Program-made: the position numbers and the translations under genes | The notes under the pieces: model-generated | Database searches by the model: none | Told to the model about the DNA's origin: nothing | The model's input: the letters and a program-made list of their open reading frames with translations, nothing else | Assembly: GCA_963726265.1 (NCBI GenBank) | Contig: CAVSBQ010000002.1 | Location: forward strand, 1,030,533 to 1,094,532 | Direction of reading: 5' to 3' | Origin: Candidatus Aenigmatarchaeota archaeon | GTDB taxonomy: Archaea; Aenigmatarchaeota; Aenigmatarchaeia; QMZP01; QMZT01 | DNA length: 64,000 nucleotides | Shown here: positions 1 through 64,000 of the stretch, one piece after another | How the letters are laid out: each line of letters opens with the position of its first letter | Position numbering within the stretch: position 1 is the stretch's first letter

Positions 1-2
1 GG

Positions 3-218
3 TTAGTAATAGAAGATGGATTTATGTCAGGTGGTGCCGACTTAGAATATGGAAAACAGATTGCAATTGATTTTAATGGTATAGCCGGTCAAAATGGAGC
101 ATCAACAGTTCTCGCAATTATTGGCAGTGGTGGCAAGGCTTCTGTAGCCAGAACTGTGTGGTTCAATGATTCTAAGCTTCCAGGATTCCTTACGGAACTC
201 GACAATGCAATTAAATAA
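3..218 (+). CDS. 3' end of a hypothetical protein truncated by the window edge
   Basis: Frame is open from position 3 through ATG 24 to TAA 218; no family recognised. Confidence 0.5.
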   Translation, partial: LVIEDGFMSGGADLEYGKQIAIDFNGIAGQNGASTVLAIIGSGGKASVARTVWFNDSKLPGFLTELDNAIK

Positions 219-253
219 TTTACACAAAACTTTAAAGAAAAATTTATGACATT

Positions 254-970
254 TCATTTTCCCAGGAACCAGAACAATTTCTTCTGCTTGTTTTCTCCCA
301 GCATCTCCCTGGTCGTGTCCCAGGTGAAACGAACGAGACCCTTTTCCGGGAACTTCTTGTATTTTCCCAGGTAGTCTTTCATCGAAGCGATGGTTCGCTC
401 GTCGGAAGGGTAGCCCGTCCCGTCGATGCCGTATTTCTTGCCCAGTTCGGCCATCTCCCTGTCGCGCTCGACTTTCGCGAGTATCGATGCGGCTGAAACG
501 ACGGCGTATGTGCTGTCCGCGTGGTTCTCGACCACGAGATCCGTTTCGTTCTTCAGCATCTTCCGCATCACCCTCGAGAACTTCTCCACGTTGACCTCAG
601 GGCCATCGACGTAAGTTTTGCCCGCGCCGAGGCAGTCGATTACGGTGCACATCTTCATCGCTTCCACGCGGTTGAGGTTGACGCCCTGCCTGCTGTACTC
701 GTCGATTTTGCAGGGACCGACCTTGAGGATGACGATGTCCTTGGCGATTTTTTCTATCTGCTTCGCGAGCTTCTCCCTCTGCGACGGCGACAACTCTTTA
801 GAATCGCGTACGCCGAGCCTTTTCAGTTTAGCGACGTCCTTCTCGATGAACGACGCGCCGGCGATAACGAGCGGCCCGATCACCGCGCCGCGGCCCGCCT
901 CGTCGACGCCGCAGACCACAAGCCCGATGCCAGGCTTTTTCTCCGCTGCGCCTGTTTTTGGTTTTTCCAT
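254..970 (-). CDS. rnhB: Ribonuclease HII
   Basis: GVDEAGRG..GPLV, DSKEL and SAASILAKVERD motifs. Confidence 0.97.
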   Translation of the reverse strand: MEKPKTGAAEKKPGIGLVVCGVDEAGRGAVIGPLVIAGASFIEKDVAKLKRLGVRDSKELSPSQREKLAKQIEKIAKDIVILKVGPCKIDEYSRQGVNLNRVEAMKMCTVIDCLGAGKTYVDGPEVNVEKFSRVMRKMLKNETDLVVENHADSTYAVVSAASILAKVERDREMAELGKKYGIDGTGYPSDERTIASMKDYLGKYKKFPEKGLVRFTWDTTREMLGENKQKKLFWFLGK

Positions 971-1032
971 GAAAACGCCTTTATCATTTCTTGTATTGCA
1001 AAAATAAATACTGATGGAGGGAAAGGATAATA

Positions 1033-1629
1033 ATGGATGTCGTATCTCTTCTCAGTTCGGAATTCTTCGGCCTTCTGGTAATACCGGCTTTCATCTTTCT
1101 CTCCAGGATACTCGACGTTTCAATGGGGACGATAAGGATAATCTTCATTTCGAGGGGCATGAAATTACTGTCGGCCTCCATCGGCTTCTTCGAGATGCTC
1201 GTGTGGCTTTTCGCCATAAGCCGCATAATGCTTGAGATGACGAACCCTCTCAACTACATAGCCTATGCCGGCGGCTTCGCCGTGGGAACGTTCGTCGGCA
1301 TGCTGATAGAGGAAATCCTGGCCATGGGTTACCTGAGCGTCATAATAACCACCAGCAAGGACACCGCAGAGATGGTCGGCAAGCTGGATCTTGCCGGCTA
1401 CAAATTGACGGTCATTGACACACAAGGCGGCACAAAGGACAGGAAGATGATATTCGCGATATTAAAGAGGGACAAGCTCAGGAACATTATCAATATAATC
1501 AAGGAAGTCGACCCCAGCGTGTTCTACGCGGTCGAGAACATCCGCGACATGCACGAGATACACCTGCCTCCGGACTTCAGCGCAAGGAAGCGCTCGCTGC
1601 TCATGAAGTTCAGGAGAAAGGCGGCGTGA
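1033..1629 (+). CDS. DUF2179/DUF5698 (UPF0316-like) membrane protein
   Basis: FLSRILDVSMGTIRII, IGFFEMLVWL and YAGGFAVGTFVG transmembrane region followed by a C-terminal PII/ACT-like domain. Confidence 0.85.
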   Translation: MDVVSLLSSEFFGLLVIPAFIFLSRILDVSMGTIRIIFISRGMKLLSASIGFFEMLVWLFAISRIMLEMTNPLNYIAYAGGFAVGTFVGMLIEEILAMGYLSVIITTSKDTAEMVGKLDLAGYKLTVIDTQGGTKDRKMIFAILKRDKLRNIINIIKEVDPSVFYAVENIRDMHEIHLPPDFSARKRSLLMKFRRKAA

Positions 1630-1655
1630 TGCGGCGTCGGGCCGATGGTCCGCTA

Positions 1656-1862
1656 TCAGAGCCTGTAGTTCATTTTTCCGAACAAGTCGGTTTTTTTTGA
1701 AACGTAATATTCATTTCCGTCATTGCCAATAAAAGAAAGCCATTCCAGTCCGTTATCCTCGATGACGCCGGTGACGCAGTAAATCTTGCCCCTTGTCACA
1801 GTAAAAATCGGCGAATCCCTCAGCGCAATTACGTCATCCCCCGTCTTTACATCCAGACCCAT
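1656..1862 (-). CDS. Small hypothetical protein (68 aa, beta-rich)
   Basis: The track ORF's 5' part overlaps the 1940 gene; ATG 1862 (MGLDVKTGDD...) gives a compact AT-rich ORF. Confidence 0.55.
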   Translation of the reverse strand: MGLDVKTGDDVIALRDSPIFTVTRGKIYCVTGVIEDNGLEWLSFIGNDGNEYYVSKKTDLFGKMNYRL

Positions 1863-1939
1863 TTTACATTCTTGGCAAAAAGTTTTTAATGCTTGCCGCC
1901 GCGGGAGGCTCATCAAAAAGTCGCATGCTAATCGTGCCG

Positions 1940-3385
1940 TCACTCGATGAACATGGGGCCGCCGTGGCCTTCTTCCACGCGCTTCTCGAGCTCTTCGAGC
2001 CTGCGCTTCAGCTCCTCGATGGTCGGGATCTCGCTGACCTTGCCCCATTCGCGCTTCTCCACGGTCCCGATTTCCCTCTTGACCTTCTCGATGTCACTCG
2101 CCACGTTCGTGATGTGGTCCTCGTTGCGGACTACCGCTTTCTTTATGTCGTTCATGTCCTTGTAGAGGTCGCCCGTTATGAGCTTCCCGTCCGTCTTCAG
2201 CCGCTTCTCGAGGAAGCCCTTCTCCACGTCGTCCTTGGTAAGGAACCCGTCCATCCTGGAAATTATGATGTCTATTTCCTTGCGCAGGCCTTCGGTTTCA
2301 GGCGCGGCCTTCGCCCCCTTCGCCTGGGCGAATTCGGGCAGCTTTATCGGCCTGAGATCCGCCATCTTCTCAAGCCTTCTGGAAAGCGTTTCGACCCTCA
2401 GCTCCATCTGGCTCATGCGCTTCTTCGCCTCGGCGTCCTGCGGCATGACTATCCTGGCGCCCGGCTTCCTGGTGAGCAGCGTCTTCTTCACGTCCTCCAT
2501 GAACTTCCTGTTTTCGCCCATCTCCTGCTTCATGCCTTCGATGCTCGTCTCCTCGCCCGAGATGAGCGCCTTCAGCCTTTCGATGCTGGCTCTGTTCGCT
2601 TCCATCGCTTTCTTCATTTCATCGGCGCTCTTCGGCCCGAACCTGACGTTGAGGTCGTCGAGCTTGGTGAACAGCTCGCGCCTGAGGTGGTCTATGTCGT
2701 CTTTCGGGGCCGGCCCGCTAAGTTTCTCGGTTTTCAGCCTCCTGACGTCATCCTCGAGCTTCGTGACCTCTTCATGCAGCCCGTCTATGTTCATGTGGGC
2801 CTCGGCAGGGAAGCTGAACTTCGAGTTCTCCATCTTGACTTTCAGCTCCTCCACGAGCCTCCTGTTCTCGCCTATCATCCTTTTCAGCGAGTCGATGTCG
2901 GGCACGGCGCCTTTCGGCCTGCCCGCAAGCATGCGCTTGAGATTCTCGACGGCGTTCCTGTTCTCGTCTATCGCCGCCCTGAGGTCCGCGAGGTCGATCG
3001 AGGGGGATTTCTTCATGTCCTTCCTTATCTGCTCTATGTCCCTCTTTATCTCTTCTATCTCTCCGCTGTCATCAGGCCTGCCGGCAGGCGCGTCGCCCGC
3101 GGATTTCGCCCCCATCAGCTTGTCCCTTATGAACCTGACCTCGTCCACGGTCTGCTTCCACCTCTTGAACATGTCCACGTCCTTGGAGAGGTGCTGCAGC
3201 TGTATTATACGGTCCTCGTCTTCCGCCGAGACGGGTGCCTGGGAAGAAGTAAGCCTGATCTTGTCTATCTCGTTCTTGAGGTTGATTATGTCGAGCTGCA
3301 CGAGGTTCTGCAGGTCCTCCAGGGTCGACATCTTGCCAAGAAGCTCCCTGAGTTTGCCCTCGGAGTCCGCATCGTTGCCGGCCAT
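1940..3385 (-). CDS. Long coiled-coil protein with internal ENR-type repeats
   Basis: About 480 aa of heptad-rich E/K/L/M sequence with host-like codon usage. Confidence 0.85.
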   Translation of the reverse strand: MAGNDADSEGKLRELLGKMSTLEDLQNLVQLDIINLKNEIDKIRLTSSQAPVSAEDEDRIIQLQHLSKDVDMFKRWKQTVDEVRFIRDKLMGAKSAGDAPAGRPDDSGEIEEIKRDIEQIRKDMKKSPSIDLADLRAAIDENRNAVENLKRMLAGRPKGAVPDIDSLKRMIGENRRLVEELKVKMENSKFSFPAEAHMNIDGLHEEVTKLEDDVRRLKTEKLSGPAPKDDIDHLRRELFTKLDDLNVRFGPKSADEMKKAMEANRASIERLKALISGEETSIEGMKQEMGENRKFMEDVKKTLLTRKPGARIVMPQDAEAKKRMSQMELRVETLSRRLEKMADLRPIKLPEFAQAKGAKAAPETEGLRKEIDIIISRMDGFLTKDDVEKGFLEKRLKTDGKLITGDLYKDMNDIKKAVVRNEDHITNVASDIEKVKREIGTVEKREWGKVSEIPTIEELKRRLEELEKRVEEGHGGPMFIE

Positions 3386-3485
3386 TTCGTTCACAATAGA
3401 ATATTGTAGGACTTAATATAAATTATAGATTAGAGGAGCCCTGCCGCGAAGCCGCTCCATTTTCTGCCCGCCCGAATGCGTTGCC

Positions 3486-3989
3486 TCAGAGCTCGACTGA
3501 AGGCGAGACTCTCGGGCAGACTTCGTTTATGACCTTGACCTTCGCGAGGGACCATGTGTCGTTTATCGAGGTCACATCCGCATCCAGTATCCAGTCATAG
3601 CCCGGCTTCAGCGGGTTGGCCTTGGTCCGCTGAGTTTCGCCGGTTATGTTGACCTCGGGATAGATTATCAGCCTGGTGCCTGTGGAAGTAGTCATGGTCA
3701 GCTCCAGCGAGAAGTTGTAGAGGTTCTGCGAGCCGGTGTTTATTATCTTCACGCTCATGGTCCCGTTCGTGCCGCTGAAGTTCCAGACCGCGCCGGAGCT
3801 GCCGTAGTCGCTGTCGAAGCCGTATGCGGTCTGCCTGCAGACGATGTCCTGGTTCGCCCCGGTGGTGGCGCCTTCCGACGTCTCGGTCGCCAGCTTCATG
3901 GCCCACGGCCCCACCACCGCGGCCATGAGCACCACTATCGCTATGAGCATGATGGTGGAAATAATCTGCGATGCGCCTTTCCTTTCCAT
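3486..3989 (-). CDS. Archaeal type IV pilin-like protein (class III signal peptide)
   Basis: MERKG/ASQIISTIMLIAIVVLMAAVV: basic leader, G-A cleavage site, hydrophobic helix. Confidence 0.88.
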   Translation of the reverse strand: MERKGASQIISTIMLIAIVVLMAAVVGPWAMKLATETSEGATTGANQDIVCRQTAYGFDSDYGSSGAVWNFSGTNGTMSVKIINTGSQNLYNFSLELTMTTSTGTRLIIYPEVNITGETQRTKANPLKPGYDWILDADVTSINDTWSLAKVKVINEVCPRVSPSVEL

Positions 3990-4035
3990 GGCATCCGCCA
4001 TTTTACACCCCGTTTCGCTCATCCCGCCAGTCATC

Positions 4036-4746
4036 TCAACCACCCTTTATGATTATAAAATCCTCGCCGGATTCGAGAATGAATTTTATCTCATACGTCA
4101 GGCCGTAATCGGACTCCATGTGCGCCGTGACCTCGCCGAACGGCAGGTAATAGCCCGAGCGCGTGAGCTTCGTGTAGCCGCTGCCCACGGACGACGTCGC
4201 GTCCTCGTCCAGCGTTATATCCAGGTATTCCAGCGGGAGCGTCTGGTTGAGGTCCTTCTGGTAGACAGACAGCAGCACGTCGGAGATGTTGTAGCGCGTG
4301 TTGTTGCCCTCGGAGCCAATCCTTTTAAGACATGCCTTGATGTGCTCGTTCTCGAGGATGAACGCGTCCTGGCCGCGGCAGTCGCTCTCGTAGGCCTTGG
4401 TGTCGAGGTTGGAGCCGAAGAGCACGTTGCCGAAAGCCTGGAGCGTCCTCGGCGACATCACGGGGGACGCGCATTCGTATTCCCAGTATATTGCGTCTTC
4501 ATCGCCCTCCACGTGGATTTCGCCTTCTTCAACGTTCAGGTCTATGGTCCTTTTCGAGCCCTCGCCCTGCGAGGCGACTTTCTGCGTGAGCTCGTCCATT
4601 TTCACGAAGGAAGACTTCATCTTGTCCATGACGATGGAGCACTGCACCTTCTGTATGGTCGGCAGGGCTATCCAGTATACTATCGCGGTCGCGGCTATCA
4701 GGAAAGCCATGAACAGAACGCCAGAAATCAAGCTCAAGCCCTTCAT
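4036..4746 (-). CDS. Type IV pilin-like / minor pilin
   Basis: MKG/LSLISGVLFMAFLIAATAIVY class III-like leader. Confidence 0.8.
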   Translation of the reverse strand: MKGLSLISGVLFMAFLIAATAIVYWIALPTIQKVQCSIVMDKMKSSFVKMDELTQKVASQGEGSKRTIDLNVEEGEIHVEGDEDAIYWEYECASPVMSPRTLQAFGNVLFGSNLDTKAYESDCRGQDAFILENEHIKACLKRIGSEGNNTRYNISDVLLSVYQKDLNQTLPLEYLDITLDEDATSSVGSGYTKLTRSGYYLPFGEVTAHMESDYGLTYEIKFILESGEDFIIIKGG

Positions 4747-5321
4747 GCCTTTATCTCCCCGGCCGCCTTGTTTCCCCCGTCGCTGATCTCGAGAAGCACC
4801 CAGAGGTTCGCCTTGAATTTCTCTAATAATAGATTCTTTTCGGTCGTATTAAAGTTTGCGCGGAGCTCGAATTCGGATGGCGGCGAAGCGAAGAGCGTGG
4901 AGTTTACCGCGCCGGAGCCGACGTAAAGATTCTTCACTTCGCCTGAGACGTTCAGGGTGATTTCGGCCGGATAGCCGAGGAAGTTGCCGGCGGTTACGTT
5001 GAGGTCGTCGCTCACGTTCTGCGTTATTATCCAGAGCACTTTGAGTTCAGCGTTCCTCTGGCCGGTCAGGTTCACGGCAAGGCCGGTGAAATTCGCGAGC
5101 ACCTGCGACGGCGACGAAGAATTCATGCCGAAGTTGAAGGCCCTGGGATATTCCGCCAGTATGTTTTCGGACAGGTCGGATATCTGGTGGCCGCCCTGGA
5201 CGGAATGCGACGGGGAGAAATAAAGCGATATGCCGACGTAGAACATCATGATGAGGAGGAACGCGCCTATAAGGAAGAACTGCCCCTTCATCTCTCCATG
5301 TTTTCTTGTTGCCCTGTTCAT
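4743..5321 (-). CDS. Pilin-like protein (class III signal peptide)
   Basis: MKG/QFFLIGAFLLIMMF. Confidence 0.78.
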   Translation of the reverse strand: MNRATRKHGEMKGQFFLIGAFLLIMMFYVGISLYFSPSHSVQGGHQISDLSENILAEYPRAFNFGMNSSSPSQVLANFTGLAVNLTGQRNAELKVLWIITQNVSDDLNVTAGNFLGYPAEITLNVSGEVKNLYVGSGAVNSTLFASPPSEFELRANFNTTEKNLLLEKFKANLWVLLEISDGGNKAAGEIKA

Positions 5322-5322
5322 G

Positions 5323-5712
5323 TCACCACCAGACGTAAAGCTTGACCTCGAGCGGCGCGTAGGTTTCGCTGCCCGCTATGACGTAACCCGAGACCACGAT
5401 GTTGTCCGAGGACGGGTATTCACCCGTGCACGCTCCGCCCAGGCTGCATATCTGCACTGAGTGGTTGTATGCGGGCATCTGGACGCCGGAGTTTATGGCG
5501 GCGTAATTGCCTGCGGCCGCGTAGGGCCTGAGAACGCCCCTGCTGTCCATCTCCTTAAGCAGCTGGTAGCCCGCCTCGGTCAGGCCGTTCTCGTCGGGCG
5601 CCGTGAAATAGACGCTGCCGGCTGACGCGAGGAAGAGCATGATTAACAGCACTGCAATGACGCTCTCAACCATCCTCCACATGCCTTTCATGTTTTGCAT
5701 ATTCATCCCCAT
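5323..5712 (-). CDS. Pilin-like protein (class III signal peptide)
   Basis: MKG/MWRMVESVIAVLLIMLF, with E at the pilin-like position. Confidence 0.75.
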   Translation of the reverse strand: MGMNMQNMKGMWRMVESVIAVLLIMLFLASAGSVYFTAPDENGLTEAGYQLLKEMDSRGVLRPYAAAGNYAAINSGVQMPAYNHSVQICSLGGACTGEYPSSDNIVVSGYVIAGSETYAPLEVKLYVWW

Positions 5713-6383
5713 ACCGCGACCGTTATGTTCGCGTTCTCCGACGTCTCGAATAGCCTCGTTTCCGTCGTCTTTGAATAAACGTTAACCGCGCCTGAGGGCG
5801 GCGTCCTGCCGTAGCTCACATTCCCTGAAGCCGCCTGCAGCACCAGCCTGAAATGCATGTTAATGCCGAGCGCCTCCCTGAACTGCTCGTAGCTCGTGTT
5901 GGCCAGCTCGTATATTTTCGTGAGCGATGCCATTGCCTTTTTCTCGAAGGCCCACGGCACCGCGAGCTCCGAAGACGTTATGGCGAAAGTCCCGGTGCAG
6001 TTCAGCGTCGAGTTGACGTCCGCAGTGCGTATCCTGAAAACATTGAAGCCCTGCGCGAGGTCAGCCTGCCAGTAGACATCGTCGCCGTCTAATCTGCACG
6101 GCAGCGCAGTTTCGTTCGAAAGGACACGAGTCGAATTCCTCTCGCCCGAATACAGGAACGCCTTCGCCTTCAGTACGGCATCCGAAAGCGAAGCGCTGGA
6201 ATTGTATTTCACGGGCGCTTCATAGACGCCGACCGAAACGAAAGCGATTATGTTTTCCCTCTGGGTTTCGGCCGCCACCTCGAAATTCGCGCCGTTTCCG
6301 CTGACGAGCGCGAAGTAATACGAGAAGCCGAACGCGGCAAAAACCATGAACAGCGATATGCCCACGATCCAGTCTATGTCCAT
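5703..6383 (-). CDS. Pilin-cluster accessory protein, N-terminally membrane anchored
   Basis: Start reassigned to MDIDWIVGISLFMVFAAFGF; first gene of the tightly coupled cluster. Confidence 0.7.
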   Translation of the reverse strand: MDIDWIVGISLFMVFAAFGFSYYFALVSGNGANFEVAAETQRENIIAFVSVGVYEAPVKYNSSASLSDAVLKAKAFLYSGERNSTRVLSNETALPCRLDGDDVYWQADLAQGFNVFRIRTADVNSTLNCTGTFAITSSELAVPWAFEKKAMASLTKIYELANTSYEQFREALGINMHFRLVLQAASGNVSYGRTPPSGAVNVYSKTTETRLFETSENANITVAVWG

Positions 6384-6589
6384 GCTTAATAGATGGGCGA
6401 GCCCGAATAAAAACAATCCGGGAAATTTGCGGATTTTTATTTCGCATGCGGGAAGCGCTGAAAATGCCGCCATGCCATCACCGCCGAGCGGTTTTGGCCA
6501 TAAACATTTAAATACTCGCTACATAATTTAATTAGAAAACAAACATACGGAAACGAAATTTAAGAAAATTTTAAAATGGAGGTGTCGGG

Positions 6590-6877
6590 ATGGCTGCAAG
6601 AAAGAAATATTACATTCTGAAGAAAGGCAGTAAACTTTCAGTGTTTACAGGAAGGTCGCCAAGGCAGGCGGCTTTGAAAGCAGCTGCGAGGGGAATAGCT
6701 GACATCCGGCTCAGGGAGAGGGGAAGAAGGAACAAGGACAGGACATACACCATACACGTCTTCAAGGGAAGCGTGAGGGTTGTGGACGCCCCTGAGAAGA
6801 GACCCGAGTGGCTGCCGGCAAGAATCAAGAAGGCCTTTGTGAAGAAAGTCGGCATAGAAAAGGTCAACAGAATCTGA
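6590..6877 (+). CDS. mc1: Non-histone chromosomal protein MC1 homolog
   Basis: VFTGRSPRQAALKAAARG, IRLRERG, HVFKG, DAPEKRPEWLP and FVKKVGIEK match the MC1 pattern (VFTGKQPRQAALKAA...IRLRERG...RPAWMP...FVKK). Confidence 0.92.
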   Translation: MAARKKYYILKKGSKLSVFTGRSPRQAALKAAARGIADIRLRERGRRNKDRTYTIHVFKGSVRVVDAPEKRPEWLPARIKKAFVKKVGIEKVNRI

Positions 6878-6896
6878 TCGCAAAGCTTTGAATTTC

Positions 6897-6932
6897 AGGC
6901 CTGTTATTTTTACAGGCCTTCATTTTTCTTTT
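6897..6932 (+). terminator. Hairpin plus T-tract between convergent mc1 and ugd
   Basis: AGGCCTGT-7nt-ACAGGCCT followed by a T-rich run. Confidence 0.55.
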
Positions 6933-7001
6933 ATCACGTTTTCTGAAAACACAATAAACTACATCTGAAAAACTGGAATTAACTGAAACAGAATTCAGGT
7001 T

Positions 7002-8294
7002 TCACCAGCAGAGGCCGTCGAACTTCGTGACCTTCGTCCTGTCGAGAATTCTTCTGCCTTCCAGAATTATTTTTCCCTTCATCCTGGCGAAATCCCTGTC
7101 CGAAAGGCGTTTGAACTCGTTCCACTCGGTCGCGACAACGCACGCGTCGCTTCCGCTGAGCGCGTCCTGCGCGCTCTTCGCATATTCGATGTCCGGGAAA
7201 ACGCGTCTCATGTTTTCCGCCGCCATCGGGTCATATGCTTTGACTTTCGCCCCCTTCCTGAGCAGTTCACTGATTATCGAGATGGATGAAGCCTCGCGGA
7301 TGTCGTCTGAGTCGGGCTTGAACGCCAGGCCGAGCACGCAGACGGTCTTGTTTTTCAGGCTGCCCATTTTGCTTTCAAGCTGCTCCACAAGCCTGACCTT
7401 CTGCTTCTTGTTTAGATCATGAACCTCTTCCAGAAGTTTCGGCTCGTAACCAAGTTCGTTCGCTTTCGCTATCAGCGCTTCCACGTCCTTCGGGAAGCAC
7501 GAGCCGCCGTAACCAGCGCCTGCGTTGAGGAAATGGGGCGAAATCCTTTTATCAAGGCCGACGCCCTTCATGACATCGTAAACATCAATCCCCAGTTTTT
7601 TGCAGATGTTGCCTATCTCGTTCGCGAACGAAATCTTAGTCGCGAGGAACGCGTTGCTCGCGTATTTTATCATCTCCGCGGTCTTTATGTCCGTCCTCAG
7701 GCGCGGAGCCTTGAAATTGGCGTAGAGTTTTTCCGCCACGTCTCCGGACCTCTTGTCGAGCGAGCCGATGACGATTCTGTCGGGGTTCAGGAAATCCTCG
7801 ATAGCCTTCCCCTCTTTCAGGAACTCCGGGTTCATGCAGAGGCCGAAATCCTTCCCGGCCTTCTTGCCCGACGCCCTCTCGATGTTTTTCAGCACGACGT
7901 CTTCGGTCGTGCCGGGCACGACGGTTGATTTGACGACAATAACATGATAAGCTTTCTTCCTTCGCAAAACCTCGCCTATCTGGCGGCTGGCCGACTCGAC
8001 GTATTTCAGGTCGATGGAGCCGTCCTCCCTCGAAGGCGTGCCGACGGAGATGAAGCTTATTTCGGTCTTCTCCACCGCGCCGGCGAAATCGATGGTCGCA
8101 ACGAGCTTTTTGTTTTTGAGGACCTTTTTCAGGTAGTCTTCCAGCAGCGGCTCGTAGATTGGCGATACCCCTCGGTTTATCTGCTCCACCTTGCGCTGGT
8201 CAATGTCGACGCAGATGACTTCGTTGCCTTTGACCGCGAAGCCAACGCCCGTCGAAAGCCCGACATACCCGGTCCCTATCATAGATATTTTCAT
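7002..8294 (-). CDS. ugd: UDP-glucose/GDP-mannose 6-dehydrogenase
   Basis: IGTGYVGL, NPEFLKEG, KYASNAFLATKISFANE, GYGGSCFPKD and GLAFKPDSDDIRE motifs. Confidence 0.96.
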   Translation of the reverse strand: MKISMIGTGYVGLSTGVGFAVKGNEVICVDIDQRKVEQINRGVSPIYEPLLEDYLKKVLKNKKLVATIDFAGAVEKTEISFISVGTPSREDGSIDLKYVESASRQIGEVLRRKKAYHVIVVKSTVVPGTTEDVVLKNIERASGKKAGKDFGLCMNPEFLKEGKAIEDFLNPDRIVIGSLDKRSGDVAEKLYANFKAPRLRTDIKTAEMIKYASNAFLATKISFANEIGNICKKLGIDVYDVMKGVGLDKRISPHFLNAGAGYGGSCFPKDVEALIAKANELGYEPKLLEEVHDLNKKQKVRLVEQLESKMGSLKNKTVCVLGLAFKPDSDDIREASSISIISELLRKGAKVKAYDPMAAENMRRVFPDIEYAKSAQDALSGSDACVVATEWNEFKRLSDRDFARMKGKIILEGRRILDRTKVTKFDGLCW

Positions 8295-8338
8295 AGGAAT
8301 CAAATCAGTCAAATTTATCCCGTTCTGTTTTCAGCCGT

Positions 8339-9160
8339 TCACCCGAAAATCTCCCTGTATTCAGGCACGACGTCCTCCGAGAACTTCACTATCCCCTCGA
8401 AGGTCTTCGGATGCTTTATCATGTCTTCCAGGACTTCGAAGGGCACGGTAGCGATGTCCGCGCCTATCTCGGCGACCTCCCTGACTTGCCTCGCGTTCCT
8501 TAGCGAGGCCGCGATGATTCTCGTGCGTATGCCGTATTTGTCGAATATGGCCTTCGTCTTCTTCACCAGTTCGACTCCGCTGGTTATGCCCCTGTCCTCC
8601 GCGAGCTTCCCGTCCTTGTGCTTCCCTCCTGCGGGGAAGTAGTCGGCCTTGCCGAACTCCTCGCCGAGGTTCTTGCGGATGAAGTCGTCTATCCTGCCCG
8701 CGAACGGGCTTACATATTTAGCGCCAGCCTTGCCCGCCAGGAGCGCCTGCTCGGGTGTCATGACCAGCGTGGCGTTCACGGGGATTTTCTTTTTGCTCAG
8801 GGCGGTTATCGCCTTCAGGCCCTCGTAATGCGCCTCGCCTTCGTGGCGAGAAGTGCTCACGGGGATCTTTATGACGACGTTGCCCGCGACCTGGTTGAAC
8901 TTCCTGTAAAGCAGCTCCGCTTCCCTGACCATGTCTTCCGCTTTCAAACTCACCACTTCCAGGCTGACGGGATTCCCCCTGCCAGCGGTCTCGCATAGCA
9001 TCTTTATGTAGCCTTCCATGTCTATCTGCTTCCCTTCGCCTTTCATGCCAGCGACCGCCTTCTTGATGAGCGAAGGGTTCGTGGTCACGCCGTCGCACAC
9101 GCCGTATTCCTTCGCCTTGCGTATCTCGTTGATATCCGCCGAATCGACATATATTTCCAT
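8339..9160 (-). CDS. tal: Transaldolase / fructose-6-phosphate aldolase family
   Basis: DGVTTNPSLI, NVVIKIP (Schiff-base Lys), NATLV, YVSPFAGRIDD and IAASLRNARQV motifs. Confidence 0.94.
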   Translation of the reverse strand: MEIYVDSADINEIRKAKEYGVCDGVTTNPSLIKKAVAGMKGEGKQIDMEGYIKMLCETAGRGNPVSLEVVSLKAEDMVREAELLYRKFNQVAGNVVIKIPVSTSRHEGEAHYEGLKAITALSKKKIPVNATLVMTPEQALLAGKAGAKYVSPFAGRIDDFIRKNLGEEFGKADYFPAGGKHKDGKLAEDRGITSGVELVKKTKAIFDKYGIRTRIIAASLRNARQVREVAEIGADIATVPFEVLEDMIKHPKTFEGIVKFSEDVVPEYREIFG

Positions 9161-9170
9161 AACATCACCT

Positions 9171-9833
9171 TCAAACATTCGAAGCGCTGTCTGCCCTCTC
9201 CCTTATGAGCCTGAGCATCTTTGCAGGGTCATCGCTGCCGAATATCGCCGACCCGGCGACTAGCACGCTCGCGCCGGCTTTCGCGGCGTCAGCGCAGTTG
9301 TCCTTGTTTATGCCGCCGTCGACTTCGATCTCGAAGCCGAGATTTTTGGCCGCTGCGATGTCCCTGAGCTTCGTTACCTTCGGAAGCGCCTGAGGCATGA
9401 ACTGTTGACCACCAAACCCAGGTTCGACCGTCATTATCAGGACCAGGTCGACGCTGGAGAGCACGCCTTCAATCGCCCTCACATCGGTCCCGGGTTTTAT
9501 GGAGACGCCTACCCTGCATCCGGCCTTCCTGACCGCGTCTATCGCCGCCCTCAGATTCGCACACGCCTCGGCATGTATGGTTATGAAGTCCGCGCCCGCC
9601 TTGGCGAACGCTTCCACGTATTTTTCCGGATGCTCGATCATGAGGTGGACGTCGAGAACCTGCTTCGTTATCCTGCGCAGCGCTTTCACTACTAGCGGGC
9701 CTATCGTTATGTTCTTTACGAAGTGCCCGTCCATGACGTCGATGTGCAGCCACTCCGCTTCCCTGACCTTGCCGATTTCCTTCGCTAAACAGGAGAAATC
9801 TGCCGAAAGGATGGAAGGCGCTATCTTGACCAT
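9171..9833 (-). CDS. rpe: Ribulose-phosphate 3-epimerase
   Basis: IAPSILSADF, HIDVMDGHFV, DVHLM, MTVEPGFGGQ and EVDGGIN motifs. Confidence 0.97.
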   Translation of the reverse strand: MVKIAPSILSADFSCLAKEIGKVREAEWLHIDVMDGHFVKNITIGPLVVKALRRITKQVLDVHLMIEHPEKYVEAFAKAGADFITIHAEACANLRAAIDAVRKAGCRVGVSIKPGTDVRAIEGVLSSVDLVLIMTVEPGFGGQQFMPQALPKVTKLRDIAAAKNLGFEIEVDGGINKDNCADAAKAGASVLVAGSAIFGSDDPAKMLRLIRERADSASNV

Positions 9834-9934
9834 TTTAGAGAATTGCCGTCCTGCTTTAAAAATCAAATGAGACATGGGCGAGGCATTATGGCTTTAAAAA
9901 ATTTACTTCCAATTTAAATCTTAAAGGTGTCGGA

Positions 9935-10252
9935 ATGCCAGGAATATCACAGACAGAAGATGGTAACGTCAGAATCCCCGTTGAACGCAGGTTTGAACGG
10001 CATCCCAGATATCCGCACAAATTCACCTTCAGGCCTTATGCCATTCTCGGAGAAGGCTCCGAAGCCGTTGAGATAGCTGCAGACTTCGGTCCGATAGGAC
10101 GTAGCGAAAGTTATAAATGGTATTTTAAAATCCAAGGCGAGCAATATCCAGTCCTCTCAGAGGGCATCCCCGTGCTCAACGAAAGGAATCATCACATATT
10201 CCTGAAAGGCGATGTTTATAAAAAATTGATCCAACATCCTGCTGAAAAATAA
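9935..10252 (+). CDS. Hypothetical protein (AT-rich orphan)
   Basis: 105-aa ORF with an upstream GGTG RBS-like element; atypical codon usage. Confidence 0.6.
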   Translation: MPGISQTEDGNVRIPVERRFERHPRYPHKFTFRPYAILGEGSEAVEIAADFGPIGRSESYKWYFKIQGEQYPVLSEGIPVLNERNHHIFLKGDVYKKLIQHPAEK

Positions 10253-10290
10253 AATTATCAATTTTTATAGAGGCAGGCGAAACTATTAGC

Positions 10291-10747
10291 ATGAAGATTG
10301 CTATAGGTTCCGATCATGCAGGCTTTGAGCTGAAGGAAAAGCTCAAGGAATTTCTTACAGTCGAACGGCTACCACTTCGAGGACTTCGGCACGAATTCGA
10401 CGGATGCGACTGACTACCCGGAATACGCGAAGAAGGTCGCGGAAGCCGTGCTTGGCGGATTCGAGTTCGGGATTCTCATATGCGGCTCCGGGATCGGGAT
10501 GAGCATCGCCGCGAACAAGTTCCCCGGCATCCGCGCTGCGTTCTGCATGAACCACGACCTTGCGAAGGCTAGCCGCGAGCACAACAACGCGAACGTCCTG
10601 ACGCTCGGCGCGAGGTTCACGACCGACCTGGAAGCTAAGAAGATAGTGAAGGCGTTCTTGGAGACGAAATTCAGCGGGGAAGAGCGCCACATAAACCGGC
10701 TGAAGAAGCTCGCGGAAATCGAGACGATTTTCCAGGCGAGGAAATAG
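10291..10747 (+). CDS. rpiB: Ribose-5-phosphate isomerase B, interrupted by a +1 frameshift at about 10357
   Basis: MKIAIGSDHAG in one frame; DYP, GILICGSGIGMSIAANK and HNNANVL in the next. Removing one base gives a 151-aa ORF. Confidence 0.93.
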
Positions 10748-10815
10748 CGGGCACCAGCCGCAGAAGATAGCTTTTTATAGTATGATTAAATAATACTTGG
10801 TATGAAGGTGGCGGC

Positions 10816-11658
10816 ATGAAAGAGAGAATAACGCTCACGATAGACAGGAAAATTCTGAACAGGCTCGACACGATGGTCGATGGCCTTGACGTCCGCAACC
10901 GTTCGCATGCGATAGAGCTCGTGCTTTCGAAATACCTCAGCATGCGCGAGTTGAAGACCGCGCTGATTCTGTGCGGCGGCGAGGGCACGCGGCTGCGACC
11001 GATAACCTACGAGATTCCCAAGACGCTCGTCCCCATACAGGGCAGGCCGCTCATAGAGCACATGTTCGACCTGCTCAGGAAATACGGCGTAAGCGACGTC
11101 ATTCTCTCCGTAGGGTATCTCAAGGAAAAGATAATCGCCAAGAAGGGCAACTGGTCGAACCTGGGCATGGACATCTCCTTCGTCGAGGAGTCGCTTCCCC
11201 TGGGCACGGGCGGGCCGCTCAGGCTCGCGAAGGAGCGGCTTAACAAGACGTTCATCGTTTCGAATGGCGACGAGCTCATGGACATCAACATAGCGCAGAT
11301 GTACGAGGCGCACAAGAGGAACAGGGCGCTGGTCACCATCGCCCTGACGACGATAGAGGACCCGACCCAGTACGGAGTCGCGCGCCTCGAGGGCGGCAAG
11401 ATAATCGAGTTCGTCGAGAAGCCAAGCAAAGGCAGGGCGCCCTCGAACCTCATAAACGCCGGCTTCTACATAATGGAGCCGGAGGTCGTCGAGATGATAC
11501 CCAAAGGCGCATGCTCGCTAGAGAACGAGATCTTTCCCAAGCTCGCGAAGATGGGCAGGCTGTTCGGCTTCCCGTTCGCCGGCCAGTGGTTCGACGCGGG
11601 CACGCTGGAGCGCTACGACAAGGCGCTGAAGGGCTGGAAGGGCGTCAGGACGGATTAA
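10816..11658 (+). CDS. Sugar-phosphate nucleotidyltransferase with an N-terminal ribbon-helix-helix domain
   Basis: RITLTIDRKILNRLD...NRSHAIE (RHH) fused to LILCGGEGTRLRPIT..PK (NTP_transferase). Confidence 0.9.
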   Translation: MKERITLTIDRKILNRLDTMVDGLDVRNRSHAIELVLSKYLSMRELKTALILCGGEGTRLRPITYEIPKTLVPIQGRPLIEHMFDLLRKYGVSDVILSVGYLKEKIIAKKGNWSNLGMDISFVEESLPLGTGGPLRLAKERLNKTFIVSNGDELMDINIAQMYEAHKRNRALVTIALTTIEDPTQYGVARLEGGKIIEFVEKPSKGRAPSNLINAGFYIMEPEVVEMIPKGACSLENEIFPKLAKMGRLFGFPFAGQWFDAGTLERYDKALKGWKGVRTD

Positions 11659-11679
11659 AAAACAGTCTATAACCATATC

Positions 11680-12045
11680 TTATTTGCTATATTTTTCAAT
11701 TTCCTCTTCGACAAGTTTTAAACGATTTTTTGCAATTCTGAGATGCCTTTTAAAATTATCCATAAGTTCGATTGCACGTTTCTCTCCAAAGTCATGTTGC
11801 TTTAGCAGGTCAATGGCGGTCGTGCAGCTTTCGATATAATGAAGAGCATATATTTCACAATCATCTATTTCATCTTCAACATAGCATTTTTTACTCACTG
11901 TTAATTTTCCCGAAGATATCCATTTTATGTCTATGGTTATCTGGCCTGGCGGAGGGTTGCTTTCTAAGCGGGCTCTAAGTTCTTCGAACCTTCTTTCGAA
12001 ATAACTCTTTACGACGTCCATGTTGATGTTTCTGTATTTTTCCAT
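11680..12045 (-). CDS. Hypothetical protein (AT-rich orphan)
   Basis: 121-aa ORF with its own TATA-like element upstream. Confidence 0.6.
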   Translation of the reverse strand: MEKYRNINMDVVKSYFERRFEELRARLESNPPPGQITIDIKWISSGKLTVSKKCYVEDEIDDCEIYALHYIESCTTAIDLLKQHDFGEKRAIELMDNFKRHLRIAKNRLKLVEEEIEKYSK

Positions 12046-12208
12046 AAAGCAGATTTGGAGCTAAAATTTAAATATACTACTTTTAAGTAGAATATGATTA
12101 AAACTCATAATTTCAAAACCCAGAATCGAAAAGAGGCACATATTTAAACCAATATCATTATATATAAGGAATATAATACGGATGACAGCGTGATTTCAGA
12201 GTGATATT

Positions 12209-12733
12209 ATGGGCATAAGACCTGCGAAGTGCTACAGGAAGCTTGAGAGGCCGAATACGCGAATCTCGATATCCAAGCCGAAGAAAGGGTATGTGAAAGG
12301 TGTTCCGCCGTCGAAGATACACAGGTTCGACGCGGGCGTCAACAAGCCCGAGTTCACGTTGAGCATGTTCCTTGTCGCCAAGAACGCGGTCCAGATCAGG
12401 AGCAACGCGCTTGAGGCCATGAGGCTGGCTGCTTCCAAGACGATGGAAAAGCCGCTCGGGCCGGACGGCTATTTCGTCAGGCTGCTCATTTTCCCGCACC
12501 ACGTCCTCAGGGAGAATCCTCTAGCGACGGGAGCAGGAGCGGACAGGTTCCAGACGGGCATGCGCCAATCGTTTGGCAGGCCCATAGGGACCGCGGCGCG
12601 CATAACGAAAAACCAGCGGATTCTCGAGGCGAGGATTGCGCCGGCGAACGAAATGGCATGCAGGAAGGCGCTGAAAGTCGCTTCTTCGAAGGTGCCTAGT
12701 CCATGCTACGTAGTCCGGGTAGAAAGGAAATAA
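12209..12733 (+). CDS. rpl10e: 50S ribosomal protein uL16 (L10e)
   Basis: RPAKCYR, QIRSNALEAMR, HHVLREN and GADRFQTGMRQSFGRPIG motifs. Confidence 0.97.
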   Translation: MGIRPAKCYRKLERPNTRISISKPKKGYVKGVPPSKIHRFDAGVNKPEFTLSMFLVAKNAVQIRSNALEAMRLAASKTMEKPLGPDGYFVRLLIFPHHVLRENPLATGAGADRFQTGMRQSFGRPIGTAARITKNQRILEARIAPANEMACRKALKVASSKVPSPCYVVRVERK

Positions 12734-12743
12734 AAATAAAAAA

Positions 12744-12763
12744 GGGAAACGTTACCGTTTCCC
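12744..12763. terminator. Hairpin between convergent genes
   Basis: GGGAAACG-TTAC-CGTTTCCC perfect 8-bp stem. Confidence 0.5.
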
Positions 12764-12783
12764 CGTTCAACGCTTTTTCTAAC

Positions 12784-13047
12784 CTATCTTATTAGGCCAG
12801 CAAACACTGCCCAAAGCACCCCGACCAATAAGAAGAGCCACCCGAGAAATTCGAACAGGTATAAACCGTAGATTCCGACTCCTCCTGCCAGTGCGAGGAA
12901 GCTAGCGTTGAACGCCAACGCCAACAAGAAGAAAATCCCCGCGGCTGCGATAAAGTTAAACTGTCTCTCTGCTTTAGTGCGGATTTTTGCGTATTCTGCG
13001 AATACTGGTGCGAGCAATGTCGCAATGGCGAACCATACGTCTACCAT
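12784..13047 (-). CDS. Small hydrophobic membrane protein
   Basis: 87 aa with about three transmembrane segments. Confidence 0.7.
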   Translation of the reverse strand: MVDVWFAIATLLAPVFAEYAKIRTKAERQFNFIAAAGIFFLLALAFNASFLALAGGVGIYGLYLFEFLGWLFLLVGVLWAVFAGLIR

Positions 13048-13135
13048 ATTGACACCCCTTAATTAAATATTTGCCGCCGACCCCCATATAAATGTTAGCC
13101 CGGGCCCAAAGCGGCCCTGGGCCGGCCGGAACGGC

Positions 13136-13954
13136 TCAGAAATATACTTCTATGCCCGCGGCGATAGCGATGAACATCGCCCCAAGGAGGATTATCTTGA
13201 GCGAGTCGAAGAATATGATCTTCAGTATTTCGGAGCTCCTGCATCTCAATATCGCCGCGGATATGAGGCTGCCCGCGAGGCCTGCGCAGAGGTAGCCCAC
13301 GACCTCGGGTATGCCGTGCGGCAGGAAGGTGAGCGAGACTATGGGTATCTCGTAAACCGTCTTGGAGAGCTCGCCTATGCACACGCCCAGTATCGAGGCG
13401 TTCCAGACGATTATGAAGACCGCGCCGGCGCTGAACAGCAGAGCGAATATGAAGGCGAATATCATGACCTCGAGGTTGTTCGAAAGGACTGCCATGAAGG
13501 ACGTAAACGTCCCCTTGGTTATGCTGCCCGTTATGCTCCCCGAAACGGCGGAGCGTATGTCGAGTATCTTCACCAGCTGCACCTGGAAGAAGTCCTCGGG
13601 CAGGACGAAAGACCAGACGGCGAAGGCCGCGGTCACGCCGAGGAAGTAGAACAGGAACATCAGGATATCCTTCTCATGGCGCCTGAAGAAGTCCTTCTGG
13701 TAATGTCGCCTGCATTCTTCTTCCTCGATTTCCTCCTCCTTGTTCACGACCACGGTGAGGAAATAGACGGACGGGATTATGGTGAAGATGACGGCGAACA
13801 TGCCGGTGAGGTTGAACGAGACGTTGGAGATGGTCACCTTGTAGAAGAGCTGCGTCGAAAGCAGGATGCCGACGGTCGAAATAAGCAGCGCCCAGATGAA
13901 CGTCAGGTAAGGCGATTTGTCGACCTCCCTGAAGTCGAGGATGGATTCGAGCAT
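13136..13954 (-). CDS. Stage II sporulation protein M (SpoIIM)-family membrane protein
   Basis: NNLEV, WNASILG and LPHGIPEVVGYLCAGLAG motifs. Confidence 0.85.
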   Translation of the reverse strand: MLESILDFREVDKSPYLTFIWALLISTVGILLSTQLFYKVTISNVSFNLTGMFAVIFTIIPSVYFLTVVVNKEEEIEEEECRRHYQKDFFRRHEKDILMFLFYFLGVTAAFAVWSFVLPEDFFQVQLVKILDIRSAVSGSITGSITKGTFTSFMAVLSNNLEVMIFAFIFALLFSAGAVFIIVWNASILGVCIGELSKTVYEIPIVSLTFLPHGIPEVVGYLCAGLAGSLISAAILRCRSSEILKIIFFDSLKIILLGAMFIAIAAGIEVYF

Positions 13955-14054
13955 ATTAATTTATTGTCGGCGGGCTCTTTTATATCCCAGCCGGCTGGCT
14001 GCATCCCCCGGCTTTCTCAAAGTGTTTTAAGCCGGGAAGGACCAATTATAAAAC

Positions 14055-14759
14055 ATGAAGTTCGGTTCTCTGAGCCTCAAGATTCACGGCAAACCAAAGA
14101 ACCCGGAAACGAATCCGGAAACCCCGGCGAAGACCGAGGGCAAGAAGAGAAAGCCCAAGAAATACGTCGAGGACATAAGGTCGGTTGCCGACATATTCAA
14201 GGAGCTGAAGGCGGAAAAAGCGAAGGAGAGGTTCGCAGTCCTGTGCGTGGGCAACGACATGAAGGGCGACGACGGGGTGGGCTTTTACGCCGGCGACCTG
14301 CTGAGCAGGGAGCTTGGCAAGGACGCGGATTTCATGGTGCTCAGGACGTCCGTCCCGGAAAACCACGTCAGGGAGATAAGGGACTTCGTCCCCACGCTGC
14401 TCATAATAATCGACTGCGCGGACTTCGGGAAAAGGCCGGGCAGCATCAGGGTCATAAAGGAATACCAGATAAGCGACACGTTCATCTCGACCCACACGAC
14501 CCCGCTCACGCTTTTTCTGCGCCTCTACCAGGCAGACGAGCCTGTCAGGAAAGCGGTCATCCTGATAGGCATACAGAAGAAGAGCAACGAGTTCGGCCAG
14601 CCCATGAGCGCGCCGGTGAAGAAGGCCGGGAAAAGGGTCGCGGATACGATAATAACGCTATACGGTGATGGCCTGCTGGGCATTTCGCTCGAGAAGGAGA
14701 TCGCCTATCTCTCGAACCCCATCAGGAATTTCCTCAGGTTTTTCAGAAGGAAAAAATGA
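14055..14759 (+). CDS. hycI: Hydrogenase maturation endopeptidase (HycI-like)
   Basis: LCVGNDMKGDDGVG, VPEN, IIDCADFG and STHTTPL motifs. Confidence 0.92.
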   Translation: MKFGSLSLKIHGKPKNPETNPETPAKTEGKKRKPKKYVEDIRSVADIFKELKAEKAKERFAVLCVGNDMKGDDGVGFYAGDLLSRELGKDADFMVLRTSVPENHVREIRDFVPTLLIIIDCADFGKRPGSIRVIKEYQISDTFISTHTTPLTLFLRLYQADEPVRKAVILIGIQKKSNEFGQPMSAPVKKAGKRVADTIITLYGDGLLGISLEKEIAYLSNPIRNFLRFFRRKK

Positions 14760-14781
14760 AGGCAGAAAACAGAAAAATGGA

Positions 14782-15120
14782 TTATTTTTTGTGATGCTCG
14801 GCGAACTTATGCCTGTCATGCGCGGCGAGCTCGAACCTGTCCGAGTTGTTCACTGACTTCGGCTTTGTGGGGCACACGTCATGGCAGCGTCCGCAGAAGA
14901 TGCACTTGCCTATGTCTATGGACCAGCTCTCCTCCACCTTGTTTATCGCTATCGCGTTGGTCGGGCAGCTTATGGCGCAGAGCATGCAGAAGGTGCACGT
15001 TTCCCTGTTCCATTCGACCTTGCCGCGGAAGCCTGGCGGAAGCAGCGGTCGCGTCTTGGGATAGCGCCTCGTCGACGGTCTCGAAAAAAGCCTTTTCACA
15101 GCCTCAGGCATCAGCTTCAT
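14782..15120 (-). CDS. 2x[4Fe-4S] subunit of a group-4 hydrogenase (NuoI/EchF/HycF-like)
   Basis: TRRYP...RGK, CTFCMLCAISCP and CIFCGRCHDVCP. Confidence 0.92.
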   Translation of the reverse strand: MKLMPEAVKRLFSRPSTRRYPKTRPLLPPGFRGKVEWNRETCTFCMLCAISCPTNAIAINKVEESWSIDIGKCIFCGRCHDVCPTKPKSVNNSDRFELAAHDRHKFAEHHKK

Positions 15121-15153
15121 TACATCACCACGTTTCCGATATCATTCCAGCAC

Positions 15154-16065
15154 TCAATACATTCCTATCATCACGCGCACCAGGTCTATCAGCGCGAGCG
15201 GCGCGATCACGAACCAGTAAAGCCTCAGTGCCTGCGCGATCCTCATCCTGGCGAAAATCACCCTGAAAAGCGCGAACAGCATGAGGATTGCGAACGAGTA
15301 GACGGCGAAAGACAAGACGCCGTCCGCGCCCATGAACATGACCGCCCCGAGCGATATGAGCACCCAGAAGCTCGCCGCCCTTGCCAGCTCGAACAGCGCG
15401 AGCCTCGGCCCGCTATACTCCGTCGTGGGGCCTGCGACTATCTCCTGCTCAGCATCCGGGATGTGGAACGGAGGAAGAGCAAGCTTGCCCAGCGCGCCGA
15501 GCATAAAGGCGGCGAAGGTGAACGGGAAGGCTAGCGCGGAAAACGGGGCTATCTGGAAACCGGTGAGCAGGCCTAGCGTGACCAGCGAGATTATGAACGG
15601 GAACTCGTAGGCGAAGAGCTGCGTCACCTCCCTTATGCTCCCGACGGATGCGAATGGGTTTCCTGCAGCGAAGCCCGAGATGGCGAAGAACGCGGACGCC
15701 GTGACGAGGAAGTATATCACCACGAACAGGCTTCCCGGGAAAGTGACGAGCTGGAAGCCGACTATCGGTATGAACATCGCGACAGTGAGCATCGCCGCGA
15801 ACGACACGATGGGACAAAGGGTGGCCAGCATGCCGACCGCGTCTTTGGTCGTGATGTTCTCCTTTGACATGAGCTTGAAGAAGTCGAGGAACGGCTGGCG
15901 GATTGGCGGCCCCACGCGGTGATGCATGCGCGCCGCGACCTTGCGCAGCACGCCCATGTAGAAAAATCCGATTATGAAAGCCGCAGCGAAACCGGGGAAT
16001 ACGAGGGTCTGGAAAAGAATCTGCGCAAGCTGTCCGCTCGCGAACGTGAGCGCTTCAATGGCCAT
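15154..16065 (-). CDS. Membrane subunit of a group-4 hydrogenase (NuoH/EchB/HycD-like)
   Basis: RKVAARMHHRVGPP..QPFLDFFKLMSKE, PFHIPDAEQEIVAGPTTEYSG. Confidence 0.93.
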   Translation of the reverse strand: MAIEALTFASGQLAQILFQTLVFPGFAAAFIIGFFYMGVLRKVAARMHHRVGPPIRQPFLDFFKLMSKENITTKDAVGMLATLCPIVSFAAMLTVAMFIPIVGFQLVTFPGSLFVVIYFLVTASAFFAISGFAAGNPFASVGSIREVTQLFAYEFPFIISLVTLGLLTGFQIAPFSALAFPFTFAAFMLGALGKLALPPFHIPDAEQEIVAGPTTEYSGPRLALFELARAASFWVLISLGAVMFMGADGVLSFAVYSFAILMLFALFRVIFARMRIAQALRLYWFVIAPLALIDLVRVMIGMY

Positions 16066-17236
16066 GATGACCTCCGCCTCTCATGTGCTGGATTTCGTGC
16101 TTTGTCATTATCCTTTCCTTGCGGGTTTTCTCGTCGACGACAGTCACCCTGTCCGTGCACGAAAGGCACGGGTCGAGCGACGCGATTATCACAGGAACGT
16201 CCGCTATCTCATACCCCTTCAGGACGTCGTCCAGGATGTGGAAGGTCTGGTAGGTGGGCGTGCGTATCTTGACCCTGTCCGGCTTTTCACCTGCCGACTT
16301 GAGATAATAAAAGAGTTCGCCCCTCGGCGCTTCCACGCGCGAAACGGTTTCGAGGCCTTCCTTAATATTTATCGCAGGCGGAAGTCTGAGTGTGATGTCG
16401 CCTTTCACTTTCTCCATCTGGTAAATAGAGTCGCGTATCATGCGCGAAGATTCCAGGCATTCCCTGAGGCGAAGGAGGCAGCGCTCCATGGCGTCGCCGC
16501 CCTGGCCAGTGACGGCCTTGAACTTCAGGTTTTTGTAGGCGAAGTAGCCAGTCTCCCTGACATCGTAATCAAGCCCTGACGCGCGCAGGTTCGGGCCGAC
16601 CGGGCTCAGCTCCTTCGCTTTCCGCGTGGAAAGGTAGCCGACGTGGCGGGTCCTGTTCCTGACAGAGGAGTCGTCCCTGAAGACGCCGAGATAATGCCTT
16701 ATCCTTTCGTCGAGTCTGTCCAGCGCTTTCAAAGTCTTCGCGGCGTTCTCGAGGCTTATGTCCTGCCTGACGCCGCCTATCACGTTCATCACGAAGTGGA
16801 CGCGGTTGCCCGTGAGCAGTTCCTGGCAGTCCATGACCAGCTCGCGGTCGCGGAACATGTAGTGAAAAAGAGTGTCGAGACCCATCTCCCACGCGACGAG
16901 GCCGAGGCAGAGCATGTGCGAGTGCAGGCGCTCGAGCTCGCCGATTATGACGCGGATATATTGCGCGCGCTCCGGGATTTCGGCTCCCATCAGGCTCTCG
17001 ATGCCCTGGCAGTAGCATGACGTGTGGTAATGGCCGCAGATGCCGCACACGCGCTCGCTCAGGTAAACTCCTTTCGCCCAAGGACGCGCTTCGAACGACT
17101 TCTCGATGCCCTTGTGGTTGTATCCCAGGACGAGCTCCGAGCCGACGATTGTTTCCCCGTCGACCCGGAGCTTTATGTGCACCGGCTCTGCGAGCGCCGG
17201 GTGCTGCGGGCCGAAAGGCAGGACGTAATCGTGCAT
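16055..17236 (-). CDS. Group-4 [NiFe]-hydrogenase large subunit (EchE/HycE/MbhL-like)
   Basis: GPQHP N-terminus, L1 motif ERVCGICG, VEAPRGE, L2 motif DPCLSCTDR, then a cleavable C-terminal tail. Confidence 0.94.
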   Translation of the reverse strand: MHDYVLPFGPQHPALAEPVHIKLRVDGETIVGSELVLGYNHKGIEKSFEARPWAKGVYLSERVCGICGHYHTSCYCQGIESLMGAEIPERAQYIRVIIGELERLHSHMLCLGLVAWEMGLDTLFHYMFRDRELVMDCQELLTGNRVHFVMNVIGGVRQDISLENAAKTLKALDRLDERIRHYLGVFRDDSSVRNRTRHVGYLSTRKAKELSPVGPNLRASGLDYDVRETGYFAYKNLKFKAVTGQGGDAMERCLLRLRECLESSRMIRDSIYQMEKVKGDITLRLPPAINIKEGLETVSRVEAPRGELFYYLKSAGEKPDRVKIRTPTYQTFHILDDVLKGYEIADVPVIIASLDPCLSCTDRVTVVDEKTRKERIMTKHEIQHMRGGGHHGH

Positions 17237-17265
17237 ATAATTAATTCAACGCCTGATTATAAGTA

Positions 17266-17363
17266 TTTTTTACAATTGCAAAAAAATGCGAGCAATCGTC
17301 AATTGTAAAATTGCAAATTTACAGATATGACAAATGCGAAAAATCAATTGTAAATTTACAATT
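17266..17363. promoter_or_regulatory. Cluster of CAATTG/TGTAAA palindromes upstream of the hydrogenase operon
   Basis: TTTTTTACAATTGCAAAAAA near-palindrome (17266-17285); perfect 18-bp AATTGTAAATTTACAATT (17346-17363); imperfect tandem AAATGCGA...CAATTGTAAA twice. Confidence 0.6.
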
Positions 17364-17436
17364 ATGAAAAATCAAGAAATATTAAGAAAGGTAAAAATAA
17401 TAAAAAGGCTGAAAGGAAAACCGGGAATGTCCTGTC

Positions 17437-17760
17437 TCACGCCACGTTCGAGCCGACCTCAGCGTCTGGGTCGACCGTGACCAGCTTGATGTCGTCGTTC
17501 TTGACGGCAGCGAGCAGCATCCCTTCCGAGGTCACGCCTTTTATGGTCGCCGGCCTAAGGTTAGTGACAACGATTATCTTCTTGCCCGGCAGCTTTGCCT
17601 TCTTGTAGCTGTTTTTTAGCCCCGCCACCAGCGTTATCTGCCTGCCGCCGATGTCGACCTCAAGCTTGTATAAGTTGTCAGAGCCCGCGATGTCGTCCAC
17701 CCTCAATATCTCCCCGACCTTCATCTCTATCTTCTCAAAATCCTTCATCTCTATGGCCAT
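17437..17760 (-). CDS. Stand-alone tRNA-binding OB-fold protein (MetRS C-terminal / Trbp111 / CsaA-like)
   Basis: DFEKIEMKVGEI, KLYKLEVDIG-like segment, VVTNLRPATIKGVTSEGMLLAA. Confidence 0.92.
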   Translation of the reverse strand: MAIEMKDFEKIEMKVGEILRVDDIAGSDNLYKLEVDIGGRQITLVAGLKNSYKKAKLPGKKIIVVTNLRPATIKGVTSEGMLLAAVKNDDIKLVTVDPDAEVGSNVA

Positions 17761-17809
17761 GATAATCACCTTATAATAGGTTTTTCGGTTCCTGCTTTAA
17801 ATTGTTTGT

Positions 17810-19477
17810 TCACATGCGGTATTGTTTCAGTTTCTGGCCTATTACGGCTCCGCCCAGGTTTGAGTATTTGCTTGGAACGGATACGCAGGGCACTTCCACC
17901 CAGACGCCGTTCCCCTTTACATACATCGTGGTAATCTCAGGTGAGAAGAGGGCACCGGCGTATTCGTTTTTCCAATGACCTCGCTGCGCCCATTCCCGTT
18001 CAACGGTGCTGCATTCTTTGATCGCCCCTACCGTTACCGCATGAACCGGGCGGCCGTTTTTTCCGGTTCCTATAATTCTTTCGTCAAATACATGGTTATG
18101 GCCTATCAGTGTCGCATAGAAGTCATTTTCCAGAAGCATTTCTGTTATTTCCGGCTGCTCCACGCTCGACGGGTTTACGCCATTCCTCTTGTAATCGTCT
18201 CTGGTGAAAAGCGGACCCAGGCCGTTCTCGAAGGGATTTCCATACGAATTCCAGCCACCGAGGACGTTATGCTGGCCGGCCATTTTAATCGGGGCTTCGC
18301 TTTTCTCGATGTCGCCTTTAAAACGCGTTTTCTGTGGTCCTCCAAGGCGGTTGTCCTGCGGCCTTAATGTGCCTGAATTTTTTATGACATCCAGAATGTA
18401 TATCTCCATCTTTCCGTTGGCAAGTGGGACAACAAAATAATTCTCTCTCTGGGGCATGAAAGAGTCACCCATCGCCCGGCCCCAGATTTCTTCTCTTGCG
18501 CTGGTCACATAATTGTGGTAAGGATTCGATGCCATGTTCTCCCCGTCGTGGTTTCCGGAAGCATGCACAATTGGCACAAGAGGCGTAAGCACGCCCCAGT
18601 ATCTCCTGTGCCTGCCCCACAATTTTTTCGCGTTGCCAGAATAATCCTTTTCCGGAAGGACTTGGCGTTTGAATGCCCAGTCTTCAAAACCTATCTCATC
18701 GCCAAGCTGAACTATCAGATCAGGATGTTTATTCTTTACTATGTATGCCTCGGTGTTGGCAACGTTAAAGGCGTTTGTGAGAAAAGTTATACGTCTAGCC
18801 TCTTCTTTGCTAGCGTTGCTATACCATTCCGGGTTTCTTATGGCCCGCAAGAAGAAATCAACTTCATAATCGCCTTTCAGTGCGCTTTCAGGCGAGGAGA
18901 CACCTTTGCGTATGGGGTCAACCTCGTTTGGGGCATCCATGTAAACGTGCGTGTCGCTCAACCAGTGAATAATCGGGTTTGGGTTGTATGCTGAGTTTTT
19001 GAAGGCCCGCACAGGCGAGAGCGGCTTGCCGTCGCAAAAGACCTGGTAGAAGACCCTCTCCCCGAAATCATTCAGCGGCACCTTTATATTCAGGTTGCCT
19101 TCGACTCCGGCAAAGGTCCTAGCTTTGAGATTTGAGGGCGTTTTGCCCACGGCTATTCTTATGTCAGACCTTTCATTTGTCCTCACGTTGATGATGGCGG
19201 ACAAAGTGCTGTAATCTCCGGCTTGAGCCCTTTCGATGCTGATTTTTTCCGTAAAAATTTTCCGGTTGGATGGCGAGACATACTCTCCATTTATTCCCCA
19301 TCCTTCCGTCCATTCGGTGATGTGGTCCTGGAGGTTCCATTCCCGGTCTTCGCCGCTGGTGAATGGCGTCTGTCCGAACAGATGTTCTCCGTACAGGGCG
19401 CCTAAAGCCACGGCGGCGCTTCCTTTAAGGAAATCCCTTCTTTTCATCGATGGTCCCTCACCTAACATTTTTGCCAC
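17810..19477 (-). CDS. Secreted calcineurin-like metallophosphoesterase with a twin-arginine signal
   Basis: KRRDFLK leader; SDTH, LGD, GNHD and GHNH metal-binding motifs. Confidence 0.85.
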   Translation of the reverse strand: MAKMLGEGPSMKRRDFLKGSAAVALGALYGEHLFGQTPFTSGEDREWNLQDHITEWTEGWGINGEYVSPSNRKIFTEKISIERAQAGDYSTLSAIINVRTNERSDIRIAVGKTPSNLKARTFAGVEGNLNIKVPLNDFGERVFYQVFCDGKPLSPVRAFKNSAYNPNPIIHWLSDTHVYMDAPNEVDPIRKGVSSPESALKGDYEVDFFLRAIRNPEWYSNASKEEARRITFLTNAFNVANTEAYIVKNKHPDLIVQLGDEIGFEDWAFKRQVLPEKDYSGNAKKLWGRHRRYWGVLTPLVPIVHASGNHDGENMASNPYHNYVTSAREEIWGRAMGDSFMPQRENYFVVPLANGKMEIYILDVIKNSGTLRPQDNRLGGPQKTRFKGDIEKSEAPIKMAGQHNVLGGWNSYGNPFENGLGPLFTRDDYKRNGVNPSSVEQPEITEMLLENDFYATLIGHNHVFDERIIGTGKNGRPVHAVTVGAIKECSTVEREWAQRGHWKNEYAGALFSPEITTMYVKGNGVWVEVPCVSVPSKYSNLGGAVIGQKLKQYRM

Positions 19478-19631
19478 TTTATTATTACTTTGAAAACAGC
19501 CTTTTTAAAGGTAATATTGGCCATACGAGGCTGCGGAAAGGCTGAGACGCCTTGGATAAAAAGCCGCATGAAAAGCCATTTACAAGCCATTCACAAAACC
19601 ATTTATTAAGCCCCTGCCGACAATTATAATT

Positions 19632-21533
19632 ATGAAGGGCGGGGCGTTTGTTTTAACATTATTATTATCAGCCATCTCGGCTGCTTTGCTGCTGAACGCC
19701 GGCCTCGCGGCTGCGATTCCCGATGTCATGATACTGCCGGACGAGAAAATCGTGTCGCTCAACTCGTCCGTACTCATCAAGGTAGATCCTAAGACCAGCG
19801 AAGCGCCCATGCGCATCACGTGGTCCGTTTACAACACGGGCAACATAGGCATGGGCTCCTTCCCCATGGTCGATGGCAAGGGCTTGTGCTATTTTTCGAA
19901 TTCGGACGGCAACGCGACATGCGGGCCGTCTCCGTTCTTCCAGACGGGCGAGACCGAGCTTTACGTTTTCGTCGTTACTCCCTCCGGCGCATCGAACAGG
20001 ACGCTCTACCTCAACGTTTCCCAGGTTTCGGTCCCGCTTGACGGCGTCAACAGGGTCGACAACACGGTCTACATGTACTTGTTCATGGGCAAGAAGGACT
20101 GGGTCAAATACAGCATATACAAGGAGGACCTCAGCATATACCAGAGCGAGAGGCCCCTCGACTACGAAATGATCCAGGGTCGCTACGCTGGCAACATAAC
20201 GCTCAACCCCGGCGTCTATTATTTCGCCTTCATAGTCAACGACACCGGAACGTATGGAAGCGCACTCAAGAGGATAGAAATCCCGTCGGGCGATTACCTC
20301 ACGCTGAAGACGGACAAGGCCGACTACTGGAAGGGCGAGAGGGTCAGGCTCAGCGGGACGGCCAGCGGGAACCTGGTTTCCGGCGAGGTGCGCTATCCCG
20401 ACGGCACGAAGGCCCTGAGCTTCAGCGTCGACGCCGCGGCGAATCACACGTTCTCCTATGATTTTTATTCGAAAAGCGACTGGCCCGAGGGCGAATACGA
20501 CATAGTGACCACGAAGCCGCTCGAAAAGACCATAAGCTTTTCCATAACCGAGTTCCTCGAGCTCCTGCCGGAGGCGGTATCGGCGAGCGTGAACAAGTCC
20601 AAGGACTTCTCGACGTCGATACGCGTCAAGAACCTGAGGTCCAACGCGACCAACATCACTTTCACGACGTCAGGCGGCATGAAGGACCAGTATGTCACGA
20701 TTTCCGATGCGTCTCTCGGACCGCAGGAGACGACGAACATTGCAATAGAAATCCCGGACGTCGCGTCTGACCTGAATGGCCAGATAACGCTGAAGACGAG
20801 CGAGAGCCTGGAGCTGGTCATACCGGTTTCGCTGACAGTATCCGTGGCAGGCCAGACTTGCGCGGCGGCGAAGGCGCTCGAAATCGCCGACAGCTCGCTT
20901 GTTTGGTCGCAGGAATGCATCGCAGGCGCGGAGATGACGAAGACCGTGAAGCTATCCAACAACGGCGCGAGCCAGCTTTCCAGCTTCTCCTACGAGGTCG
21001 ACGATGCGTATACAGGCAGCTTCGAGGACCTGGACAGGATGGGCTATCTTGACGTTCCGCTTAGCGGCATGTCAATCGCGCCTGGCGAGTCGAAGGAAAT
21101 AGAGCTCAAGGCCTCGCCACAGAGCGGGGGCAGATACCAGGGCACCATAAAGTTCAAGAGCGGAGGCGACAGCGCGCTCATGTTCGTATCTTTCAGCTGC
21201 TTTGAAGATTTCTCCTCCGGCCTCACGGCGCTCGCTTCCAAGGCCGCGGGGCTGAAGGTTTCCGCGGACGCGCTGGAAGACATAAACTCCGAAATCTCGA
21301 GCGCGCAGAACGCGGCCGCGCTGGGCAACTACGAGCAGGCGAACGAGTATTACCTGAGCGCGAAGGCGAAGGTCGAGATGGCCGAGTCAGGCGGAGCGCA
21401 GCAACCGCTTGACCTCACCATTCCCATAATCATCATCGTCGTCGTGGTCGTCGCAGTAGTCTTCCTGTGGTTCTTCAAGTTCAGGAAGCCCGGCGTCGCC
21501 GGGGACGAGAAAGAACTCGAGAGCTTCGGGTGA
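19632..21533 (+). CDS. Cell-surface protein: signal peptide, Ig-like beta domains, helical stalk, C-terminal TM anchor
   Basis: Hydrophobic N-terminus, many N-x-S/T sequons, IPIIIIVVVVVAVVFLWFFKFRK anchor. Confidence 0.8.
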   Translation: MKGGAFVLTLLLSAISAALLLNAGLAAAIPDVMILPDEKIVSLNSSVLIKVDPKTSEAPMRITWSVYNTGNIGMGSFPMVDGKGLCYFSNSDGNATCGPSPFFQTGETELYVFVVTPSGASNRTLYLNVSQVSVPLDGVNRVDNTVYMYLFMGKKDWVKYSIYKEDLSIYQSERPLDYEMIQGRYAGNITLNPGVYYFAFIVNDTGTYGSALKRIEIPSGDYLTLKTDKADYWKGERVRLSGTASGNLVSGEVRYPDGTKALSFSVDAAANHTFSYDFYSKSDWPEGEYDIVTTKPLEKTISFSITEFLELLPEAVSASVNKSKDFSTSIRVKNLRSNATNITFTTSGGMKDQYVTISDASLGPQETTNIAIEIPDVASDLNGQITLKTSESLELVIPVSLTVSVAGQTCAAAKALEIADSSLVWSQECIAGAEMTKTVKLSNNGASQLSSFSYEVDDAYTGSFEDLDRMGYLDVPLSGMSIAPGESKEIELKASPQSGGRYQGTIKFKSGGDSALMFVSFSCFEDFSSGLTALASKAAGLKVSADALEDINSEISSAQNAAALGNYEQANEYYLSAKAKVEMAESGGAQQPLDLTIPIIIIVVVVVAVVFLWFFKFRKPGVAGDEKELESFG

Positions 21534-21589
21534 CTTCTTATTTTTTCAAGATTGAATTACTTTTGAATTAGCTGCCAAAGGCTATTTAC

Positions 21590-23131
21590 TTACTTCCCGA
21601 AGAAGCGCCTCAGCGCAGGATGCATGTCCTCCATGTGCTGCATGGCTATCTGCTCGTAGAGCTGGTGGACGATCATGACGGCCAGGAGGATGCCCGTTCC
21701 GGTTCCGAGCGCGTCGGTGAAATCCGCGAAAGCCGCCAGGAAGCCGACCGACGCTCCGCCGAGGACTGCGAGCGCGGGTATGTAACGGTCCAGGACTTTT
21801 TCTATGATCCTGATGTCGCGCCTGAAACCAGGGATTTGCATGCCCGTGGATTCTATCTGGGCCGCGACCGTCTTGGAGTCCATGCCCGCGGTGCTGACCC
21901 AGAAAATCGAGAACATCACCGAGCCGCCTATCATGAAGGCCGCGTAGGTGAAAAGCCTCGCGACTTCGATGGGCGTGATGGTGGCAAGCGAGGTGAGGCC
22001 CGTTGCGGAGATGCCTAAATACCATACGAGCCCGCCTGCGACTCCCGCCGCCAGCACGTATTTCAGCCCGCCCTGCTTCTTGGTGAAGTAGACGAACAGC
22101 GCGCCGAGCAGGGCGAAGAGCCCGATGGAAATCATCATACCGGATATCGCGGTCGTCCTGGGGTGGCTGAGGAATAATATCAGGCCGCCCGTCGGGTTGC
22201 CGCTCCCGTCGAAAGTGCCGAGCCACGCGTTCCCTCCGCTTTGCGAAATCATCTTGGCGAACACCTGCACGTTGGCGAGCAGCGCCGCGATGAGGATGAC
22301 GGGGATGTTGGACGAATAAAGGAACTTCAGCGGCCAGCGCCTGCCGAAGCCGCGCACGGTCGAGAAGGCGAGCGGTATTTCGACGCGAATCGCCTGGACA
22401 TAAACAACCAGCAGGAAAACTATTACCGTGGCTATTACGGGCAGCATGACCAGGAACGCCGCGAGCGGCTCGCCCGAGCCGAGCAGGATGCCGGCGTTCG
22501 GTATCGCCCCGGCCGGCGGGTTCTGTATGCCCGTCGAAATCATGCCGTCCGATGTGAGCGGGTTGAAGGCTCTCAGGATCATGGTCTTCGCTACGCCTGC
22601 GACTATGAAAAGGCTTATGCCCGAGCCGAAGCCCCATTTCGAAACAACCTCGTCCATGAACAGGACTATCCATCCGCCAAGCGCCAGCTGGAAGACGACG
22701 AAGGGCAGCATGCCCACATCGGCTGCGATTGCGCCGAAAGCGACGTAAACATAACCTTCCAGCAGACAAAGCAGTATCGAAAGCAGCTTCTGCGTCCCCT
22801 GGAACAGCGTGCGGCCCTTGTCCTCGGACAGGTTCCATGGTATTATCTTCGAGCCGACGAGCAGCTGGAGGATAATCGAGGCCGTGACTATGGGCCCGAT
22901 GCCTAAAGTGACGAGGGAGCCGAAGGTCGATCCCAGCAGGATTTCGAGGTATTTGAAATACTCGTAATTCGTCTGCGAGATGCCGTAGACGGTTACCTGC
23001 GTCATCACGTAATAGATGAGCAGCACGATGCCCGTCCACTTGAGCTTCTCCTTGAAGGTCTGCCTCTTTATCGGTTCGATAACGCCAGGCAGCCTCTTCA
23101 GCACTGCGATATACGCATCCTCAAGAGCCAT
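21590..23131 (-). CDS. secY: Preprotein translocase subunit SecY (archaeal)
   Basis: TLGIGPIVTASIILQLL, DEVVSKWGFGSGISLFI and PLKFLYSSNIPVIL motifs. Confidence 0.97.
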   Translation of the reverse strand: MALEDAYIAVLKRLPGVIEPIKRQTFKEKLKWTGIVLLIYYVMTQVTVYGISQTNYEYFKYLEILLGSTFGSLVTLGIGPIVTASIILQLLVGSKIIPWNLSEDKGRTLFQGTQKLLSILLCLLEGYVYVAFGAIAADVGMLPFVVFQLALGGWIVLFMDEVVSKWGFGSGISLFIVAGVAKTMILRAFNPLTSDGMISTGIQNPPAGAIPNAGILLGSGEPLAAFLVMLPVIATVIVFLLVVYVQAIRVEIPLAFSTVRGFGRRWPLKFLYSSNIPVILIAALLANVQVFAKMISQSGGNAWLGTFDGSGNPTGGLILFLSHPRTTAISGMMISIGLFALLGALFVYFTKKQGGLKYVLAAGVAGGLVWYLGISATGLTSLATITPIEVARLFTYAAFMIGGSVMFSIFWVSTAGMDSKTVAAQIESTGMQIPGFRRDIRIIEKVLDRYIPALAVLGGASVGFLAAFADFTDALGTGTGILLAVMIVHQLYEQIAMQHMEDMHPALRRFFGK

Positions 23132-23219
23132 GCAAAAACCTTTGTTGATTTTGTTAAATTGTTAAATATATTTATAAGGTTTGCTAAAATAGATTTTGTC
23201 GTTATTTATTGCGTGAGCT

Positions 23220-23624
23220 TCACTCAGAAACAGCTTTCCCGCCCGCTTCCTCTATCTTTTCCTTCGCGTGGCGCGAGAATGCCGTGGCCTTCACGGTCAG
23301 CTTCTTCGTGACCTTGCCCGTGCCGAGGACCTTGTCAAATCCCATTTCCGCCAGGTCGATTTCTGTCTTGTCACCGGCCAGCGCCTGCAGGTCGTCGAGG
23401 TTTATCGCGTTAACGACCTTCGTGCACTTCTGGCTCTTCGGGACGAAGCCGCGCTTGCCGAGGTGGGTGGGGTCGTATCTTATGAACCATGATTTCCTGT
23501 GCTTCTTCGAGCCCGCGTTGCCGTGGCCTCCGCGGTATCCTCTACCACGGCGTTTTCGCATGCCGCCGTGGCCGCAGGTCCTCGTCCCGCGCTTGCTGAC
23601 AATCTTTTTTCTCCGGTGCGCCAT
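23220..23624 (-). CDS. rpl15: 50S ribosomal protein uL15
   Basis: RGTRTCGHG, RGRGYRGGHGNAG and KEKIEEAGG motifs. Confidence 0.96.
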   Translation of the reverse strand: MAHRRKKIVSKRGTRTCGHGGMRKRRGRGYRGGHGNAGSKKHRKSWFIRYDPTHLGKRGFVPKSQKCTKVVNAINLDDLQALAGDKTEIDLAEMGFDKVLGTGKVTKKLTVKATAFSRHAKEKIEEAGGKAVSE

Positions 23625-23642
23625 AAGCATCACTTGCGTCTG

Positions 23643-24068
23643 CTAAATCATCCTCTCGAGCAGCTCGTTTATCTTCTCGCCCCTGAAGCCGAGCGCGCCC
23701 TTTGGATAGGGATTCTTAACGCCCTCATAGCCTTTCCTGGGCGGGCTGAGCCTGAAAACGGGCTTGAAACCATCAACCTTCGCTCCTTTCTTCTTCAGCG
23801 CGTCGAGGACGTCCTTCACTTCCTTCTCGCTGGGCTTCCTGTCCCCCGCCATCCTGCCGCGCTCAGACACGAGCCTGGCCAGCGTGGCTTCGCTTATGTC
23901 GCCCCACGTGACGAAGTCCTTGACTTTCTTTATCATGCCTTCGGTCCTCGGGTCCTTCCTGATGAGGACGCAATGGTTGACCCTGGTAAGGTTCATCATG
24001 CGCAGCGTGTCCTTTATCTTCCCCCGTGTCTTCACGCTGCCCCTGACCCTTACCACGGCGAACATCAT
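23643..24068 (-). CDS. rpl30: 50S ribosomal protein uL30 (archaeal long form)
   Basis: AVVRVRG, TLRMMNLTRVNHC, VTWG, FRLSPPRKG and GEKINELLERM motifs. Confidence 0.96.
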   Translation of the reverse strand: MMFAVVRVRGSVKTRGKIKDTLRMMNLTRVNHCVLIRKDPRTEGMIKKVKDFVTWGDISEATLARLVSERGRMAGDRKPSEKEVKDVLDALKKKGAKVDGFKPVFRLSPPRKGYEGVKNPYPKGALGFRGEKINELLERMI

Positions 24069-24916
24069 ATGTCACCCTTCGTCCTGCTCAGGTTGCCCAG
24101 GGCGTCAAAAACGGCGAGCGCGAGGTTGATCCTCGTGGAAGTCATGCCGAAAGTGTTGGACCAGACGTCCTTTATGCCGGCGAGCTTGAGAATCTTCTTC
24201 GTCTCCTCGTCCGCTACCACTCCGACGCCGACGGGAGTCGGGGTGAGCACGACCTTGACCGAGCCTGCCTTGCCCTTGGTCTTTATCGGGATGGAATGCG
24301 TTCCTCCGCAGTTGCATTCCCATGAGCCGCATCCCCTCCTCACGTTGATAACATTAAGCTTTGCCTGCTGTATCGCCTTCTCTATCGCGGTCCTGTGCTC
24401 GTTCGACGTCGCCTTGCCCATGCCGACTATGCCGTCCTCGTTGCCCACGACGACGAGCGATGTAAGCTTGAATCTCCTGCCCGATTTGTGCATCCTGGCG
24501 GTCATGCGAGTCGGCGTTCTGCGTATTCCGCCTCCTTTGCCTGGCGTGCCGCCGATGTAGACCAGCTCCTCCTTCAGGTCCGGCACGAGGTAATCTATTA
24601 TCTCGGGCTCGAGGATTATCTTCCCCCTCGAAAGCAGCTCCTTGATGTCCTTGAACTTCCCCTCGACCACCTGCTTGCCCAGCTCGGTCCTGGGTATCCA
24701 TGACGAAAGCCTCTCCTCGACGACCCTGGCGACTTCCTTTATCTCCTTCTCCGGAGGGGCGACTACTGCCTCTATTATCTCTGCTATGGGCTCCTCCTCT
24801 CCTGCCTTCTTGGCAACGGGCTTTTCCTTCGGCTTCTCCACCGTCTCTTCCATTTCCTTTTCCTTCTCTATTTCCTCGCCCGTTTCCTCGTGCTTGAGCC
24901 TTTTCTTCTTTGTCAT
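24065..24916 (-). CDS. rps5: 30S ribosomal protein uS5 with a charged N-terminal extension
   Basis: WIPRTELG, GTPGKGGG, RMHKSGRR and GCGSWEC motifs; start reassigned to MTKKKRLK. Confidence 0.96.
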   Translation of the reverse strand: MTKKKRLKHEETGEEIEKEKEMEETVEKPKEKPVAKKAGEEEPIAEIIEAVVAPPEKEIKEVARVVEERLSSWIPRTELGKQVVEGKFKDIKELLSRGKIILEPEIIDYLVPDLKEELVYIGGTPGKGGGIRRTPTRMTARMHKSGRRFKLTSLVVVGNEDGIVGMGKATSNEHRTAIEKAIQQAKLNVINVRRGCGSWECNCGGTHSIPIKTKGKAGSVKVVLTPTPVGVGVVADEETKKILKLAGIKDVWSNTFGMTSTRINLALAVFDALGNLSRTKGDI

Positions 24917-25010
24917 GCATACCACTTCATTACACAAATCCGGTTGTTTCGGGATTGTGATGATTGCGATTAGATTGTGATTATATAGATACCAATATAT
25001 TAAAGGATGC

Positions 25011-25667
25011 TTATTTATATCTTCTCCTTTTTTTAATCCTTTCGAGCCTCGCCAGGATGTCTTTCGCCTTGTCAAAGCGGCTGGCATACGCGGCAGTGAC
25101 GTCATTCCAGCATGCGTCTAGGACATCGAAATGCGCTGCTTTGAGCGCCTCGAAAAGCAGGAAAAGGTCGACCGCCTGATCTTCGACGGATGAAGAGAAC
25201 TTACCGAGGCCGAAATCTATAAGATAGAGCCGTTCGCCAGCATCTGAAAGAATCATGTTCGAGGTCGTCAGGTCGCCGTGGATCACTCCCGCTTGGTGCA
25301 GCGCGGCAATCAGCCCGCCCATTTCCATGCAAACCTTTTTGCGCTCCTTCCCGCCCATCGCATTCAGCGCATCCTTCAGCTTCCTTCCTCGTATGTATTC
25401 CATGACGAGCCTGAAATCGTCCTCGGTGCGCAGCTTCGGGACAGCGACTCCGCTCGCCCTCGCCCGCTCCATGAGCTTTGCCTCTGCGCGCGTGCGCTGC
25501 TTCCTTATCCTCATGTCCAGCTGCGGGATGCGATAGCCTTTCGATACGCGTTCTTTAACCAGTTCCTGGCCGCGCTCCGAGTCGCGCAGGTACAAAATCG
25601 CTTCTGCGCCTCGCTGGATGATTTTTCCCTTTGGTCCATTCAGTTCATTCACATCTTCATGCCGCAT
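25011..25667 (-). CDS. bud32: KEOPS complex kinase Bud32
   Basis: RGAEA, KERVSKGYR, RTRAEA, IHGDLTTSNMI, IDFGL and AVDL motifs. Confidence 0.95.
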   Translation of the reverse strand: MRHEDVNELNGPKGKIIQRGAEAILYLRDSERGQELVKERVSKGYRIPQLDMRIRKQRTRAEAKLMERARASGVAVPKLRTEDDFRLVMEYIRGRKLKDALNAMGGKERKKVCMEMGGLIAALHQAGVIHGDLTTSNMILSDAGERLYLIDFGLGKFSSSVEDQAVDLFLLFEALKAAHFDVLDACWNDVTAAYASRFDKAKDILARLERIKKRRRYK

Positions 25668-25703
25668 GAGAATAAGATTATGTTGAGGGTTTATAATTTT
25701 TGT

Positions 25704-26063
25704 CTAAAGGCTAGAGGGATATTTCCCTTCTATTGATTTGAGATTTTCCCGGACGTTCTCTCCAATCTCTCTTGATAATTCATCGTGATTGAGGTTTTCG
25801 AACTCGGTAGGTATGGCGATTACGGGCGACTCGTATTGCAAGCCATTGCTTCCGTTGTCCGTTTTTTTAAGCACGTATTGCAGGGTTCTCTGCCCGTCCG
25901 GCCCTTCTGATACGACAACGCAAATCTTGTTGAAAATTTTATCTGCCGGCAAAGTAGCCAGAAGAGGACAAATTCCATCTGATAGAAGCGAGATAAGAAA
26001 ATCACTCTTAGGTCTAAACTTGTAGTTTTTTTCGCCAAATCCTAATTCCGACATCCATGGCAT
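25704..26063 (-). CDS. Hypothetical protein (AT-rich orphan)
   Basis: 119-aa ORF. Confidence 0.55.
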   Translation of the reverse strand: MPWMSELGFGEKNYKFRPKSDFLISLLSDGICPLLATLPADKIFNKICVVVSEGPDGQRTLQYVLKKTDNGSNGLQYESPVIAIPTEFENLNHDELSREIGENVRENLKSIEGKYPSSL

Positions 26064-26164
26064 AATATCATCTTTTTACTATAGGATAGCAAGAAAAATA
26101 ACGGTGTTATGCTTTAAAAGCCTTTCTTGGCGGTTCACTTGCCGCAAAACATCAGCTTTTGGCA

Positions 26165-26470
26165 TCAGGACTTGCCTGCATGCGGGACAAATTCAGTAAA
26201 GCCGCTCGCTTTCAGCGCCTCTGTTAATCTGTCATACAGGTGCGCCGGGATTTGCATAAAGCCGTAGGAGCCGCTGCCAAGGTCCTTTCCTGTTTCGGCA
26301 TTTATTGTTCTGGGCCACACCTCAAATTTCTCCCCTCTGGGATACCTGTCCACCAGTATCGCATTGTAACCCTTCATCCATGGCGCACTGAAATCCAGAG
26401 TCAGGTCGTCTGTCACATTCACCTGAAGCAAATCCGCCGGCCTGATGTATATTTTGAAACTGTTTGTCAT
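26165..26470 (-). CDS. Hypothetical protein (orphan)
   Basis: ORF from MTNSFKIY; start uncertain. Confidence 0.5.
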   Translation of the reverse strand: MTNSFKIYIRPADLLQVNVTDDLTLDFSAPWMKGYNAILVDRYPRGEKFEVWPRTINAETGKDLGSGSYGFMQIPAHLYDRLTEALKASGFTEFVPHAGKS

Positions 26471-26511
26471 GTGAAGGCTATGTCGCATAAAAATAAATTC
26501 CCGTACTTTCC

Positions 26512-27435
26512 CTATTCCCCCCACAGCTCGCAGGTCTTGCATATCTTCTGCGAGCTGGGCTCGCCGCACCTCTCGCAGCGGACGAGCTCGACGTTCGCCT
26601 GTTTAACAAGCTCCCTGACCTGGGGCAGCAGGCGGTGGAAGGTGTTCAGAATCGAGAATTTCGTGCCCGGGCTTTCGCTTTCCAGCTCGTTGATGAAGTC
26701 GCGCACCTTGAACCGCGGGCCCTCGATGAACGGGCATTCGTTCTCCTGGATTTCCAGCCCGTTGAGCAGCGCGTAAAGGCCGATTTCGCGCTCAGGGATT
26801 TCCCTGAACGGCTTTATGCGCGGGACGAACAGGCGGCTCTTCAGAATCGGCTCGCCGCCCATGCGGGCGAGGCGCACCAGGTCGCCGCGTATGTAGTCCA
26901 TGAGAATGCCCTGCACCTCGTCGTCGAGGTTCATGCCGAAGCAGATTTTCGTTGCGCCAAGATCCCTGGCCTTCATGTTCAGCAGCCAGCGACGTGCGAG
27001 GCCGCAGCAGGTGCAGGCCGTGCCTTCCCATCTGTCGGATTTTTTTGTCTCTTTCACCTTCTCGCTGAGCGGCTTGCCTAACTCGTCTTCGAAGGAAAAA
27101 ACGTGATGCTTTACGCGAAGCTTCCTGCACAGGCGCTTCGCTATCTTAAGGCTCTCGTCGCGGTAGCCGGGTATGCCTTCGTCTATGGTTATCGCGAAGA
27201 ACTTGAGGTCGCGCCTACGGCGGAAAAGTCTGTGCATCATGAAAAGCGCGGCAGACGAATCCTTGCCGCCGGACAGCGCGAAGGCGATGGTGTCGCCGCG
27301 CTCGACCATCCTGCCTTTGCGTATCGTCCGCATGGCCTTGTTTTCCACACTCTCCATGAAATGCCTTTTGCAGAAATACGTGCCCTCGTATTTCCTGCGA
27401 TACACTGCCTTGTTCCCGCATTTGGAGCATTTCAT
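26512..27435 (-). CDS. ttuA: tRNA 2-thiolation protein, TtuA/Ncs6 family
   Basis: N-terminal CxxC...CxxH zinc finger, SGGKDS PP-loop, CTCCG, ECPF, C-terminal CxxC...CxxC. Confidence 0.93.
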   Translation of the reverse strand: MKCSKCGNKAVYRRKYEGTYFCKRHFMESVENKAMRTIRKGRMVERGDTIAFALSGGKDSSAALFMMHRLFRRRRDLKFFAITIDEGIPGYRDESLKIAKRLCRKLRVKHHVFSFEDELGKPLSEKVKETKKSDRWEGTACTCCGLARRWLLNMKARDLGATKICFGMNLDDEVQGILMDYIRGDLVRLARMGGEPILKSRLFVPRIKPFREIPEREIGLYALLNGLEIQENECPFIEGPRFKVRDFINELESESPGTKFSILNTFHRLLPQVRELVKQANVELVRCERCGEPSSQKICKTCELWGE

Positions 27436-27636
27436 TCAGCCACCAGAAACAACTTTTATGAGCTCCAGCCTGTCGTTGTCGCCGAGCCTTTCGTCGTCCG
27501 TTATTATTTCCTTTCCCCTTTTCACGAGCACGGTCTCGGGATTTATCCCGAGTTTTTGCACGGCGTCTATCGCCCTCGCTTCCGCGGGCAGGCTGAGCCT
27601 GTGCTTACTGCCCTGGAGTTCAGCGGTGATTTTCAT
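27436..27636 (-). CDS. Ubiquitin-like sulfur carrier (ThiS/MoaD/TtuB/SAMP)
   Basis: 66 aa ending VVSGG, abutting ttuA. Confidence 0.92.
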   Translation of the reverse strand: MKITAELQGSKHRLSLPAEARAIDAVQKLGINPETVLVKRGKEIITDDERLGDNDRLELIKVVSGG

Positions 27637-27713
27637 AACTAATATAAAAGAGATTTATAATAAATACTGTAAACAGGACGAAGGTTTGCCACTACGAAGC
27701 CTTCGCTTGAAAT

Positions 27714-27859
27714 GCTGAGATGGCCGAGTCCGGTTCAAGGCGCTCGCCTCGAGTGAGCTTTTTAGGAAAAAGCTCAAGCAAAAACGGCAACAGAAAGCTA
27801 ACGCTTCCGGGATAGCGAGTGGGCATCCGCCCGCGCAGGTTCGAATCCTGCTCTCAGCG
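27714..27859 (+). tRNA. tRNA-Ser(CGA) with a 60-nt intron at 37/38 (27754-27813)
   Basis: Acceptor GCTGAGA/TCTCAGC, anticodon stem CTCGC/GCGAG, long variable arm, BHB central helix CUCG/CGGG. Confidence 0.93.
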
Positions 27860-27868
27860 CTAACCATC

Positions 27869-27940
27869 GGGCTGGTGGTCTAGTGGCATGACGTCGCCTT
27901 CACACGGCGAAGATCGAGGGTTCAATTCCCTCCCGGCCCA
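27869..27940 (+). tRNA. tRNA-Val(CAC)
   Basis: GGGCTGG/CCGGCCC, TCGCC-TTCACAC-GGCGA, GAGGG-TTCAATT-CCCTC. Confidence 0.96.
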
Positions 27941-27977
27941 TGCTTATAAATCAGGCCAAAACATATTCACTATATCT

Positions 27978-28050
27978 GGGTCCATGGTCTAGTGGTTATG
28001 ACGTCTGCTTGACGTGCAGAAGATCGCTGGTTCGACTCCGGCTGGACCCA
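27978..28050 (+). tRNA. tRNA-Val(GAC)
   Basis: GGGTCCA/TGGACCC, TCTGC-TTGACGT-GCAGA, GCTGG-TTCGACT-CCGGC. Confidence 0.96.
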
Positions 28051-28098
28051 TGTTTTCTTGCACATCCCTTTTAATTTTTAACTGCTATTTATTCATTC

Positions 28099-28524
28099 AT
28101 GTTCGGTTACAAACCCCCAGGAAACATAGACAAGACACCCTATTATGTCAGCGACAGGTCCGATATTATTCCGAGAAGGCCGGGGGTGAGCCTGACTGAC
28201 ACGAACTATGCAGTTGCGAGATTCAATCAGCAGGCCGCTAAAGAAGGCCTCTACACCGTGGAGCTTGTGAGAAGTCTGCTTTTCCGCCACAGAATCGAAC
28301 CTGAGGAAGGCGAACCAGAAAGGGATATAAGATCGGATGCAGTCAGGTTGGCGGGGAAAAAAACCGGCACACCAGTCATCAAAGGAGGCGGCAGGCTGCA
28401 CATGATAGCATACACGCTGAAACAGGCAAAAGAAATATACGATTCTTTTATAGAAAAAGGCTTGGTAGCATCTCTGGATGAAAGCACTATTGCATCCGAA
28501 CTCAGAAAGATAATAGACGAGTAG
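28099..28524 (+). CDS. Hypothetical protein (orphan between two tRNA genes)
   Basis: 141-aa ORF with A-rich codons. Confidence 0.6.
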   Translation: MFGYKPPGNIDKTPYYVSDRSDIIPRRPGVSLTDTNYAVARFNQQAAKEGLYTVELVRSLLFRHRIEPEEGEPERDIRSDAVRLAGKKTGTPVIKGGGRLHMIAYTLKQAKEIYDSFIEKGLVASLDESTIASELRKIIDE

Positions 28525-28559
28525 GTTTTTATAAACAAGGCCGGATTATGTATTATCAT

Positions 28560-28741
28560 GCCCCGGTAGTCTAGCCCGGTCAATTCCCGAACAGAATTGA
28601 GTTCGGGAAACAGCGAGGATACCGGCCTTTCGGGTGCTTTTCGAAGTCTCGAAAGGTAAGAGTTTCGCTGCATGCCTCATGCACGAAGCAATGACTTCAC
28701 GAAGAAAGCCGGTGACCCGGGTTCAAATCCCGGCCGGGGCA
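28560..28741 (+). tRNA. tRNA-Glu(UUC) with two introns: D-loop 20b/21 (28583-28615) and 37/38 (28633-28706)
   Basis: GCCCCGG/CCGGGGC acceptor, CCGGC/GCCGG anticodon stem; both introns fold into BHB motifs (central helices CGGU/ACAG with one mismatch, and CUUU/GAAG). Confidence 0.92.
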
Positions 28742-28825
28742 TACTCAACCAAAGGCATGGGAATGCCCATGCCAGCCCACTCAGCCTACTTCTTATTTTT
28801 AAAACTTCGGCCTCAAAATTAAAGC

Positions 28826-29588
28826 ATGGTCAAATCTGGCTGCGAGAACTGCGACAACTGCGCGCTGTGCTGCAAGGGCTGGGACATCGAGCTCTCGAAG
28901 GAGGATATCAGGAACGCTGGTCACGCTGGGCTACAGGCCGGGCGATTTCCTCGAGACGAAGCCGCAGCCGAGGATGAAGGCCGTCGGCAAGGAAAGGGAC
29001 TGCATATTCCTGGACAGGGAGAGCAGGTGCGCTCTCGAGAAGCGCCACGGCCATTCAGCGAAGCCTCACACGTGCAGGCACTACCCGAGGATGAACGTGG
29101 AAAGGATAAAGGAGAAGGACTACTACTTCTACGAATACACCGGCAGGACGCTCTCAAGGGACGTGCTCGTGAAAATGCTCGAGCGCCTGAAAAACGCCGG
29201 AGAGGACGAGCTCTTCGAGGTCCTGCTTTTCCAGCTCGAGAAGCTCAGGAAGCACAGGGGCAGCTATATCGACGCCTTCAACTACGACGACAGGAGGAGG
29301 CATTCCGAGCTTTCGAAGGCGTTCGCCGCGAGAAGGCTTAAGAAGCTCGCGCGCAGCAGGGTCAGAAGCGACGACACGGTGGACTTCGGAAAAATAGGGA
29401 CGAGAAGGAAGTTCGACACGGCGAGGTTCATAGAGACGCTGCAGAAGAAAATCACGGAAGGCGAAGGGATAAACCCCAACCTGCCGGACATGCTGCTCGC
29501 CTACCTGTTCGCGATAAAAAACGCCGAGCCGCGCGATGCGAAGGCGCTGGCGGCATACTTCTTCGAGTGGAACGCCAAAAGGTTCTGA
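28826..29588 (+). CDS. YkgJ/FliB-family CxxCxxCC Fe-S or Zn cluster protein, +1 frameshift at about 28915
   Basis: CENCDNCALCC in one frame; CIFL..C and KPHTCRHYP in the next. Removing C28915 gives 253 aa. Confidence 0.82.
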
Positions 29589-29641
29589 TGCTGTTGCAAG
29601 TTTTTAAACCGAGAAGTCCATGTATTTTAAAGTGATAGCAA

Positions 29642-29806
29642 ATGCCAACCTTTGAAAAATATTGCGACAAGTGCGGAGAGCCGTGCACGGCGCTCAAGAA
29701 CGTGAACGGCAGGATGCTCTGCCCCAAGTGCAGGGGCGTCCATCTCCAGGAGGACGAGGAAGTCACGAGGAAACAGAAGCGCAGGAACATGTGGCTGGAC
29801 AAGTAA
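29642..29806 (+). CDS. 54-aa zinc-ribbon microprotein (below the ORF-track cutoff)
   Basis: MPTFEKYCDKCGEPCTALKNVNGRMLCPKCRG...; its TAA abuts tRNA-Leu G1. Confidence 0.75.
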   Translation: MPTFEKYCDKCGEPCTALKNVNGRMLCPKCRGVHLQEDEEVTRKQKRRNMWLDK

Positions 29807-29956
29807 GCGGGGGTACCCAAGCGGTCAAAGGGGCTAGAATACCTAATCCAAGGGTATGGCCAAGTTTAGGTATGGCTAAGTTCAGGCGTTGGCTGAAAAG
29901 CCATGGAAATGCCTAGTGCTTTAGTAGCTTCCAGGGTTCGAATCCCTGCTCCCGCA
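29807..29956 (+). tRNA. tRNA-Leu(NAG) with introns at 30/31 and 37/38; two alternative anticodon exons, UAG (29864-29870) and CAG (29880-29886)
   Basis: GCGGGGG/CTCCCGC acceptor, CCCAAGCGGTCAAAGGG D-arm, CTAG|G...G|CCTAG stem, Leu-type variable arm, CAGGG-TTCGAAT-CCCTG. Confidence 0.93.
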
Positions 29957-30014
29957 TTCTCTTTCTTTTACGGGCCTGAAAATGATTTATTAGCGAGTTC
30001 CCATAATCTTAATT

Positions 30015-30416
30015 ATGGCAGTTTTCGGCAAGACGCCTGACGAAAAGCAGGAAAGGATACTGGCCGACGTCATAAACAGGATGAACGAGAACGTGCAGAG
30101 GCTTCGCGTAATCGAGCAGAAGATGCAGGCGACGGACACGCGCATGAATTCCATCGAGCAGAACTTCGTCTCCTACAACAAGAACATCCAGAGGTCGGCG
30201 GCCGAGAGGGACGCGAAAATCGGCCAGCTCGAGGAGAGGGTGGGGAGGATAGAGACGACCTACAAGGAGATACTCAACCAGCTCAAGCTAGTCGCGACCA
30301 AAACGAACGTCGACGAGATTAGGCAGCTCATCTCGATATACGATCCCATGAAGTCGAGTTTCGTGACGAAGGAGGAGATGGAAAGCTTCATCGATGAAAA
30401 GCTTTCGAAGCCCTGA
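30015..30416 (+). CDS. Coiled-coil hypothetical protein
   Basis: 133 aa, heptad-rich, host-like codons. Confidence 0.8.
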   Translation: MAVFGKTPDEKQERILADVINRMNENVQRLRVIEQKMQATDTRMNSIEQNFVSYNKNIQRSAAERDAKIGQLEERVGRIETTYKEILNQLKLVATKTNVDEIRQLISIYDPMKSSFVTKEEMESFIDEKLSKP

Positions 30417-30481
30417 GGGAAAGCGGGGAAATTTAATATTTTAAGAGGATGAAACCAAATATAATATAAAAGGGGTGTCTT

Positions 30482-31315
30482 ATGTTCAATCCTTTCGGCG
30501 GCAAGAAGAAAAAAGGCGACGCTATGGAATCGATGGATTCGTCTTACGGAGGTCCGGCGGGTCCGCCATCTTCGAGGCCGCCCGAAAGAAGGATAGTCCC
30601 GAGCGACGAGGTAAGGGCATTCGCGTCGCGCGGCGTCCCGGAGCCCGACATAATCAGGGCGTTAAGACGCGAAGGTTATTCCACGACGGAGATAGACCAG
30701 GCCATGAAGGAAGCGCTTAAGAACAGGGTTTCGGGCGATTTCTACAGGCCTTCCAACGAATACGGCGAGCGACCCTTAGGAGGCCCGCCCGAGGCGCCGC
30801 CCGAGAGGGACGAGCTGCCCAGGAACCTCGGCTACCCAGGCGCCGACATGGTAGATGAAGAGCTGCCGCCACCGCCCGAGCCGGCCTTGAGGGAACCCGA
30901 ATTCCCGGACATGCCCGAGGGCGAATACTTCCAGCCGCAACCGAGGAGAGCGCCGGCAAGAGGACCGCAGAGGCAAGGCATAGACAAGCGCGAAATCGAA
31001 GAACTCGCTGAAGTCATAGTCGACGAGAAGCTGCGCGACATAAGAGAGCGCTTCAAGGTGGTCGATTCCCAGTTCCAGCAGATAAGCAGGAAGATGGATT
31101 CGGTCTCCGACGAGATGAACAGGATGCGCTCCGAGAAGAGCGGCGAGGTCAAGGGCATAGAGAGCAAGATAGACGGCTACTCCAGGAACATGGATGCGAT
31201 AAACGGCAGGATGGAGTCGATGGAGAAGGCGCTGAAAGACTCGCTTTCGCCCATGCTAGAATCCATGCGCTCGCTGGCCGACCTGGTCAAGAGCATGAAG
31301 GAAAAGGGCAAATAA
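30482..31315 (+). CDS. Hypothetical protein: small helical N-domain, Pro-rich linker, C-terminal coiled coil
   Basis: 277 aa, host-like codons. Confidence 0.82.
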   Translation: MFNPFGGKKKKGDAMESMDSSYGGPAGPPSSRPPERRIVPSDEVRAFASRGVPEPDIIRALRREGYSTTEIDQAMKEALKNRVSGDFYRPSNEYGERPLGGPPEAPPERDELPRNLGYPGADMVDEELPPPPEPALREPEFPDMPEGEYFQPQPRRAPARGPQRQGIDKREIEELAEVIVDEKLRDIRERFKVVDSQFQQISRKMDSVSDEMNRMRSEKSGEVKGIESKIDGYSRNMDAINGRMESMEKALKDSLSPMLESMRSLADLVKSMKEKGK

Positions 31316-31326
31316 AAATTGCCTTA

Positions 31327-32244
31327 CTATTTTTTTATCTTCAAAGTTATCTTGTTGGTCCTGCCCAGGCTTTGCACTTCGACGATGCCGCGCTCCTTGA
31401 GGCCCGTTATGATCCTCGAGACCTTTGCCTTCGAGAAGTCGCTTTCGCGCACGATGACCTTCTGGTTCGCCGAGCCCTCGTGCTTGAGCAGTATTTCTAT
31501 GACGACCTTTTCGTCCCCCTTCATCAGCGGCATGAGCACCTTTATCGAGTCCTGCTTGCGCGTCGTCCTCACGTAGAAAACGCCCAGGGAGGCGATCAGT
31601 ATCACGGCTATCACGACGGTTATGCCGATGTCCCATATGCTGCCCATGTTGGATGGCGGCAGGCGGTACGTCACGGCGTAATACATGTCCTCCCCGTTCT
31701 CCACGCTCTCCTTGTCCCAGTAGACCATTATGTGCTTGCCGTCGCTCAGGGTCTTGCCGTTCCTGGGCGTGAAGGACTCGTTAGGCGCGTCTGTCACGAG
31801 CGTCGCAGTCGGAGGCAGGTAGACGATGTTGAAGAACCTGTTCGTGCCGGTTTCGATGGGGACGAAGCGGTTGAATTCGTAAACCTCTTCGGCCTTCTGC
31901 GTGATTTCGTCGCTCAGGAACGATATCTCGATCTTTGCGCCGTCGTAGTTTTTGTAGTTTATGAAATCGCACGAGACGGATGACATCTCTCCTGCCCTGG
32001 TTTCACAGTCGGCGGGGGCGTATTTCGATTCGACCGTGACGTTGGAAATCCTTGCCTTGAATTTGTATTCCATGCTTTCGACGCTGGAGTTGAACGTCAG
32101 CGTAACGACGTTCAGAATGGTCGTATCTTCCTGAATCCAACTCTCTATGCCGTAGTAATCGAGATTCTGTGCCTTTGCAGGCCATATGAAACAATTCAGA
32201 GCCAGAAGGAACAATAACGCAGCAGCTATCCTGGGCTTTTTCAT
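31327..32244 (-). CDS. Membrane-anchored protein with an extracellular domain and a C-terminal winged-helix (COG2512-like)
   Basis: Signal peptide, one TM segment, then DEKVVIEILL..QKVIVRESDFSKAKVSRIITGLKERGIV. Confidence 0.85.
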   Translation of the reverse strand: MKKPRIAAALLFLLALNCFIWPAKAQNLDYYGIESWIQEDTTILNVVTLTFNSSVESMEYKFKARISNVTVESKYAPADCETRAGEMSSVSCDFINYKNYDGAKIEISFLSDEITQKAEEVYEFNRFVPIETGTNRFFNIVYLPPTATLVTDAPNESFTPRNGKTLSDGKHIMVYWDKESVENGEDMYYAVTYRLPPSNMGSIWDIGITVVIAVILIASLGVFYVRTTRKQDSIKVLMPLMKGDEKVVIEILLKHEGSANQKVIVRESDFSKAKVSRIITGLKERGIVEVQSLGRTNKITLKIKK

Positions 32245-32295
32245 ATAAAATATATTGGTTGCATAGAGTTTAAAAAAGTAATTTGGAAGCGGCAT

Positions 32296-33237
32296 TTATG
32301 ATTTAAATAACCCTTTCCTCAGCTCTTCAAGTTTTTTAACTCTTACGCTCCCACCGGATAAACTTGAAATATTATCAATCGTATGCTCAATGTTTTTCAA
32401 AAGGTGCATATATTCCGGTACTTTGTCAACTGACAGTTCAGGGCCATCAAATTCCGTTAGACCATCGGCGAATGCTCTCAAAATCTTTTCCCCGTCGCTC
32501 TTGTAATTATAAACAGATACCCTTCCAATCGGAAAAAGCTTCTTTTCTCTAAAGGGTACTTGAGGCGCCGTGCATCTTATAACATGAAAAGCTGCTATTG
32601 TTTCATTATCACTCATTTCTTTATAAACTTTCTCTAGTTCCCCAAGTTTTATTATAATCTCTTCCATTTTCAACGCTAATTGTTCGTTTTCTGCATATTT
32701 TCCAAGCTCTCTCAACGTTTCTTCGCATCTATCAAACCAAATGCCTTTATCCGAACTGGAATTAAACCCGCCTGTTTTAGCGTAAAAAAATTCCATGGGG
32801 TCTGTTTTCGGATCCCAAAAAACCCTGAATTCTTTATATGGAAGCTTCTCTCTCGGTTGAGCATCTTTTCTCGGATGATCAGCATCCTTTTCAGCATCTG
32901 GAGCATCGGGGAGGGACAGGAGGAAAAGCGTTGAAAAATCTCCGTGGATATATTCCTTTAGTGGGATTCTAAAATTATTTTCGAGCATTTTAATGTGATA
33001 CGCTTCTGAAAAAAATCTCCCTTTGGAAATTAAATTGCTGGTTTTGCCTATTCTGAGTTCTCCAATCTTTTCTGTAGTAAGATTATCCACGTGCGCGCAA
33101 GCTTTACTCAACTGTTCCGCGTCTCCTAGACAAAAATAGACTTCAGATGCAGCATGGACTGTATGATGGTATACTCCTTGCGCAATAAACAGGTTTGGCT
33201 TCAGAATTTCTATTTTTCCGGTCATGTTAACTAACAA
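32296..33237 (-). CDS. Hypothetical protein (AT-rich orphan, 313 aa)
   Basis: Long ORF with strongly A/T-ending codons. Confidence 0.7.
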   Translation of the reverse strand: MLVNMTGKIEILKPNLFIAQGVYHHTVHAASEVYFCLGDAEQLSKACAHVDNLTTEKIGELRIGKTSNLISKGRFFSEAYHIKMLENNFRIPLKEYIHGDFSTLFLLSLPDAPDAEKDADHPRKDAQPREKLPYKEFRVFWDPKTDPMEFFYAKTGGFNSSSDKGIWFDRCEETLRELGKYAENEQLALKMEEIIIKLGELEKVYKEMSDNETIAAFHVIRCTAPQVPFREKKLFPIGRVSVYNYKSDGEKILRAFADGLTEFDGPELSVDKVPEYMHLLKNIEHTIDNISSLSGGSVRVKKLEELRKGLFKS

Positions 33238-33301
33238 AATGTTAAATTTTATAAAGCCTTATTGTGCCTGCGGGCACGGCAAAGCGGCATGAAAAACAGC
33301 T

Positions 33302-33553
33302 CTACAGGCTTCTCGAGACCTCGACGGTCTCGGACGACTGGACGTGCTTTATCTTCGCGATTTGCTCCTCGAGCTTCGGTAGCGTCCCTTCCTCATCGGG
33401 AATGATTTTCGTGAACTTCCAAGCCTTGAGGCCGAAGGCGATGGGATCCTCCTCGAGGCGCTGGGGCTTGAGCTTCTCGAGTTCGTGCTTTACCGCATCG
33501 AAGAAATCCATGCTTTCCGGGATTACCCTGAAAACGACTATGACGTCACCCAT
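33302..33553 (-). CDS. ef1b: Translation elongation factor aEF-1beta
   Basis: FRVIPES, EEDPIAFGLKA; conserved position after the Zn-finger gene. Confidence 0.93.
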   Translation of the reverse strand: MGDVIVVFRVIPESMDFFDAVKHELEKLKPQRLEEDPIAFGLKAWKFTKIIPDEEGTLPKLEEQIAKIKHVQSSETVEVSRSL

Positions 33554-33610
33554 GTTTAACACCTCTAAAATCTATGGTTTGCCGGCGCGGCTTTGCCGCG
33601 CCTTTCGAAG

Positions 33611-33769
33611 CTACGGCCCTCTGAAGCCGCATGAGCCGCATTCGTACACGTTCGTCAGCTTCCTGCACTTGCCGCACCTTATTATCTTCGCCTTGCCGCA
33701 GCCGGGGCATCCGAACTCGACCCAGCCCTTCTGGTTCTCTATGTTGACTCCGCAACTTGAGCATTTCAT
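33611..33769 (-). CDS. 52-aa double zinc-ribbon protein (DUF1610/HVO_2753-like)
   Basis: MKCSSCG...FGCPGCG..IIRCGKCRK...YECGSCGFRGP, directly upstream of ef1b. Confidence 0.9.
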   Translation of the reverse strand: MKCSSCGVNIENQKGWVEFGCPGCGKAKIIRCGKCRKLTNVYECGSCGFRGP

Positions 33770-33924
33770 ATTCAGACCTCTCGCATGGTTGTGAATGGTT
33801 GTATCAATAATTATAAGGCGATATATTTAAATATTGCTCATCATTAATACTGTATTGGTCAATGACCGAGCCGGACGAACAAACAGGACAGCATAAACGG
33901 AAATGAAAACGCCGGCAAGGAGGG

Positions 33925-34299
33925 ATGGACATGCCAAAATTCGTGAAAGCGGAGATATCGAAGGATTTAACGGACAAGATTTACGAAGCCGTTGAAATAG
34001 CCCACAGCACGGGCAAGCTGAGGAAAGGGGTGAACGAGACCACGAAGTGCCTCGAAAGAGGGCTCGCGAAGATGGTCATCGTCGCTGCCGACGTCACGCC
34101 TGAGGAAGTCGTGATGCACCTGCCGGTTCTGTGCAACGAGAAGAAGGTCCTTTGCGTAGAGGTGCCGTCGAAGCTCGAGCTAGGCAAAGCCGCGGGCATA
34201 GAAGTGGGAACCTCAAGCATCGCCATAGAGGAAACGGGCGATTCGAAAAAGCTGGTCGAAGACATAAAGAGGAAGCTCGAAGGCCCTCAGGCCAAGTGA
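33925..34299 (+). CDS. rpl7ae: Ribosomal protein L7Ae
   Basis: GKLRKGVNETTKCLERG, AADVTPEEVVMHLP and LGKAAGIEV motifs. Confidence 0.97.
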   Translation: MDMPKFVKAEISKDLTDKIYEAVEIAHSTGKLRKGVNETTKCLERGLAKMVIVAADVTPEEVVMHLPVLCNEKKVLCVEVPSKLELGKAAGIEVGTSSIAIEETGDSKKLVEDIKRKLEGPQAK

Positions 34300-34308
34300 G
34301 CGTGAATT

Positions 34309-34509
34309 ATGGTCGTAGCAGCCGAAGTTTTGCAGGTAATGGAGAAGCTAGGAGTCAAGGGAGTGACCAGGGTCCGCTGCAAGGTGCTCGAAGGGCGCGA
34401 CAAAGGCAAGGTCCTCATGAGGAACGTCTCCGGCCCGGTTAGGAAGAACGACATCATAATGCTCAAGGACACGGAGATGGACGCTGCCGGCAGGATGTCC
34501 GGCGGTTAG
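34309..34509 (+). CDS. rps28e: 30S ribosomal protein eS28
   Basis: [24 protein letters not shown]. Confidence 0.94.
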
Positions 34510-34549
34510 CCCATAACCGGGTCTTGCTGGAACGCTAAAGGTGTTAATC

Positions 34550-34750
34550 ATGAAATGCTCTATGTGCAAGTCGAACATGCCCAGGGGAACGGGCAAGATG
34601 CTCGTGAGGAACGACGGCAGGATCGTCTACTTCTGCAGCTCCAAGTGCCAGAAAAACTGGAACATGGGCAGGATGGACAAGAACCTGAAGTGGACGGGCG
34701 CTGAAACCCCAAAGAAAGCCAAGGTCAAAACCGAGGCGAAGGCCCAGTAG
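34550..34750 (+). CDS. rpl24e: 50S ribosomal protein eL24
   Basis: CSMC...GTGKMLVRNDG...FCSSKC...KWT. Confidence 0.95.
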   Translation: MKCSMCKSNMPRGTGKMLVRNDGRIVYFCSSKCQKNWNMGRMDKNLKWTGAETPKKAKVKTEAKAQ

Positions 34751-34767
34751 AATCCTGAAAGCCCGGA

Positions 34768-35172
34768 TTATTTTTCGCTTTTTTCTTCAGCCTTTTTCTT
34801 TTCAGGCTTACCTTCGTCTTTTTGCCTGCCTCTCACCCTGAGCTTGTGCAGCCAGGTCGCCAGGACCAGCACGACTGTTATCCACAGGTAGACGAGCAGG
34901 AAGCCGTAAAGGTAGAAGCCCACCGACACGGCCAGGCCCAGGCCCGCCGACGCCAGGTTCTGGAAAAGGTAGACCGGCGTCCTGAAGTTGATGTTCGTGT
35001 CCAGGAACATCAGCACCGCGGCAGCCATCATGGCGAGCGCGGCGAAGAACACGAGCACGTTTTCCGTTATGGCGAAGAAGATGAAGGACGACGTGAACAG
35101 GCTGCCTATGAGGAAGCATCTCCATGCCTGGAGCTTGTCTCCGACCTTCTTCGGGTTGTAGAGCAGCCTCAT
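34768..35172 (-). CDS. Hypothetical four-TM membrane protein
   Basis: Hydrophobic 134-aa ORF with a charged tail. Confidence 0.7.
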   Translation of the reverse strand: MRLLYNPKKVGDKLQAWRCFLIGSLFTSSFIFFAITENVLVFFAALAMMAAAVLMFLDTNINFRTPVYLFQNLASAGLGLAVSVGFYLYGFLLVYLWITVVLVLATWLHKLRVRGRQKDEGKPEKKKAEEKSEK

Positions 35173-35240
35173 GATAAATAATTAAAAATGGCATTTTATA
35201 AGTTCAACGCTTCCCGGGTTCGCCCAGGCATTCCATGCCT

Positions 35241-37649
35241 TCAATCGTCCACGTAGTTCGTGTCTTCCTTCCTGCTCTTCTTCCTCTCCATGCCTTTGGA
35301 CCTGAACTCGTCGATTATCTTCTCGTAATACCTGAGCATCTCCGGCGTTATCGAAGGGCTCGAATTCCTCAGCGCCTCGTCGAAGTGCTTCTTCGTGACG
35401 CGGTATTTATCCCCGTCGCCCTTTGCTTTCGCCTTCGCGTTTCTGGAATCATTCGCAGTTTTCCCGGGCTTTTTTTCTCCCTCGCTGGCCATGATTTCCC
35501 TTATCGCGTTTATGCCGGCCTCCCTGCACAAAGCTTCGATGTCGGCGCCGGAGTAGCCTTCCGTCGCCTTCGCGAGCTTCTTCAGGTCCACGTCCTTCAG
35601 CGGCATCCGCTTCGTGTGTATTTTGAAGACCTCGAGCCTCGCCTTATCGTCCGGCGCGGGCACCAGCACCTGCCTGTCAAACCTCCCTGGTCTCAGCAGC
35701 GCCGGGTCGAGTATGTCGGGCCTGTTCGTTGCGCCTATCACGACGACGTTGTGCATCTCCTCGACTCCTGACATCTGGGTCAGGATCTGGGACACCACGT
35801 TCTCCATCACCCTGTTGCCGACGTCAAGGCCTCTTCTGGGGACGAGCGCGTCCATCTCGTCGAAGAATATCACGCTCGGCGCGACCTGCTTCGCCTTCTT
35901 GAAAATCTCGCGTATGTGCTTCTCGCTCTCGCCGACCCATTTGCTCAGGACTTCCGGTCCGCGGACTGAGATGAAATTAGCCCCGCTCTCGGAAGCGACG
36001 GCTTTCGCGAGCAGCGTCTTTCCAGTTCCGGGCGGCCCGTAAAGCAAAATCCCCCTTGGCGGCGATATGCCCATCTTGGTGAAGACTTCCGGGTTCTTCA
36101 GCGGCCACTCGGTTATTTCTTTCAGCGACTGCTTCACGCCATCGAGGCCACCTATGTCGTTCCATTTTATGGTCGGGATCTCTATCATAACCTCGCGCAT
36201 GCCCGACGGTTCGACCATCTTCAGCGCGTTCTCGAAATCCTTCCTGTTGACCTTAAGCTTCTTCAGGACTTCCTGCGGGATTTCCTCCTCCTCCTTCTTC
36301 CACGTTAGCTCAGGAAGATTACGCTTCAGTGCGGACATCGCGGCTTCTTTCGCGAGCGCCTCGAGGTCCGCGCCGACGAAGCCGTATGTTATGCTCGAAA
36401 GCCAGTTCAGGTCGACATCCGGCTCGAGGGGCATGTTCCTCACGTGTATCTGCAGTATTTCCCTGCGCCCTCTCGTATCGGGAACGCCCAGCTCTATCTC
36501 GCGGTCGAACCTGCCCGGCCTCCTCAGCGCGGGGTCAAGCGAATTCGGCATGTTCGTCGCGGCGATGACGATGACCTTTCCCCTCGCCTTCAGCCCGTCC
36601 ATGAGCGCGAGCAATTGCGAAACCGTCCGCTTCTCGACCTCGCCCGTGACCTCTTCTCGTTTCGGCGCGATCGCGTCTATCTCGTCTATGAATATTATGG
36701 ACGGCGCGGACTTCTCGGCTTCCTCGAAAATCTTGCGCAAATTCTCTTCCGTCTGGCCATACCATTTGGACATTATTTCCGGCCCCGCAATCGAATAGAA
36801 GCTCGCCCCGGACTCATTTGCCACGGCCTTCGCGAGCAGCGTCTTTCCAGTCCCGGGCGGCCCGTAGAGCAGAACGCCCTTCGGCGGATCTATGCCCAGG
36901 CGGGTAAAAAGCTCGGGATGGCGCAGCGGCAGCTCTATCATCTCCCTTATCTTCTCTATCGTGCCGTGCAGGCCGCCGATATCCTCGTAGGTGATGGTCG
37001 GGCCCTTCCCTGCCGTCTCTATGTCGACCGCTTCCTTCCTGAGCTCTATCTGCGTCGCCGGCGTGATCTTGACTATGCCTTCGGGCTGCGTCGCGACGAC
37101 CGCCAGCCGCGTCTCGCTCTGCATGGGTATGAACGAGAAATTCTCGATGCCTATGCCGAAGTTCCTCAGCAGGTCGAACGGGTCCATGTCGTCCCCGAAA
37201 GGACTCGCGCTGCGCCTCGTTCTTGACACGGGCGACGGCGATATAACGTCGCCTTTGCTGACCGGCCTGCCGGCAAGGTTCTGCCTCAGGAGGTCGGCAA
37301 CGCCCTGCGAGACCTCGAGCATCTCGTCCTTCTGTGCGGGCGCTATCACGATTTTTTTCGCGTCCTTGACGTCGGCCTTCACTATCTTTACCGTCTCGCC
37401 CACGCCGACGCCTATGTTCGTTCTGGTTATGCCGTCCATCCTGGCCACGCTGAGCCCGATGTCCGACGGGTAGGCGCGCACGGCGATCGCGCCCGTCTTC
37501 TTCTGGCCGCCGAGCTCTATGACGTCGCCTTCCCTTATGCCCAGCTCGCCCATGGTTTTCGCGTCTATCCTGACAATGCCGATGCCAAACTCGCCGCGGT
37601 CGGTCAGTTCGCCGACCTTGAGCGCCACGTCCTTTTCCTTACCTGCCAT
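35241..37649 (-). CDS. cdc48: CDC48/VCP-family AAA+ ATPase (VAT)
   Basis: Double-psi-barrel N-domain; two GPPGTGKT Walker A motifs; IFIDEID and IFFDEMD Walker B; RPGRFDR. Confidence 0.97.
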
Positions 37650-37920
37650 AAAAATCACCCTCCATCAAAACGTTTTCATGCGGAACGCCTGCCGGTTCCA
37701 ATGCATCATGATTTCCCGTATTATGCCCCGGATAATAGTTACCCGGCGCGATATTAATTTCTTTCATCGTTTCCACGGCCCCTTCCAGTTCCCTGTTGCA
37801 AAAATCGCCCAGCTTCTTCTGGCCGCCTGGCAGCTTCTCCCCGGGCCCGAGCGGGAACGGCCTCTTCGGCCTTTCCATCCCTCCGTCCATCTGCACCTGC
37901 TGTCCCTTGAATATTATCAT
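37639..37920 (-). CDS. Hypothetical 93-aa protein between the regulator and cdc48
   Basis: RBS-like GAGGCGGG before ATG; overlaps the cdc48 start; no family recognised. Confidence 0.45.
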   Translation of the reverse strand: MIIFKGQQVQMDGGMERPKRPFPLGPGEKLPGGQKKLGDFCNRELEGAVETMKEINIAPGNYYPGHNTGNHDALEPAGVPHENVLMEGDFYGR

Positions 37921-37930
37921 GTTCCCGCCT

Positions 37931-38182
37931 CTACTCCTGCACTCCCTGCACCCGTTTTTCGCGCTTCCTTATCCTTATGATGATAGAATGGCTCGTCTTG
38001 ATGACCTCGATCTCCGGTTCCCTGCGCACCATCTGTATCATCTCGACATAGCGCCTCACCGTGACGTTGTGGATGCCCGTCCTCTCGGAGATGGCGTTAA
38101 GGCTGAACGCTTCATCCCTCTGCTTTTCCAGGAGATTCAGTATCTCCCTCATTATCTCAAGCGGGTCGCGCTTCATCGCCAT
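37931..38182 (-). CDS. Small winged-helix transcription regulator
   Basis: EILNLLE..FSLNAISERTGIHNVTVRRYVEMI HTH pattern; GGTG RBS. Confidence 0.8.
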   Translation of the reverse strand: MAMKRDPLEIMREILNLLEKQRDEAFSLNAISERTGIHNVTVRRYVEMIQMVRREPEIEVIKTSHSIIIRIRKREKRVQGVQE

Positions 38183-38252
38183 AACACCTTTCTTCAAATC
38201 CGATGAGGTTTTGAATTCGTTTACGAGATGCTTGCAGTGGTTTAGCTCTCTT

Positions 38253-38295
38253 CAGTATTATAACACATACATCTCCAGTATCATAACACATACAT
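38253..38295 (-). promoter_or_regulatory. Tandem 20-bp direct repeat (23-bp period), putative operator of the wHTH-cdc48 operon
   Basis: CAGTATTATAACACATACAT / CAGTATCATAACACATACAT, lying between a TATA-like element (about 38321-38332, minus strand) and the start codon. Confidence 0.6.
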
Positions 38296-38356
38296 TTTGA
38301 TGCTACTATTTGATACCACAATATATAAACCTTTACATTAAGAAGTATTTAAAGAT

Positions 38357-38410
38357 TTCGTTCGTTCCGGTTCCGTTGTTCCGTTCGGTTCGTTCGTCCC
38401 TCTCCGTCCG
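38357..38410. repeat. Degenerate TTCG/TTCCG low-complexity tract
   Basis: ttcgttcgttccggttccgttgttccgttcggttcgttcg. Confidence 0.6.
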
Positions 38411-38794
38411 TCAGTTCCTGTGCGGCTTCATATGACAATATGGTTTGAGTGATCCTTGGGTGTGCGGGTGTTCTTGTCTGAAAAAAGCATCAATTTTTCC
38501 GAGAACTTCTGCCAACTCACTTTCTGTGGGCTCTCTCTCGAATTCCAATACCGCTGTATAATCATGATGATTATATAATTTACCAGCGAAATCGGTCAGT
38601 TGTGGTTTTTTTTCACTCCTTTTTCCGTAATGAAAATCATCGCCATTGGATAAACTGATACTTGCAACGAATGGATATTGTAAAACCATTTCAAGCGTTT
38701 CGGCGAGCCTTTCAGCTGGTCTTAGGCCTATTATTCCCTCGTCTTTCAGGTGCAGAGTAAAAATACTGGTGTATATTGTTGCAGCAGATTTCAT
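38411..38794 (-). CDS. Hypothetical protein (AT-rich orphan)
   Basis: 127-aa ORF. Confidence 0.6.
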   Translation of the reverse strand: MKSAATIYTSIFTLHLKDEGIIGLRPAERLAETLEMVLQYPFVASISLSNGDDFHYGKRSEKKPQLTDFAGKLYNHHDYTAVLEFEREPTESELAEVLGKIDAFFRQEHPHTQGSLKPYCHMKPHRN

Positions 38795-38848
38795 GGTTAA
38801 TAACTTCGCAGGAAGAATTTAAAAACGTTAAAAATCAGTTTCTAGTCA

Positions 38849-39472
38849 TCATTCTAAAACGTGCACCACTATCGGCACGTTGGGCCCGAAGTTCGTCGCG
38901 GTCTCTGTGCAGTCGGCGAAAGCGATTTCCTTGCAGGCGACGACGTTGAACATGTATACGCCGGCCGGCGTGCCGCCTGGGATGCGGATTTTGATGTCAT
39001 AGAGGCCGACGAACGTGTGGTTTATCTCTATCGGCGTTTCCTGCTGGTCGAGCATGAGCCTCATGCGGGAGAGAAGCGCATCGCAGGTCGTGAAGTGCAG
39101 GCACTGGTAAGCGGCCATCACGTCGAAGTCCGCGGCGGCAGGGAAGGCCCTCGCTATGAAGTTGTGCTTCTTCCCGTCCTCCTGCAGGTTATTGAAGACG
39201 ACGTCGAACGCGGCGGTGTCGTTGGGCCTTAGCCAGAACGTGTTCTCCCCGTATACCATGAAGCTGAAGTCCCCCTTTATGGTGACGTTGCCGCCGCCGA
39301 GATGGCTTGACCCGCTTTTATTATAATATTCATATGAAGTGTTCTCGTTCAGAGTGCGGCCGTCCCAGTCGCCTGCGGGCGTGGTCGTGCAGCCGCTCGC
39401 GAGGACGGCCAGAACTACCGTTACAAGCGCGATCACGCGCAGACGCATCCCAAGAGCCATGTTGATTAACAT
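38849..39472 (-). CDS. Putative lipoprotein / secreted Ig-like protein
   Basis: VLAVLASG-C lipobox-like motif. Confidence 0.75.
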   Translation of the reverse strand: MLINMALGMRLRVIALVTVVLAVLASGCTTTPAGDWDGRTLNENTSYEYYNKSGSSHLGGGNVTIKGDFSFMVYGENTFWLRPNDTAAFDVVFNNLQEDGKKHNFIARAFPAAADFDVMAAYQCLHFTTCDALLSRMRLMLDQQETPIEINHTFVGLYDIKIRIPGGTPAGVYMFNVVACKEIAFADCTETATNFGPNVPIVVHVLE

Positions 39473-39527
39473 TTCTCCGAGGACACATAAAAACCAGCCT
39501 GATTAACACTCACGTATTTTATGTTAT

Positions 39528-40121
39528 CTAGAAAATATAGGCTACAATGAAGCCCGCGATGGCGAGGGCAAGCGCGGCCAGCCACACCTTCCGGTTCCAC
39601 TGCATGACCTTCATGCCGTCCAGCGGCCCGAACGGTATGAGGTTGAAGATTGCGAGCCAGCCGTTTATCACCGCCATGAACGAGAAGAGTTCGACGCCGC
39701 TCGCGAAGTAAGCGGCCAGCGAGCAGTACATGACGGTTATGTTGAACACGGTCCCTGCGATGCCTATGAGGCCGATGTCCCTGATTCTCGGCGTCCTCAT
39801 TATCCAGTAGCTCGAGAAGACGACCGCGCCCGGCGCGGCGAAGACGAAGCCTCCGCCTGTGGCGATCGCGAGCAGGAGCGCGAGCAGCAGGCCCTGCGGC
39901 CACATCCTGTAGGCGGAATAGAAGCCCAGCTTCCTCGCGACGAAACGATGCGACAGCTCGTGGCCGACGAAGGCGATGCCGACTCCCATCAGCGAGTATA
40001 ATATGAAAAACGGATCCCCCAGAATTTCGGGATACGCGAAAACGAAGCCGAGAACCAGCAAAGAGATTGCAATGTCCCTTATTTCGATGAGGGTGAAATC
40101 GAATATGCTCGGCATGAACAT
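39528..40121 (-). CDS. Site-2 protease (M50) zinc metallopeptidase
   Basis: HELSH and NLIPFGPLDG motifs. Confidence 0.93.
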   Translation of the reverse strand: MFMPSIFDFTLIEIRDIAISLLVLGFVFAYPEILGDPFFILYSLMGVGIAFVGHELSHRFVARKLGFYSAYRMWPQGLLLALLLAIATGGGFVFAAPGAVVFSSYWIMRTPRIRDIGLIGIAGTVFNITVMYCSLAAYFASGVELFSFMAVINGWLAIFNLIPFGPLDGMKVMQWNRKVWLAALALAIAGFIVAYIF

Positions 40122-40307
40122 CACGCATCGCTGTTTACCATTATCCTAATGGCGTCTTCCTGTATTTAACCCTTTTTCTGTATTTGGCCCTGTATTTCTT
40201 TTTTTTCTTTCCCTCGAAGAATTCGAGCCTTTCGACGTTCGGCATTCGCAACGCCCCCTAACATAAATGGGCGGGCTTTTTTAAATAATGAAATAAATTA
40301 GGATTGA

Positions 40308-41060
40308 ATGGCTGGAGAGTTGTTCGCATACGCTGTAATCGGAGTTTTCGCAGGCCTTGTTCTGCTGGTCCTGGGTCTCCTCTGGTTCAGGCAGAAGCAG
40401 CTGATAGAGAACACGCCGACATCGAAAGTGCGTTCGTTAGCGATGGGACTGGTGGAGATATTCGGGGAGGTCATTCCGGCAGAAAAGCGGATGCTGAAGA
40501 GCCCGTTCTCGGGAGAAGACTGCATCTATTACAACTACAGCGTCCAGGAGCTGCGCCAGCAGGGCAAAACCAGCACGTGGGTGACTGTGAGGAGCGGGGA
40601 GGACAGGACGAAGTTCTACCTCAGGGACGACACGGGCCAGGTGCTCGTGGACCCCGCGGGAGCGTCCATCGAGCTTTCCCCCGACTACGAATACGGCTCG
40701 GGCTGGGGCAGGGATCCGCCGCCGAACGTCATCGCGTTCCTTGACAGCCAGGGCATAGGGCACGCCAGTTTCTTGGGCATTAACAAGCAGATGCGCTTCG
40801 TCGAATACGACATCATGTCCGGCGACAAGCTCTACATAATGGGCACCGCGGGCGACAACCCCTACGTTGAAGAAGGGACGGCGAAGCAAAGCTACGAGGA
40901 CATCATGATACACAAGGGCAATAACGAGAAGTTTTACATGATTTCGGACAAGCCGGAGAAGGATCTGCTCTCGACGTTCCGCATAAAGGTGGCCGTGGGA
41001 ATCGTGGGAGGCATAGCCCTGGTCGCCGGCTGCCTGGCAATAATTTTTATAAACCCGTGA
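40308..41060 (+). CDS. GIDE-domain membrane protein
   Basis: TM-IENTPTSKVRSL..GLVEIFG...FYLRDDTGQVLVDP..E-TM architecture. Confidence 0.75.
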   Translation: MAGELFAYAVIGVFAGLVLLVLGLLWFRQKQLIENTPTSKVRSLAMGLVEIFGEVIPAEKRMLKSPFSGEDCIYYNYSVQELRQQGKTSTWVTVRSGEDRTKFYLRDDTGQVLVDPAGASIELSPDYEYGSGWGRDPPPNVIAFLDSQGIGHASFLGINKQMRFVEYDIMSGDKLYIMGTAGDNPYVEEGTAKQSYEDIMIHKGNNEKFYMISDKPEKDLLSTFRIKVAVGIVGGIALVAGCLAIIFINP

Positions 41061-41092
41061 TTGTTATAATCCTCTAAGGAATGGTGGTGAGT

Positions 41093-41662
41093 ATGGCTTT
41101 CGAATTGGGTTTCATAATCATGGTGGTGCTGGGCCTTGTTGCCCTAGTCATAGTTGTGTATGTGGTTTCCGTTTTCAACGGGTTGGTCAGGCTGAAGAAC
41201 AACATCAAGAAATCATTCTCGAACATAGAAGTCTTATTGAAGCAGAGGATCGACGAGCTGCCGAAGCTTATCGAGTCTGTTAAAGGCTACATGAAGCACG
41301 AGCGCGAGACGCTCACGCAGCTGACGAGGGCCAGGACAGAATTCATGAACGCCAAGACGCTGCCCGAGAAGGCGAAGGCCGACGGCATCATATCAGGCGC
41401 GCTTAAGACTATATTCGCGGTCGCCGAGAACTACCCCAACCTGAAGGCGAACGAGAACTTCATCCAGCTGCAGGGCAGGATAAGCGGCATCGAGAACGAG
41501 CTCGCCGACCGACGCGAATTCTACAACGATTCCGTCACGACCTACAACATCCGCATACAATCGATTCCGGACAGGTTCGTCGCCGGCATGCTGGGCTACA
41601 CGCCCGAGGAGCTCTTCAAGGCGACGGAAGCCGAGAAGCGCGACGTGGAAGTGAAGTTCTGA
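41093..41662 (+). CDS. lemA: LemA family protein
   Basis: FNGLVRLKN, LKQRIDELPKL, AENYPNLKANENF and RREFYNDSV motifs. Confidence 0.95.
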   Translation: MAFELGFIIMVVLGLVALVIVVYVVSVFNGLVRLKNNIKKSFSNIEVLLKQRIDELPKLIESVKGYMKHERETLTQLTRARTEFMNAKTLPEKAKADGIISGALKTIFAVAENYPNLKANENFIQLQGRISGIENELADRREFYNDSVTTYNIRIQSIPDRFVAGMLGYTPEELFKATEAEKRDVEVKF

Positions 41663-41676
41663 ATTGGCAGAAGGCA

Positions 41677-41952
41677 TCAAATTATTTTTATTTTGCGCCA
41701 ATGGCCAAATAACAGAGGTTTGGGAAATTCAAGCTCCAGTGAACTCAGTTCATAGTTGCTCCCCACAGCGCCGGTGCTTCCAGGCGGCAATGTTGCGGTA
41801 TTTTCAAAGACCAGATGCCATTTGTAGCCCTTTGGTGTTTCTATGATTCCGGTTGCCTTTCCAGCGAGGGGATCCATATGCACATCGTACATACAAGATC
41901 TGAGCCAATTTGAGACATACCCCATACAATCACCTCTGAACCCGGATATCAA
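41677..41952 (-). CDS. Hypothetical protein (orphan)
   Basis: ORF with a GAGGTGA RBS before the internal Met (MGYVSNW). Confidence 0.5.
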   Translation of the reverse strand: MISGFRGDCMGYVSNWLRSCMYDVHMDPLAGKATGIIETPKGYKWHLVFENTATLPPGSTGAVGSNYELSSLELEFPKPLLFGHWRKIKII

Positions 41953-42010
41953 TACTTCTCTGGAAATTTTAAAAATACATACTTTCCCAAGGTTTTGTTT
42001 GAAACCAGCA

Positions 42011-42038
42011 ATTTTCGGCCGCGGCCGAACAAAAACGG
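42011..42038 (+). promoter_or_regulatory. Copy 1 of ATTTTCGG-N5-GCCGAACAAAAACGG, just upstream of the TATA of the beta-propeller gene
   Basis: 23 fixed positions identical to the copy at 46830. Confidence 0.6.
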
Positions 42039-42072
42039 AAGACTATTTAATATGGCCCGCCAAGAATAGGAC

Positions 42073-44340
42073 ATGAAAGGCAAAACGTCCCATGGCCCGG
42101 AAAATTCCAGAAATTCTAGGAATTTCAAAAAGGGTTTCGCCCCCTTAGCTGTGTTTTTTGTTTTAGCTCTAGTTGCGGGCGGCTTCGTTTCCTATTACGC
42201 CTACCAGGCCAACCCGCAGCCGGCCGATAATCTGCAGAAGTTCGGCTCGTGCAGCGCGCTTTCCGGCGCGCTGAGGGAGACGCTGCAGAAGGCGAACACA
42301 TATTACACGATGCAGGGGGTGCAGGGCGGCGCGGTCAGGACCTTCGGAGGCGTTGGCGCCCCGATGGTGATGGCCGAAAGCGCGTCCAAAGACAGCGCAG
42401 GCGCCGAAACGAACGGCGCCACGGGCGTGACGTATTCCGAGACCAACGTCCAGGTCGAAGGCGTCGACGAAGCGGACATAGTGAAGACGGACGGCTCTTA
42501 TATTTACACGGTCAGCAGCGCGAACGCGAACATATATAGATACGCGTATTTCCGCGAGGACTTATACACGGGAGGAAACAGCACGCTGATAATAGCGAAG
42601 GCTTACCCTTCCGAGGAAGCTGCGATTGTCAGCGAGACAGACCTTGGGGATTTCTACCCGCAGGAGATGTTCATAAACGGCAATTACGTTCTGATTTTCG
42701 GCTCGACCAGCAAGCAGGTTCCTTATGAAAATTCAGGGCAGGAGCCTGTGCTTTACGAAGGCGTGGCCGGTTCGGGAACGCCGTCATCCGAAGGCCAGAC
42801 CGCACCGGACAGCGGCGCGTCGGAGAAGATGATAGTGCCGCCATATTACCAGCCATACCGCTACATTTCGCTGGCGACGGTAAGGATTTACGACATGGCA
42901 GACAAAGCGTCCCCGCAGCTTGTGCGCTCCGTAGATTTCGAGGGCAGCTACCTGTCCTCGAGAAAAATCGGTTCCTATGTTTATTTCATCGTCAACTCCT
43001 ACCCCGACTATTATGCCGTGCAGGCAAGCACGGGTTCGGGCGGAATCCCTGAAATCACGGATGCTGCCGTGCAGGAAATGCTGCCCGAGTTCAGGGACAG
43101 GAAAATAGGCGAAATCAGCGAGGACACGAACCTGACCACGGCGTGCGGCTGTGACGAAGTCGCGTACTTCGAGCCCGTCAACCCGCAGAACTTCATAATC
43201 ATCGCTTCCATATCGATGGCCGACCCGCAGGCCGAGGTCACGAAAGAGGTCGTAATGGGCTCCGGCCAGAACGTTTACGCGTCGCTTTCGAGCCTTTACA
43301 TCGCCGAGACCAGCTACCCGTTCTGGATGCCTTATGACGAGGCGAATCCCACGCAGCCGACCGAGAAAACGCTCATACACAAGTTCAGCCTGGACAACGG
43401 CAAAATCACACACGTCGGCTACATGGAGGCGCCGGGTCACATCCTCAACCAGTTCTCCATGGACGAATATGACAATCATTTCAGGATTGCGACCACAGTC
43501 GGCCAGACATGGTCGCCAACCGGGCAGGGAAGCCAGAGCAGGAACAGCGTTTACATTTTTGCGGACGACCTCACCATGAGCGGCAAGCTAGAGGACATCG
43601 CTCCTGGCGAGTCGATTTACTCCGCGAGGTTCATGGGCGGACGAGGTTATCTGGTCACTTTCAAGAAGATAGACCCGTTCTTCGTGCTCGACCTCTCCGA
43701 CCACACGAACCCGAGGATACTCGGCAAGCTCAAGATACCAGGTTATTCCGATTACCTCCACCCGTATGACGAGAACCACATCATAGGCATAGGCAAGGAG
43801 GCGTTCGACGCCGAATCGCAGGAGGGGATGCCAAGCGATTTCGCGTGGTACCAGGGAGTTAAAATCGCGCTCTTCGACGTCACGGACGTCGCGAACCCGG
43901 TGGAGATGCACAAGGTCGTTATAGGCGACCGCGGCACGGATTCGTATGCGCTCCAGGACCACAAGGCCTTCCTGTTCGACAGGGAGAAGAACCTGCTGGT
44001 CGTGCCGATACTCCTGGCGGAACTGACCGATGAGCAGAAGAACGAAAAGCCTGACTGGGGGATGCCATACGGAGAATACACATACCAGGGAGCGTATGTC
44101 TACGATCTTTCGCTGGAGAACGGCTTCGTGCTCAAGGGGCGCATCACCCATTACGAGGCGGATGACCAGACCTTCATGAAGAGCGGCTATTACTACTTCG
44201 GCGACGAGTACTCCGTAAAGCGAAGCCTCTACATAGACAGCATCCTTTACACCGTCTCAGGCATGAAGATAAAACTGAACTCGCTGGACAATTTATCTGA
44301 AATCAAGCAGCTGGTATTCTCCTCCAAGCCGGCAGGTTAA
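42073..44340 (+). CDS. Secreted beta-propeller domain protein (COG4880/Beta_propel-like)
   Basis: YSETNVQVEGVDEADIVKTDG, LNQFSMDEY, GESIYSARF, VTFKKIDPFF and GKLKIPGYSDYLHP motifs. Confidence 0.92.
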   Translation: MKGKTSHGPENSRNSRNFKKGFAPLAVFFVLALVAGGFVSYYAYQANPQPADNLQKFGSCSALSGALRETLQKANTYYTMQGVQGGAVRTFGGVGAPMVMAESASKDSAGAETNGATGVTYSETNVQVEGVDEADIVKTDGSYIYTVSSANANIYRYAYFREDLYTGGNSTLIIAKAYPSEEAAIVSETDLGDFYPQEMFINGNYVLIFGSTSKQVPYENSGQEPVLYEGVAGSGTPSSEGQTAPDSGASEKMIVPPYYQPYRYISLATVRIYDMADKASPQLVRSVDFEGSYLSSRKIGSYVYFIVNSYPDYYAVQASTGSGGIPEITDAAVQEMLPEFRDRKIGEISEDTNLTTACGCDEVAYFEPVNPQNFIIIASISMADPQAEVTKEVVMGSGQNVYASLSSLYIAETSYPFWMPYDEANPTQPTEKTLIHKFSLDNGKITHVGYMEAPGHILNQFSMDEYDNHFRIATTVGQTWSPTGQGSQSRNSVYIFADDLTMSGKLEDIAPGESIYSARFMGGRGYLVTFKKIDPFFVLDLSDHTNPRILGKLKIPGYSDYLHPYDENHIIGIGKEAFDAESQEGMPSDFAWYQGVKIALFDVTDVANPVEMHKVVIGDRGTDSYALQDHKAFLFDREKNLLVVPILLAELTDEQKNEKPDWGMPYGEYTYQGAYVYDLSLENGFVLKGRITHYEADDQTFMKSGYYYFGDEYSVKRSLYIDSILYTVSGMKIKLNSLDNLSEIKQLVFSSKPAG

Positions 44341-44552
44341 GCCCGTTTGAGCAAACCCTTATTTTTCCACTTTTTTCCAAACCTGCCCACGTTCATGCTG
44401 ACCAGCCAGACCGCGACCAGCATTACCACGAAGAACGCGGGAGCGAACGGGCGAAACGTCTCGATGGTAGAGCCGAACCACAAAACCAGTATTACCGATA
44501 TCAGAAGCAGTATTATCATGACGTTCAGGTCGCGCTCTTTCTCGTAGTCCAT
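44337..44552 (-). CDS. Small two-TM membrane protein
   Basis: 71 aa, hydrophobic. Confidence 0.65.
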   Translation of the reverse strand: MDYEKERDLNVMIILLLISVILVLWFGSTIETFRPFAPAFFVVMLVAVWLVSMNVGRFGKKWKNKGLLKRA

Positions 44553-44557
44553 GCGAA

Positions 44558-45535
44558 TCAGACGGCCTCTATCGTCGACGGCGGCTTCCTTGTTATGTTG
44601 TAAGTGACGCTGACGACCTGCGGCATTTCGGACGTTATCCTGTCAGCGAGCTTTTCCAGGACGTCGTGGGAAAGCTTCGTAGGCGTCCCTGTCACGGCGT
44701 CCCTGCTGTCCCAGCATCTCACTTCTATCTGATGTCCGTAATCCCTTCTGCCGTTTCTCATGCCCGTGACCTTGTCCGTGTGCAGGATGGCCAGGTACTG
44801 GAAAGCGCTGGTCGTCGCCAGTTCATCTTCAACAATCTCCGTCGCTTTTCTCACGATTTCAATCTTTTCGGGCGTCACTTCCCCGATGACCCTCGCCGCA
44901 AGCGCAGGGCCTGGAAAGGGTTTTCTTTCGTATATTTCCTGCGGTAATCCAAGGGTCTTCGCCACCTTCCTCACCGCCGGCTTCCTCAGCTCGACCAGGG
45001 GCTCAAGAACCGTGTAGCCATACGCCTTCTGCGTGTCTATGCCTAGCTGCTCGAGGATGTTGTGCTGCCTCTTGACGCCGGCAAGCGTCTCCTCGACGTC
45101 GGTGTATATCGTTCCGTGGAGGAGGAACTTCGCGCCGCTTTCCTTCACCAGCTTCCCGAAGATCTCCCTGTAGAACGTCTGGGTTATCGCTTCCCTCTTT
45201 TCCTCGGGGTCGGTCAGGCCTTTCAGCGCGCTGAAGAACTGCTTCCTCGCGTCGACCAGCTCGACCTTTATGCCCATTTTCCTGAAAAATGAAACGACCC
45301 TTTGCGGTTCGCCTTCTCTCATCAGGCCGTTCTCGATGAAATACGTTCTGAGCCTGTTGCCCAGCGCCCTGTGCGCGAGAAGCGTGACCGTCGATGAATC
45401 AACGCCGCCTGACAGCGCGTTGACGGCGAGGCCGCTGCCGACAACGGAAGAAATCTCCCCCACTTTCTGCCTTATGAACTCATCCGCATTGAGCTCTTCC
45501 AGCCTTATCTCCCTGACACCCTCTTTCGTTTTCAT
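44558..45535 (-). CDS. GMP synthase ATP-pyrophosphatase subunit-like protein (divergent GuaA-C family)
   Basis: LSGGVDSS, DPEEKR, PFPGPALAAR and ITRKPPSTIE motifs, but HGTIYTD / KRQHN replace the usual QGT.yPD / KSHHN. Confidence 0.85.
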   Translation of the reverse strand: MKTKEGVREIRLEELNADEFIRQKVGEISSVVGSGLAVNALSGGVDSSTVTLLAHRALGNRLRTYFIENGLMREGEPQRVVSFFRKMGIKVELVDARKQFFSALKGLTDPEEKREAITQTFYREIFGKLVKESGAKFLLHGTIYTDVEETLAGVKRQHNILEQLGIDTQKAYGYTVLEPLVELRKPAVRKVAKTLGLPQEIYERKPFPGPALAARVIGEVTPEKIEIVRKATEIVEDELATTSAFQYLAILHTDKVTGMRNGRRDYGHQIEVRCWDSRDAVTGTPTKLSHDVLEKLADRITSEMPQVVSVTYNITRKPPSTIEAV

Positions 45536-45598
45536 GGTTTAGATTGCGCGGCCGGCTTTATATTTATTTTTTAAATCCTCTTTTCAAATTGAAACATC

Positions 45599-46339
45599 AT
45601 GAAAGCGCTCACTCTTTCCCCTTCTACGATTTCCTTGTTCATGGAGTGCCCGCGCTGCTTCTGGCTGAGGTTCAACATGGGCATTAAAAGGCCCGATACC
45701 ATTTTTCCCAGCCTTCCCGGAGGAATGGACCTCATCCTCAAGAAACATTTCGACAGGCACAGGCAGGACCGTTCGCTTCCGGAAGAGCTCGACGGCAAGT
45801 TTCAGGGAAGGCTTTTCGACGACCATGCGAAGCTCGATGCATGGAGGGATAACAGAAGGGGACTGCGCTACACGGACGAGAACACGGGCGCGGCATTGAT
45901 GGGCGCGCTGGACGACCTCTTCGTCACGGCGGATGGGAAGTTCGCGCCGCTCGATTTCAAGACGCGCGGCTTTCCAAGGAACGTGGATACGCACTCTTAC
46001 TACCAGCACCAGATGGACATATACTCCTTCCTGCTCGAGAAGAATTCCCTCCAGCCAGCGGATTTCGCCATCCTCATTTTCTACCATCCGACCGGAGTCG
46101 ACGCGAACCACAACGTCATCTTCAACTCCGACCCGGTCAAGGTCCCGGTCGACCGGAAGCGCGGCGAGAGGCTTTTCCTCGACGCGGTCGCCTGCCTGCG
46201 GGGAAGCGAACCCAAAGCCCACGCGGCCTGCGGCTTCTGCGGGTGGGCCGGCAAGCTGAATGGCATGAACATGCCAGAAACGGCAAAGCCGCACGAAGAA
46301 AGAATGGAGAAGAAGAACAACCTGTCCGATTTCATGTGA
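45599..46339 (+). CDS. PD-(D/E)XK nuclease, Cas4/AddB-like with split 4-Cys cluster
   Basis: LSPS..F.ECPRCFW, GALDDL, LDFKT, QMDIY, C-terminal CGFC. Confidence 0.88.
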   Translation: MKALTLSPSTISLFMECPRCFWLRFNMGIKRPDTIFPSLPGGMDLILKKHFDRHRQDRSLPEELDGKFQGRLFDDHAKLDAWRDNRRGLRYTDENTGAALMGALDDLFVTADGKFAPLDFKTRGFPRNVDTHSYYQHQMDIYSFLLEKNSLQPADFAILIFYHPTGVDANHNVIFNSDPVKVPVDRKRGERLFLDAVACLRGSEPKAHAACGFCGWAGKLNGMNMPETAKPHEERMEKKNNLSDFM

Positions 46340-46360
46340 TTTGTGCGGCCCTTGCTTCGT

Positions 46361-46792
46361 CTAAAGGGACGCTTCAAGTAGGTCGTGGCTTCCGCTTTCC
46401 TGGTTTTCCCTGTCCAGCACAGCAATCGCCAGGCTTTTTAATTTTTCGAGCTCATACATCAGCATTTCCACGTTCGCCTCATCGGAAAAAACAGAGCCAG
46501 CCACTTTTCTCATGTCCTCCGGGCCAAGCTCCCTGAAAAGCTTCTTTTTTCCCAGAAGATAGTAAGGCAGGGGCAATATGCATTCCATATCCTTTGCCCT
46601 GATGTGTATCATATACCCGCCAGGAAGTATTTCCACATATTTTATGCCAAACGTATTGTTGCCGTCAATATCCACTGCTCTTTCAAACACAGGGAAATTG
46701 CAGTAAGGCACTTTATCCCTCACGTTATCCCTGTATACGAAGTCCTGTGTTTGCACAGGGCCTGTGGGTCGGTGGCTGTCCTTTTTCTGCAT
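46361..46792 (-). CDS. Hypothetical protein (orphan)
   Basis: 143-aa ORF. Confidence 0.6.
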   Translation of the reverse strand: MQKKDSHRPTGPVQTQDFVYRDNVRDKVPYCNFPVFERAVDIDGNNTFGIKYVEILPGGYMIHIRAKDMECILPLPYYLLGKKKLFRELGPEDMRKVAGSVFSDEANVEMLMYELEKLKSLAIAVLDRENQESGSHDLLEASL

Positions 46793-46829
46793 AGCAATAA
46801 ATTATCCGGGATTAGCTTTAAAAATCCGG

Positions 46830-46857
46830 ATTTTCGGTTTCAGCCGAACAAAAACGG
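46830..46857 (+). promoter_or_regulatory. Copy 2 of ATTTTCGG-N5-GCCGAACAAAAACGG, just upstream of TTTATAA
   Basis: Same motif as at 42011. Confidence 0.6.
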
Positions 46858-46933
46858 GCCGGTTTATAAGAGGGCCGGACTAGTTATTAATCATAAGGCA
46901 ATGCGACCCAATACAGCCTGAAGGGGGAATGCT

Positions 46934-47293
46934 ATGAACAAGAAAAATCTTGTATACGGCCTGTTCATGATACTGATCATAATAACGGTCGGGATTGCCG
47001 GCTGCGTCAGCGGCCAGCCGAAAGCATGCACTGAAGAAGCGAAGCTATGCCCCGACGGCAGTTACGTGGGGCGCGACTCTAACAACAACTGCGAGTTCAT
47101 GCCATGCCCCGGCGATGGCGCGCAGCTTGCAAACCCGGCGTCTGTTTTCTGCGCTGACATGGACGGAACGTTAAAAATCATTACGACTGCTGAGGGGCAG
47201 GCCGGCTACTGCGAGTTCCCTGACGGCAACGTTTGCGAGGAGTGGGCGTTCTTCAGGAGCAACGGGACGGACTGCGTCGCGCCGGCGGGTTAG
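46934..47293 (+). CDS. Small Cys-rich lipoprotein with a DUF333-like domain
   Basis: GIAG-C lipobox; CTEEAKLCPDGSYVGR module; LANPASVFC...C..PDG..CEEW. Confidence 0.85.
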   Translation: MNKKNLVYGLFMILIIITVGIAGCVSGQPKACTEEAKLCPDGSYVGRDSNNNCEFMPCPGDGAQLANPASVFCADMDGTLKIITTAEGQAGYCEFPDGNVCEEWAFFRSNGTDCVAPAG

Positions 47294-47338
47294 TTTTTCG
47301 AACTTTAATTTTATAAAATCCTTAGCCAAGACTATTGC

Positions 47339-47917
47339 ATGAACGTCCTGCCTGAGATAGCGAAAAGGAAAAGCCCTCTGGTTTTCGACGAGAATAAAGA
47401 GGTCGAAAAAGAAAAGATAGATGCCCTTATCGAGGCCGCGCGCTGGGCGCCTTCCTGCTTCAACAACCAGGAATGGAATTACGTTTTTGTCGGCAGGAAA
47501 GACGGGACGAGAAAAGCCATCGAAGACGCGCTCTCGCTAGGCAACGGCTGGGCGAAGAAAGCGCCGTATATCGTAGCTGTGAGCGCTGACCCCAAGAAGG
47601 CGTGCGACACGAACAGCCTTCCTTATTACGCGTACGACCTCGGACTCAGCGTCATGAGCCTTTCGCTCGAAGCGGAACACCAGGGCCTCCGCGTCCACCA
47701 GATGGCGGGCTGGGACGAGGCGAAAGCGAAAAAGGCGCTAGGCTTCCCCGAGAATTTCAGGGTCGTGGTCGTGTTCGCGCTGGGTTACGAGGCGGACGTG
47801 AAACGCATCTTCGACAAACTAGAAGAGCGCCTGAAAGACAAGCTCGCCAGGCCCAGGACGAGGAAGCCGCCTGAAGAGAATTTTTTCTTCGGCAGTTTCG
47901 CGAAAAAACGCCCGTGA
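47339..47917 (+). CDS. Nitroreductase family protein
   Basis: EAARWAPSCFNNQEW, YDLG, LEAEHQGLRVHQMAG motifs. Confidence 0.92.
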   Translation: MNVLPEIAKRKSPLVFDENKEVEKEKIDALIEAARWAPSCFNNQEWNYVFVGRKDGTRKAIEDALSLGNGWAKKAPYIVAVSADPKKACDTNSLPYYAYDLGLSVMSLSLEAEHQGLRVHQMAGWDEAKAKKALGFPENFRVVVVFALGYEADVKRIFDKLEERLKDKLARPRTRKPPEENFFFGSFAKKRP

Positions 47918-47993
47918 ACAGTATCCGCATAAAAAGTTTGACTTCAATATATATTCAGGGTTGTTTTTGCGGGTGGGTTGAATCGCTGAGTCC

Positions 47994-48497
47994 GTGGTCA
48001 AAGCAGCAATCGGCATGCTTGCGGTTTCTGTGGCTGTATTGCTCGCGTTTTTTCCCCTCCAGCCAACTGGATACATGACGTCCGCGACCGCTTCGGAAGC
48101 TTCAGCTTCCCATAAGACCGGGGGAGAGCCGCAGGTGACGGTCACGTTCTCTTCGTATGACATCGAGCAGTGCAGTGACGAGCTGGCCGCATGTATGCAA
48201 TCGGTAAGCGAGCTCAGCGACATCGTGCTCGACAAATGCGAGAAACCGCACCACGATTTCGAGGTCGTGGCATGGGACGTCGCGAAAGCGCATGACTATT
48301 CGGAGAACGAATTCAATTGCGAGGATTTCAGCGCCTCGCTTGCCGAAAGGCTCGGCGGGCTAGGCTACAGCGCGAGGCTGGTACATGGCTATTACAAGGG
48401 CGAGCCGCACACGTGGGTGGTCGCCGAGATACCCATAGAATCCACCAGCGGCAACATCATCACGCCGCAGCAATACGCGGACTACACCGAAAAATAG
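47994..48497 (+). CDS. Secreted transglutaminase-like (papain-fold) protein
   Basis: Signal/TM segment; FNCEDFS (Cys), PHTWV (His), E/D acid. Confidence 0.7.
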   Translation: MVKAAIGMLAVSVAVLLAFFPLQPTGYMTSATASEASASHKTGGEPQVTVTFSSYDIEQCSDELAACMQSVSELSDIVLDKCEKPHHDFEVVAWDVAKAHDYSENEFNCEDFSASLAERLGGLGYSARLVHGYYKGEPHTWVVAEIPIESTSGNIITPQQYADYTEK

Positions 48498-48512
48498 AAA
48501 TATCCTAAAACC

Positions 48513-48737
48513 CTAAAGGTTTTCTCCTGTATACGAACCCGGGAAGCTTGGGAAGAATTTTTTGCGCAGGTTGTTCATGTATATTTCCCCAAGTTCACGC
48601 GCAATTCTGGATCCAAGCGGAAGTCCAAGTCCGAATACAGATGGCGGTGCGTCCGCATACGATCTTACTTCCTCCAGAACCATGAACGCTTCCACAGGAT
48701 TATCCGGAACTACCGTTAACTGAGTCCTCAGCGGCAT
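48513..48737 (-). CDS. Hypothetical protein (orphan, 74 aa)
   Basis: ORF with a TATA-like element about 25 nt upstream. Confidence 0.5.
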   Translation of the reverse strand: MPLRTQLTVVPDNPVEAFMVLEEVRSYADAPPSVFGLGLPLGSRIARELGEIYMNNLRKKFFPSFPGSYTGENL

Positions 48738-48877
48738 ATCTTCTTATAGCAGGCAAAATTTTATAAAAGGCTTGCGGCATCGCTGCGGCTCTCGTTTCCT
48801 GTTTTCGCCGTTTTCGCCAAAATTTATAACGATACGTGTTCAATATAGACTAATATTCAAACCGGGATAATGATAGC

Positions 48878-49517
48878 ATGTTCAAGCTTGTGATATTCGA
48901 CCTCGACGGGACGCTGTTTCATTCGAACCAGGCCATAGCGGAGTCCATGAACATCGCTTTCGGCAAGGCCGGCCTCGGGCCGTACGCTTGGGACAGGGAC
49001 ATCGCGAGGTTCTTCGGCATGCCTTTCAGGCAGTGGGTCGATGCGCTGCTGAAGGAAGAAGGGAGGTATTCAGACGGAGCTGGCTGAAAAGCTGGTCAAC
49101 GCCACCTGGGACATTTACGGGAAGATAGGCCCGGCAAGGTCCAGGTTCAACCCGGGTGCGCTGGAAACGCTGGATGACCTGAAAAAAAGGGGCGTCCACC
49201 TCGCCGTCGCCACCAACATGATACGCAGGCACGTCGACACGTTCTTTTCTTACTACAAGCTCGGCGGCTATTTCGAAAAGGTGTGCTCGATTTCCGACGT
49301 CAGGGAAGGCAAGCCGGCGAGGGACCAGTTCGACTGCATCATGGATGGCATCAGGGCCAGGAAAAGCGAGATACTGATGGTAGGCGACACAGCTTCGGAC
49401 GTCGGCTTCGCGAGGAACTGCGGCATACGCGTCGCTCTGCTCGACGCAGCCTGGAACCGCTCGCTGGAACCCGATTACAGGCTCAAGAGCCTGAAGGAAG
49501 TCCTTGCGATGGCATGA
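48878..49517 (+). CDS. HAD-superfamily hydrolase, +1 frameshift at about 49076
   Basis: FDLDGTL motif I; VATN, GKP and MVGDTASD in the next frame. Removing one G gives 212 aa. Confidence 0.9.
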
Positions 49518-49602
49518 GCTTTCCGCCTGCGGCGTTTCGCGCACTTATTAGCATGCCCATCCAAATATAAAGCCACAAGTTAAAGACTGTAAAGGTGTTC
49601 TT

Positions 49603-49737
49603 TTGAAACGGTGCAGCAACAGTATCGAGACGTCAGGGCAGCTGAGCAGGTGCAAGATGGACAACTCCCTGTGCTGCATTTTCCCGAAGGAAAAATGCCC
49701 CAATTTCGTCGAGAAGAAGTTCAAGAAATGGAAATAA
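49603..49737 (+). CDS. 44-aa Cys-rich microprotein (TTG start)
   Basis: AAGGTG RBS; LKRCSNSIETSGQLSRCKMDNSLCCIFPKEKCPNFVEKKFKKWK. Confidence 0.45.
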   Translation: MKRCSNSIETSGQLSRCKMDNSLCCIFPKEKCPNFVEKKFKKWK

Positions 49738-49743
49738 AGAGGG

Positions 49744-49890
49744 CTACTCTTTTTTGTTGAAGATGAAATAGGCGACTATCCCCGCCAGCGTGAGCACCGG
49801 CCCGAAAGGCGAGCGGAAGGCAAGGAAGACCACCGTGCCCGCCACAAGGACTGCGAGAATCGCGAGCGCGACGAACCTGTTTTTTATCAT
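49744..49890 (-). CDS. 48-aa two-helix membrane microprotein
   Basis: MIKNRFVALAILAVLVAGTVVFLAFRSPFGPVLTLAGIVAYFIFNKKE, just downstream of htpX. Confidence 0.6.
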   Translation of the reverse strand: MIKNRFVALAILAVLVAGTVVFLAFRSPFGPVLTLAGIVAYFIFNKKE

Positions 49891-49921
49891 GCTTACTTTT
49901 CTCCGCTTGTCTTTCAGAAAT

Positions 49922-50911
49922 CTACTGCATCTTTGAGAGGTGCTGTATCCTCTTGAGCATGTTCGGGTGTGTGCTCATGATTTCCATGAGCTTGTCTGTG
50001 GCGCTTATTTTCACTTTCGTGCCGCGTATGGCTTCAAGCTCGTTGCTGTCTATGGTCCCGCTCATGTCCTTGTCGAGCGCCTTCAGGTCGTGAAAATCGC
50101 TGATGGCCCTGGACGGGTCGTTGACGAAGAACGCTTTATAGCCCTGGACCTTCTGGATGTCTGCCCTGCTGCTCTTGGCGTTGCCGTAGACCAGCTTGTA
50201 AAGCGAGGATGCCATTGTGCTTGGTTTGTTGCCAAGCTCTACGCTGCCCTTGTCCGCCCTGTATTCCCTGAACCTCGAGGCGAACATCACGATGAGGTTG
50301 GAGACGAAGTATATCACGAAGGCCGCGATGCCTATGATGACTGCGCCGCTGTTTTTCCTGCCTGAGGAATAAAGCGAGCCCCTGAATATGAACCAGAATA
50401 TCATGGGTATGACGCTGAGCAGCGTGATGAACAGGACGTCCCTGCTCTTTATGTGGGTCATCTCGTGGCCTATCACCGAGCGCAGCTCGTCCTCGCTCAT
50501 GAGGTCGAGGATGCCGCGGGTCACGCATATCCTACCATCGCCGCGAGAGCGGCCGAAGGCGAAGGCGTTGGGCATGCGCATCTCGGAGATCGCGACCCTC
50601 GGCTTCTTCATGCCCGCCTTCTCCGCGAGCTCGGCGACCATTTTATGCAGCTCCGGCGCGTCCTTCTCGGACACGTAGCGGACGCCCATAGACCATTCGA
50701 CCAGCTTCGGGCCTATCATGTACTGGATGAACATCATCACGAAGGCAACCACGCCGTAGAAAAGGAAGCCTTCAACGCCAAGATAGGCTCCTACAAAAGC
50801 GATGACTGCGTAGATTAGGCTGAACAAAAACATGGTCAGCAGCGACATGATAATCTGCGTCTTCATGGTCATCACACTAGGACGGACGTTCCTGGTCCGG
50901 TGAACATCCAA
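49922..50911 (-). CDS. htpX: HtpX-family (M48) zinc protease
   Basis: PNAFAFG, ELRSVIGHEMTH, SRFREYRAD and STHP motifs; start uncertain. Confidence 0.94.
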   Translation of the reverse strand: MDVHRTRNVRPSVMTMKTQIIMSLLTMFLFSLIYAVIAFVGAYLGVEGFLFYGVVAFVMMFIQYMIGPKLVEWSMGVRYVSEKDAPELHKMVAELAEKAGMKKPRVAISEMRMPNAFAFGRSRGDGRICVTRGILDLMSEDELRSVIGHEMTHIKSRDVLFITLLSVIPMIFWFIFRGSLYSSGRKNSGAVIIGIAAFVIYFVSNLIVMFASRFREYRADKGSVELGNKPSTMASSLYKLVYGNAKSSRADIQKVQGYKAFFVNDPSRAISDFHDLKALDKDMSGTIDSNELEAIRGTKVKISATDKLMEIMSTHPNMLKRIQHLSKMQ

Positions 50912-50963
50912 GTAAATATATACATAAATGCAGCTTAAAAACCTTTGAGCCCGAAATTTAAAA

Positions 50964-51362
50964 ATGGGCTACTACAGGATGCTTGCGGTGATTTTCGTAA
51001 TCCTCATTTTCTCCGTGGTGGTCCAGGGCCAGGCGCTTTTTTCCGACGCGTTCTTCGCCATCGCTTACGCAGTGATGGCTCTCGCGCTCTTCATCGGCAC
51101 GAAGTGGAACAGCAGCTCCACGACTGCGATAGCGATAGGACTTCTCCTTCTGTTCTCGGTCGCTTTCCTGTCGACCAACGTCCTGATAGATTTCTTTTCG
51201 AAAGCGCCAACGCCGAACGTTTTCTTCAAGATGGCGATAGCCTTCTCGCTGGACGCATGCGCGCTGTTTTTCCTGCGCTACGGGCGTGATTTCAGGAAAC
51301 ACGAAGGGAGTCGCAGGTTCGGGCCTTACGACGTGACTGGAAAGCCGCCCAAAGAGGAGTGA
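50964..51362 (+). CDS. Hypothetical four-TM membrane protein
   Basis: Hydrophobic 132-aa ORF. Confidence 0.7.
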   Translation: MGYYRMLAVIFVILIFSVVVQGQALFSDAFFAIAYAVMALALFIGTKWNSSSTTAIAIGLLLLFSVAFLSTNVLIDFFSKAPTPNVFFKMAIAFSLDACALFFLRYGRDFRKHEGSRRFGPYDVTGKPPKEE

Positions 51363-51424
51363 CGCGCGAAAAGCGGCAAAACAATAATGCAAAACTTATA
51401 TTAGTGGAAAATATTATTGTAATT

Positions 51425-52156
51425 ATGGACGCTCCCGCTGAGCCGCAGCAGCCACAGCCCCAGCCGCAGGCAGCGCCTGCCGCATACGTGGAGCAGGGCC
51501 AGAGGGGAATCGGTTTTGTAATCAAGTGCATCTGGCTTTTCGTGCTGGGCGCGATTCTCGCCGTCGTCGGGCTTCTCTGCCTTCTCTACAGGCCTGACAT
51601 GGGCGAGATCAATCCTTTCATCATAATGCTAATGGGTCTGTTCTTCACCGCGGCGGGCTCGATATACGGCAAGCGCAAGATGGCGGGCCAGCCAGTCGTC
51701 TCGGACGAGCTCATAGACCCGCAGAAGATGCTCCAGCTGAGGCCGGTTTACGAGGCGCCGCAGCCCCAGCCATCGCAGCCTCAGCCGCAATATCCGCAGC
51801 GCCAGGAATGGCCGCAGGCCTTCCAGCCCGCCAGCCAACCGCAGGCTCCGTCGCAACCGCAGGCACAAGCGGCGGCTCCCGCGGTTTCAGCCGCTCCGAC
51901 CCAGCCCACCGAGCAGAAAATAATCAGTATATTCGTGTGCCCGAACTGCGGGGCGGAAAACGAGATGGGAGACAAATTCTGCTACAAGTGCGGCTTCAAG
52001 TTCACCAAGCCAAAAAAGAAGCCCGCGAAGAAGCCGAAGGCGGCCAAGCAAAAAACCAAACCAGCGGCCAAGATGCCCGCTGCCGCAAAACCGAAAAAGA
52101 AGGCGGTAAAAAAAGCAAAGACGTCGAAGGCCCTGAAAGAAGAAACGCCCGCTTAA
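51425..52156 (+). CDS. Two-TM protein with a Pro/Gln linker, zinc ribbon and Lys/Ala-rich tail
   Basis: CPNCGAENEMGDKFCYKCG followed by KPKKKPAKKPKAAK... Confidence 0.8.
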   Translation: MDAPAEPQQPQPQPQAAPAAYVEQGQRGIGFVIKCIWLFVLGAILAVVGLLCLLYRPDMGEINPFIIMLMGLFFTAAGSIYGKRKMAGQPVVSDELIDPQKMLQLRPVYEAPQPQPSQPQPQYPQRQEWPQAFQPASQPQAPSQPQAQAAAPAVSAAPTQPTEQKIISIFVCPNCGAENEMGDKFCYKCGFKFTKPKKKPAKKPKAAKQKTKPAAKMPAAAKPKKKAVKKAKTSKALKEETPA

Positions 52157-52199
52157 TTTTTCTTGATTGGTATTCTAGATAAATCAGACTTTGAACAAA

Positions 52200-53735
52200 T
52201 CAGGCGATTCTCCATCTGACGCCGTCTTCCTTGTCTTCCAGAATGACGCCCATGCCCTTAAGGCCGGCGCGTATCTCATCGGAAAGCGCGAACTCCTTTT
52301 TCCTGCGCAGCGCCTCCCTGACGTCGATGAAGACGGCCATTATCTTTGAGAAATTGTCTGGGTCGTATTCCTTCCCCTTCAGGCGGGCGATGTCTTTTTC
52401 GAGCCTTTTTGCGGTTTCGTCATCCTTCGCCTTCAGTAGCTCATGGCTCTCGACGAGCAGGTCAAGCGCCTTCTCCACCAGCTCTTTGGATACGCCTGCG
52501 TCTTTTTTCAGCACGCCGAGCACCCTGTCGAAGCGCTCCATGGCCGCGACGCATTTCGCGGCGTCGTCCCTGCCTATCTTGCCTGCGTCAATCAGCTTAT
52601 TGGTTTGCGTCATGAAGTCGAAAATCGCGGGCAGCGCTGCGCTCACTTCCAGGTCGTCGTCCATCGCTTCTTTGAACTTGCGCTCCGCCCCATGAACCAG
52701 CTTTTCAACGTCAGCATTGGTTTTCGTCCCCTTCACTTCTTTCAGCAGGTCGATGAAATTATCGATTTTCTCGAGCGTCTGCTTGGCCGCCCACAGCGAT
52801 TCGTCGGTCACGTTGAGCTTGGAGCGGTAGTGCGCCGAAAGCAGCGCATAGCGTATCGCTCTCGGCTCGTGACCCCTTTTCAGCAAATCGTTCAGGGTCA
52901 GGAAGTTGCCCAGCGACTTCGACATCTTCTGCCCCTCGACCATCACGTGCTCGTTGTGCAGCCAGTAGCGCACGAACTGCTGGCCATACGCCGCCTCGGA
53001 TTGCGCGATCTCGTTCTCGTGATGCGGGAAGGTGAGGTCGACACCGCCCGTGTGGATGTCGAAAGTTTTCCCAAGGTATTTCGCCGACATGACCGAGCAT
53101 TCGATATGCCAGCCGGGGCGACCCTTGCCTATCTCGGTTTCCCAGAACACGTCGCCATCCTCCGGCGTCCACGCCTTCCACAGGGCGAAGTCTCTGGCTT
53201 CGTCCTTCGAATACTCGTCCTGCGCCACGCGCGCGCCTGCCTTAAGGCCGGACAAATCGAGCTTCGAAAGCTTGCCGTAACCAGCGAATTTCCTTATGTT
53301 GAAATACACGGAGCCGTCCGCCCCGCGATATGCGACGCCTTTCTCCAGCAGGAGTTTCACCAGCTCGACCATCTCCTTGATGTGCTCGGTCGCGCGGGGA
53401 TACAATTCGAACTTCTCCACGTTCATCTTTTCGAGGTCGTCGAAAAATATCTTCGTGAACTTCTCCGTGAATTTCGCCAGCGTCATTCCCTCTTTCTTCG
53501 AATTCCTGATGGTCTTGTCGTCGACGTCGGTGATGTTCATTACATGTTTGACAGTGAAGCCGCGGTATTTCAGATACCGCCTCAGCAGGTCATAAAAAAC
53601 GAACGCGCGCAGGTTGCCTATGTGCGGGTAGTCGTAGACGGTCGGGCCGCACGAATACATCCTGACTTCGCCCTTGTGCAGCGGGAAGAACTCGTCCTTC
53701 GAGCGCGTCAGCGTGTTGTAGAACTTGAGGGGCAT
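52200..53735 (-). CDS. cysS: Cysteinyl-tRNA synthetase
   Basis: CGPTVYDYPHIGN, DFALWK, GRPGWHIECS, FPHHENE and KMSKS motifs. Confidence 0.98.
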   Translation of the reverse strand: MPLKFYNTLTRSKDEFFPLHKGEVRMYSCGPTVYDYPHIGNLRAFVFYDLLRRYLKYRGFTVKHVMNITDVDDKTIRNSKKEGMTLAKFTEKFTKIFFDDLEKMNVEKFELYPRATEHIKEMVELVKLLLEKGVAYRGADGSVYFNIRKFAGYGKLSKLDLSGLKAGARVAQDEYSKDEARDFALWKAWTPEDGDVFWETEIGKGRPGWHIECSVMSAKYLGKTFDIHTGGVDLTFPHHENEIAQSEAAYGQQFVRYWLHNEHVMVEGQKMSKSLGNFLTLNDLLKRGHEPRAIRYALLSAHYRSKLNVTDESLWAAKQTLEKIDNFIDLLKEVKGTKTNADVEKLVHGAERKFKEAMDDDLEVSAALPAIFDFMTQTNKLIDAGKIGRDDAAKCVAAMERFDRVLGVLKKDAGVSKELVEKALDLLVESHELLKAKDDETAKRLEKDIARLKGKEYDPDNFSKIMAVFIDVREALRRKKEFALSDEIRAGLKGMGVILEDKEDGVRWRIA

Positions 53736-53780
53736 AAAGACACCATAATATATTATTCTCTTGCCTAGTTTTTATTAGAA

Positions 53781-53802
53781 ATGTTTAAACAGATGTTTAA
53801 AC
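53781..53802 (+). promoter_or_regulatory. Tandem ATGTTTAAAC repeat upstream of the AbrB-like gene
   Basis: Two copies 12 bp apart, each containing the palindrome GTTTAAAC. Confidence 0.4.
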
Positions 53803-53852
53803 GTCTTCTTTGCTTTATTAGTCCTTTTTTTTTGTATTATAAAAGGGTATCA

Positions 53853-54056
53853 ATGAAAGTTCAGGAGATGCGAACAACAATTTACAATAAAGAAGGCAAA
53901 AGAACATTTTACTATAAGAAAACACTGACTATCCCGAAAATGTTCTGCCAAATTCTTGCAATAGAAAAAGGCGAAGACTTGGAACCGAAACTCATCAATT
54001 TCAATAAAAATGACTGGAAAATTGAAATCATAAGAAAAGTTAAAAGAAGAGATTGA
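53853..54056 (+). CDS. AbrB/MazE-like small DNA-binding protein
   Basis: KTLTIPKMFCQILAIEKGEDLE pattern. Confidence 0.6.
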   Translation: MKVQEMRTTIYNKEGKRTFYYKKTLTIPKMFCQILAIEKGEDLEPKLINFNKNDWKIEIIRKVKRRD

Positions 54057-54178
54057 TTTTTCCGACTCATGTTTCATCTTCAGATTTCATAATATTTTTC
54101 TTGGATACCTGATATGATATCTAATTTGTGCCACTAAAAACATCCCATGTAAAAATCATCCTTCCAATTCCCATTCGT

Positions 54179-57100
54179 ATGAAAAGCTCTGTAAAACTCT
54201 CGATAGCCTTTGTTTTGTCCATTTCCCTTTTGTTCTCGTGCTCGTTGCTTTTGTGGAACGCTGAGGCCGACTTTTCCTTGCAGAAAGTCAGCCTCGGAAA
54301 CGATGCAGTTCGAATACAGACAGACCAAGCTACGCCCGTCCCTGTCGTGGACGTCCAGCTGCTCGAGAACACCGACCAGTGTCTGGCCGACTGCTACGCA
54401 ATCCTGAAATTTCATCCCTATCAGGACATGGCCATTCCGCCTCAGACCAATTCGGAATTCGCCTGGAATTTCGAGAAGGAAAAACCGTGGATGGACGGCC
54501 TCGTCTCTCACCATTTCGAGCTCCTTGAAACAACCGAGTACAAAGTCGATATCCCGGAATACGGTAAAACGTTCATCAACACAACATGCTATCACGAGGA
54601 CAACTCGACCTACGAGTGCGAGGTAGAGCAGACCGTCCAGACAGGCTCGCATCAGGAGACGAGATACAGGAACGAATACAAGCCGTTCGCCTTCTGGGGC
54701 GAAACTCTGAAAGCAAACCAGGACTACACGATAAAGCTCGTGGGCAAGAAGCGTCTCCATTTATTTGTAACCAATAACATCGACTGGATTCCAACAATAA
54801 AGGGACTTGACCTGAACGACTGGGCATGGTGGAATTCTAGCTGGAAATACAAACAGTCAATCAATGTCAGCATGACATCCAACGTTACTGGCTACCAACT
54901 TAAGATAGTTATCAACGAATCAAACAACGGATCACACTGGGACTGGACGAATGAATGCTCCGGGAAGTTCAGGATAGTGAACAAGGATGAAAATGAGACG
55001 CTGCCTTTCTGGATAGAGGAGTGTTCGGTTTCAGGCAAAAATATCACGTTCTGGTTCAACGGCTCTTTCAACGTCAACAACGGCACGCAGGCATACATTT
55101 ATTATGGAAATCCCTATGCTTCAAGCGGAAGCAACGGCACCCTGACCTTCCCTTTCTTTGATGACTTCGAGTACAGCGACAGCCCCTCAAATCATGGCTG
55201 GTCTCTCACCAATGCGAGTGGCGGGAACATATCCGTCAATAATTCATTCTACAAAACGGGCTCGCAATCGCTTTTGGTAAAAACTAACGGAAATACTCAT
55301 GCTTTAAACATTTCTTCTGGTTGGGGGAACTCCTCTCTGGAATGCTGGTTCCTCGATAACGGAGACTATGATGGCGGATTCACCGAAATAAACGTACTGC
55401 AATATGACAACACGACTGATGGGGTATATGTTGGCATAGACGAATCAGAAGTGCACTACAATTATTCATACAGATTTTACACTCCCGGGCAACAATACGA
55501 CACAAAAAAGGCGAGATCTAACGGATGGCATTCTTTGAGGATAACTTACAACGATTCAAGATATTATGTTTGGGTTGACGATGTTTACTACAATTCCACG
55601 GATAAACTCATTGCCCAGCCAACAAGAATAGTTCTTGGGTTTTGGTGGGCAAATCAATACGCCCAAAACTGGTTTGATGCGGTGAGGGTAAGAAAATATC
55701 TGCCCCAAGAGACTGCATACTCGTTGGGTTTGGAAAACGATGGCTGTCCTTCAGATGACACTTACATAAACGAAAACACGAAATTCGAGCCAGGTAATAT
55801 TTTTTGCAACGTACCCGATGGAGATAACGAAGGAGTGCTTATAATAAATGCTTCGAATATTATCTTGGATTGCAATGGCATGACATTGAATGGCATGGAT
55901 TCGGGGATAGGAATATATAATGATGGATTTGATAACGTAACAATAAAAAACTGCAATGTAAATAATTATAACAAGGGAATAGAATTTGAAAATAATGCTG
56001 ACAACAATACTATTTACAGCAATACACTTTATTCCAATATCGATCTGGAATTTTCTTTTTTTGCGATTCTTGTATCGGGCCGGAGGGAAATAATATAATC
56101 AACAATAAAATTGATTCAAATCAATTCGGGTTATACCTTTATCTTTCTTCTAAAAATACTATAGTTGGTAATAATATAACTAATAGTTCGCATTTTGGAA
56201 TAATTATAACTGATACTCATTTGAGGAGGTGGAGTATAACAATACAATATCTAACTTGTAGAATCAGATCAAAATGTGACATATTGCAATGGCAATTTTT
56301 ATGAAGCAATTTGTGATGTTTATATAGATAACGCAGCACTGAGATTTTCTTCCTAAATACTACATATAGTACAGAATATGTTGATGGAAACTCTAATCTC
56401 ACAAGGCAATGGTACGTGAAAGTCAACGTCACCGACAAGAACATGGTTGGCATCCAAAATTACAGGTTTCCGCGAAAGACAAGTATGGTAATATTGAATG
56501 GACAGAAAACACGTATTCAAACGGGCTGACAGGATGGAAAACAACGACTCAATACATCCACAACCAAAGCGGAATCTACAATTACACCCCCCACAACATC
56601 TCAGCCTCGCATCCGGATTACCCGTCAAACTTCACGGTGCAGAACATCACCGAAAGCAAGGTAATTCATCTTCTGCTCAAGCTGCCGTTAATCACGTTCA
56701 ACGTCACCAGCGGCGAGGACGGCAGCCCGTTGGACAACGTCAACATCGCATGCAACTACACCAGCTTCAACCAGAGTGACGATACCACGAACCCCTACGG
56801 GCCTTATGAGTTTCCAGTTGGAAGCTGGAGTTGTGAGTTTGAGGCAAAGCAACCGCAATTGCCAACAAATTACTTTAATGAAACAATAATATTCAACGCA
56901 AATGGAGATAAAACTGTAAATGTCGTGATGGACGAACAAGCATATCTTACGGTCCAAGAACATGATTGGCTTGAAAAACTTTTCAATTGTTTATATCTTG
57001 GAACTGGAGATGATTGTTCATCTTTGCAATTTTTTAACCAAATAAATCAGAGCACTACCAAAACATGGAACCAATTCAAGCGCACGGATCAGAGCATTGT

Positions 57101-57755
57101 AGCTTCAGAAATAATAACAAATAAAACAGTGAGTGAAAACTCAAACTTGACCATAAATTATTCAGTAAACGTTCCAATCAAGGAAGGCTTCAGTTTCGGT
57201 CAAACTTCTGGAGAAGTGAGACTCGATTACCTGCCAATAAGAATATCTTACTGGTTCTTGGATTCGAATAATTTGACTTGCTATTCGCAAGGTAACTATT
57301 CAGTAGCATTAGCCGAACCCTATTGTCAACCATTAACAGTTTATACCATCGGTCAGGTAAATACGACTCTTGATTTCACTGTCAGCTTAAGGCCGACTTT
57401 GCCTGCAGGAAATTACACCATCATCAGAAATATAGAAATAGATCCTGAACAGGTATGGATAGATTATGGTCAGGAAATAATCGGACAAGTTGAAATTTCT
57501 GGGGATAACAAGGAATCATATGCCATCGTGAAGAACACGAATAATATACTCAAAATGACAGAGAAAACAAATGAAGATACCCATCTAAAGGAAACATCTT
57601 CAGTAGAAAATGAACAGCAGCAAACAGATAAAACAACAGGAATGGTAACGATACAACCAATCGATAGCATATCTTATGTCGCAGTTATAGTTTCAATCAT
57701 AACTTTGCTACTAGTCGGCCTCATATACAAAAATTCGCGCAAAAGAAACCCTTGA
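54179..57755 (+). pseudogene. Large surface protein (about 1190 aa if restored): N-terminal module, DUF2341-like and lectin-like region, parallel beta-helix, stalk, C-terminal TM; five -1 frameshifts in 56037-56465 (possibly sequencing errors)
   Basis: The two long track ORFs (54128 and 56409) are bridged by short in-sense segments (GIFFFCDSCIGPEGNNIINNKID..., LTRQWYVKVNVTDKN); length plus 5 nt is divisible by 3. Confidence 0.75.
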
Positions 57756-57810
57756 GGTCGATAAGTCGTTTAAACATAAGTTTTTGTTCAGGTAAATCGA
57801 ATTATTAATT

Positions 57811-59944
57811 ATGAATAGAAATTTACTCTTAATAATTTTATTCATAAATATTCTAATTTCAAATTCTGCTGAAGCGTCACAAATCTATCTGAACAGGAAC
57901 GAATCGTGGGGAGGAAATCTGACGGGCATTTTCCATAGTTCGCTGGTTTTCGGCGACATAAACAATGACGGATATAATGACATGATATCAAGCGGCTGCA
58001 CGGCGGGCGACATTACCACATGCACGACGGCGATTACGAAAGTTTATACCAATAATGGAACCACGTTGACCGAAAACCAGACGTGGCAGCAAAATCTCAC
58101 AGGCGTTGGTCTTAGCTCACTCTCACTAGGAGATATCGACAACGACGGGAATTTGGATTTGGTTTTGGCCGGAGACATGGGAGGATTTGATGGCACGATA
58201 AAGGTCTACACGAACAATGGCACTGTCTTCAATGAAAATTTGTCATGGGAAGCAAATCTTACTGACATTAGCGTAATTGGCGGTTCTGTCGCTCTTGGTG
58301 ATGTTAATAATGATGGCAGAATCGATTTAGCTTTAGAAGGTGCTGATTCCTCGAATAAAAATGGAATTTATATTAACAATGGTACATCCTTCAATAAAGA
58401 TTTCTATTGGGTAAATAATATGTCATTAGCCGGGCAAGGATATGGATTTGGTGTAAATGCGTTAGGAGATTTGAATAACGATGGACTTATAGATTTGATA
58501 TTTTCTGGTAGCTATAGCACAAATTTTTATGTAAATGTTTACATTAATAATGGAAGTTCTCTAATCGAAAATGCCACATGGCGAAATGGCTTAGATACTT
58601 GGGCATGGCCATCGATTATTCTTGGAGATTATGACAACGATGGGGATATGGATTTGGCATATATGGGAACACATGGTGGTGACAGGTTTTATATATATAA
58701 TAATTCTGGAAATACGTTTATTCGCGGGCAGCTTGTTGGAGGTCTTTTTGATGGTTCAATATCATGGGGAGATTACAACAATGATGGTTATTTGGACTTG
58801 GCTTCAATGGGAAAGGAAGAAGATAGAAGTGTAATTTTTTTTAATAATTTTACAGATTTTTTATATGATTCTAATGTTAACATCGATTTTCGAACTGATA
58901 ACATGCAGCAGGGTTCACTTGCCTGGATTGATTTAGATAATGACAGAGATTTGGATTTGGCATGTAATGGAAATGGTTATGGAATCGGTTTGTTAAACAA
59001 AATTTACATCAGTAATTCAACAACATCAAATAATAGCCCGACACCTCCAATATCGTATTTCAACTCCACCTTCAACTTCTCAATCGGTAAATTAACATTG
59101 TCATGGGGCAACGGTTCCGACGTCGAGACTCCGACACTCGGTCTGTATTACAATCTTCGCGTCGGAACCTGTTCAGGTTGCCACGACGTGGTTTCGGGCA
59201 TTTATGGCGGCTCTTCAAACCCGACCGCAGGTTACTTCGGCAACATGATGCAGAGGAAGCGCATCGTCTTGAACAGGCCGGATCTGGAGAACAAGACGAT
59301 TTATTGGGCGGTGCAGACGATAGATACTGGTCTTGGCGAAATCTGCGTGGTCAACGGAGCAGGTATATCACATAGCACAACAGTGCACCGAGAATTGGAC
59401 TTACGGTGCATGGTCTTCTTGTGTCAATAACCAGCAGACTAGGACTGCTACTGACTCGAATAACTGCGGAACGACGATAAACAAGAGTGCGACCATTCAG
59501 AGCTGCACCTCATCTGCGCCGCCGTCAGGCGGCAGTCCTGCGCTGCCGGCTGCGACGAAGAACGAGACGAACGGGACCTCTGCGAATGCCGGTTCCTCGG
59601 GAACAAACACGACAAACGCCTCCGGTAACGTCAGTGCAGGCGCGAACGCGGATTCTTTGATGAACGGAAGCAACCAAAGCATGATAACATGCGTGCCTCT
59701 TGACGTCAAATGCGAAGGCAATGCTTTGCTGGAATGCGCTGCTTCGGAGATGAGATGGGCGGTCAAGCAGATATGCGAGTATGGCTGCGATGATGGGAGA
59801 TGCAAGGAAAAGCCTTTTTGGTCTGCGGACATTTTCAGTTATTTGTGGTTGTTGGCAATTGCCGTCGTCGTTCTCGTTGCAGTTGTCTTTTTTCTTTTTT
59901 TGAAAACGAAAAGAACCAGTCATGAGGGTTTTTCAGTTGCCTGA
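57811..59944 (+). CDS. FG-GAP/VCBS beta-propeller adhesin with FnIII-like domain, Cys-rich modules and TM anchor; +1 frameshift at about 59335
   Basis: Repeated GDxNNDGxxDL motifs; YWAVQTIDTGL continues as AKSAWS in the next frame. Restored ORF is 710 aa. Confidence 0.87.
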
Positions 59945-59977
59945 AATGTTTTTAATTAGCGCCTACAATTCGATACC

Positions 59978-61188
59978 ATGGAACTCTGGGTGGACAAATA
60001 CAAGCCTGTGACGGCGAAGGAAATCCTCAGCCAGGGAACGGCGGTCAGCGAGGTACTCAGGTGGCTTGAGGCATGGAAGCCGGGCAAGGCGCTGCTTCTC
60101 GCAGGGCCGTCGGGGACGGGGAAAACTCTCATAGCCGAGGTCATGGCGAAAGAGCGCGGGTGGCTGCTCAGCCAGATAAACGCCAGCGACGAGCGCAATT
60201 CCGAGGCGATAGAAAAAGCGCTTTCCGAGGCTTCGAAGGACAGGACGCTTTTCCACTCGGGCAAGATCATTCTCATAGACGAGGTCGACGGCATAGCCGG
60301 CAGCGACCGCGGAGGCGTAGGCGCGATAGCGAAGATAATAAAGGCATCGAGGTTCCCGGTCATACTGGCCGCGAACGACCCTTACCTTCCCAAACTCCAG
60401 CCGCTCAGGCTCAGCTCGAAAATCGTCAAGCTCTCCAAAATCGACGCGCGCTCGATAGAGAAACGCCTCCGCGAGATTTGCGATAAGGAAGGGATAAAGG
60501 CGGAAGGCGACGTGCTGAAGAACCTCGCGCGCTGGTCTTCGGGCGACATGCGCTCGGCCATAACCGACCTCCAGATGCTCTGCGAGGACAGGAAGGAGAT
60601 AAACGAGAAAGATTTCGAGGCGCTCGGCTTCCGCGAAAGGGAGACTAACATCTTTGTCGTCCTTCCGACAGTTTTCAGGTCGAAGAACATCAACGCCGCC
60701 AGGAAGGCGATAAGCGGCTGCGACAAGGACGCGGATGAGATATTCTGGTGGGTCGAGAACAACATCCCGCAGGAATTCGAAGGCGAAGCGCTGGCGAACG
60801 CGCTTGACATGCTTTCTAAGGCCGACCTCTTCCGCAGCAAGGTCTCCCAGCAGCAGAACTGGCGCTTCCGCATGCACATGGCCGACATGCTCGCGGGCAT
60901 ATCGCTCGCCGGCGAGACGACGCACGCATACGTTGCCTACAGGCCGCCGGACAGGTTTGCCCTGCTGTCGCGGCTCAAGTTCAAGAAGGCCGAGATGGGA
61001 GCGCTCTACGTCAAGCTTTCGGCCTACACACACAGCCCGCAGAAAATCGTGAAGAACGAATACCTCCCTATCTCAGAATAATCCTTTCAGGCAAAGCCGA
61101 GGATGCGCAGGAAGAACAAGAAGAAAAACGAGCAAGGCACGGCGTGGAGCTCACAGAAGATGAAGTCAAGTCGATTGTTTCTGGTTAG
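59978..61188 (+). CDS. rfcL: Replication factor C large subunit, -1 frameshift at about 61069
   Basis: LWVDKYKP, GPSGTGKT, INASDER and IDEVDG motifs; EYLP continues as YLRIILSG...ELTEDEVKSIVSG in the shifted frame (403 aa restored). Confidence 0.93.
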
Positions 61189-61196
61189 CTGGGATT

Positions 61197-62148
61197 TCAC
61201 TTCAGGTAAACGTTCCCGAAGTTGTTGAGAAAGATGTAGTCGTCGTCCGTCTCCGCCTTCTTGATGTAGGTGATCATTTCCGTGATCTTCGAATCGGTCT
61301 CGTCAGCGAGATAGACCGCCAGCGCTTCCGGAATCGAAGGCTGCTTGGGCGAGCCGTACTCCAGCTTTCCGTGGTGGCTGAGGAGCATGTGCTTTACCTT
61401 GAGCTTGAGCTCGTCCGGCGTTTTGAGCAGGTCCATCTTCCTCGACACGTCCTCGAAGGTCATGGCCAGATGCCCCAGCAGCATGCCCTCGTTCGACGGC
61501 TTTATGTGGGTCGTGACCTCCAGCTCGCGCATCTTGCCGATGTCGTGGAGTATCGCGCCGGTGAGCATGAGGTCGCGGTTGAGCTGCGGGATGTATCCTG
61601 TGCAGGAAGTCGCATATCTTCATCACGTTGAGCGTGTGCTCGAGCAGGCCGCCCAGCCAGCCGTGGTGCTTGTACATCGCGCCAGGGTGACGAATGAACT
61701 TCTCTGAGAAAACAGGGTCCTTGATGAAGGCGTAGACCAGCCCCTTGAGGTGCATGTTGTCCATCGAGTCCGCGATTGCCGTGAGCTCCTTGTACATCTC
61801 CTTCGTGTCCTTCTCGCTCTCGGGGATGAAATCGGTCCGGTCGTATTCGTGCGCTTCGAGGACGGCGAGCTTGCCCAGCGGCGGGTTGATGTTTATCACG
61901 AGGTTGTCGTTGTAAAGCGTGCTCTCTCCCGCCACGTAGACGACGCCGTCCTTCTTCACCGAGTTGTAGAGGCGCTCGATCTCGTCCTTGTTGTCAGAGC
62001 CCCAGTATCTGGCCATAACCTCGCCGGACGGGTCGCCCAGCCTGAGCTGGAACGAGTAGCCCTTCGCGTATTTCTGCACGGGCTTCTTGAACCTGACCAC
62101 GAACTTCCCGTCTACCGCTTCGTAAGGCACGATGTTTTTTATGAGCAT
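61197..62148 (-). CDS. OB-fold plus HD-domain 3'-5' exoribonuclease (YhaM-like), +1 frameshift at about 61589
   Basis: HHGWLGGLLEHT, LHDIGK, LLGH and SHHG motifs split over two frames; 316 aa restored. Confidence 0.9.
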
Positions 62149-62216
62149 GCTATCATGAATAAGATTCGCATCGCCGCTTTAAAAATAATATAAGCCAGCG
62201 GGCCAAGAATAGAAAC

Positions 62217-62624
62217 ATGGCAGATTTCGCTGAAGACGAAGCGCAGGAGGCGGAAGGGTTCGCGCGCGAGGAATACGTCGACTTCGAGAAGCTCAAGGAG
62301 AAGGTCGGGCGCTTCGTGCGCGAGCGCGACTGGGAGAAATACCACAATCCCAAGGATCTGGCGGTCGCGATTTCAGTCGAAGCGGGCGAGCTGCTGGAGC
62401 TCTTCGAATGGATGAAGGAGAGCGACCTGGAGAAGATAAAGGAGAACAGCCGCCTCATCGAAAGCATAGAGGGCGAGCTTGCCGACATACTCAACTTCTG
62501 CATCAGCATGGCCAACGCGCTCGACCTGGACCTGGGCAGGATAGTCCTCAACAAGCTGAAGGAAGCCGAGAAGAAATACCCCAAGGACAAGTTCAGGGGT
62601 GTGTGGAACAGGCCTGACAAATAG
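62217..62624 (+). CDS. MazG-like all-alpha NTP pyrophosphohydrolase (dCTPase-like)
   Basis: RDWEKYHNPKDL..ISVEAGELLE, EGELADI, KYP motifs. Confidence 0.92.
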   Translation: MADFAEDEAQEAEGFAREEYVDFEKLKEKVGRFVRERDWEKYHNPKDLAVAISVEAGELLELFEWMKESDLEKIKENSRLIESIEGELADILNFCISMANALDLDLGRIVLNKLKEAEKKYPKDKFRGVWNRPDK

Positions 62625-62652
62625 ATTTAAAGCTTTATACTACTTTTAGGTT

Positions 62653-63081
62653 ATGAGGAAACATGACGCTAGTGGCGTTGATGATGACGGTATACTAAAA
62701 CCAATAAGAAATCGCTTCACGGGAAGACTTCATCCAGAAAATTTTGCAGTGTATGAAGAAAATTTTTACAGAAGTTGCGGAGAGTTTATCAAAGGAATAT
62801 ATCTTGCCGAAAAAAAGCGTGATTATTCTGAAGCCACAATCATTCCTCTTAGCAATTGCTTAAATCTCATAAGTCATATTGAAGAAAAATTATCCAGAGC
62901 CTATGTTGAACTATACTCGCAAGAAAAAGACGATGCAGTCAGATTAACCGTATTTGACTGGCTCACGAGAAAAGGCAACGATCCGTTTTTTGACAAATAC
63001 GGGCACAAGATAGAAAAACTGAAAATGACAGTAGAAGACGTAAAAGCAGCAGCAAGCAAGCTTGGCTTTGAATTTTGCTAG
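62653..63081 (+). CDS. Hypothetical protein (AT-rich orphan)
   Basis: 142-aa ORF. Confidence 0.6.
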   Translation: MRKHDASGVDDDGILKPIRNRFTGRLHPENFAVYEENFYRSCGEFIKGIYLAEKKRDYSEATIIPLSNCLNLISHIEEKLSRAYVELYSQEKDDAVRLTVFDWLTRKGNDPFFDKYGHKIEKLKMTVEDVKAAASKLGFEFC

Positions 63082-63119
63082 GAAAGGATAATAATATCCG
63101 GCTGGATAATATTCTAATC

Positions 63120-63644
63120 ATGAAAGTTATCATTCTCCGCCTGGGCCATCGCATTTCGCGCGACCATCGAATCTCGACGCACTGCGGCCTGGTGGCGAGG
63201 GCGCTGGGCGCGGACGGGATTGTTTATACTGGCGAACATGACCAGAGCGTGCTCGAAAGCGTACGCCGAGTTTCGGAGCAGTGGGGCGGGAGATTTGCGG
63301 CGCAATACGAGGCTGGCTGGAAGAAAGTCGTCGCCGCATACAAAAGGAAAGGCTTTGCTGTCGTCCATCTCACTGTCTACGGCATGCCCGTGCAGAAGAC
63401 CATCCGCAGAATAAAAAACAGGGGCAAAATTCTCGTGGTCATCGGAGGCGAGAAGGTCCCGTGGGAGATGTATGGCCTCGCCGACTTCAACGTCTCGGTC
63501 ACGGGCCAGCCGCATTCGGAAATCGCCGCCCTGGCGGTCTTTCTGGACAGGCTTTTCGCAGGGAAGGAACTGGACAGGAAGTTCGCTGGCGCGAAGAAGA
63601 TCGTCGTTCCCCAGGAGCGCGGGAAAAAAATCATCGGCAAATGA
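63120..63644 (+). CDS. trm56: tRNA (cytidine-56-2'-O)-methyltransferase
   Basis: LRLGHR..RDHRISTH, HLTVYG, GGEKVP and QPHSEIAALAVFLDRL motifs. Confidence 0.96.
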   Translation: MKVIILRLGHRISRDHRISTHCGLVARALGADGIVYTGEHDQSVLESVRRVSEQWGGRFAAQYEAGWKKVVAAYKRKGFAVVHLTVYGMPVQKTIRRIKNRGKILVVIGGEKVPWEMYGLADFNVSVTGQPHSEIAALAVFLDRLFAGKELDRKFAGAKKIVVPQERGKKIIGK

Positions 63645-63782
63645 AACCCTTAATTTTCATTAAATCCCATGCGAAAATCATGCGATATCGCCAACATATT
63701 TATTAGTGTCCGGTGCCAATTAGTTAAATAAAGGTTTGCTTTTAAGCGCATATCTGCGGGTTGAATACGGTATGATGAAAGC

Positions 63783-64000
63783 ATGGCAGACAGGATGAGC
63801 CTTTGGGCAAAACTTTTTTATAAATACCGCAGGTTTGTAAAGGCAATAGAGCTTTATCTGCTGATAGCCGGCCCAGGCATCATAGTCATGGTCGCTGACA
63901 ACGATGCCGGCGGCATCACCACCTACGCCGCGACAGGCGCGAAATTCGGCTATGGCCTCATATGGTTCCTCATTCTTCTCGGCCCGGTTGCGTATATTGT
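63783..64000 (+). CDS. NRAMP-family divalent metal transporter, 5' part (runs off the window)
   Basis: GPGIIVMVADNDAGGITTYAATGAKFGY. Confidence 0.88.
   Translation, partial: MADRMSLWAKLFYKYRRFVKAIELYLLIAGPGIIVMVADNDAGGITTYAATGAKFGYGLIWFLILLGPVAYI

Follow-up and report, generated by a model that had tools for sequence, protein, structure and literature searches.

A probable Mbh-type [NiFe]-hydrogenase with its genes spread over three loci in an Aenigmatarchaeota genome

Whether three structural genes and a protease gene can make up a [NiFe]-hydrogenase, or belong to a larger complex encoded elsewhere, is the question raised by a locus in the genome (~1.1 Mb) of an Aenigmatarchaeota MAG, a DPANN archaeon. 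We analyzed a stretch of 64,000 nucleotides of this genome (hereafter the window; Table 1). The locus encodes a group-4 large subunit, a NuoH-like and a NuoI-like subunit, in this order, with a convergent gene for a HycI-type protease; open reading frames and profile matches agree with the operon as described in an earlier, sequence-only reading of the window. That reading had also observed that no small subunit, NuoC-like, antiporter-like or hyp gene lies nearby, and had offered two explanations, a split operon or a stripped-down, non-pumping enzyme. NuoB, NuoC, antiporter and hyp genes are indeed missing from the window, and the genome-wide matches to these families all fall outside of it.

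Table 1. Features of the mbh loci. Plain positions are those of the window; positions with the prefix C2 refer to the 1.105-Mb contig on which all three loci lie.
Feature	Position	Strand	Description
mbhL	16055..17236	-	393 aa; [NiFe] large subunit, group-4 Mbh-type; Complex1_49kDa 1e-60 and NiFeSe_Hases N-terminus 1.6e-11
mbhM	15154..16065	-	303 aa; NuoH-like membrane subunit; Pfam NADHdh 5.8e-56 (PF00146); 11-nt overlap with mbhL
mbhN	14782..15120	-	112 aa; NuoI/HycF-like 2x[4Fe-4S] ferredoxin-type subunit; Fer4 families
hycI	14055..14759	+	234 aa; large-subunit C-terminal endopeptidase; PF01750 2.3e-18; convergent with mbhN
Predicted mbhLMN promoter region	17237..17436	-	200-nt AT-rich non-coding stretch 5' of mbhL
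TATA-like box	about 17255-17265		CTTATAA, centred ~25 nt 5' of the mbhL ATG
mbhLMN	C2:1045.3-1047.8 kb		locus in the window
mbhD-E-F-G-H-I-J-K	C2:718.0-721.9 kb		includes NuoB-, NuoC- and MrpD-like subunits
mbhJ with mbhK	C2:718038-719011		MbhK NuoC-like (PF00329, 94 bits)
mbhJ	C2:718478-719011		NuoB-like (PF01058, 112 bits)
mbhABC	C2:366.9-368.0 kb		MrpE/F/G-like

As had been noted before, all four Ni-ligand cysteines are intact in MbhL. They lie in an L1 motif RVCGICGHYH (RVCGIC at residue 62) and an L2 motif DPCLSCTDR (residue 355), beyond which a C-terminal tail of 30 amino acids extends to the protein terminus ...HEIQHMRGGGHHGH. A non-hydrogenase relative of NuoD (complex I, Fpo, Mbx/MBS) was therefore rejected for the window's MbhL. 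The second MbhL-like paralogues found in three relatives (G015, G006, G030), which are Mbx/MBS-like, have lost the Ni cysteines and read DRVCVLEP and NPCPADMDR; selenocysteine was considered for these paralogues and rejected, the flagged in-frame TGA being merely a stop codon. The best solved match of MbhL is MbhL of P. furiosus (6cfw_L, 251.7 bits), whose chain stops at ...CTDR, the predicted cleavage site, and the second is HycE of E. coli (7z0s_E, 238 bits), where the alignment extends into the tail. The tail is homologous to that of HycE, and hycI is present and syntenic, from which we predict the cleavage itself. The E. coli formate hydrogenlyase Hyc (PDB 7Z0S) likewise combines a tail after DPCxxCTDR with a HycI-type endopeptidase, but HycE has ~570 residues with an N-terminal NuoC-like fusion, whereas here MbhK is separate and Mrp modules are present. 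Assignment to group 4a (Hyc/Hyf) was rejected, since MbhL, with 393 aa, aligns only to HycE residues 192-569 and the NuoC-like protein is separate. The proposal that the His-rich end of the tail recruits Ni found no support from conservation, as about half of the orthologues are without such a terminus. MbhN carries two CxxCxxCxxxCP motifs, CTFCMLCAISCP and CIFCGRCHDVCP, and its NCBIfam matches are to formate hydrogenlyase Fe-S subunit and NuoI subfamilies. HycI scores 119.0 bits against TIGR00142 (cut-off 119.1) and 95 bits against TIGR00072 (cut-off 47), and has a Lys-rich N-terminal extension of ~60 amino acids.

The missing partners were found by a profile search of the whole genome, which located the other mbh genes at two further loci on the same contig, mbhLMN being 327 kb from mbhD-K and the latter about 350-354 kb from mbhABC. 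MbhJ has cysteines in GCSGCNGC, GACP and PGCPP, MbhK is a separate protein of 136 aa, and MbhH is MrpD-like (PF00361, 223 bits). MbhD and MbhE correspond to PF13244 and PF20501, the MnhB-like MbhF and NuoK-like MbhG to PF04039 and PF00420, and MbhA, MbhB and MbhC match MNHE, MrpF and MnhG (PF01899, PF04066, PF03334). The gene for MbhI was identified beside those for MbhJ and MbhK; in this assembly it is broken into two frames by a 1-nt insertion, which may be a sequencing error or a genuine defect. Thus all 14 subunit families are present, each in single copy, and no second set of complex I-like subunits that could offer the Mbh subunits an alternative partner exists in the genome. The stripped-down, non-pumping enzyme is thereby refuted, on the very ground that the earlier reading had named. 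An Ech-type enzyme (group 4e, six subunits EchA-F) was also rejected, given the homologues of MbhD, MbhE, MnhB and MrpE/F/G. As in the Mbh of P. furiosus (MbhA-N, PDB 6CFW), the complete set of subunit families is encoded; unlike there, the genes lie at three loci instead of one operon and the HypD, HypE and HypF maturases are absent. A single mbhA-N operon is typical of characterized Mbh enzymes without being a biochemical requirement, and the genome analyzed here does not have it.

The split operon, the other explanation offered from sequence, is borne out by synteny in relatives, where it is conserved throughout the family. The arrangement of a gene for a tRNA-binding protein, mbhLMN, hycI, SpoIIM and L10e is common to 16 loci (60-77% identity), and at none of these is mbhJ or mbhK found within 10 kb of mbhL; in 21 of the family's genomes mbhJ is on a different contig from mbhL. 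At the other two loci the order prefoldin-mbhD..K-Memo is kept in six relatives and S2-L19e-L18-mbhABC-FtsY in three lineages. In all relatives an mbhM orthologue (64-71% identical) immediately follows mbhL, and the Mbh subunits encoded outside the window share 55-90% identity across relatives. A more distant Aenigmatarchaeota MAG (L028, JASEGC010000001) has a contiguous mbhA-N and hycI operon, in which the orthologous genes keep their order and identity amounts to 51% for MbhL and 60% for MbhJ. There, too, hycI is convergent, a position kept in 15 relatives including this one; unlike in the window's family, the operon is unsplit. In other families of the order mbhJ lies ~1 kb upstream of mbhL. 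We regard the contiguous operon as the likely ancestral state, the family of the window having diverged from it.

Given the subunits found elsewhere, the family-wide split and the match to P. furiosus MbhL, we therefore consider this to be a group-4 hydrogenase of the ordinary Mbh type whose genes are scattered: very probably a complete, Mrp-linked [NiFe]-hydrogenase of 14 subunits, the genes of which were dispersed by rearrangement to three loci of the same chromosome, each with a promoter of its own. In the window lie the genes for the catalytic-arm end of that Mbh (mbhL-mbhM-mbhN) and for its maturation protease, hycI.

As the earlier reading had it, mbhL is the first gene after a non-coding region, and this region has features of a promoter. 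In addition to the TATA-like box, a block (T)TCTTATA(A/T)... AATTAATTAT-ATG is kept 5' of mbhL in 16 relatives despite a differing upstream neighbor, from which we infer a putative promoter function. The palindromic repeats TGTAAATTTRCAA / TACAATTGA upstream of the TATA-like box are unique to this site genome-wide, so that a common regulator of the mbh loci is not supported, and a search for an operator motif shared by the three promoters found none. Co-expression of the three gene sets and their physical assembly are predicted from sequence.

The lack of a flanking hyp gene turned out to hold in a stronger form, as HypD, HypE and HypF are missing from the whole assembly. HypD has no match at all, HypF only two partial matches of 35 and 32 bits genome-wide, which we judged to indicate absence, and a HypE candidate at C2:1025615, 4 kb upstream of the window, was rejected as ThiL adjoining ThiC. 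HypA remained below its cut-off in this genome; among HypA, HypC, HypD, HypE and HypF only HypC was found, and lineage-matched tblastn agrees on the missing HypD, HypE and HypF. No HypC domain fused to a long open reading frame exists in this genome, and HydG and HydE were rejected for its eight radical-SAM open reading frames, which are Tes, TYW1, HpnJ-like or SPASM enzymes. To our knowledge, the HypD/E/F machinery is held to be universal for [NiFe] hydrogenases, and without it the [NiFe] site, with its Fe(CN)2CO part, should not form. Activity of the Mbh is therefore not assured. A literature search on missing Hyp genes in DPANN archaea yielded no usable report. The absence extends across the order, with HypD and HypF missing in about 37 of its 41 genomes (HypD found in 4, HypF in 3), while MbhL, HypC and HycI occur in 34 each.

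These observations raise the possibility that we are looking at a decaying remnant, a hydrogenase being lost and inactive in this organism, and the missing HypD, HypE and HypF, the frameshifted mbhI and an operon broken in three pieces could all be read in this way. We consider it improbable, since the layout and intact reading frames have been maintained although relatives have diverged to family level (MbhL identity 51-77%), the four Ni cysteines, the cleavage-site arginine and a tail persist in 19/19 MbhL orthologues, HycI and HypC are retained across the order in step with MbhL, and six relatives have an intact mbhI; the true non-hydrogenase paralogues that have lost the cysteine motifs illustrate how decay or repurposing manifests itself in this lineage. 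Far less plausible is that MbhL, MbhM and MbhN alone form a minimal hydrogenase that lacks a small subunit and antiporter modules and serves as an H2-evolving electron sink without pumping: for all that the three structural genes are clustered here with hycI alone, behind a conserved putative promoter of their own, every remaining Mbh subunit including MbhJ is encoded elsewhere in single copy, is conserved and has no other partner, and in every solved relative electrons reach the [NiFe] site by way of a NuoB-like cluster. That a contiguous operon was broken by misassembly or binning of a MAG (four contigs, estimated 88% complete) can practically be dismissed, as the three loci lie within one 1.105-Mb contig amid ordinary housekeeping genes and identical junctions recur in at least 16 independently assembled MAGs.

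For the complete but scattered Mbh, homology to the P. furiosus enzyme suggests the following scheme. Reduced ferredoxin, e.g., from the pyruvate:ferredoxin oxidoreductase (POR) encoded in the genome, would reduce the two clusters of MbhN, from which electrons would pass via the cluster of MbhJ to the [NiFe] site of MbhL, at which protons would be reduced to H2. The membrane modules formed by MbhM, MbhH, MbhD-G and MbhA-C would couple H2 formation to the translocation of H+ or Na+, and HycI would cut off the 30-aa tail of MbhL once the metal is inserted.

Rather than a new minimal hydrogenase, the genome thus encodes what appears to be a standard Mbh spread over three loci, which cautions that in rearranged DPANN genomes the composition of an enzyme should not be inferred from a single operon. 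The stability of the three-way split throughout the family indicates that a 14-subunit respiratory complex can persist without operon linkage. Scattering is not unprecedented among multi-subunit group-4 hydrogenases, as the genes of Ehb in Methanococcus maripaludis are not all in one operon; Ehb belongs to a different subgroup (Eha/Ehb) than Mbh and serves anabolic ferredoxin reduction. A literature search found no usable source for the scattered Ehb genes. Group-4 membrane-bound hydrogenases have been published for non-thermal 'Ca. Aenigmarchaeota', in a paper whose passages on hydrogenase, Mbh and hyp describe neither a three-locus layout nor a lack of Hyp maturases nor intein-bearing alleles (Li et al., 2021, mSystems, PMC8407114).

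The lineage thus keeps intact [NiFe] hydrogenases, the protease and HypC but lacks HypD, HypE and HypF, and has a different module instead, a conserved trio of hypC (54 aa), a HypC-like DUF6390-related protein (171 aa) and an EamA-type transporter. In the 171-aa protein Cys20, Cys107, His88 and His150 are invariant; a fold search matched its C-terminal half to HypC only and gave no convincing match for the N-terminal helical domain. Of 13 loci sampled in HypD-negative genomes, 12 have the trio, and in the four HypD-positive genomes hypD is adjoined by canonical HypC only, a pattern suggestive of mutual exclusion that extends to members of a single genus (G016 vs. G011). A group-3b enzyme is also encoded in the genome. 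Based on the distribution of MbhL, HypC, HypD, HypF and the trio across the order, it is tempting to speculate, at somewhat less than even likelihood, that the Mbh and the group-3b enzyme may mature into working [NiFe] enzymes without HypD/E/F, HydG or HydE, either via the trio or through supply from a host cell. If they are active, the textbook maturation pathway would not be the sole route to such enzymes.

A literature search on inteins in hydrogenases found no usable report. The MbhL of two relatives carries an intein exactly at a Ni-ligand cysteine, which is at the same time the +1 nucleophile of the intein; formation of the active site would here depend on splicing, a natural example of such a link.

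At the window locus, mbhL, mbhM and mbhN face a convergent gene for a HycI-type endopeptidase (see table). MbhL carries the motifs RVCGICGHYH and DPCLSCTDR and extends past them by a tail of 30 aa with GGGHHGH at its end, and an AT-rich spacer of 200 nt lies upstream of its gene; the sequence-only reading had described this locus (genes, Ni-binding cysteines, tail and spacer) correctly in every detail. It had also proposed a minimal hydrogenase without small and ion-pumping subunits, and had named a second operon elsewhere as what would refute this. A genome-wide search located the missing genes at two further loci, so that the minimal interpretation is abandoned: NuoB-, NuoC- and MrpD-like subunits as well as MrpE/F/G are encoded elsewhere on the same contig. 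The assembly, in which the window occupies C2:1030533-1094532, comprises 1.13 Mb in four contigs, one of them of 1.105 Mb, and contains two matches to the NuoB family. The first belongs to a group-3b-like hydrogenase of four genes, whose small subunit it represents, and the second is MbhJ, situated within a row of genes from mbhD to mbhK that is flanked by a prefoldin gene and a convergent Memo gene. The MrpE/F/G-like mbhA-C genes, for which MbhA-C from a relative with an unsplit operon served as queries, were found at a third site, between the genes for ribosomal protein L18 and FtsY. All Mbh subunits are single copy and no other complex-I-like set exists in the genome; therefore the three gene sets can only belong together. 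Between mbhH and mbhJ, mbhI is broken into two frames by one extra base (..CCCGAGGAATAGG..), while it is intact in six relatives; the extra base is either a real frameshift or a fault of the assembly.

Judged by its sequences, the scattered gene set is, subunit for subunit, that of Mbh, and the best solved match of MbhL is its counterpart from Pyrococcus furiosus (6cfw_L, 251.7 bits). The deposited P. furiosus chain stops exactly at ...CTDR, whereas the alignment with the second-best solved match, HycE of Escherichia coli, runs on into the tail. A formate hydrogenlyase was rejected since MbhL carries no fused NuoC, an Ech-type enzyme because the Mrp-derived subunits are too many, and a relative of Mbx or complex I because MbhL retains its Ni cysteines. 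Some relatives do possess a second, contiguous Mbh-like cluster, absent from the window's genome, whose NuoD-like subunit is devoid of Ni cysteines (DRVCVLEP, NPCPADMDR) and which probably represents an Mbx/MBS-like complex. By homology, reduced ferredoxin would deliver electrons through MbhN and MbhJ to the [NiFe] site of MbhL, where H2 would be released, and the membrane arm (MbhM, H, D-G and A-C) would link this to the translocation of ions. The ferredoxin could be supplied by pyruvate:ferredoxin oxidoreductase, the genes of which are present. Group-4 membrane-bound hydrogenases of non-thermal Aenigmarchaeota have already been described in a published study (PMC8407114).

The closest public loci to mbhLMN belong to Candidatus Aenigmatarchaeota MAGs. 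Sixteen of them, with MbhL identities of 60-77%, have the same gene order (tRNA-binding gene, mbhL-M-N, convergent hycI, SpoIIM-like gene, L10e) and lack both mbhJ and mbhK within 10 kb. Within the same order, MbhL was detected in 33 and MbhJ in 32 of 40 sampled relatives (34/41 and 33/41 including the window's own genome). The split recurs across the window's family, in whose sampled members mbhL and mbhJ lie on different contigs wherever both were detected, even where the assembly has just 7 or 10 contigs; families of the order outside the window's own have mbhJ ~1 kb upstream of mbhL. The prefoldin-mbhD..K-Memo locus is conserved in six relatives, and the S2-L19e-L18-mbhABC-FtsY locus in three lineages, with MbhA identities down to 51%. 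A more distant Aenigmatarchaeota contig (JASEGC010000001) encodes an unbroken mbhA-B-C-D-E-F-G-H-I-J-K-L-M-N operon, hycI again being convergent with it. The same layout in relatives rules out misassembly as the source of the split, and the shared junctions together with the unsplit operon thus indicate an old, stably inherited rearrangement. Scattered hydrogenase genes have a precedent in Ehb.

A TATA-like block lying ~25 nt upstream of the start codon of mbhL is kept in all relatives, though the upstream neighbor differs, and would fit an independent, nearly leaderless mbhLMN transcription unit. Upstream of it are palindromic and direct repeats (TGTAAATTTACAATTGA, TGTAAATTTGCAATTTTACAATTGA, TTGCAATTGTAA), with no copies elsewhere in the genome or in relatives, which may constitute an operator.

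HycI would cut the MbhL tail once the metal is inserted. Orthologs (19 compared) keep both the cleavage-site Arg and the length of the tail (24-40 aa). Ni recruitment by the His-rich end, as suggested from the sequence alone, is possible but finds no support in conservation, as roughly half of these orthologs have other endings (e.g., EDREG, REEG, RERRK). Two mbhL genes, one from the same genus (JBGPQP010000010), contain an in-frame intein of ~545 aa (first residues CLPKNEE, last VVSN) with Intein_splicing and LAGLIDADG_3 domains (Pfam; LAGLIDADG endonuclease motifs), inserted exactly between RVCGI and CGHYH, which makes the second Ni-ligand Cys the +1 splice nucleophile. There is no intein in the window's copy of mbhL, and a literature search on inteins within large subunits of hydrogenases found no paper.

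The genome-wide search for hyp genes found no HypD, HypE or HypF, and nothing above the cut-off for HypA; a HypE-like match is ThiL, adjoining ThiC. The sole Hyp protein recovered (HypA and HypC-F sought) is a 54-aa HypC, and tblastn with HypC/D/E/F from the few relatives possessing them confirmed the absences. HydG and HydE were not found either. In the 41 genomes compared within the order, MbhL and HypC each occur in 34, HypD in 4 and HypF in 3, HycI being kept too; genome incompleteness of 5-20% cannot account for this scarcity of HypD and HypF. A literature search returned no paper on missing Hyp genes in DPANN.

The hypC gene is followed by genes for a 171-aa protein and, overlapping the latter by 4 nt, an EamA-type transporter. 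Named members of the 171-aa family are all Aenigmatarchaeota, with invariant Cys20, His88, Cys107 and His150 and, in our protein, weak matches to DUF6390 and HypC. In the confidently predicted structure (pLDDT 90.7) the C-terminal half superposes on Thermococcus kodakarensis HypC (1.5-2.1 Å rmsd), and the N-terminal helical domain had no match in structure comparison. The genes of this trio stand side by side in 12 of the 13 loci fetched from HypD-negative relatives of four families. The four HypD-positive genomes show just a canonical HypC beside hypD, and these neighborhoods suggest that trio and HypD may be mutually exclusive. An ornithine/aspartate carbamoyltransferase gene lies immediately upstream of hypC, an arrangement shared by G001, G014 and G018, more weakly by G006, and not seen in other families. 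In the canonical pathway the cyanide ligands derive from carbamoyl phosphate, but plain synteny may account for the linkage. In one genus of the order, HypC domains with which long open reading frames begin may represent fusion proteins.

The large subunit of the group-3b-like hydrogenase shows the motifs RICGICSVVH and DPCFSCSSH, and a convergent gene for a weakly HycI-like protease (128 aa) follows its operon. Within the window, a low-GC island (37-44% vs about 52%) encodes three large proteins, probably surface-located and possibly acquired. Of three clustered tRNA genes, the first probably has an intron, given its span of 146 nt.

Locations of the features discussed (C2, contig CAVSBQ010000002.1 of G000, the window's own genome; other G numbers, relatives; L, fetched loci)
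Feature	Location	Strand	Description
mbhL	window 17236..16055	minus	393 aa, NuoD-type; Complex1_49kDa (1e-60) and N-terminal part of Ni-dependent hydrogenase family
mbhM	window 16065..15154	minus	303 aa, NuoH-like
mbhN	window 15120..14782	minus	112 aa, two 4Fe-4S motifs
hycI	window 14055..14759	plus	endopeptidase
Repeats upstream of mbhL	window 17290-17365
MbhD	in C2:721937..718038	minus	PF13244
MbhE	in C2:721937..718038	minus	PF20501
MbhF	in C2:721937..718038	minus	MnhB-like
MbhG	in C2:721937..718038	minus	NuoK-like
MbhH	in C2:721937..718038	minus	MrpD-like, PF00361, 223 bits
MbhI	in C2:721937..718038	minus
MbhJ	in C2:721937..718038	minus	NuoB-like, 112 bits
MbhK	in C2:721937..718038	minus	NuoC-like
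Broken mbhI	C2:718960-719257 (L001:1965-2262)
mbhA-C	C2:366946-367989
Group-3b-like operon	C2:127091-131694		358, 276, 329, 435 aa
Carbamoyltransferase	C2:823239-824168
hypC, 171-aa protein, EamA	C2:824218-825828		outside window; EamA 304 aa
mbhL with intein	L034:8177-10993		JBGPQP010000010
mbhL with intein	L027:4789-7545
NuoD-like paralog	G015:C41:9089-10165
NuoD-like paralog	G006:C3:17154-18236
NuoD-like paralog	G030:C1:37351-38457
HypC domain	G036:C44:77523-77714		frame of 432 aa
HypC domain	G039:C52:2572-2763		frame of 566 aa
Low-GC island	window 54128-59430		656 aa, DUF2341; 448 aa, no family; 539 aa, FG-GAP repeats
tRNA cluster	window 27714-28050

Follow-up and report, generated by a model that had tools for sequence, protein, structure and literature searches.

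Whether a single archaeal tRNA gene can supply two isoacceptors by alternative removal of its introns is the question raised by a tRNA-Leu gene in a 64,000-nt stretch of DNA from a Candidatus Aenigmatarchaeota archaeon (the window; positions are counted from its first letter). The host is a tiny DPANN archaeon, and the gene is heavily interrupted. From the letters of the window alone it had been predicted that two nearly identical anticodon micro-exons, reading UAG and CAG, are retained alternatively, with the precursor folding into one of two states and each state giving one product. A gene with both micro-exons is called a dual gene below, and the two ways of processing it are called route UAG and route CAG. 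Standard tRNA finders fail on these Leu genes, which were therefore read by hand and with our own scripts.

Architecture of the interrupted tRNA-Leu gene

The features of the gene are listed in Table 1. The tRNA-Leu body is complete in the flanks, with an acceptor stem of GCGGGGG/CTCCCGC, A73 at 29956, a D arm of CCC/GGG, a long variable arm and a T arm of CAGGG-TTCGAAT-CCCTG, and no CCA is encoded. Between G30 and G38 lie 74 surplus bases containing a 16-nt tandem repeat. The duplication named in the original prediction was confirmed base for base at 29853-29884, and its copies differ at C29861/T29877 and at T29867/C29883, the latter being the wobble base. Tandem Repeats Finder called the array independently (29853-29886, period 16, 2.1 copies, 88% matches). 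No tandem repeat of the same kind was found in or near the other tRNA genes of the genome, the array at 29853-29886 being the sole one, and no further dual genes were found in the same genome. The zinc-ribbon-like ORF upstream is context only and lies outside the splicing unit.

Table 1. Features of the tRNA-Leu gene and the ORF upstream of it. Introns are those of the two predicted routes; ↓ marks a cleavage position.
Feature	Position	Strand	Length	Description
Upstream ORF	29639..29806	+	55 codons	Zinc-ribbon-like, two CxxC pairs; TAA stop abuts tRNA base 1
tRNA-Leu gene, whole	29807..29956	+	150 nt	Class-II; positions 1-30, then 74 nt introns plus two micro-exons, then positions 38-73
5' exon	29807..29837	+		tRNA positions 1-30, 3' end ...GGGGCTAG
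Repeat copies	29853-29868, 29869-29884	+	16 nt each	GGTATGGCCAAGTTTA, ending GTTTAGG, and GGTATGGCTAAGTTCA, ending GTTCAGG
Intron A1	29838..29863	+	26 nt	Route UAG; h' ATACCT 29839-29844 / GGGTAT 29852-29857; H3 GGCC 29858-29861; bulge AA↓G
Micro-exon A	29864..29870	+	7 nt	GTTTAGG, positions 31-37, anticodon UAG
Intron A2	29871..29910	+	40 nt	Route UAG; from the end of micro-exon A to the shared 3' site; contains micro-exon B
Spacer	29871..29879	+	9 nt	TATGGCTAA, dual role in both routes
Intron B1	29838..29879	+	42 nt	Route CAG; 5' site common to A1; 8-bp h' ATACCTAA 29839-29846 / TTAGGTAT 29866-29873
Micro-exon B	29880..29886	+	7 nt	GTTCAGG, positions 31-37, anticodon CAG
Intron B2	29887..29910	+	24 nt	Route CAG; hairpin TGGCT-GAAA-AGCCA
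3' exon	29911..29956	+		Positions 38-73: G38, CCTAG, variable arm, T arm, acceptor strand, A73

For the four introns proposed earlier, the coordinates, the 3-nt bulges and the 4-nt central helices all hold in the sequence. The central helix has four of four pairs in A1 and B1 and three of four in A2 and B2 of this genome, and the h' helix of B2 requires a 1-nt bulge. The 5' exon carries the shared 5' half-site of the 30/31 intron (central-helix strand GGCT 29832-29835, bulge A29836 G29837 ↓ A29838), and this GGCU-AG↓ motif recurs in sister genomes at the boundary of the constitutive 30/31 intron of their Leu(AAG) genes. Intron B2 closes with the 3' half-site that both routes use for the 37/38 intron (H3 GGAA 29905-29908, bulge A29909 T29910 ↓ G29911), and the single A35-G mismatch foreseen in this helix is real in the genome of the window. 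The spacer serves both routes: for route CAG it closes intron B1 on the 3' side, supplying the last 3 nt of h', H3 GGCT 29874-29877 and the bulge AA↓G, and for route UAG it opens intron A2 on the 5' side, its ATGGCT pairing with AGCCAT 29899-29904. Since h' of B1 pairs 29839-29846 with 29866-29873, micro-exon A would be swallowed by intron B1.

Both predicted 84-nt products are canonical tRNA-Leu. ARAGORN named them tRNA-Leu(tag) and tRNA-Leu(cag), and the product with both exons was not recognised. The unspliced gene is missed by ARAGORN (default) and by Rfam (default and E-value modes); Thr(agt), which ARAGORN reported when one intron was allowed, was rejected as a miscall. Micro-exon B together with G38 equals the anticodon arm of the stand-alone Leu(CAG) genes of relatives (CTAGGTTCAGGGCCTAG; L025, L029, L030, L236 and L258). 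The loop UU-NAG-GG that had been taken as typical of archaeal Leu(NAG) agrees with these CAG genes (UUCAGGG) but not with stand-alone UAG genes, which have CUUAGGA.

The enzymes for such introns are encoded in the genome. EndA is a single 398-aa ORF with a full-length match to PDB 4FZ2, the ARMAN-2 epsilon2 EndA (E = 2e-108; PF01974 and PF02778), and RtcB is also present (PF01139, E = 5e-156). The ARMAN-2 enzyme has a broad specificity and cleaves relaxed BHB motifs, including hBH/BHL (PMC3239211). A TadA-like deaminase to explain A34 in Leu(AAG) was not found in the genome, which has only a ComEB/dCMP-deaminase-like protein.

Conservation of the arrangement and census of Leu genes

The same colinear arrangement, termed type I, was found in 21 species genomes including that of the window, and in nine of the ten genera of the family, whose genomes are MAGs with a completeness of 77-95%. 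Homologues of the zinc-ribbon ORF, with tblastn E values of 1e-18 to 2e-27, occupy the same position at 11 type I loci drawn from 7 genera, which marks these loci as orthologous. By sequence comparison, recurrence in 20 other species genomes puts the arrangement far beyond chance. A contig scan for GTTTAGG-N9-GTTCAGG, which fixes only 14 bases, was too loose and was rejected; among the matches listed, 3 of 120 were the gene, and a match in a 'Micrarchaeota' MAG (L114) was a chance hit. Relatives of the gene have extra introns in the D loop, the variable arm and the T loop.

Both heptamers are invariant in all 21 aligned genes (0 parsimony steps over 14 columns), as is the shared 5' half-site in the 5' exon. 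Intron columns took a mean of 2.1 steps where paired and 4.0 where unpaired, and 28% of them are invariant. Over the family, 89.8% of helix pairs are kept in route UAG and 91.7% in route CAG, against 23-49% in controls with slid partners, and pairing of the central helices ranges from 90 to 99%; the A1 central helix is paired in 98.8% of cells, and 97.6% of cells are paired in B1. Compensatory changes were found in the helices private to each route, namely h' of A1 (alignment columns 12-22 and 13-21), A2, B1 (a G-C compensation in G006) and B2 (columns 56-68 and 58-66). Column 44, in the spacer, pairs both with the G of GGCU (GC 11, GU 9) and with column 64 (CG 6, UA 5, UG 4). In 16 of 21 genes the wobble base (position 34) is faced by an intronic G, which pairs with U34 and C34 alike; a C34-A mismatch occurs in the 37/38 helix of route CAG in 5/21 genes, and the A35-G mismatch occurs in both routes in three aligned genes (that of the window, G002 and G003). 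Intron A2 has no adjacent h' in genera g8 and g10 or in G009 of g6. These patterns, which include the invariance and the route-specific covariation that had been sought in related genomes, point to purifying selection on the two alternative exons and on the splice-site helices of each route.

The same UAG/CAG pair is presented by at least three further architectures in the order. Type II has a duplicated 15-nt segment, GGGGCTAGG[C/T]T[T/C]AGG, and was met in 6 genomes and on 6 metagenome contigs, as nine distinct sequences in all. In type III, found in 6 genomes of two orders, GCTCAGA lies within the 37/38 intron and is preceded by a BHB-like motif, the central helix of which is perfect if H3 is AGCC and has one G-U pair if H3 is GGCC. 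Types II and III have a shared H3 with a G facing both of the exon-variable positions (32 and 34), and hybrid forms are present in G023 and G029. When synteny was compared between types I and II, the zinc-ribbon ORF was restricted to type I loci, and synteny is therefore silent on which design is older.

The Leu genes matching a 5' pattern were all read, both in the 23 genomes of the family and in 12 further genomes with a dual gene. Every such gene in a family genome was UAA, CAA, AAG or dual, and none was UAG or CAG. No stand-alone UAG or CAG gene was found in the genome of the window or in the other dual-gene genomes, which answers the check for separate genes proposed with the original prediction, and an anticodon-arm search found no intact UAG or CAG arm elsewhere in the genome of the window. 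Counting Leu genes per genome by the 5' pattern (4 versus 5) was void, with 2-5 matches everywhere, because the pattern misses many outgroup genes; it was replaced by gene reading and an anticodon-arm pattern. Order-wide, an uninterrupted UAG or CAG arm was present in 0/33 dual-gene genomes versus 29/58 others (Fisher p = 7e-8, phylogeny ignored), the 29 including every one of the 14 genomes of family f6; within family f5 alone the difference was not significant (0/7 versus 13/41, p = 0.17). The complementary distribution of dual and stand-alone genes is phylogenetically clustered. Genus g26 holds both states, G333 and G052 having a dual gene and G334 two tandem stand-alone genes.

Taken over the lineage, the comparison strongly supports the predicted alternative removal of introns from one tRNA-Leu gene.

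Predicted splicing routes and competing explanations

We propose that the functional gene would act as a cis alternative-splicing unit composed of a shared 5' exon, tandem GUUUAGG/GUUCAGG micro-exons and a shared 3' exon, in which two competitions would take place. In the first, the single 5' BHB half at 30/31 (GGCU-AG↓A) would pair with either GGCC-AA↓G or GGCU-AA↓G; in the second, the single 3' half at 37/38 (GGAA-AU↓G) would pair with positions 32-35 of either micro-exon. Each BHB would be cut by the epsilon2-type splicing endonuclease and the ends joined by RtcB, excision of 26 + 40 nt giving tRNA-Leu(UAG) and excision of 42 + 24 nt giving tRNA-Leu(CAG). With the 30/31 intron gone, the anticodon stem would be extended into the 37/38 central helix by the chosen micro-exon only, so that the first cut would largely decide the outcome. 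The proximal acceptor half-site would be transcribed first and would offer a shorter helix (2-8 bp over the family) than the distal one (5-11 bp); h' of B1 is at least as long as h' of A1 in 21/21 genes and longer in 20.

In RNAfold computations, in which the mature tRNA body was also misfolded, the energies were -48.2 kcal/mol for A1+A2, -45.1 for B1+B2, -49.3 for the mixed fold A1+B2 and -55.1 for the MFE. The A1 BHB forms part of the MFE, and neither complete route is the MFE. The mixed fold, slightly stabler than either complete route, would give a dead-end 100-nt product with both exons. After removal of A1, stem-plus-H pairing was about 200 times likelier with exon A than with exon B. 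The stricter idea of a coordinated two-state folding switch is borne out only in part: the coupling of spacer and AGCCAU is kept in g1 and g7, among others, but not in g8, g10 or G009 of g6, and RNAfold showed no two dominant states.

Dual output from the one gene, as Leu(UAG) and Leu(CAG), is nevertheless probable. The absence of a separate UAG or CAG gene, the invariant copies with their route-specific covariation and the canonical products speak for this part of the original prediction, and from them we infer the dual output itself: both cleavage pairs would occur in the cell, both products would accumulate and be charged, and their ratio would be controlled. For the fuller proposal we lean, by a little, towards cis alternative tRNA splicing in which the contest of half-sites would set the UAG:CAG ratio, a solution that may have arisen or been remodelled several times, as types I, II and III and the hybrids, in Aenigmatarchaeota-like DPANN.

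A single tRNA might be made instead, either the UAG form, with U34 reading CUA and CUG, or the CAG form; the other heptamer would then be intron structure or a decaying relic of the duplication, and the missing isoacceptor would be dispensable. Micro-exon A is indeed the 3' strand of the B1 helix, UUAGG pairing with CCUAA; CUA makes up only 3% of the Leu codons of the genome (CUG 33%), and the site probabilities in RNAfold were P = 0.13 for A1 and P = 0.003 for B1. Because a genome can in principle do without a C34 isoacceptor, a missing stand-alone CAG gene is not proof by itself; C34 isoacceptors are retained in other codon boxes of the genome. As an internal control, intronic near-copies of the anticodon loop, with no second anticodon, exist in the Leu(CAA) genes of the family, but in just 8 of 19 genes, one copy being mutated. 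The type I heptamers, in contrast, are fixed while their partners vary, the 5' strand that faces the constant exon A having undergone A-to-G, A-to-C and U-to-G changes, and exon B is without any conserved pairing partner. The U/C difference at position 34 is maintained in four architectures, the compensatory changes fall in route-private helices, and where there is no dual gene, the genome usually retains the two stand-alone genes. Production of a single tRNA is, in our judgement, unlikely.

An ordered obligatory pathway is very improbable. Micro-exon A would first be spliced in and then removed with the spacer through a bulge-helix-loop, GGCU...GGCU-AA↓G, so that only Leu(CAG) would accumulate and the UAG form would be transient. 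Removal of A1 does leave the H5 and H3(B) strands in place, together with the two bulges, hBH/BHL motifs are cleaved by the ARMAN-2 enzyme (PMC3239211), and the UAG exon of type III, contiguous with the 5' exon, would be excised by way of the BHB-like motif in which it lies (CUUAG/CUAAG, AGCC or GGCC, AU↓G or GU↓G). In type I, however, there are just 9 nt from bulge to H3, so that no h' helix is possible; the helix private to A2 covaries (columns 44-64), which would be pointless if A2 were unused; and the genomes would be left without a dedicated CUA decoder. An artefact or dead gene, either two Leu genes fused by chimeric assembly or a pseudogene from a slipped 16-nt duplication, could be suspected from a MAG source in 4 contigs and a gene unrecognised by standard tRNA finders, but is effectively refuted by the recurrence of the arrangement in 20 further species genomes that were assembled independently, where the introns have diverged and synteny is kept, by the perfectly conserved exons and by the lack of any alternative gene for these anticodons.

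Relation to known systems and significance

No published cis case of alternative tRNA splicing was found in the literature searched. Nearest to the dual gene among known systems, by our comparison, is the tri-split tRNA-Gly of Caldivirga maquilingensis, which works in trans; its isoacceptors are made from a 5' piece and a 3' half common to both, joined to one or the other of two anticodon-loop pieces (Fujishima et al. 2009, PNAS; PMC4390854). The two systems have in common shared pieces with alternative anticodon pieces, synonymous isoacceptors, alternatives that differ in the anticodon only, and BHB junctions for the tRNA splicing endonuclease, although the outcome is a predicted one here. 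The Caldivirga pieces are separate genes with separate transcripts joined in trans by paired leaders, whereas all pieces of the dual gene lie within 150 contiguous bases on one strand of one gene with one transcript, which sets it apart from trans-split genes with their separate loci and pairing leaders. Being in one gene and transcript, the alternatives would compete in cis as 7-nt mutually exclusive exons, each forming part of the other's intron.

For tRNA-Glu(UUC)/(CUC) of Nanoarchaeum equitans and tRNA-Ala(UGC)/(CGC) of C. maquilingensis, split tRNAs with a shared half are described (Randau et al. 2005; PMC4390854). There, as is predicted for the dual gene, a constitutive part serves the U34 and C34 isoacceptors of one amino acid, with an economy of genes in reduced genomes; unlike it, they are trans-spliced halves from separate loci, with a complete 5' or 3' half gene for each isoacceptor and no intramolecular competition. 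Archaeal tRNA genes with multiple or non-canonical BHB introns are known from Thermoproteales and ARMAN-2 (PMC3239211; review PMC4090602). They resemble the dual gene in their 30/31 and 37/38 introns, strict or relaxed BHB motifs, broad-specificity epsilon2 EndA and RtcB, but have one set of introns and one product, whereas two overlapping sets sharing their outer sites and two products are predicted here.

In spliceosomal genes with mutually exclusive exons, such as Drosophila Dscam, a docking site and selector sequences form competing RNA pairings. By this logic, a shared RNA element pairs with one of several repeated partners, and exactly one of the tandem exons is therefore retained. The dual gene would be alike in setting a shared element against repeated partners with one alternative kept, and would differ in relying on a protein endonuclease and a ligase acting on BHB motifs instead of the spliceosome, and in its tRNA substrate, its 7-nt exons and its archaeal host.

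Should both products be made, no earlier example of cis alternative splicing of a tRNA gene would be known to us. The rule of one tRNA gene, one anticodon would be broken, and protein-catalysed BHB splicing would be seen to support the choice between mutually exclusive exons, a logic so far linked to spliceosomal genes. Incomplete tRNA sets in DPANN genomes have been noted before (PMC5829648). Dual genes are missed or miscalled by tRNA finders, and DPANN genomes may thus seem to be without Leu(UAG) and Leu(CAG); decoding capacity would then be understated by tRNA gene counts. With a 150-nt transcript, one EndA and one ligase, the system is compact and testable, and folding kinetics can be set against isoform ratio. 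It also lets the interconversion of split, tri-split and intron-containing tRNA genes be studied, and tandem stand-alone and dual genes within one genus offer a rare view of that transition.

Structure of the dual tRNA-Leu gene

The dual tRNA-Leu gene carries two 7-nt anticodon micro-exons, A (GTTTAGG, anticodon UAG) and B (GTTCAGG, CAG), within a 74-nt insert whose flanks form a full class-II tRNA-Leu body (acceptor stem, D arm, long variable arm, T arm and A73). The 16-nt tandem repeat that the original prediction had placed in this insert, with two differences of which one is the wobble base, was borne out by the sequence and was independently picked up by Tandem Repeats Finder. All four introns claimed for the gene also held up under standard archaeal bulge-helix-bulge (BHB) geometry, with a 4-bp central helix (H), two flanking 3-nt bulges and a cut between bulge bases 2 and 3. 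A single 5' half at the 30/31 site and a single 3' half at the 37/38 site would be used by both routes (see the table); removal of introns A1 and A2 defines route UAG, removal of B1 and B2 defines route CAG, and the 9-nt spacer has two roles, closing B1 at its 3' end or opening A2 at its 5' end. Taking either intron pair out of the sequence left an 84-nt RNA called by ARAGORN as tRNA-Leu(tag) or tRNA-Leu(cag), and an RNA retaining both micro-exons was not recognised by this program. The gene itself was recognised by neither ARAGORN nor Rfam, and ARAGORN with one intron permitted returned a wrong call, Thr(agt). The assembly that contains the window (C2:1030533-1094532) comprises 1.13 Mb in 4 contigs, with 52% G+C and an estimated completeness of 88%.

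The gene is preceded by an ORF with two CxxC pairs, zinc-ribbon-like, whose TAA stop directly adjoins tRNA base 1. No evident A/T-rich promoter box lies between the two, whereas A/T-rich sequence precedes both Leu(UAA) and Leu(CAA), and the ORF and the dual tRNA may share a transcript. A further cluster of tRNA genes lies upstream (27714-28741).

Coordinates of the features discussed (window positions unless a contig is named; C2, contig of the genome under study, G000; L numbers, loci; h', intron-side helix; a slash within a motif marks the cut)
Feature	Position or locus	Detail
Dual tRNA-Leu gene	29807-29956 (+)	GCGGGGGTACCCAAGCGGTCAAAGGGGCTAG / 74 nt / GCCTAGTGCTTTAGTAGCTTCCAGGGTTCGAATCCCTGCTCCCGCA
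16-nt repeat units	29853-29868; 29869-29884	
30/31 site, 5' half (single)	29832-35	GGCU, bulge AG/A
30/31 site, 3' half, route UAG		GGCC-AA/G ahead of GTTTAGG; intron A1, 26 nt, h' 6 bp
30/31 site, 3' half, route CAG		GGCU-AA/G ahead of GTTCAGG; intron B1, 42 nt, h' 8 bp, exon A included
37/38 site, 5' half, route UAG		UUUA-GG/U; intron A2, 40 nt
37/38 site, 5' half, route CAG		UUCA-GG/C; intron B2, 24 nt
37/38 site, 3' half (single)	29905-29911	GGAA-AU/G
Zinc-ribbon-like ORF	29639-29806	55 codons
Interrupted tRNA gene	27714-27859	Rfam tRNA; ARAGORN with intron permitted, Ser(cga)
Val(CAC) tRNA gene	27869-27940	
Val(GAC) tRNA gene	27977-28051	
Gene in tRNA cluster	28560-28741	182 nt
Leu(UAA)	C2:264826-265006	
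Leu(CAA), with intronic hairpin	C2:413778-413926	Relatives: L061, L290, L291, L299, L308, L310, L312
Leu(AAG)	C2:960937-961076	Outside window; relatives: L027, L031, L034-L036, L041, L043, L045, L049-L051, L053-L056, L059
EndA gene	C2 ~199.4 kb	L068 853-2049; 398 aa
Many-intron Leu genes, relatives	L015, L017, L020, L033, L057 and others	
Tandem stand-alone Leu genes	L287 (G334:C38:5080-5480); L029 (G049); L257/L258 (G341)	

Leucine tRNA genes of the genome and the family

The genome was scanned for paired T arms and acceptor stems and for Leu-type 5' and 3' ends, and four Leu genes were found: UAA, CAA, AAG and the dual gene. Separate UAG and CAG genes were also sought, and no uninterrupted UAG or CAG arm was found in a tRNA-like context elsewhere in this genome. 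Among its Leu codons CUG accounts for 33%, CUC for 31% and CUA for 3%, and C34 isoacceptors are present in other boxes (Gly CCC, Val CAC, Thr CGU, Ser CGA, Gln CUG, Glu CUC and Arg CCU; ARAGORN calls, approximate). No repeat of the dual-gene kind was found in any other tRNA gene of the genome. All matches to the Leu 5' pattern in 23 family genomes were read; three or four matches were non-tRNA sequence, and the others were UAA, CAA, AAG or dual genes; the sole family genome without a dual gene (77% complete) showed no UAG or CAG gene either.

Leu(AAG), with A34 and the loop CUAAGGA or similar, is the third CUN decoder in the family, where the archaeal norm is GAG; it is kept family-wide and in most of the order, with GAG instead in two genomes (G338 and G026), and has been known from ARMAN-4/-5 (PMC3239211). 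TadA was not found in the genome under study, whose only CDA-fold deaminase resembles dCMP deaminase (ComEB-like).

The Leu(CAA) gene served as a control. Its 30/31-region intron holds a hairpin, TCTTGAA/TTCAAGA, the 3' strand of which is a near-copy of the true anticodon exon CTCAAGA, and the 5' strand could pair with either. The near-copy brings no second anticodon. Of 19 family genes, only 8 have it, one has it in mutated form and ten lack it, so presence alone does not conserve such copies.

Conservation and covariation of the type I design

When 60 related genomes were queried with the locus and the matches read, conservation was found: the design of the window gene (type I), with the order CTAG, intron, GTTTAGG, 9 nt, GTTCAGG, intron, GCCTAG, occurs in 20 more species genomes, representing 9 of 10 family genera. 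The introns vary in sequence and length, and additional ones occur in the D loop, variable arm and T loop, which indicates that these are independent, diverged copies. Synteny includes the upstream zinc-ribbon ORF at 11 loci from 7 genera. In an anchored alignment of 81 columns (alignment A1) with parsimony steps counted on the tree of its 21 type I sequences, the 14 micro-exon columns required 0 steps, paired intron columns a mean of 2.1 and unpaired intron columns a mean of 4.0; only 28% of intron columns were invariant.

Both routes were preserved in pairing, with 89.8% of cells paired for route UAG (34-49% in slid controls) and 91.7% for route CAG (23-46%). Each route showed compensatory changes in helices that the other does not use: A1 h' (columns 12-22, AU, GU, GC; columns 13-21, CG, UG, UA, where in route CAG the same 5' base forms U-G with the invariant base of exon A), A2 h' (columns 44-64; CG 6, UA 5, UG 4), B1 h' (columns 10-40 and 12-38; G-C in G006) and B2 h' (columns 56-68 and 58-66). 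Opposite wobble position 34, 16 of 21 type I genes have an intronic G, which fits U34 and C34 alike; the remaining five have A, which pairs perfectly for UAG but leaves CAG with a C-A mismatch. In none of the 21 genes is the distal B1 helix shorter than the proximal A1 helix, and in 20 it is the longer of the two.

In many genomes the 16-nt units differ solely at the wobble base. The units tend to change together (columns 29-30 and 45-46, in G014, G016, G011 and G019), with a 3' bulge AG/G in both units of G014 and G016 and AA/G in both units of most others, suggesting gene conversion between units or a common constraint on the bulge bases. Some relatives' Leu genes, of 270-450 nt, apparently need at least five excisions (D loop twice, 30/31, 37/38, variable arm and T loop); many of their inserts have a GCCTTTT...AAAAGGC-type hairpin in common, suggesting that they belong to an intron family that is mobile or has been copied.

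Other layouts, stand-alone genes and splicing

Further dual-gene layouts were found. Type II, seen in a genus of the type I family (g4, genome G007), duplicates a 15-nt segment in the arrangement ...CAAA GGGGCTAGGCTTAGG - 15-20-nt spacer - GGGGCTAGGTTCAGG - short intron - ACCTAG; route UAG would require one long 37/38 intron, and route CAG a short one at that site together with an intron in the D loop. Nine distinct type II sequences, with varying spacers and introns, come from 6 genomes (families f1, f4 and f5) and 6 metagenome contigs. The common 3' strand of H (H3; UGAG, GGAG or UGGG) places G opposite both exon-differing positions, 32 and 34, and the remaining Leu genes in the six genomes are AAG (GAG in G338), UAA and CAA. 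Type III, in 6 genomes of two orders, has a UAG exon continuous with the 5' exon and a second micro-exon, GCTCAGA, within the 37/38 intron; the latter is preceded by a CUUAG/CUAAG hairpin formed with the UAG exon, then H3 AGCC or GGCC, then a bulge AU/G or GU/G. Two hybrids were also found: the gene of G029 resembles type I but has GCTTAGA and GCTCAGA as its exons, and that of G023 combines types I and II.

The pattern GGRGNNNGGYTYAGGRCC, an uninterrupted UAG or CAG arm joined to the D stem, was scanned across the genomes of the order. It had no true match in the 33 dual-gene genomes, the lone match (G338) lying within that genome's own dual gene, and it was found in 29 of 58 non-dual genomes, including 14 of 14 in family f6. 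This complementary distribution has a Fisher p = 7e-8, a statistic that ignores phylogeny; within family f5 alone the counts are 0/7 versus 13/41 (p = 0.17). Nine non-dual genomes were read gene by gene; seven have stand-alone genes for both UAG and CAG, and the other two have a UAG gene alone. In several genomes of the order, stand-alone Leu(CAG) and Leu(UAG) genes lie in tandem with 38-350 nt between them. One genus (g26) contains two genomes with a type II gene (G333 and G052) and one, G334, in which a stand-alone CAG gene is followed in tandem by a UAG gene; such pairs also occur in G049, G341, G048 and G054. The pairs, one of which thus shares a GTDB genus with two type II genomes, hint that tandem genes and dual genes have recently interconverted.

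The genome encodes RtcB and a single EndA, a full-length match to the three-unit epsilon2 enzyme of ARMAN-2 (PDB 4FZ2, E = 2e-108), whose in vitro substrates include relaxed as well as strict BHB motifs (PMC3239211; PMC3488258). A 2018 account gave Micrarchaeum and Mancarchaeum as the sole known sources of this EndA type (PMC5829648); it is present here in a lineage with an Aenigmatarchaeota-labelled member. The RNAfold minimum for the precursor (-55.1 kcal/mol) contains the A1 BHB, and folds with A1+A2, B1+B2 and the mixed, dead-end A1+B2 gave -48.2, -45.1 and -49.3 kcal/mol, respectively, values that clearly favour neither complete route. With A1 removed, exon A was about 200 times likelier to form its anticodon-stem-plus-H pairing than exon B was to pair with the common H3, which fits a mechanism in which the first cut would commit the precursor to one micro-exon.

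Full-text literature searches found no cis alternative splicing of a tRNA. The closest known systems act in trans, namely the tri-split tRNA-Gly and shared halves of C. maquilingensis and N. equitans (PMC4390854); a 2026 preprint on Asgard tRNA introns leaves alternative exons unmentioned, and incomplete DPANN tRNA sets point to undetected disrupted genes (PMC5829648). Conservation, route-specific covariation, several architectures, the complementary gene distribution and suitable enzymes all argue for two isoacceptors from one gene, and on this comparative sequence evidence the dual gene is best explained as a cis alternative-splicing tRNA gene that would probably supply both Leu(UAG) and Leu(CAG).
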